From: an uncultured archaeon
Lineage (GTDB): Archaea > Iainarchaeota > Iainarchaeia > Iainarchaeales > CSSED10-239
DNA: 19,460 bases
NCBI GenBank assembly: GCA_964463155.1
Contig: CAYXAY010000013.1
Location: 1 to 19,460, forward strand
Reading direction: 5' to 3'
This document shows, one piece after another, positions 1-19,460 of this stretch. The notes under the pieces are model-generated. The model saw only the letters and a list, made by a program, of their open reading frames with translations. It made no database searches and was not told the origin of the DNA. Position numbers and translations under genes: made by a program. Positions within the stretch are counted from its first letter, which is position 1, and each line of letters starts with the position of its first letter.

Positions 1-224
1 ATAACAGAATAAAAGCAATGAAACGATTTAGAACAAAATCTTATAACAAAAGATCGGTTGCTGAATCAGTAATATCAGCAATTAAGCGAACAACCGGCGG
101 TTTTGTAACCGCAACAAAGCAAGATAACCAGCAAAAGCAGGTTATCCTAAAAGTATTAACCTATAATTTAGAACATTTAAGCAGAAACAAAAATGCAATT
201 TATTTTACAATATTAATATTCTAA
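1..224 (+). mobile_element. IS4/IS5-family DDE transposase, C-terminal fragment. The frame is open to the window start, so the gene is 5'-truncated by the window.
   Basis: No stop lies between nt 3 and the listed ATG at 18, so the ORF continues upstream of the window. YNKRSVAESVISAIK (nt 42-86) fits the Y-(2)-R-(3)-E-(6)-K signature of IS4/IS5 transposases exactly. The tail QKQVILKVLTYNL resembles typical C-termini of this family. Confidence 0.65.
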
Positions 225-246
225 AAGGATTTCTACAGTCCTACAT

Positions 247-936
247 TTACCTATAGTTCCATTCTTTTCCAGGGTCAATAACTACTGGTTGAATGGTATA
301 ACGAGTATTTTCAAATTTGTTCTTTAAGATATGAGGGTCTTGTTTCATATGTGAAAAAGTATTGTAGCTCATTGGTATTAAATACTTTGGTCTAATCTTT
401 TTTGCAACACTAACAGCACTACCAAGATCCATTGTTGTTTTGCCACCAATAGGAAGCACCGCAATGTCTGCTTTAATTTTGTCATGTTCTCTTGTCATTA
501 ATGTGTCTCCTGCAAAATAGATTCGGTTCTTTTTGTTAGCGATAAGATAACTTAAAGGATAAAAAGAAGTTGGGTGATGTGCGGGATAAGCAGTATAGGT
601 AATATCATTAATTGTGCGTGTTGAATATTCGTCCATTGGTATCTTGTAATTGTCAAGACAATCTATCTTGTTTAAAACAGATTGATGAGCAATAATCTTT
701 GGCTTGTTTTTCTTTGCAATAAAATTAGTATTTTCAATATCAAAAGCATCAAAGTGTTCGTGGCTAATCAATATGCAATCAATACTTGGAATCTTGGTTA
801 CAGGAATTGCGCAATCAATAAGTCTTTTGTAGGAACATTTGTCTTTGTTGTCAAAATAAGGGTCTGTAAGTATTGTGGTTCCATTCATATTAATAATAAA
901 TGATGAATGCCCAAGATACCTAATCTTTATCCCCAT
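247..936 (-). CDS. Metallo-beta-lactamase-fold metal-dependent hydrolase (UPF0173-like)
   Basis: The N-terminus IRYLGHSSFIINMNGTTILTDPYF and the motif ILISHEHFDAFD are typical of small archaeal MBL-fold hydrolases. The motif reads HxHxDA rather than the canonical HxHxDH. Confidence 0.7.
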   Translation of the reverse strand: MGIKIRYLGHSSFIINMNGTTILTDPYFDNKDKCSYKRLIDCAIPVTKIPSIDCILISHEHFDAFDIENTNFIAKKNKPKIIAHQSVLNKIDCLDNYKIPMDEYSTRTINDITYTAYPAHHPTSFYPLSYLIANKKNRIYFAGDTLMTREHDKIKADIAVLPIGGKTTMDLGSAVSVAKKIRPKYLIPMSYNTFSHMKQDPHILKNKFENTRYTIQPVVIDPGKEWNYR

Positions 937-1061
937 ATATAGATTAAGTTTAGTAATCTATATAAATTAATATTCTAATAATTTAAATATGCGTGTATTA
1001 TAAATATTTTTGTACAATAATATACAATAATAATATATTAGTAAAAAAGGAAAGAACAAAA

Positions 1062-1868
1062 ATGAATAAGAAATATCTTTTGGTTGGTTTGTTGGTATTG
1101 TTTCTATTAATGCCAGTCTATGCAATATCATTAAAAGATTTTGATATTTCTGTGACTATCTCAAAACCAGAGTCAGCAGTCGTTGTTGAAACCTGGAAGG
1201 TTGACTATAGCACAAGCGCAGAACTTTCAAACTTTAAGACACAGATTCTAAAATCAAGCACAGATTTAAGGGAATTAGAAAAGATTAATCTTGATTTAAA
1301 ACCGCACATTTACATAAATGAAAACAACATAAAAAGCTTTTCAATATCCTTTGACGAAACAAGGGCAATAGTAAGAATGGAATATATTATTACTGACAAT
1401 TGTCTAATAAAATATCTAGACTATCAAGACCAAATAATCTGGAAATTCAATGAAAATCTTTTCAGACAGTTTGTGATAAACGGAGTACTAAATGTTCCAA
1501 AGAACTCAAAAATATCAATAACCTTATATCACCCACTAATCATAGGAGACGTTGTGCCTGTAGCAAGCATCACAGGAAGAACAATGGTATGGAACGGTTT
1601 TTCCTCAAACGAACTAAGGGTTCTTGCAATAGAGAAGAAACCACCAGAGCCAACATTTGTCTTCTTTAATATCTTCACAAAGGATTTTTTGAATAAAACA
1701 TATTTCACTGTGCTTTTCATAATCCTGGTAATTGTTCTAATATTATTGATATTTAGAAACAAGGTAAATTCCGGCATAAAGAAATTTATTACCAAACACT
1801 CAATAATCAAACCAAGAAAGCAGATTAATGAAATTGTTGATGTTGATTTTGTAAGCAAAAAAAAATAA
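1062..1868 (+). CDS. Hypothetical secreted or surface protein with an N-terminal signal peptide and a C-terminal TM anchor
   Basis: MNKKYLLVGLLVLFLLMPVYA looks like a signal peptide. A C-terminal hydrophobic stretch YFTVLFIILVIVLILLIF is followed by a basic tail. I moved the start from the GTG at 993 to the ATG at 1062, which is preceded by aaaaaggaaag. Confidence 0.6.
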   Translation: MNKKYLLVGLLVLFLLMPVYAISLKDFDISVTISKPESAVVVETWKVDYSTSAELSNFKTQILKSSTDLRELEKINLDLKPHIYINENNIKSFSISFDETRAIVRMEYIITDNCLIKYLDYQDQIIWKFNENLFRQFVINGVLNVPKNSKISITLYHPLIIGDVVPVASITGRTMVWNGFSSNELRVLAIEKKPPEPTFVFFNIFTKDFLNKTYFTVLFIILVIVLILLIFRNKVNSGIKKFITKHSIIKPRKQINEIVDVDFVSKKK

Positions 1869-1878
1869 AACGAAAAAT

Positions 1879-3372
1879 ATGAGTTTAAAATTCCAAGAAT
1901 CAGACGCATTGGTCTACGAATACCTAAAATCAAAAACCAATGCAACATTGGAAGACATCCTAAAAGAAATAAACTATAATCAGGATTCAATAAGACGTTC
2001 AATAGAAACATTAAAACAAAACGGGATAATAGAGGAAAAAACAACAACCAATTTCTATTATGGACTAGATACAAACGGAAAAACCGCTCTTGAAAAAGGG
2101 TTTATTGAGGAAATCTTTTGCAATTATCTTGAAAAGAACCAAATTGATATTTCTAATTTAAGTTCAATGACAATTCCGTACCTAAGTAAAGAAGACGCAA
2201 CACTAGCCTTTGGGATAGCGAAAAAAAAAGAACTAATCTCTATTATTGACGGAAAAATAAACCTAAACAAGGACTATAAAAAAATAATTGAAAACCAAAA
2301 AAATATTCTTCTTTTGATTTCTTCAAAAAAAGAAATTAAAGAAAGCCAAGAATTTCAAGAGCTTCTAAAAAGAAAAGATATCATAATCAAAAAAGAAAAG
2401 CAAAACAAGGAATACAAGCTACTGCAAATTATTAGTTATGATGTGCAAGCAGACATGCAACTCTATTTAACTCCAGAACTACTAAAGTCTGGAGACTACA
2501 AGTTAATAGACTTTAAGGAATTTGATGTTACTGCTCTGCCAAGTCCTAAAGAGCTTGGGAGAATACATCCATTAAGGCAAGTAATTTATAGACTAAGGGA
2601 GTTATTCTTAGAAATGGGTTTTAAGGAAATGCAAGGGCCCTATATCGAAACTTGTTTTTGGAACATGGACTCGATGTTTATTTCACAAAACCATCCCGCA
2701 AGAGATATCCAAGACACTTTCTATCTTGATATTTCGGGAGATTTGCCAACAGAAAAAAATATAATCCCTCAGATTGCAGAGATACATAGCACGGGCTGGA
2801 AAACTGGCTCAAAAGGCTATCAATACGACTGGTGTCAAGAAGAGTCCAAAAAACTAATACTTAGAACACACACAACAGCAACAACCTATAGAACTTTCTT
2901 TAACCTAACAACTGAAGAAAAAGAAAACTCAAAATATTTCTGCATCGACAAGGTTTTTAGAAACGAAACAATTGATTACACTCATCTTCCAGAATTCCAT
3001 CAAGCCGAAGGTTTTATCATTGGCGATAACCTAAGTCTTGCTGACCTTTTGGCATTTATAAAAGAATTCTTTTCAAGACTTGGAATAAAAAAAGTAAAGT
3101 TCAAGCCAACCTACAATCCATACACTGAACCAAGCGTTGAAGCAAGCGGTTATCACGAAGCAACAGGGAAATGGTTAGAACTAATAAATGCAGGAGTTTT
3201 TAGACCAGAGTCTCTTGCTGCATACGGAATAGATAAGACCGTAATTGCATGGGGGCTAGGTGTTGAAAGGCTTGCAATGTTAATCTATCAAAAGCCAATA
3301 AAGGAAATACATGGCGATGAAGAAAACATTGATTGGCTAAAGGAATATGTTTTACCAAAAAGAGAATTATAA
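1879..3372 (+). CDS. pheS: Phenylalanine--tRNA ligase alpha subunit (archaeal/eukaryal type)
   Basis: Class II aaRS motifs are present: HPARDIQDTFY, LRTHTTA, FRNE, PEFHQAEG and GLGVERLAM. There is a long N-terminal winged-helix-like extension. The gene is directly followed by pheT. Confidence 0.95.
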   Translation: MSLKFQESDALVYEYLKSKTNATLEDILKEINYNQDSIRRSIETLKQNGIIEEKTTTNFYYGLDTNGKTALEKGFIEEIFCNYLEKNQIDISNLSSMTIPYLSKEDATLAFGIAKKKELISIIDGKINLNKDYKKIIENQKNILLLISSKKEIKESQEFQELLKRKDIIIKKEKQNKEYKLLQIISYDVQADMQLYLTPELLKSGDYKLIDFKEFDVTALPSPKELGRIHPLRQVIYRLRELFLEMGFKEMQGPYIETCFWNMDSMFISQNHPARDIQDTFYLDISGDLPTEKNIIPQIAEIHSTGWKTGSKGYQYDWCQEESKKLILRTHTTATTYRTFFNLTTEEKENSKYFCIDKVFRNETIDYTHLPEFHQAEGFIIGDNLSLADLLAFIKEFFSRLGIKKVKFKPTYNPYTEPSVEASGYHEATGKWLELINAGVFRPESLAAYGIDKTVIAWGLGVERLAMLIYQKPIKEIHGDEENIDWLKEYVLPKREL

Positions 3373-3374
3373 TT

Positions 3375-5048
3375 ATGGCAGCAATAGATTTATACTTTAA
3401 GGATATTTTAAAAGAATTCAAAACAGACATATCCATTTCTCAGTTCGAAGAATTATTATTCAATTATGGTTTTGAACTTGATAACTATAACAAAGACACA
3501 GACGAAATAAAAATAGAAGTTACGGCAGAAAGACCAGATGTTCTTTCAAAGGAAGGGTTATTAAGAGTGTTAAAAGTATATGCCGGAATAAGCAAATGCC
3601 AAAACTATTCCTCAAAAAAACCAACACACACACTAAACATTGATAATTCAGTTAAAGACATAAGACCCTATAGTGTTTGCGCTATAGTTAAAGGGCTAGA
3701 GCTTGACGATGACAAATTAAAACAAATAATCTATGTTCAGGAAAAGCTTCATTTTACTGTTTTTAGAAAAAGGACAATTGGAGCAATAGGAATTTATCCT
3801 CTTGACAAAATAAAATTTCCAATAACTTTTTGCTCAAAAGAGCCAAAAGACATAAGATTTATTCCACTTGGCGAAACAAAGGAAATGACTGCTGAAGAGA
3901 TATTAAAAAACACAGAAGCAGGAAGGGAATTTTCCTATCTTTTGGCTGACAAAAAAAGATATCCAATATTTATTGATAGTGACTCACAGATTCTTTCAAT
4001 GCCTCCAGTTATCAATTCAAATATCACAGGGAAAGTAACAGAATTAACAAAAGCCATATTTATTGAATGTTCAGGAAATGACCTTGTAAAACTAAACCAA
4101 GTTCTAAACATCCTTTGTTGTATGTTTTCAGACTTTGGAGGAGACATCCATTCTCTTGATGTAAATTTTGGAAACCAATATGATAAAAAGCAGATTGTCA
4201 CCCCTGATTTTAATGAGGAAAAAAGACTCGTGACTCTTGCAAACATAAACAGCAGAATCGGTCTAAACCTTGACATTGACACAACTTGTTTGTTTCTTGA
4301 AAAAATGTGTTACAAAACAAAAAAGTATGGCAAAGAAAAAATAGAAGTAACAATCCCAGTGTTTAGAACAGACATACTTCATGAAGTAGACATCATTGAT
4401 GATGTTGCAAGAGCCTACGGCTTTAACAACATACCACTAAAGATGCCAAGAGTGTTTACTGTGGGTTCAAAACTTAAAGATACAATAAAGCAGGACAACA
4501 TAATTCAGACATTATCCCAATGTGGACTAATAGAAGTCAGTCCATTGTCCTTGTCTTCCAAAAAAGAATCTTTTGAAAATTTCAAATTAGAGTTTACAAA
4601 AGACCTAGCAATAGAACTTGGCTATTCAAAAGACAAGACACTTGATATTGTAAGTCCATGGCTTACTCCAAAATTATTAAAGATATTAACAACCAATCAA
4701 CACATGAGCTATCCTCAAAAGATATTCTGTTGTGGGAAAGTTGTTGTCCCAGACAGCAAAAAAGACGTAAGATCAAGAACGGTGCTTCATGCAAGCATTG
4801 CAATAGCAAACCCAAGAGTAAGTTTTACAGAAGTATCAAGCATCTTGGTGTCTTTATGCAACACGCTTGGTTACAAACTAAGTCTTGAAAAAAAAGACTA
4901 TCCGTTCTACATTAAAGGCAGATCAGCAAAAATATTTATAAACAACAAAGAAGCGGGGCACATTGGAGAAACTCACCCAGAGGTCCTAAACAATTTTGAC
5001 TACAATATTCCGGTTGCAAGCTTTGAAATAGATGTTAATGAGCTATAG
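3375..5048 (+). CDS. pheT: Phenylalanine--tRNA ligase beta subunit (archaeal type)
   Basis: AERPDVLSKEGLLRVLKVY and FRTDILHEVDIIDDVARAYGFNNI match conserved archaeal PheT blocks. The ATG at 3375 lies 2 nt after the pheS stop. The listed ATG at 3333 is inside pheS. Confidence 0.9.
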   Translation: MAAIDLYFKDILKEFKTDISISQFEELLFNYGFELDNYNKDTDEIKIEVTAERPDVLSKEGLLRVLKVYAGISKCQNYSSKKPTHTLNIDNSVKDIRPYSVCAIVKGLELDDDKLKQIIYVQEKLHFTVFRKRTIGAIGIYPLDKIKFPITFCSKEPKDIRFIPLGETKEMTAEEILKNTEAGREFSYLLADKKRYPIFIDSDSQILSMPPVINSNITGKVTELTKAIFIECSGNDLVKLNQVLNILCCMFSDFGGDIHSLDVNFGNQYDKKQIVTPDFNEEKRLVTLANINSRIGLNLDIDTTCLFLEKMCYKTKKYGKEKIEVTIPVFRTDILHEVDIIDDVARAYGFNNIPLKMPRVFTVGSKLKDTIKQDNIIQTLSQCGLIEVSPLSLSSKKESFENFKLEFTKDLAIELGYSKDKTLDIVSPWLTPKLLKILTTNQHMSYPQKIFCCGKVVVPDSKKDVRSRTVLHASIAIANPRVSFTEVSSILVSLCNTLGYKLSLEKKDYPFYIKGRSAKIFINNKEAGHIGETHPEVLNNFDYNIPVASFEIDVNEL

Positions 5049-5164
5049 GTGAAATGATTTTTTTCATTTCTTTTGCTTTCTTATATTCTTTGTCCATTTC
5101 TTTTAGATATCTTTTCTTAAGAGAGAAATCAGGATTAGTTATCTCCTTTAAATCAACTGACTTT

Positions 5165-5710
5165 TTATAAAAGAAAGGTATCAACAAGCGAGAACTTTGG
5201 CTTTACATGTTTGTTATCAATTATCTGCTCTTGTATAGTTTTAAGATATAAAGAATACGATAGCAATTCAATAGAGTTTGTGTTCAATTTTATTTTTTCC
5301 GTGGAATAGTGCTTCTTTATGGTCTTTTCAAGTAGTTCTTTTGGCACAACGATTATTGGCAATGTGTTGTTTTTGTGTTTGACATCATAAAAGAATTCTA
5401 AAGACAAGTGTTCTTCAATGCTTGTGATTTTTTGTTTATCAAAATATTCATGAAAATTGGTATCCAAAACAAAATGTGAAATAAAGCCTATTGCAAAGGC
5501 CTTCTCTTATTTTGTCTTTGCAAGTAAAAGCATTCTTTTTCCAAAGGATATTCCTTTCTTGTCCCGTAATATCCTAAACAAACTATGTTGTCTCTTGAAA
5601 TGAATCTTTGAGAAAGAAAAATAATCTGGAAATATTGCCCCAGAATACACACAATTAGAATTATATTTCAAATCCCTAACAAAAAATATGTGTGTTCTTG
5701 CCATTGGCAT
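5165..5710 (-). pseudogene. Zinc-dependent phospholipase-C-like / metal-dependent hydrolase family frame, interrupted by one in-frame TAA at 5507-5509
   Basis: ORFs 5507..5710 and 5165..5467 are in the same frame. The 13 codons between them read EKAFAIGFISHFV without another stop. The joined sequence is MPMARTHIFF...GAIFPDY...FGKRM...AIGFISHFVLDTNFHEYF. This resembles the H / PD / H..D...H pattern of the zinc PLC-like family, and the stop falls inside that pattern. Confidence 0.45.
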
Positions 5711-5739
5711 AATAATCAGAATATTAAAAGAAATAAAAA

Positions 5740-6135
5740 TTATTTTTTTCTAGATATTTTTATAGTTGAACCGGCTTTAAGGTATTCTATATCAGAGCCA
5801 GCAACAAGGTCTGTAAACTCGTCCTTGTCAACTTCATATGTCTGGTAGCTAGCAGTGTCCATTATCTGATACTTGTTTCCAAGGTCTGCAATTACTTGTG
5901 CATTTCCCTTGTCAAGTATTGGTATTTCAACATCTTCTGAACTTGGCTTTAAAAGATTCATTTTCTGTCCAGTAAACACAGCGGTTGCTGTCATTCTAAT
6001 CTTTGCGGCCCCATGCTTTCCGGGCTTTGATTTAGTGATAGAATCTACCTTACAGATTACTCCATTAATCAATATAAACTGTTTTTCCTTAACTTGTCCA
6101 AGTTCCATAAACTTAATATCAAAGTCTCTTACCAT
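5740..6135 (-). CDS. eif5a: Translation initiation factor 5A (aIF5A)
   Basis: It carries the hypusine-site motif SKPGKHGAAK, is about 131 aa long, and has the SH3-like N-domain followed by an OB-like C-domain pattern. Confidence 0.93.
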   Translation of the reverse strand: MVRDFDIKFMELGQVKEKQFILINGVICKVDSITKSKPGKHGAAKIRMTATAVFTGQKMNLLKPSSEDVEIPILDKGNAQVIADLGNKYQIMDTASYQTYEVDKDEFTDLVAGSDIEYLKAGSTIKISRKK

Positions 6136-6265
6136 TGTTTTTCACCATTTTTCTTGTTAAAAAAAGCATTTTTATTATTTAAAACTATATAGTTAGGTAT
6201 AAATATATTTTAAATATGTTTTGTTTAACAAATACTATATTATATCTATATAATTTTATAAAAAA

Positions 6266-6733
6266 ATGATTATAATGCTAAAAATATTCAAATCTATATT
6301 TAAAAAAATACCAAAAGAAAACAATAGAAACAACATAGCTGTTTTTGTTGATGGTCCTAATATTTTAAGAAAAGAATTTAATATTGATATTTTTAAAATC
6401 AAAACACAATTGCAAAGAGACGGGTCATTAAAGATTGCAAGAGTCTATCTTGACCAATACGCAACAGATAAGTTAATTGAAGCAGTTGTTAATCTTGGAT
6501 TTGAGAGTATAATCACTGTCGGCGATGTTGATGTAGCGATGGCAGTGGACGCCACTGAAGCAGCATTTAGTAAAGAGATTGACACAATTGTTTTTATAAC
6601 AAGAGACTCAGATTATCTTCCTGCAATCCTAAAAGCAAAAAGGCAAGGAAAGAAAACAATAGTATATCTTGTTGAAGACGGTTCGGCAGTGGCTTTAAAA
6701 AACACAGTTGACAGAGTAGTTTTTATTAAATAG
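6266..6733 (+). CDS. NYN-domain (LabA/DUF88-like, PIN-like) protein, archaeal TIGR00288-like
   Basis: IAVFVDGPNILRKEF, VDVAMAVDA and FITRDSDYLPAI match the acidic-residue pattern of NYN/LabA ribonuclease-like domains. Confidence 0.65.
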   Translation: MIIMLKIFKSIFKKIPKENNRNNIAVFVDGPNILRKEFNIDIFKIKTQLQRDGSLKIARVYLDQYATDKLIEAVVNLGFESIITVGDVDVAMAVDATEAAFSKEIDTIVFITRDSDYLPAILKAKRQGKKTIVYLVEDGSAVALKNTVDRVVFIK

Positions 6734-6735
6734 TC

Positions 6736-6753
6736 TTTCTTGCAGACAAGAAA
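6736..6753 (+). terminator. Short hairpin directly after the NYN gene stop
   Basis: TTTCTTG-caga-CAAGAAA forms a perfect 7-bp stem with a 4-nt loop. No clear T-run follows, so any terminator function is uncertain. Confidence 0.2.
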
Positions 6754-6786
6754 ACCAAGGAAAAGAATAATTAAAAAAGGAAAAAA

Positions 6787-7287
6787 ATGAATTTGCCAGT
6801 ATTATCTCCAGTGGTAAGAAATGTTCCACTTGATAAGATAGTTTCTGATAAATTATTTTTGGATCTTTACGATAAGAAGTTTGATGGCTACATCTATTTG
6901 ACAATTGATGGCAAATACGGTTTTGAGGAAGCAATACTAATATTATCCAAAGGAAAGATTGAAGGAACAATCTACCTTATAGAGGGGCACGACATAGAAC
7001 TTATGGGAAAAGACGCAATTGGCTTTTGCTTAAATTCCTTTGGAGCAAAGAAAGGAATATTAAACATCTTTGCATTGACAGATGACCAAATAAAATTGGT
7101 TTTGCTTTTCAATGAAAAAATAAAGCACAGTTTTGCAATAAAGACCTCAAAGAACATCTCAATACTAAAGGACGCAAAATACAATGAATTATTGCTTGAT
7201 GAACTATTTAAAGACAGAATAAAAAAAGAAAAAACAACAAAAGAAATCTTAGATGATTTTAATTTAGATGATTTATTAAGGGAATAA
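6787..7287 (+). CDS. Hypothetical protein resembling PATAN/DUF4388- or DUF2226-type domains
   Basis: FDGYIYLTIDGKYGFEEAILILSKGKIEGTIYLIEGHDIELMGKDAIGF follows a pattern I associate with these domains: hydrophobic-G-Y-hydrophobic, then G-x-I, then G-x-x-A-hydrophobic. This is a recognition-level call only. Confidence 0.35.
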   Translation: MNLPVLSPVVRNVPLDKIVSDKLFLDLYDKKFDGYIYLTIDGKYGFEEAILILSKGKIEGTIYLIEGHDIELMGKDAIGFCLNSFGAKKGILNIFALTDDQIKLVLLFNEKIKHSFAIKTSKNISILKDAKYNELLLDELFKDRIKKEKTTKEILDDFNLDDLLRE

Positions 7288-7289
7288 AA

Positions 7290-7736
7290 GTGAAAATAAT
7301 GAGCGCAATATCAAAACTGTTTGCAACGCTATCAACAAAGATACTTAATATAGAGGACAGAAAACAGGAAAACTCAATAGCAACACTATTGATTTACAAA
7401 CCAATATTCATACATTCTTCTGACCTTACTGATTTCTTGCAAAAATTAAGGTTGAAACATTTAATCAATGATATAATCATCACAGACCTAGACGGCGTTG
7501 TTGTAGGAAGCACAAACAAGGACACAAAGGAGGGGTTTAAAAGCGCAGCTCTTTACAATTACATAAATTCAGAGATAAACGAGCTGTCAATAATCCTTAT
7601 CGAAGCAAATGGTTGGCAGATAATTTTAAAAAACGAAGACAAGGTTTATTTCATTAAGGCAAATGATGGCTTGTCAAGACTAGAGGTATTAACAATAGTC
7701 AAGGAAATAGAGAATTTTATAAAATGTATTGTATAA
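7290..7736 (+). CDS. Roadblock/LC7 (MglB-like) domain protein
   Basis: LINDIIITDLDGVVVGSTNKDTKEGFKSAALYNYI matches the core Roadblock/LC7 pattern (hydrophobic strand, D-G, hydrophobic-hydrophobic-x-S, acidic loop, AA). The start is either GTG at 7290 or ATG at 7299. The gap after the upstream gene is 2 nt. Confidence 0.5.
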   Translation: MKIMSAISKLFATLSTKILNIEDRKQENSIATLLIYKPIFIHSSDLTDFLQKLRLKHLINDIIITDLDGVVVGSTNKDTKEGFKSAALYNYINSEINELSIILIEANGWQIILKNEDKVYFIKANDGLSRLEVLTIVKEIENFIKCIV

Positions 7737-7779
7737 CATTATATTTGATTTTTTTAATATATTATAAGTGTGAAAAACA

Positions 7780-8577
7780 ATGGGAGAAATTTTTGCAATA
7801 GTCTCTGGGAAAGGAGGCGTTGGTAAAACTACATTTACAGGAAACCTAGGAATAGCTTTTTCAGAGATGGGATATTCCGTATTATTGATAGATGCAGATC
7901 TAGCAATGGCTAATCTTAGTTTGCTTATGGGTTTAAAGACTCCGCCAATAACTATTCATGATGTTTTATTAGGTTCTGTCCCAGCAACAGACGCCATTTA
8001 TGATTGCGCTAAGGGAGTAAAGATAATCCCAGCAGGTCTTTCAATTTCCTTTTATACAAGGGCAGATGTTGAAAGATTAGTAGCAATAACAAAAGATTTG
8101 CAAAAGAAATTTGACTTTATATTGATAGACTCTCCAGCAGGTATTGAAAAGAACGTAATAGCTGCAATGTCTGCATCCTCTCAAATTCTGTTAATCACTG
8201 AGCCAACTGTTCCATCTGTTGCAGACGCGTTTAAGGCAAAAATTGTTGCCCAAAGACTAAATCAAAGGGTTCTTGGAGTAATAATCAACAAACACAGTGG
8301 CATAAAAGGAGAGATATCTGAGCAAGAAATCATGAAGATGCTTGAGCTTCCATGCTATGGTAAGATTCCATATTCTGATGATATAAGAGAATCATTCCTG
8401 CTTAAGAAAATAAAGCCATTACTGGCACATAATCCAAGTAGTCCTGCAGCAAACTCATTTAGAAGCATCGCAAGAAAGCTAAGTGGGAAAGAGGTTGATG
8501 TTTTAAAGACAGAAAAGAAAGGGCTGTTTGCAGGTTTCTTTCAAGTATTAAGAAGTATATTAAGAAAGAAAAAATAG
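7780..8577 (+). CDS. minD: MinD/ParA-family P-loop ATPase (archaeal MinD type) with a C-terminal amphipathic tail
   Basis: It has the deviant Walker A SGKGGVGKTT and the motifs LLIDADLAMANL and ILIDSPAGIE. The C-terminus is KKGLFAGFFQVLRSILRKKK. Confidence 0.88.
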   Translation: MGEIFAIVSGKGGVGKTTFTGNLGIAFSEMGYSVLLIDADLAMANLSLLMGLKTPPITIHDVLLGSVPATDAIYDCAKGVKIIPAGLSISFYTRADVERLVAITKDLQKKFDFILIDSPAGIEKNVIAAMSASSQILLITEPTVPSVADAFKAKIVAQRLNQRVLGVIINKHSGIKGEISEQEIMKMLELPCYGKIPYSDDIRESFLLKKIKPLLAHNPSSPAANSFRSIARKLSGKEVDVLKTEKKGLFAGFFQVLRSILRKKK

Positions 8578-8629
8578 AAAAGAAAAAAAGGAGAAAAAGA
8601 TTTTTTTAATATATAAAGGAGAAAAAAAT

Positions 8630-8860
8630 ATGAATGAAATAAAAATATCAAGACCGTTTGACATGCTGAATAATTCACTAAACAAGCAAGTGTTAATCAT
8701 GCTTAAGGGAAATATTTCTGTAAGAGGAAAACTAAAAGCATTTGATGTCCACTTAAATGTTGTTTTAGAAGACGCAGAGGAAATTGAAAATGGAAAGCCA
8801 AAGGCAAAGTATATTGAGGTTTTCTTAAGAGGAGATAATGTAATATTAGTTACAATTTAG
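8630..8860 (+). CDS. Sm-like archaeal protein (SmAP/LSm)
   Basis: The Sm1 block is VLIMLKGNISVRGKLKAFDVHLNVVLEDAEE and the Sm2 block is VFLRGDNVILV. An SD-like aaaggag lies upstream. Confidence 0.9.
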   Translation: MNEIKISRPFDMLNNSLNKQVLIMLKGNISVRGKLKAFDVHLNVVLEDAEEIENGKPKAKYIEVFLRGDNVILVTI

Positions 8861-8912
8861 TTCTTTTAAATTTCCTTAATTTTCTTTTCTAAAATAAAAA
8901 ATATTGTGTAAC

Positions 8913-9872
8913 ATGACCGGAATCATTTTAGATATTTATTTTGGGGGGGAATTAGCAGAGACCCTAACATCAAGCTCAATAATAGTAAAGATATTTACAT
9001 TAACTAATTTAATCTATTTTGGAGTTTTTATATTTTTGATACTTGGGATATCAATATTGGTGTTTGCAATATTGCCAAGGGTATTAAAGACTCCTGAAAA
9101 ATACTTCAAAAGATACCTGTTGGTAAGAGAAGAACTTGAAAGGATAGACAATCTCTACTCCCGTAAAAAGATGTCTTATGAAGATTATTCTTTTGCCCAA
9201 TTCCATTACGCAAAAGAATATGAACAGATTATAATCTATCTTTCTAATTTTCCTGAATATAAAAGCAAACTGCAAAGCTACAAGCTAACTGCTGTAAAAG
9301 TAAGAGAAGACCAGGAATCCAAACTAAGCCCGGAACAAATTAAAAATCTAGAGACCACAAACTATTTCTTTGACTTATTAAAGCCTCGCGCTCCATATTA
9401 TCAAAAAGGAGAAATATATCAAGCAATACTAGATGAAGGCTATAACAAAGAAATAGCAAAAGGCATTGTAGATAAACTGGATGCTAGCGGAGTAGAGTTC
9501 GATAGCAAAGAAAAAGAAGGAGAGCGTAGGGTCATTGATTTGGTTGACACAATAATTGCTGCAAGGCAATCAATGGCACCAAAGAAAGTTATTGACAATA
9601 AGTCAAAGCCAATAGAGACCGCAAAACCATTAGAGAGCGCAAAGACAAGCATGGACCTTAAAGACCTTGCAAAACCAAAAACGCAAGAACCAAGCTTTGG
9701 AGAAAACACAACAACATTTTCCAAGTATTCTGATTACAGGCTTGTAAAAACCAAAAAGACATTTATTGAATCAATAAAACATATCTTTAAGCCAAAAGAA
9801 AAACCACATACAATTTCTGAGATAAACGATATCTTTAAGGATATTGAAAAAACTATAAAAGAGAAGAAATAG
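8913..9872 (+). CDS. Hypothetical membrane protein with an N-terminal TM region and a long charged, lysine-rich cytoplasmic part
   Basis: The hydrophobic segment is IYFGVFIFLILGISILVFAIL. I recognised no family. I prefer the ATG at 8913 over the listed TTG at 8904. Confidence 0.55.
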   Translation: MTGIILDIYFGGELAETLTSSSIIVKIFTLTNLIYFGVFIFLILGISILVFAILPRVLKTPEKYFKRYLLVREELERIDNLYSRKKMSYEDYSFAQFHYAKEYEQIIIYLSNFPEYKSKLQSYKLTAVKVREDQESKLSPEQIKNLETTNYFFDLLKPRAPYYQKGEIYQAILDEGYNKEIAKGIVDKLDASGVEFDSKEKEGERRVIDLVDTIIAARQSMAPKKVIDNKSKPIETAKPLESAKTSMDLKDLAKPKTQEPSFGENTTTFSKYSDYRLVKTKKTFIESIKHIFKPKEKPHTISEINDIFKDIEKTIKEKK

Positions 9873-9920
9873 TTTTTTCAAAAACCAGCATTGAAAAACT
9901 TTAAAATAAAAATAGTTTTT

Positions 9921-10073
9921 TTAATTTTTTGATCTCACCAACAATATAAGCCCGATGATTATAAGTATCAACCCAAGATAAAGATTAATAGCAGATAATG
10001 GAACAGGAAGAGAAGGGATATAAAGCCCAATTCCAACACCTAAAAGAATACCACCAACTAAACTTTGACTCAT
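9921..10073 (-). CDS. Small (50 aa) two-TM membrane protein, below the ORF-track size cutoff
   Basis: My own translation of the minus strand gives MSQSLVGGILLGVGIGLYIPSLPVPLSAINLYLGLILIIIGLILLVRSKN-stop. AAGGTGG lies 6 nt upstream of the ATG. The ORF occupies an otherwise empty 286-nt gap. Confidence 0.45.
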   Translation of the reverse strand: MSQSLVGGILLGVGIGLYIPSLPVPLSAINLYLGLILIIIGLILLVRSKN

Positions 10074-10158
10074 TTTTTCCACCTTTTTAAATATAGTAAA
10101 TACAATAAATATATATTGCTTTGTTTTTAAATATATATGCTACAATAAATAGATAACC

Positions 10159-10884
10159 ATGAAATCATATTTGGGTTTTGGATTGTTTGATGTCCTAATC
10201 AAAGGAAAACTTGACAAAAAGCCAGACACGCTATTTATGAGTGAACTGGTCGATTTTTCCAAAGATAACAATATCGATTTGTTCTTGATAACTGGCCTTG
10301 ACAAAGAAAACGGCCAAAAGCTGGTTAAAGAACACGGTATTGATTCTTATTTTGACAATAACAAAATATATCATATAGAGCAAAGCTATTCTGATAGCCT
10401 TTCAGAAATCGACAAAGAAATAAAAGAACAAGCAAGAGAAAAAGACCCTAACTACTGTGATGAATATTACAAGGTTTATTTCTTTAATAACCTTTACAAA
10501 CAAGCAAAAGAAAACACGTTATTTCTTGGACACGACATCTGGACCGACGCCTATTATTTATCTAAATACGCAAACATCGATGTCATCCTTCTAAAAGACA
10601 CCCTTTCAAACAACCACAGCCCTCACTTAATTGAGATAAAGGACTTACATATCATCGGTCCTACATTTGAAGTAATAAAGGAACATCTAGAAAAAGAAAA
10701 AAAATTTAACTTTGAGCCTCTTAACAACTATGCAAACAAGCAATTGTATAAAGAGATGATTGGTTCAAACATGTTAAGCACAAGTAATGCGATAGGCCGC
10801 GTCTTAAGCAAACATCAAGAAAAGACAGCTTTTAAAAAAAATAATAAAGATTATTATGAAGATAAAAAAAATAAAGGCAATTAG
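10159..10884 (+). CDS. HAD-like fold protein with a degenerate motif I (hypothetical)
   Basis: GLFDVLIKG stands in place of hhhDxDGTL, so the second Asp is missing. LFLITG looks like motif II and LGHDIWTDAYYLSKYANIDVILL looks like motif IV. The 3' end overlaps the eno start by 29 nt. Confidence 0.35.
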   Translation: MKSYLGFGLFDVLIKGKLDKKPDTLFMSELVDFSKDNNIDLFLITGLDKENGQKLVKEHGIDSYFDNNKIYHIEQSYSDSLSEIDKEIKEQAREKDPNYCDEYYKVYFFNNLYKQAKENTLFLGHDIWTDAYYLSKYANIDVILLKDTLSNNHSPHLIEIKDLHIIGPTFEVIKEHLEKEKKFNFEPLNNYANKQLYKEMIGSNMLSTSNAIGRVLSKHQEKTAFKKNNKDYYEDKKNKGN

Positions 10885-12085
10885 AATTTTGGACTCCAGA
10901 GGAATTCCAACAATAAGGACTTTTGTTTACACAAACAATGCTGTAGGGATAACTTCTGTTCCATCCGGAACAAGCAGTGGAAAAAGAGAAGCAGTAGAGC
11001 TAAGGGACTTCACAAAAGCCTTTAATGGCAAAGACGTTACAAAAGCAATAAACAATGTTGACAACAAGATTTCAAAAAAATTGTTTGGAGAGTTTGTTCT
11101 TGACCAAAACAAGATTGACAAAATTTTAATAGAGCTTGACGGAACAGAAAACAAATCAAATCTTGGCGCTAACGCCATTCTTTCAGTAAGTCTTTCCTGT
11201 GCAAAGGCTGCTGCAATAGAACTAGGAACCCCACTACACACTTATCTTTCAAGATTAAACAATAATTCTAAACAGAAAATGCCAACACCATTGCTAAACA
11301 TAATTAATGGTGGAAAACATGCAGGAACAGATTTGGCTTTTCAAGAGTTTCAAATAATTCCAAAAAAGAAAAATATTTCAGAAAATCTAAAAGCGTCTTG
11401 TGAAACTTACCAAACACTAAAAGAAATAATAAAACAGAAATATGGCATGAGTGCAACAAATGTTGGCATGGAGGGGGGCTTTGCGCCAAATATCAAAGAC
11501 CCAAAACAAGCACTTGACCTTCTAGAAAAAGCCATTGAAAAATCAGGTTATAAAACTGAAATGACTATAGGTCTTGATGTTGCAGCAAGCGAAATCTATT
11601 CATGTGGCAAATATACGATTGCAGGAAAAAAATATTTATCAAGCGAAATGATTGATTATTATTATAATCTTTTAAAAAGTTACAAGATAACTTCAATTGA
11701 AGACCCATTCTCTGAAGACGACAACCCCACATGGATTGAGTTTACAAAGAAGTTTTCAAACAAGATTAATATTATTGGTGATGATCTTTTAGTAACAAAC
11801 CCAAAACTAATAAAAGATGCAATAAGAAAAAAAGAATGTAATTCTCTTCTTCTAAAGCCTAACCAAATAGGAACATTAACAGAAAGCATTGATGCATATA
11901 ATCTAGCAAAAAAAGCAGGCTGGAAAACAATAGTATCTCACAGGTCAGGAGAGACAGAAGATGTTTTCATTGCGGATTTGGCTTATGGCCTTGGTAGTGA
12001 TTTTTCTAAGTTTGGAGCTCCAACAAGAAGCGAAAGAACAGCAAAATACAACAGATTATTGGAGATAGAAGCCCAAACCATGTAA
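10856..12085 (+). CDS. eno: Enolase (phosphopyruvate hydratase)
   Basis: Conserved blocks present: ILDSRGIPT, VPSGTSSG, QEFQIIP, EGGFAPN, GLDVAASE, IEDPFSEDD, GDDLLVTNP, LLLKPNQIGT and SHRSGETED. All catalytic and metal-binding positions I can recall are present. Confidence 0.95.
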   Translation: MKIKKIKAIRILDSRGIPTIRTFVYTNNAVGITSVPSGTSSGKREAVELRDFTKAFNGKDVTKAINNVDNKISKKLFGEFVLDQNKIDKILIELDGTENKSNLGANAILSVSLSCAKAAAIELGTPLHTYLSRLNNNSKQKMPTPLLNIINGGKHAGTDLAFQEFQIIPKKKNISENLKASCETYQTLKEIIKQKYGMSATNVGMEGGFAPNIKDPKQALDLLEKAIEKSGYKTEMTIGLDVAASEIYSCGKYTIAGKKYLSSEMIDYYYNLLKSYKITSIEDPFSEDDNPTWIEFTKKFSNKINIIGDDLLVTNPKLIKDAIRKKECNSLLLKPNQIGTLTESIDAYNLAKKAGWKTIVSHRSGETEDVFIADLAYGLGSDFSKFGAPTRSERTAKYNRLLEIEAQTM

Positions 12086-12182
12086 TTTTTTAAAGTTAAC
12101 AATTTACGAAACATTTAAAAAACAAATATTATATAAATTTATTTATAGTACATATATTAAAGAAAAAAAATGTGATTAATTT

Positions 12183-13028
12183 ATGCCAAAAGATATGGGA
12201 GATGATTTCGGAGCAGACTTTGATGCTCGTACAGAAAAAAAATCATTTGGGAATGCTGGTTTTAAATGGGAAACAATATTGCCTGTGATAATAATAATAG
12301 TTGTTATTTTATTAATTGTTTTTAAGACAAACATTCTAGCAAGCGGTTCAGCTTTGTTTGGTACAACTCAAGGAGCAAGGATTCTAGTTCTTGGAGCACC
12401 AAGCCAAGAGTTTAGATCAATACTAAATGACCAAGAAAACAAAGACCTAATAAAACAAACGGCATATATGACCTTAGAGGCAATAGAACATAATCCTGCG
12501 GAAAGAATTAAAGGTTACGATTTAATTATTCTTGACCAATCATTGCAAACAGACAAATCAATATCAAGAAGATCAGCAGATGCTATAACAAATTATGTTA
12601 AAAGAGGTGGAAAATTGATTGTTGTCCTCAACTCTGGAGTTAAAAGACCTGGCGATAAATCCGTTCTTGGTTGGACAGCAAATTTTGGGAACATTGTTCC
12701 AGTAAGGTGTGACAAGGTTGGTTCAGTGCCATCATGTTTAGGTCCAAGAGATCTTCAAGGAAAATTATTTGTTGTAATGGAGGACCATCCAATAATGAGA
12801 GGAATCACACAGGTTCCTGCAGTTGAAACAAGTGGTCCAATAAGAACAACAACCTTTGATGTTGCAGTAGACGGTAAAGAGATTGCTTTCTTAGAAGATA
12901 ACATAACAAAAAAGACTTACACAGGGATTGTTGAAAAGCCGTTATTGATGGGTAAAGTAATTTATTTCAATTTCAATCCTGCAATAAGTAAAGCGATTGT
13001 TATAAACACAATCAAGTATCTAAAGTAA
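12183..13028 (+). CDS. Hypothetical N-terminally membrane-anchored protein with a class-I glutamine-amidotransferase-like (ThuA/DUF1355-like) fold
   Basis: The TM segment is WETILPVIIIIVVILLIVF. This is followed by RILVLG...GYDLIILDQSL...ITNYVKRGGKLIVVLNSG, a pattern typical of non-catalytic GATase1-like modules. Confidence 0.35.
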   Translation: MPKDMGDDFGADFDARTEKKSFGNAGFKWETILPVIIIIVVILLIVFKTNILASGSALFGTTQGARILVLGAPSQEFRSILNDQENKDLIKQTAYMTLEAIEHNPAERIKGYDLIILDQSLQTDKSISRRSADAITNYVKRGGKLIVVLNSGVKRPGDKSVLGWTANFGNIVPVRCDKVGSVPSCLGPRDLQGKLFVVMEDHPIMRGITQVPAVETSGPIRTTTFDVAVDGKEIAFLEDNITKKTYTGIVEKPLLMGKVIYFNFNPAISKAIVINTIKYLK

Positions 13029-13054
13029 ATTTACTTTATATTTTTCTTTTTGAG

Positions 13055-13088
13055 CCGGTTACGCTCAGCTCGCGCGCAACTGGTTTTT
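13055..13088 (+). terminator. GC-rich hairpin followed by a T5 run, downstream of the 12183..13028 gene
   Basis: CCGGTT (13055-13060) pairs with AACTGG (13078-13083), including one G-U pair, and TTTTT follows at 13084-13088. The 32 nt at 13052-13083 contain 22 G/C in an otherwise AT-rich spacer. Confidence 0.35.
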
Positions 13089-13163
13089 CTATAACATTTA
13101 TAAACTGAATTATTCATAAATTATATAACAATAATATTTTCCCGTTAATACTGCTTTAAGGCA

Positions 13164-13170
13164 GGAGGTG
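13164..13170 (+). promoter_or_regulatory. Shine-Dalgarno-like GGAGGTG in front of the rpl1 TTG start
   Basis: GGAGGTG lies 8 nt upstream of the TTG at 13179. It is preceded by the small hairpin CTGC-tttaag-GCAG. Confidence 0.55.
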
Positions 13171-13178
13171 CTAAGATT

Positions 13179-13850
13179 TTGGATAAGAATATAACAGAAA
13201 AACAGGTCGTTGAAAAGGCGTTAAACGAATTAATGTCTATTTCAAAGAAAAGGAATTTTGATGAAGCAATCGAAATGGTTGTAACATTAAAAAACATAAA
13301 CACGAAAAACAAAGACCAAAGAATAGAATATGCAGTTAATCTACCACACCCTTATCTAGACACAGTTAAATCCCTAGTTTTTGTAAAAGATAAAAATCTT
13401 GCTTCAGAACTAAAGGGGGTTGTTGACAAGGTTGTCATGGATGAAGAGATCGCTAAGCTTTCTAAAAAGGATGCAAAGAAAATGGCAGATGAGTATAAGG
13501 TGTTTTTGGCTGAAGGACCGGTTATGCTAACAGTTGGTAAGCACTTAGGACAGGTTCTTAGTCCTAGAGGAAAAATGCCGATGATTGCTCCGCCGAATGT
13601 CAATGCAATAAAGACATTAATCACTGCAACAGTTTCACAACAAAAAATATCCAATAAGAAAAACAAATCATCAGTGGCTTTACAAATAAAAATCGGGAAA
13701 AAGAGCCAAGGTGTTTCAAACTTAACAGATAATTCTTTAGTTGTAATCAAATCATTGATTGATAGATTGCCAGCAGGTTTACAAAACATAAATCACATCT
13801 ATATCAAGTCAACAATGAGTAAAAGTATAAAAATGGGCGATGACAAATGA
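13179..13850 (+). CDS. rpl1: Large-subunit ribosomal protein L1 (uL1), TTG start
   Basis: AIEMVVTLKNIN...RIEYAVNLPHP and GKHLGQVLSPRGKMP match uL1 blocks. The gene heads the L1-P0-P1 operon order. It ends in an ATGA overlap with the next gene. Confidence 0.9.
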   Translation: MDKNITEKQVVEKALNELMSISKKRNFDEAIEMVVTLKNINTKNKDQRIEYAVNLPHPYLDTVKSLVFVKDKNLASELKGVVDKVVMDEEIAKLSKKDAKKMADEYKVFLAEGPVMLTVGKHLGQVLSPRGKMPMIAPPNVNAIKTLITATVSQQKISNKKNKSSVALQIKIGKKSQGVSNLTDNSLVVIKSLIDRLPAGLQNINHIYIKSTMSKSIKMGDDK

Positions 13851-14602
13851 ATCACACAAAATCATGGAGACTTGCACAATATGATGAGATTAGTAAGTTA
13901 GTTTCACAATATAAAATAATTGGTGTTGCTGACCTTAAAGATTTTCCATCTAATCTTTTACAAAAGGTTAAGAAAAATGTTGTTGATGCAACATTCAAAG
14001 TTACATCAAAGAATGTTTTAAAGAAAGTACTAGAGGCAAAAGGCCACAAAGATATTGTTGAAAAACTACCTACTCAACCAATATTGATCTTAACAAACAA
14101 AAACGCCTTTGAGCTGTATGCTGCAATAAAGAAAAGTAAAGCTAGGTCAAAGGCAAAGATTGGAATGATTTCCCCAATAGACATTATCGTTTCAGAAGGA
14201 GACACAGGTCTTCCACCAGGACCAGCATTATCTGATTTAAAGAAGGTTGGGATTAAAGCCCAAGTTAGAGGAGCAACAATCTTTGTTCCAAGCGATACAG
14301 TTATAGCTAAAGCTGGAAGCGTTATTAACAGCGACATTGTCAGTACTCTTTCAAAGCTAGACATAAAACCAGTAGAGTTGGTATTAACTGTTGTTCTAGT
14401 AAAGGAAGACGGAATGATATATAACAAAGATGTTCTTGACATTGATGCAAACACAATAATCATGCAGATTGCTACAGCGACAAGACAAGCAGTAGGGCTT
14501 GGTGTAGAGATTGGTTACATCTGTAAAGACACAGTTGAGCCAATGATAGAAAAAGCAGAAAGAGAGGCTAAAGCACTTGATGCTTTAGTAAATAAGGAAT
14601 AA
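13847..14602 (+). CDS. rplP0: Ribosomal stalk protein P0 (uL10), short form of 251 aa without an acidic C-terminal tail
   Basis: The N-terminus WRLAQYDEISKLVSQYKIIGVADLKDFPSNLLQKVKK matches archaeal uL10. The position between L1 and P1 supports the call. The protein ends ...EREAKALDALVNKE. Confidence 0.88.
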   Translation: MNHTKSWRLAQYDEISKLVSQYKIIGVADLKDFPSNLLQKVKKNVVDATFKVTSKNVLKKVLEAKGHKDIVEKLPTQPILILTNKNAFELYAAIKKSKARSKAKIGMISPIDIIVSEGDTGLPPGPALSDLKKVGIKAQVRGATIFVPSDTVIAKAGSVINSDIVSTLSKLDIKPVELVLTVVLVKEDGMIYNKDVLDIDANTIIMQIATATRQAVGLGVEIGYICKDTVEPMIEKAEREAKALDALVNKE

Positions 14603-14618
14603 TTAAGAGGTGTGAAAA

Positions 14619-14909
14619 ATGGATTACATATATGCAGTTTTGTTATTACACAAAGCAAATAAAGAAATAAACGAGGCAAACTTAAAGTCTGTCTTAACTT
14701 CAGCAGGAGTCTCATCTGATGACGCAAAATTAAAGGGTCTTGTTGCAACATTAAAGGACATAAACATTGAAGACGCAATAGCTAAAGCGTCAGTAGTTGC
14801 AGCAGTGCCAGCAGCAGCATCAAGCCACGAGACAAAGAAAGAAGTTCACGAAGAGCCAACAGTTACTGAAGAGTCAGCAGCAGAAGGTCTAAGTGCATTG
14901 TTTGGTTAA
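14619..14909 (+). CDS. rpl12: Ribosomal stalk protein P1 (archaeal L12)
   Basis: The N-terminus is MDYIYAVLLLHKANKEINEANLKSVL. An Ala-rich hinge and an acidic tail follow, ending in the canonical EGLSALFG. The SD-like sequence GAGGTG lies upstream. Confidence 0.93.
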   Translation: MDYIYAVLLLHKANKEINEANLKSVLTSAGVSSDDAKLKGLVATLKDINIEDAIAKASVVAAVPAAASSHETKKEVHEEPTVTEESAAEGLSALFG

Positions 14910-14940
14910 ACCAAACAATTTTTTATTTTTTTATTTTATT
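14900..14940 (+). terminator. Operon-end hairpin plus long T-rich tract
   Basis: GTTTGGT-taa-ACCAAAC (14900-14916) is a perfect palindrome enclosing the rpl12 stop codon. It is followed by aattttttatttttttattttatt, which resembles archaeal oligo-T termination signals. Confidence 0.5.
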
Positions 14941-15021
14941 TAAGTATATTTCTATTTTTAAGTTCCGCACTGGACATCTACCCTCCCGGAAACAACCCGT
15001 CTTTCTTACAAATATATATTT

Positions 15022-16023
15022 ATGAAGTCAAATATCATTCCAGATGATTATTTAATAACGTTAAATAAAATTAAAGAAAAAATAAAGGCTGCACAAATTA
15101 AATCAGCAATTTATGTTAACACAGAATTAATATCTTTATATTGGAATATCGGCAAAATAATTTCTGAAAAACAAAAAAACTCAAATTGGGGGGATTCTGT
15201 AATTTTAGAATTATCTAAAGATTTAAGTAGAGAATTTCCAAATATGAGGGGATTTTCCAGAACAAACTTATTTAATATACGTAAATTTTATTTGTTTTAT
15301 TTTTCCCAAAATAATGAAAAAGTCCAACAGCTTGTTGGACAATTGCCTTGGGGGCACAATATACTAATTATTAATAAAATCAAAAACCATTCAGAAGCTC
15401 AATTTTATATTACAGAAACCCTAAAAAACAACTGGTCAAGAAATGTTTTATTAAATCAAATAGATAATAACTTATATCACAGATCTAACAAAGTTATAAA
15501 TAACTTTAATAACACGTTGCCAAAAATACAATCAGAACTTGCCATTCAAACAATAAAAGACCCTTCTATTTTTGATTTTTTAGATATTACTAGTAAATCA
15601 AAGGAAAGGCAACTAGAAAATCAATTAATAGAAAATATAACCAAATTTCTTTTAGAATTAGGAACAGGGTTTGCATATGTCGGCAGACAATATCATTTAG
15701 AGGTAGAAAATGAAGATTTTTATATTGATTTATTGTTTTATCATTTGAAATTAAGGTGTTTTGTTGCAATTGAATTAAAAACCGGCAAATTCAAACCAGA
15801 ATATGTAGGCAAGCTAAATTTTTATTTATCAGCATTAGACAGAATTAAAGATTCACAAGATAATCCGGCAATTGGTTTAATTTTATGTAAAGAAAAAAAT
15901 AAAATAATTGTGGAATATACTTTAGAAAATATATCTAAACCGATAGGAGTATCTCAATATAAGTTTTCAAAAGAAATAATAAAGAATTTACCCACAAAAG
16001 AAGAGCTAAGAAAACTAATATAA
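15022..16023 (+). CDS. YhcG/DUF1016-family PD-(D/E)XK nuclease
   Basis: The N-terminal helical part is ELISLYWNIGKIISEKQKNSNWGDSVILELSKDLSREFPNMRGFSRTNLFNIRKFY. The C-terminal nuclease core is FYIDLLFYHLKLRCFVAIELKTGKF, which carries the D...E-x-K arrangement. Confidence 0.8.
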   Translation: MKSNIIPDDYLITLNKIKEKIKAAQIKSAIYVNTELISLYWNIGKIISEKQKNSNWGDSVILELSKDLSREFPNMRGFSRTNLFNIRKFYLFYFSQNNEKVQQLVGQLPWGHNILIINKIKNHSEAQFYITETLKNNWSRNVLLNQIDNNLYHRSNKVINNFNNTLPKIQSELAIQTIKDPSIFDFLDITSKSKERQLENQLIENITKFLLELGTGFAYVGRQYHLEVENEDFYIDLLFYHLKLRCFVAIELKTGKFKPEYVGKLNFYLSALDRIKDSQDNPAIGLILCKEKNKIIVEYTLENISKPIGVSQYKFSKEIIKNLPTKEELRKLI

Positions 16024-16130
16024 GTTAAAGAGAAAGAAACCATTCTATAAATCTAAAATCCTCTAGTCAAGATAGTTTTTTAAATATTTGAAACAATAGT
16101 ATATATTATAACTCTAAGATTGGCATTAAC

Positions 16131-16529
16131 ATGTACGAAAAAGAAAAGCAGAAACTTAAAACACTAATTGATGATTTTAGATTCAATTATCAAAAATATA
16201 AGTCCTATTCTGAAGCAGATATTGAGACTAAGATTGTTGAAGATAGCTTAAAGTGATTTGTTGTGGGAGTAAATATTTTTAGTTTAGTTATAGAAAAAAT
16301 AGAACTACACATTCACGATTGGCAAAAAGGACGAATTTTAAACCAAATTGAAAAACTTGATAACTTAATTAGACATTATCAAATTACAATTAATTCTCCT
16401 AAATTCACAAATAATTCTATTGGAGTTAATTCTTCCGAATCAATTAAATTTATGGAGAATAATTTAAATGATAAATTAAAAGAAAAAGAATATTTAATGA
16501 AACAATTAGAGTTAATTTCTAGAAAATAA
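16131..16529 (+). pseudogene. Remnant of a restriction-modification-type gene (N-terminal region of a type IIG/type I-like methylase or restriction enzyme), with an in-frame TGA at 16254-16256
   Basis: An unlisted 41-codon ORF at 16131..16256 reads MYEKEKQKLKTLIDDFRFNYQKYKSYSEADIETKIVEDSLK-stop. It resembles the N-termini of RM enzymes, which show the pattern F..N...YKS..Y.EA......I.....K. It is in the same frame as the listed GTG-initiated ORF 16263..16529, separated only by TGA-TTT-GTT. Confidence 0.35.
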
Positions 16530-16536
16530 GAAAATT

Positions 16537-18093
16537 ATGTCAGATTTTGTAGAACATCCGTTTGTTAAGAAAGAAACAATTCAAAAAAGGCTTTACCAGG
16601 AGCTTTTGACAGCTGAAGCAATCAAGCAAAGCACACTCGTGGTTGCCCCAACCGGTCTTGGTAAGACAATCGTTGCTGTGCTTTTGATTGCTTACATATA
16701 TAATCCAAAGAAATCAATAATCTTGTTGTCTCCAACAAAGCCATTAATTGCTCAGCACAAGAAAAGTATTCTAAAGTTCTTAGAGATTCCAGAAGACAAA
16801 GTTATTCTCTTGACTGGAGAAATCCTCCAAGAGAAAAGAAAAGCCTTTTATGAGGGGCAAGGTCTAGTGATATGTGCAACCCCTCAAACCATTCAGCATG
16901 ACCTAGAAAAAAAACTATTAAATCCAAAAAACTTTAATCTTGTTATCTTTGATGAAGCACACAGAGCAGTCGGCAGTTACTCTTATACTTTTATTTCTCA
17001 ATATTTTTCTGAAGACACCAAGAGACTTGGTTTAACTGCATCTCCTGGGGCATCAAAAGCAAAGATTCAAGAGGTTGCTGATAATCTTGGAATACCTCAT
17101 GTAGAGATAAGAACTGAAAAAGATATAGATGTTAAAGATTATGTTAATGATATGGAGGTTGATATAAAGTTTTTAGAGCTTGATGTTCTTTCAAAGGAGA
17201 TTTCAAAAACAATAGACAACTACATTCAAAACAAAATTATTCTTCTTAGAAAGCTTGGAGCACCAATACCAAGCAACTACACAAAGAAGCAGATTATTGC
17301 TATTCAAGCTTCGTTGTTTGAAAGAGTCAAGAGAGTAAAAAACAATACCTGCTTTATTGCAATCTCAACAATTGCTTCTGTTCTGAAATTTCTTCATGCT
17401 AAAGAACTAATAGAAACTCAAGGCTTTTTTCCAACAAAAACCTATCTTCTAAAATTAAAATCAGAAAGTCAAGAGAATAAATCAAAAGCGCTTACCGCAA
17501 TTATTAATTCTTCAGAGTTTGTAGAAGTTCTAAAACTTCTAGAGAAAGCAAAAACCAAAAGATGTGCAAAGGAAATTGTGCTAATTGATATTGTTTCAAC
17601 TTTTATGAAAGAAAACCCAAAGTCAAGAATTCTTGTTTTTAACAACTACAGGGATAATGCCAATCACTTAGTGGAAGTATTAAATGCAGAAAAAAACATA
17701 AAAAGCACACGATTTGTTGGACAAGCTAGCAAAAGTATTTCTGATAAAGGATTATCACAAAAAGACCAAGCAAAGATTATTTCTGATTTCAAGGATGGGA
17801 AATACAATATTCTAGTCTGTACTTCTGTTGGCGAAGAGGGCCTTGACATTCCGTCTGTTGATCTAGTGGTTTTCTATGATGCCGTTGCATCTGAAATAAG
17901 ACACATTCAGAGGCGTGGCAGAACAGGACGGTTTAATTTTGGCAAAGTCATCTTGCTTCTTAACAAGAACACAATCGATGAAAAATATTATTTTGTTTCT
18001 CAAAACAAGGAAAAGAAAATGAAATCAATTCTAAAGAATTTCCACAAACCAGAGAGAAAGAGAAAAGAACAAAAAAAGATTTGTGATTATTAG
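16537..18093 (+). CDS. hef: Hef-type SF2 helicase (Hef/FANCM/XPF-family helicase domain only)
   Basis: RLYQELL...VVAPTGLGKT (Walker A), FDEAHRAVG (DEAH at 16951-16962), LGLTASPG, a helical insertion between the RecA lobes, VCTSVGEEGLDIPSVDLVVFYD and QRRGRTGR. The ORF stops after a short basic linker and contains no nuclease domain. Confidence 0.85.
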   Translation: MSDFVEHPFVKKETIQKRLYQELLTAEAIKQSTLVVAPTGLGKTIVAVLLIAYIYNPKKSIILLSPTKPLIAQHKKSILKFLEIPEDKVILLTGEILQEKRKAFYEGQGLVICATPQTIQHDLEKKLLNPKNFNLVIFDEAHRAVGSYSYTFISQYFSEDTKRLGLTASPGASKAKIQEVADNLGIPHVEIRTEKDIDVKDYVNDMEVDIKFLELDVLSKEISKTIDNYIQNKIILLRKLGAPIPSNYTKKQIIAIQASLFERVKRVKNNTCFIAISTIASVLKFLHAKELIETQGFFPTKTYLLKLKSESQENKSKALTAIINSSEFVEVLKLLEKAKTKRCAKEIVLIDIVSTFMKENPKSRILVFNNYRDNANHLVEVLNAEKNIKSTRFVGQASKSISDKGLSQKDQAKIISDFKDGKYNILVCTSVGEEGLDIPSVDLVVFYDAVASEIRHIQRRGRTGRFNFGKVILLLNKNTIDEKYYFVSQNKEKKMKSILKNFHKPERKRKEQKKICDY

Positions 18094-18117
18094 ATCCATT
18101 TATAAGCTCAACTTATC

Positions 18118-18140
18118 TTAAGTTATTTAGAATAAATTAA
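18118..18140. promoter_or_regulatory. Imperfect inverted repeat upstream of the TA cassette (candidate operator or promoter)
   Basis: TTAAGTTATT-tag-AATAAATTAA has 10-nt arms with 1 mismatch. A second small palindrome, ATAAG-ctcaa-CTTAT, lies at 18102-18116. AAGGTGG (SD) follows at 18144-18150. Chance palindromes are common in AT-rich DNA. Confidence 0.25.
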
Positions 18141-18154
18141 AATAAGGTGGCATA

Positions 18155-18424
18155 ATGTTAGAGAAAACAGTAAATGTTAATCTCAAGATATCTGATTATT
18201 CAAATAGAGTGCTAGGCGTAGTTAAAGAAAAATATGGTTACAAAGACAAGTCTCAAGCTCTTGATAAATTGATGAATATGTATGGAGAAGAGTTCGTTGA
18301 AAAAGAAGTTAGAGATGATGTTGTTTTAGAAGTTATAGCAGAAGTAGAAAAAATGAAAAAGCAAAAATTAAAACCAATGTCTATAAAAAAATTAGATGAA
18401 TTGTGCGGTATTTCCAAAAAATAA
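18155..18424 (+). CDS. Type II antitoxin, ribbon-helix-helix / DUF2683-like
   Basis: VNVNLKISDYSNRVLGVVKEKYGYKDKSQALDKLMNMY follows the strand-helix-helix pattern and resembles archaeal DUF2683 proteins. Its stop directly abuts the toxin ORF. Confidence 0.6.
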   Translation: MLEKTVNVNLKISDYSNRVLGVVKEKYGYKDKSQALDKLMNMYGEEFVEKEVRDDVVLEVIAEVEKMKKQKLKPMSIKKLDELCGISKK

Positions 18425-18715
18425 GTGACAAATATGTCCTTTGAATTTAATTTATCCCAACAAGTTATAGACCTAATGACACAATTACAATCTAAAGATA
18501 AGCAATTACTTTTGGAGTTAAATAAAAAAATAAAGCAAATAATTGATTGTGATGAATATACGATTAATCACTATAAAAACATAAGATATAATCTTTCTGA
18601 TTACAAATGTGTGCATATTGGTAAATCGTTTGTTTTACTATCTTCTGTAGATATACAAAATAACAAAATTTATTTTGTAAAGTTTAATCACCATGACAAA
18701 ATATATCCACGATAA
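18425..18715 (+). CDS. RelE/ParE-superfamily toxin (mRNA-interferase-like)
   Basis: FEFNLSQQVIDLMTQL...KKIKQII...HYKNIRYNLSDYKCVHIGKSFVLLSSVDIQNNKIYFVKFNHHDKIY matches the RelE-fold sequence pattern. The start is either GTG at 18425 or ATG at 18434. Confidence 0.65.
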   Translation: MTNMSFEFNLSQQVIDLMTQLQSKDKQLLLELNKKIKQIIDCDEYTINHYKNIRYNLSDYKCVHIGKSFVLLSSVDIQNNKIYFVKFNHHDKIYPR

Positions 18716-18718
18716 ATT

Positions 18719-19390
18719 ATGCCTCAAAAAATTAAGATTGTTTGTGATACTCGCGAAAGAGTAAGCCACATCACCAAGGAGCTTTTATCTTTAAGCAATG
18801 ATTCTTTTGAGGTAGAAGTTATTGTTGAGCAGTTGTCTCTTGGTGACTATCAGCTAAGTAATGATGTCTTGATTGAGAGAAAAACCATGGCAGATTTAGA
18901 ATCATCAATCATCGATGGGCGAATCTTCTCTCAGCTTGATAACCTTTCAGAGAAGGTGTCAAAACCAGGTCTGATTGTTGAAGGAATGATCAATCATTCA
19001 GACAATGATAACCGAATTAACAATAAGTCTCTAATTGGCTTAATAACTTCAATAGGCCTTAACTACAGAATCCCAATCTTTTTTACTAGAAATCAAAAAG
19101 AAACAGCGTTGTTTCTTTATGTGATTGCTAAAAGAGAGCAGTATGGTATCAAAGGAACAGAACGAAAGCACAGGTTTAGCAAGAACAAGATGTCTTTTTC
19201 TGATCAGCAGCTTTTTATCTTAGAGTCTTTTCCAGACATTGGTCCGACTCTTGCAAAAGCCCTTTTAAAAAAGTTTAAAACCATTAAAACCATTTCTCAA
19301 GCAACAGTTAAGGAGCTTCAAGAAGTAGAGAAGATGGGCCCAAAAAAAGCAGAGAAGATGTCTTATCTTTTCTCAAGGGTGTTTGATTAG
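18719..19390 (+). CDS. XPF/Hef-type ERCC4 nuclease domain with a C-terminal (HhH)2, encoded as a stand-alone ORF
   Basis: IVCDTRE, GDYQLSNDVLIERKTMADL (ERK at 18875-18883) and IIDGRIFSQL are present. The C-terminal region FPDIGPTLAKALLKKF...ELQEVEKMGPKKAEKM forms two helix-hairpin-helix motifs. The start lies 3 nt after the toxin stop. Confidence 0.85.
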   Translation: MPQKIKIVCDTRERVSHITKELLSLSNDSFEVEVIVEQLSLGDYQLSNDVLIERKTMADLESSIIDGRIFSQLDNLSEKVSKPGLIVEGMINHSDNDNRINNKSLIGLITSIGLNYRIPIFFTRNQKETALFLYVIAKREQYGIKGTERKHRFSKNKMSFSDQQLFILESFPDIGPTLAKALLKKFKTIKTISQATVKELQEVEKMGPKKAEKMSYLFSRVFD

Positions 19391-19460
19391 CCTTTGTTTA
19401 ATTTTTCTAAAATCAAAAGAAGCTTTTATTTTTCTTCTGCAGTCTTTTTATGTTTTTCAA

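Follow-up and report, generated by a model that had tools for sequence, protein, structure and literature searches.

Enzymes of the Hef/FANCM family are usually studied as single polypeptides. In the window analyzed here, the whole 19,460-nt stretch of DNA from an uncultured archaeon of the Iainarchaeota, the helicase and nuclease parts of Hef are instead encoded by two ORFs that enclose a putative toxin-antitoxin (TA) module. This arrangement raises the question of which came first, the break in hef or the module that now occupies it. No description of such a split-hef/TA arrangement was found in the literature.

Hef encoded in two adjacent halves

Four closely packed ORFs in the same orientation make up the unit, in the order hef helicase, antitoxin, toxin and hef nuclease (Table 1). 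They were found exactly where a preliminary description of the window had placed them, and its 625-nt spacer between the hef halves was confirmed. The toxin ORF has an alternative GTG start (18425..18715, 96 aa); the ATG at 18434 gives a product of 93 aa, which agrees with the relatives. All four genes are under purifying selection, with dN/dS ranging from 0.02 to 0.30 (dS saturated). The genome is AT-rich, with a GC content of about 0.32.

Table 1. Features of the split hef locus and its upstream neighborhood (positions in the window)
Feature	Position	Strand	Basis or remarks
1.6-kb insertion specific to the window, between ribosomal P1 gene and hef	14910..16536	+	YhcG/DUF1016 PD-(D/E)XK nuclease gene and two small ORFs
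hef helicase half, 518 aa	16537..18093	+	SF2 helicase with insertion domain; basic tail, then PIP-box-like motif at the C-terminus
PIP-box-like motif QKKICDY, final seven codons of the helicase gene	18070..18090	+	Motif statistics and alignment to fused Hefs
Putative TA control region	18094..18154	+	TATA-like box, inverted repeats, SD-like sequence
Antitoxin-like gene, 89 aa, DUF2683-like	18155..18424	+	Homologs; position directly 5' of the toxin gene
RelE/YafQ-superfamily toxin gene, 93 aa from ATG	18434..18715	+	Profile and fold matches
hef nuclease half, 223 aa	18719..19390	+	ERCC4 nuclease and (HhH)2; start 3 nt beyond the toxin stop

Both ORFs proved to be true Hef halves, as had been proposed, when compared with the NCBIfam Hef equivalog model NF010337. 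The helicase ORF aligns with model positions 2-515 of 781 (565 bits, E 2e-169) and the nuclease ORF positions 569-777 (205 bits, E 2e-60), leaving linker positions 516-568 unmatched by either; the equivalog cut-off, 610 bits for a single protein, is reached by neither half on its own. Hef was the best match of the helicase ORF among SF2 families, with no non-Hef helicase family above 73 bits in the NCBIfam search. Pfam searches identified ResIII/DEAD, RNA_helicase_helical and Helicase_C in the helicase ORF, and ERCC4 (E 2.5e-26), HHH_5 and HHH_2 in the nuclease ORF. The catalytic motifs previously described as intact can all be read in the window translations (helicase: APTGLGKT, DEAH and QRRGRTGR; nuclease: VCDTRE, GDY and ERKTMAD), and the three helicase motifs are invariant in 48 helicases of the clade.

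The helicase stop lies 53 residues past the end of QRRGRTGR. The closest fused Hefs measure 746-757 aa; aligned to full-length proteins, the two halves add up to 741 aa, so that practically none of the linker has been lost. The canonical euryarchaeal Hef of the fused, Pyrococcus furiosus type is built like the window halves, its helicase, insertion domain, PIP-like element, ERCC4 nuclease and (HhH)2 following one another in the same order and with the same catalytic motifs, but it is one polypeptide, whereas two ORFs are found here and likewise throughout the clade. The nuclease half is also similar in layout to the short crenarchaeal-type Xpf (NF040956), a stand-alone ERCC4 plus (HhH)2 protein of about 220 aa. 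This candidate was rejected because it gave 130.8 bits, short of its cut-off of 300, and the nuclease region of Hef scored higher (205 bits). These scores indicate that the nuclease half derives from Hef fission and not from the short-XPF lineage. By eye, no C-terminal PIP-like motif was evident in the last residues of the nuclease half (...EKMSYLFSRVFD).

Comparison of orthologous loci, proposed earlier as a check, revealed that the hef halves are separate yet adjacent throughout a clade, with the TA module present in some members. About 50 helicase-only homolog clusters were collected (514-544 aa, 56-100% identity to the window helicase), and fused Hef homologs show up only at helicase identities of 47% or less. 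The split relatives, all Iainarchaeota/Diapherotrites and including Ca. Forterrea, are monophyletic with a bootstrap of 100 in a simple neighbor-joining (NJ) tree. Helicase and nuclease are separate neighboring genes in the 28 resolved split-clade loci; among more distant loci, 122 of 138 encode a fused Hef. Gene order around the locus is conserved as enolase, L1, L10, P1, hef and S8e.

The 1.6-kb insertion between P1 and hef lies outside the hef/TA unit and marks a second variable intergenic spot in the operon region. It matches Pfam YhcG_C and DUF1016_N as well as PADLOC PDC-S02 (E 2.5e-141), and has a GC content of 0.24-0.26 against 0.32-0.37 in its flanks. The insertion is absent from loci L001 and L003, and different genes occupy the same spot in L004 and L092.

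Split protein-coding genes have been reviewed for DPANN archaea such as Nanoarchaeum equitans (PMC6349945; see also PMC3655853). The hef split resembles them in its fission at a domain boundary and its setting in a reduced DPANN genome; in contrast to them, the hef halves remain adjacent and their junction carries variable cargo. Neither PMC3655853 nor PMC11237513 mentions Hef among split genes.

The PIP-box-like helicase tail and the break point

[quoted passage not shown] The pattern Q..[LIMV]..[FYW] occurs within the last 16 aa in 41 of the 48 split helicases and forms the very C-terminus in 32, compared with a single occurrence in 1498 control windows of these same proteins. QKKICDY aligns with the QxTLxxF/Y element of fused Hefs, which immediately precedes their nuclease domain. 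The helicase end had been described as a basic linker-like tail; a basic stretch is indeed present, but the tail is not a mere linker remnant, since the PIP-box-like motif ends the helicase.

A similar architecture is known from Thermoplasma acidophilum, whose Hef (taHef) consists of the helicase entity only and has a C-terminal PIP-box, the last seven residues being required for PCNA binding with a KD of 1 uM (PMC4838364). Both proteins are SF2 helicases of the Hef/FANCM type, about 510-520 aa long, with a flexible basic stretch followed by a terminal Q-x-x-[IL]-x-x-[FY]. However, taHef was described with the helicase entity alone (PMC4838364), whereas the window keeps the cognate nuclease gene immediately downstream of the helicase gene. 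By analogy with taHef, the tail of the window helicase is predicted to bind PCNA.

Splits were also found at five loci outside the clade (L031, L034, L024, L175 and L068). In each of them the helicase ends exactly after the motif and the junction carries no cargo, with gaps of 51-64 nt or, in L175, an overlap; L024, L175 and L068 are each single MAG or metagenome contigs in which assembly errors are possible. An identical break point in at least two, and possibly five, lineages beyond the clade suggests a preferred fission point, as well as a route from fused Hef to the helicase-only Hef of the Thermoplasma type. Within the split clade, L111 has no nuclease gene at the locus and L005 encodes a nuclease with an eroded N-terminus; these two are possible intermediates toward a helicase-only Hef.

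The putative toxin-antitoxin module at the junction

The downstream small ORF was previously called a RelE-like toxin, and its fold, Foldseek matches and profile match to HP0892 all agree with this assignment. It matches NCBIfam YafQ (TIGR00053; E 9e-13) with 48.7 bits, under the cut-off of 87.25, and TIGR02385 with 14.5 bits, under the cut-off of 27.9. None of the Pfam toxin families matches the window toxin, and its more distant homologs P0136-P0138 carry PF05016, PF15738 and PF15781. Searched against PDB, the profile of the toxin family matched HP0892 over its full length (E 2e-5). The AlphaFold model (pLDDT 87) has a RelE-like alpha/beta fold, and its top 50 Foldseek matches in PDB are all RelE/YafQ/YoeB/HigB/ParE toxins, with TM values reaching about 0.8. 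Residues K48, R51, H61, H87, D88 and Y91 are invariant in the family, and the two conserved histidines of the family line up with their counterparts in HP0892. The dN/dS of the toxin gene is 0.12-0.30.

The earlier designation of the upstream protein as a DUF2683-like antitoxin holds in part. NCBI applies the names 'DUF2683 family protein' or 'antitoxin' to some of its 52 homologs, and 6 of 32 homologs match Pfam DUF2683 weakly (best E 0.0046); the window protein itself has no Pfam match of its own, and none to DUF2683 (PF10884) at E<=10. Its AlphaFold monomer (pLDDT 70) has helices compatible with a ribbon-helix-helix (RHH) fold, and Foldseek gave no significant match (best E 0.35), the weak ones being mostly RHH proteins. 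The antitoxin probably combines an N-terminal RHH with a variable C-terminal toxin-binding tail. Its gene (dN/dS 0.02-0.10) always lies directly 5' of the toxin gene, and the two are paired in 11 of 11 pairs compared, including the free-standing L091, and also in L178. The antitoxin C-terminus and toxin N-terminus co-vary between two types.

The region upstream of the antitoxin gene holds a TATA-like TTTATAAG (18099-18106), the inverted repeats AACTTA/TAAGTT (18110-18124) and TTATTT/AAATAA (18123-18145), and a Shine-Dalgarno-like AGGTG (18145-18149). Conservation of this TATA/palindrome/SD region extends to every hef locus with the TA pair and to L091, with palindromes in every copy; in L092, for example, the arms are 16 nt long and 94% complementary. 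The region may therefore act as a promoter/operator of the module. T-runs of at least five are absent from the junction, and four occur within 70 nt beyond the nuclease stop.

Homologous TA pairs also stand free among unrelated genes in L091 and L178, and the window antitoxin is 45% identical to the partner of the L091 toxin. LigD_N adjoins P0136, and PCNA lies two genes from the L178 pair. The module is similar to type II RelE/YafQ systems (E. coli DinJ-YafQ; the H. pylori toxins HP0892/HP0894) in its small upstream antitoxin gene abutting a ~90-aa toxin gene, its RelE-like fold, the palindrome between promoter-like box and start codon and, for HP0892, an alignable His...His-x-x-x-Tyr pattern. 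It differs from them in that the antitoxin is archaeal, DUF2683-like and of a kind with no solved structure, the toxin stays under the NCBIfam YafQ cut-off, and the module occupies one conserved site in a DNA-repair operon clade-wide instead of being scattered. No defense-system profile matched the cassette. The two small ORFs form a credible RelE/YafQ-type TA pair with presumed toxicity and autoregulation.

Junction content and the order of events

The junction between the hef halves holds different cargo in different relatives. It is empty in L003 (overlapping TAATG), L113, L099, L100, L011 and L107, contains only the TA pair in the window, L001/L096, L004, L009/L010, L092 and L176, only a DUF5680 gene in 12 loci, and both in L101 and L102. 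Where both occur, the order is fixed as DUF5680, then antitoxin-toxin. TA pairs in constant order are present in both deep branches of the clade, with a very divergent pair in L111 (36% toxin identity), and the cassette measures exactly 625 nt in four divergent lineages. Empty junctions are sister to TA-bearing ones (L003/L097, bootstrap 96; L099/L092, bootstrap 100), although the polarity of gain and loss is not rigorous, given simple NJ trees, the mosaic make-up of the locus through recombination and saturated dS. In L001/L096, the cassette lies between two exact direct copies of a 14-nt stretch from the helicase 3' end, stop codon included, and the right-hand copy recreates TAATG. In the DUF5680 loci, an AGTGAT(T/A)TTAA-like copy of the last helicase codons lies directly 5' of the nuclease ATG.

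These data make it probable that fission of hef came first and that the TA module is a later, facultative passenger at the junction. Of the two origins considered in the preliminary description, acquisition by halves already separate is thus favored, and insertion of the module as the cause of the split is unsupported. The split would precede the passenger because the whole clade is split whatever the junction holds, it would be independent of cargo because hef is also split at the identical residue, with no cargo, in lineages beyond the clade, and the module would be autonomous because free-standing pairs exist, in L091 with the same upstream control region. A single fission in the ancestor of this Iainarchaeota/Diapherotrites (DPANN) clade would have cut hef at the helicase/linker boundary, right after the PIP-box-like motif, yielding a helicase that ends in a presumed clamp-binding motif (the taHef architecture) and a stand-alone ERCC4-(HhH)2 nuclease; the two halves presumably still cooperate. 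The primitive junction would have been an overlapping or near-overlapping stop/start (TAATG) suited to translational coupling, which later became a slot for small self-contained genes, namely the TA module, the DUF5680 gene or both. The TA module would come with a TATA-like box, an operator-like palindrome and a ribosome-binding site of its own, and cargo would be gained, lost and exchanged through recombination in the mosaic locus, so that the module was neither the cause of the split nor needed for it. Given its start so close to the toxin stop, the nuclease gene is likely transcribed from the TA promoter as well. The presence of the pair in both deep branches and the divergent pair of L111 make the cargo old, and it could in principle match the split in age.

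In the reverse order of events, a mobile gene (TA, DUF5680 or both) would have inserted into the linker of a fused hef in the clade ancestor, and empty junctions would have arisen by clean secondary deletion. In its favor, none of the major branches lacks cargo, whose order is fixed, the TA tree roughly tracks deep clade structure down to the L111 pair at the same site, empty junctions are nested among cargo-bearing sisters, the L001 repeats could mediate precise excision, and the DUF5680 loci retain the short copy of the last helicase codons. Yet the five cargo-free splits outside the clade imply that fission after the PIP-like motif needs no insertion, the L001 repeat includes the helicase stop and regenerates TAATG, which indicates that its target was an already split junction, and the DUF5680 remnant is ambiguous, being equally readable as a GTGAT ribosome-binding site. 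We regard this order of events as unlikely. Decay of hef or an artefact, that is, pseudogenization, an assembly or frameshift error, or small ORFs arising by chance, might be suspected where GC is so low that spurious ORFs are common, where other MAG split calls (L037, L157) look like frameshifts or contain runs of N, and where the nuclease is lost or eroded in L111 and L005. It is effectively refuted by the recurrence of the same architecture in dozens of independent assemblies (NCBI, JGI, ENA, Logan), the motifs invariant across 48 helicases, dN/dS far under 1 in all four genes and the confident RelE-like fold of the toxin. The earlier reading of a functional split instead of decay thus stands, with the architecture seen in about 50 clusters and about 30 loci.

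A further alternative makes the TA module, and DUF5680, regulators or accessory subunits of the split Hef. In a version that we find just as doubtful as the general idea, the antitoxin-toxin complex would repress the TA promoter and stress would relieve this repression, so that the promoter drives the nuclease half independently of the helicase half, with DUF5680 as an alternative accessory. Such integration would fit a cassette of constant length under purifying selection, a toxin stop 3 nt from the nuclease ATG in a junction with no terminator-like T-run, a module that kept its position while the genes on either side diverged to about 60% identity, and the weak association of relatives with DNA-repair genes (LigD_N, PCNA). 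Against it, the close relatives L003, L113 and L099 lack the cassette with no compensating change in their hef halves, the same TA family and control region stand free among unrelated genes, defense-system profiles gave no match, and addiction together with linkage to strongly selected genes can explain long residence. Integration is accordingly doubtful, and fission followed by a passenger module remains the reading we prefer.

The split of hef and the cargo at its junction are a real but modest variation on known biology, and current understanding is not overturned. If functional integration were true, a constitutive fork-remodeling helicase would have become a stress-gated helicase-plus-nuclease system, and a TA module would have been domesticated as the switch of a DNA-repair enzyme, enabled by gene fission. 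A clade-wide, selectively maintained split of hef amounts to a natural experiment on the need for a covalent link between helicase and nuclease, and bears on the role of the conserved PIP-box. A TA module has stayed at a single site within the operon in deeply diverged lineages, and close relatives vary in its presence and in its alleles, which makes this locus a tractable case for asking why such modules persist in tiny DPANN genomes.

Hef halves in the window

The preliminary description placed two small ORFs, an antitoxin and a toxin (TA pair), between separate helicase and nuclease genes of the repair enzyme Hef, and all four ORFs were confirmed at the coordinates it claimed. Against the NCBIfam Hef equivalog, the helicase half matches model positions 2-515 of 781 with 565 bits and the nuclease half matches positions 569-777 with 205 bits. 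Other NCBIfam helicase families score 73 bits or less on the helicase half, so that its assignment to a non-Hef SF2 family, an objection raised in advance, fails. Pfam domains ResIII/DEAD, the Hef-type helical insertion and Helicase_C were detected on the helicase ORF, and ERCC4 plus HhH on the nuclease ORF; the catalytic motifs previously described as intact are all present in both halves. An exact-protein look-up of the window helicase gave no identical record. PADLOC returned only generic SF2 matches for the helicase and no defence-system match for the TA proteins or the nuclease.

Coordinates of features in the window and in homologous loci from other genomes and metagenomes
Feature	Locus	Position	Strand	Remarks
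hef helicase half	window	16537-18093	+	518 aa ORF
Antitoxin-like ORF	window	18155-18424	+	89 aa
Toxin ORF	window	18425-18715	+	96 aa; 93 aa from ATG at 18434, the start used by relatives
hef nuclease half	window	18719-19390	+	223 aa ORF
Insertion between ribosomal P1 gene and hef	window	14910-16536		1.6 kb; low GC (0.24-0.26)
Helicase insertion 'thumb' domain	window	17047-17571		helicase residues 171-345
Antitoxin C-terminus, type-specific	window	18356-18424		
Toxin N-terminus, type-specific	window	18434-18505		
DUF5680 gene	L006	7618-8079		
DUF5680 gene	L012	7590-8050		
DUF5680 gene	L101	5572-6030		
Left copy of 14-nt repeat	L001	7544-7557		
Right copy of 14-nt repeat	L001	8170-8183		
Nuclease ORF in DUF5680-bearing locus	L005	8129-8782		
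Helicase followed by divergent TA pair	L111	1423-2760		
Toxin-nuclease fusion call, rejected	L177	2631-3584		317 aa
Region of free-standing TA pair near PCNA gene	L178	3510-5425		
Distant toxin homolog and partner	L093	1393-2238		

Elsewhere the window carries genes that are usual on an archaeal chromosome (PheRS alpha and beta, aIF5A, a NYN-domain protein, a ParA/Mrp ATPase, enolase and ribosomal proteins L1, L10 and P1), and neither an RNA family (Rfam) nor a tRNA (ARAGORN) was found within it. The low-GC insertion upstream of hef encodes a YhcG/DUF1016 PD-(D/E)XK nuclease, assigned by PADLOC to the candidate system PDC-S02 (E 2.5e-141), and two further ORFs of 41 and 88 aa without a family match. 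It is missing from the related loci L001 and L003, and different genes occupy that spot in L004 and L092.

The Hef split and its break point

A search of 5.8 billion proteins with the helicase yielded about 50 clusters at 56-100% identity, every one of them helicase-only (514-544 aa), and fused Hef proteins (727-825 aa) appeared only at 47% identity or less. Judging from source names and GTDB titles, the close relatives are DPANN archaea of the Iainarchaeota/Diapherotrites; Ca. Forterrea multitransposorum, with a complete genome (CP045477), is among them. Gene neighbourhoods came from exact look-ups and from scanning GTDB genomes and metagenomes, and every locus was classified. Helicase and nuclease genes are separate, co-oriented and adjacent in the 28 clade loci that reach far enough downstream, with a conserved order of enolase, L1, L10, P1, hef, a minus-strand gene and S8e. 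The split clade is monophyletic in a neighbour-joining tree (bootstrap 100). Because the halves stay adjacent in conserved synteny in these loci of a monophyletic clade, their proximity is not coincidental, and the unlinked, independently evolving helicase and XPF genes that would have spoken for coincidence are not what these relatives carry. Among 138 more distant loci, 122 have a fused Hef, six are split, and ten lack the nuclease or run off the contig.

When window-type halves were concatenated and aligned to the nearest fused Hefs, their combined length was 741-753 aa versus 746-757 aa in the short-linker fused proteins; almost no residues are missing, which settles the earlier question of a lost linker. 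Clade helicase ORFs end at, or at most two residues from, a conserved Q-x-x-[LI]-x-x-[FY] element that in fused Hefs precedes the nuclease D.RE motif, most often by 9-11 residues and in 96 of 122 by no more than 40. This PIP-like motif falls within the last 16 residues of 41 of the 48 clade helicases, being exactly C-terminal in 32, and was met in one of 1498 control windows. It is the element that Rohleder et al. (PMC4838364) described as the PIP-box of Hef; they found that Thermoplasma acidophilum Hef, which naturally consists of the helicase alone, binds PCNA through its seven C-terminal residues with a KD of 1 uM. Since the window helicase ORF ends on this PIP-like motif, it has the same architecture, a helicase with a C-terminal PIP-like tail, and by analogy its tail QKKICDY is predicted to bind PCNA.

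Five intact splits outside the clade all end the helicase on the same motif, with no genes between the halves. Their last residues before the stop codon are QRDLDEF (L031) and QRNLDDY (L034) in two Aenigmatarchaeota, QKQLVDF (L024) in Methanocellales, QKTLDQW (L175) on an unassigned contig and QSNLSDY (L068) in Methanomassiliicoccales. Splitting of Hef directly behind the PIP-like motif thus appears to be a recurrent and preferred solution, with the last three of these five cases coming from single assemblies.

The hef junction and its cargo

The DNA between the hef halves, here called the junction, occurs in the clade in four states. It is empty in L003, L113, L099, L100, L011 and L107, where the helicase stop and nuclease start overlap as TAATG or are 2-6 nt apart (48 nt in L100). 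A TA pair alone occupies it in the window, L001/L096, L004, L009/L010, L092 and L176, and the window, L001, L004 and L009 share a spacing of exactly 625 nt. A DUF5680 gene alone is found in 12 loci, including Ca. Forterrea, and a DUF5680 gene followed by a TA pair in L101 and L102; DUF5680 is always upstream where both occur. The DUF5680 protein of these 14 loci (about 150 aa; Pfam PF18931, E 1e-30 to 1e-34) had no match in PDB, PADLOC or PHROG. Different states are found in sister loci: the empty L003 and the TA-bearing L097 (bootstrap 96), the empty L099 and the TA-bearing L092 (bootstrap 100), and L104 with DUF5680 only and L102 with both (bootstrap 100).

In one lineage (L111, L110 and L014), the helicase is followed by a strongly diverged TA pair, and S8e is reached without a nuclease gene in between. 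In L111, an antitoxin of 80 aa and a toxin of 94 aa (36% identical to that of the window) are followed by the minus-strand neighbour and S8e. This loss of the nuclease from the locus may mark a transition to a Hef made of the helicase alone. The nuclease ORF of L005 begins MPLLFYQSFPLF... without the N-terminal xCDxRE, while GDY...ERK...D and HhH are intact, which could reflect erosion or a local assembly problem. A toxin-nuclease fusion called in L177 was rejected, since its DNA is identical to that of L176 and has a TGA stop; it is probably a gene-calling artefact of a code that reads through TGA.

Together the two small ORFs make a credible toxin-antitoxin pair. The RelE-like nature proposed for the toxin was borne out by a confident AlphaFold model (pLDDT 87), every one of its 50 top PDB matches being a RelE-superfamily toxin, and by a profile of 16 family members that aligns over the full length with H. 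pylori HP0892 (E 2e-5). This profile alone succeeded, single-sequence PDB searches with toxin, antitoxin and DUF5680 having returned nothing meaningful. The NCBIfam YafQ match is below threshold (E 9e-13), PHROGs gave only a weak RelE-like match, and JGI labels the homologs YafQ or RelE. Residues K48, R51, H61, H87, D88 and Y91 are invariant in the family. The DUF2683 label given to the 89-aa partner held in part: among its 52 homologs, some are named 'DUF2683 family protein' or 'antitoxin' by NCBI, and Pfam DUF2683 matches weakly in only 6 of 32 members. Its monomer model (pLDDT 70), with weak Foldseek matches mostly to ribbon-helix-helix proteins, is compatible with an antitoxin of that fold.

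The 61 nt upstream of the antitoxin gene (18094-18154) hold a TATA-like box TTTATAAG, palindromes and an AGGTG ribosome-binding motif, which are kept in all TA copies including a free-standing one. For this archaeal host, TATA-like and oligo-T features were read directly from the sequence, with no sigma-70 scanner. Both genes evolve under purifying selection, with dN/dS ratios of 0.02-0.10 (antitoxin) and 0.12-0.30 (toxin) that are rough since dS is saturated. Comparison of the window with L001, L009, L092 and L097 revealed two co-varying types of antitoxin C-terminus and toxin N-terminus, ...LDELCGISKK with MSFEFNLSQQVIDLMTQLQSKDKQ and ...ELNKFFESCKK with MPF.S.LS..LKE.IKKLYSKDK, whose distribution does not track the helicase tree; such a pattern is expected of co-evolving cognate TA interfaces. 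Two TA copies stand away from hef, one among tRNA-synthetase genes (L091; toxin 55% and antitoxin 45% identical to those of the window) and one at another location, where the gene caller missed the toxin (L178). The latter pair lies two genes away from a PCNA gene, and L093 has a distant toxin homolog (P0136, 40% identical), accompanied by a partner of 71 aa, that extends into the start of a LigD_N (3'-phosphoesterase) gene; this proximity to repair and replication genes may be coincidental.

The trees of the TA pair and of the helicase disagree. Identity to the window was compared gene by gene between two sets of loci from genomes that are related to about the same degree in other respects (L001, L003, L097 and L098 versus L004, L009, L092, L099 and L100). 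The insertion 'thumb' domain of the helicase is 84-85% identical in the first set and 52-56% in the second, and helicase residues 1-170, L1, L10 and P1 are 83-93% identical in both, except for L10/P1 in L092, L099 and L100 (only 75-77%). An initial reading, in which the TA cassette was independently mobile between two subclades of the helicase, was withdrawn, as these subclades are driven by that one dimorphic segment within a mosaic locus; the conflict thus points to recombination in the region and not to TA-specific mobility. The Hef insertion domain is said to determine substrate specificity, and its dimorphism could be an old allelic polymorphism or a product of recombination.

Probable order of events and working model

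Of the two origins considered in the preliminary description, acquisition of the TA pair by an already split lineage is favoured over a split caused by TA insertion, since Hef is cut at the same residue without any cargo in other phyla and the TA pair is an autonomous module with its own control region. The cassette of L001/L096 is moreover bordered on both sides by a perfect 14-nt direct repeat TAAGTGATTATTAA, the trace expected from insertion into an already split, overlapping junction: the left copy is the helicase 3' end with its stop codon, and the right copy includes the TGA with which the toxin ends, overlaps the nuclease ATG and recreates TAATG. The window retains only a degenerate version. 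This repeat also offers a route to clean loss of the cassette. That cargo preceded or created the split is unlikely, and it keeps some probability because cargo is old at the junction, being present in both deep branches of the clade in fixed order, and because DUF5680 loci have an ambiguous AGTGAT(T/A)TTAA-like remnant before the nuclease ATG, readable as a duplicated helicase end or as a simple GTGAT ribosome-binding site.

Helicase-only Hef with a C-terminal PIP-box, stand-alone XPF nucleases, RelE/YafQ TA modules and split genes in DPANN are already known. Literature searches on split Hef and on the functions of DUF5680 and DUF2683 found nothing relevant, and as far as the searchable literature shows, the clade-wide division of Hef into adjacent genes, the regularity of its break point across lineages and the use of the hef junction to house TA and DUF5680 cargo are new.

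In our working model, a helicase half with a PIP-like tail and a dimeric ERCC4-(HhH)2 nuclease half would be separate proteins of one operon, made in cargo-free relatives through coupling at the overlapping stop and start codons. In the window, the nuclease ATG follows the toxin stop by 3 nt, and T-runs of at least five are absent from the junction and number four just after the nuclease gene. That the TA pair and DUF5680 regulate split Hef or serve it as accessories is quite improbable, the main argument against it being that close relatives without cargo have unchanged hef halves. The TA pair is best read as a passenger, which would persist as a conventional autoregulated type II module and, as a likely side-effect, may provide an extra promoter for the nuclease gene.
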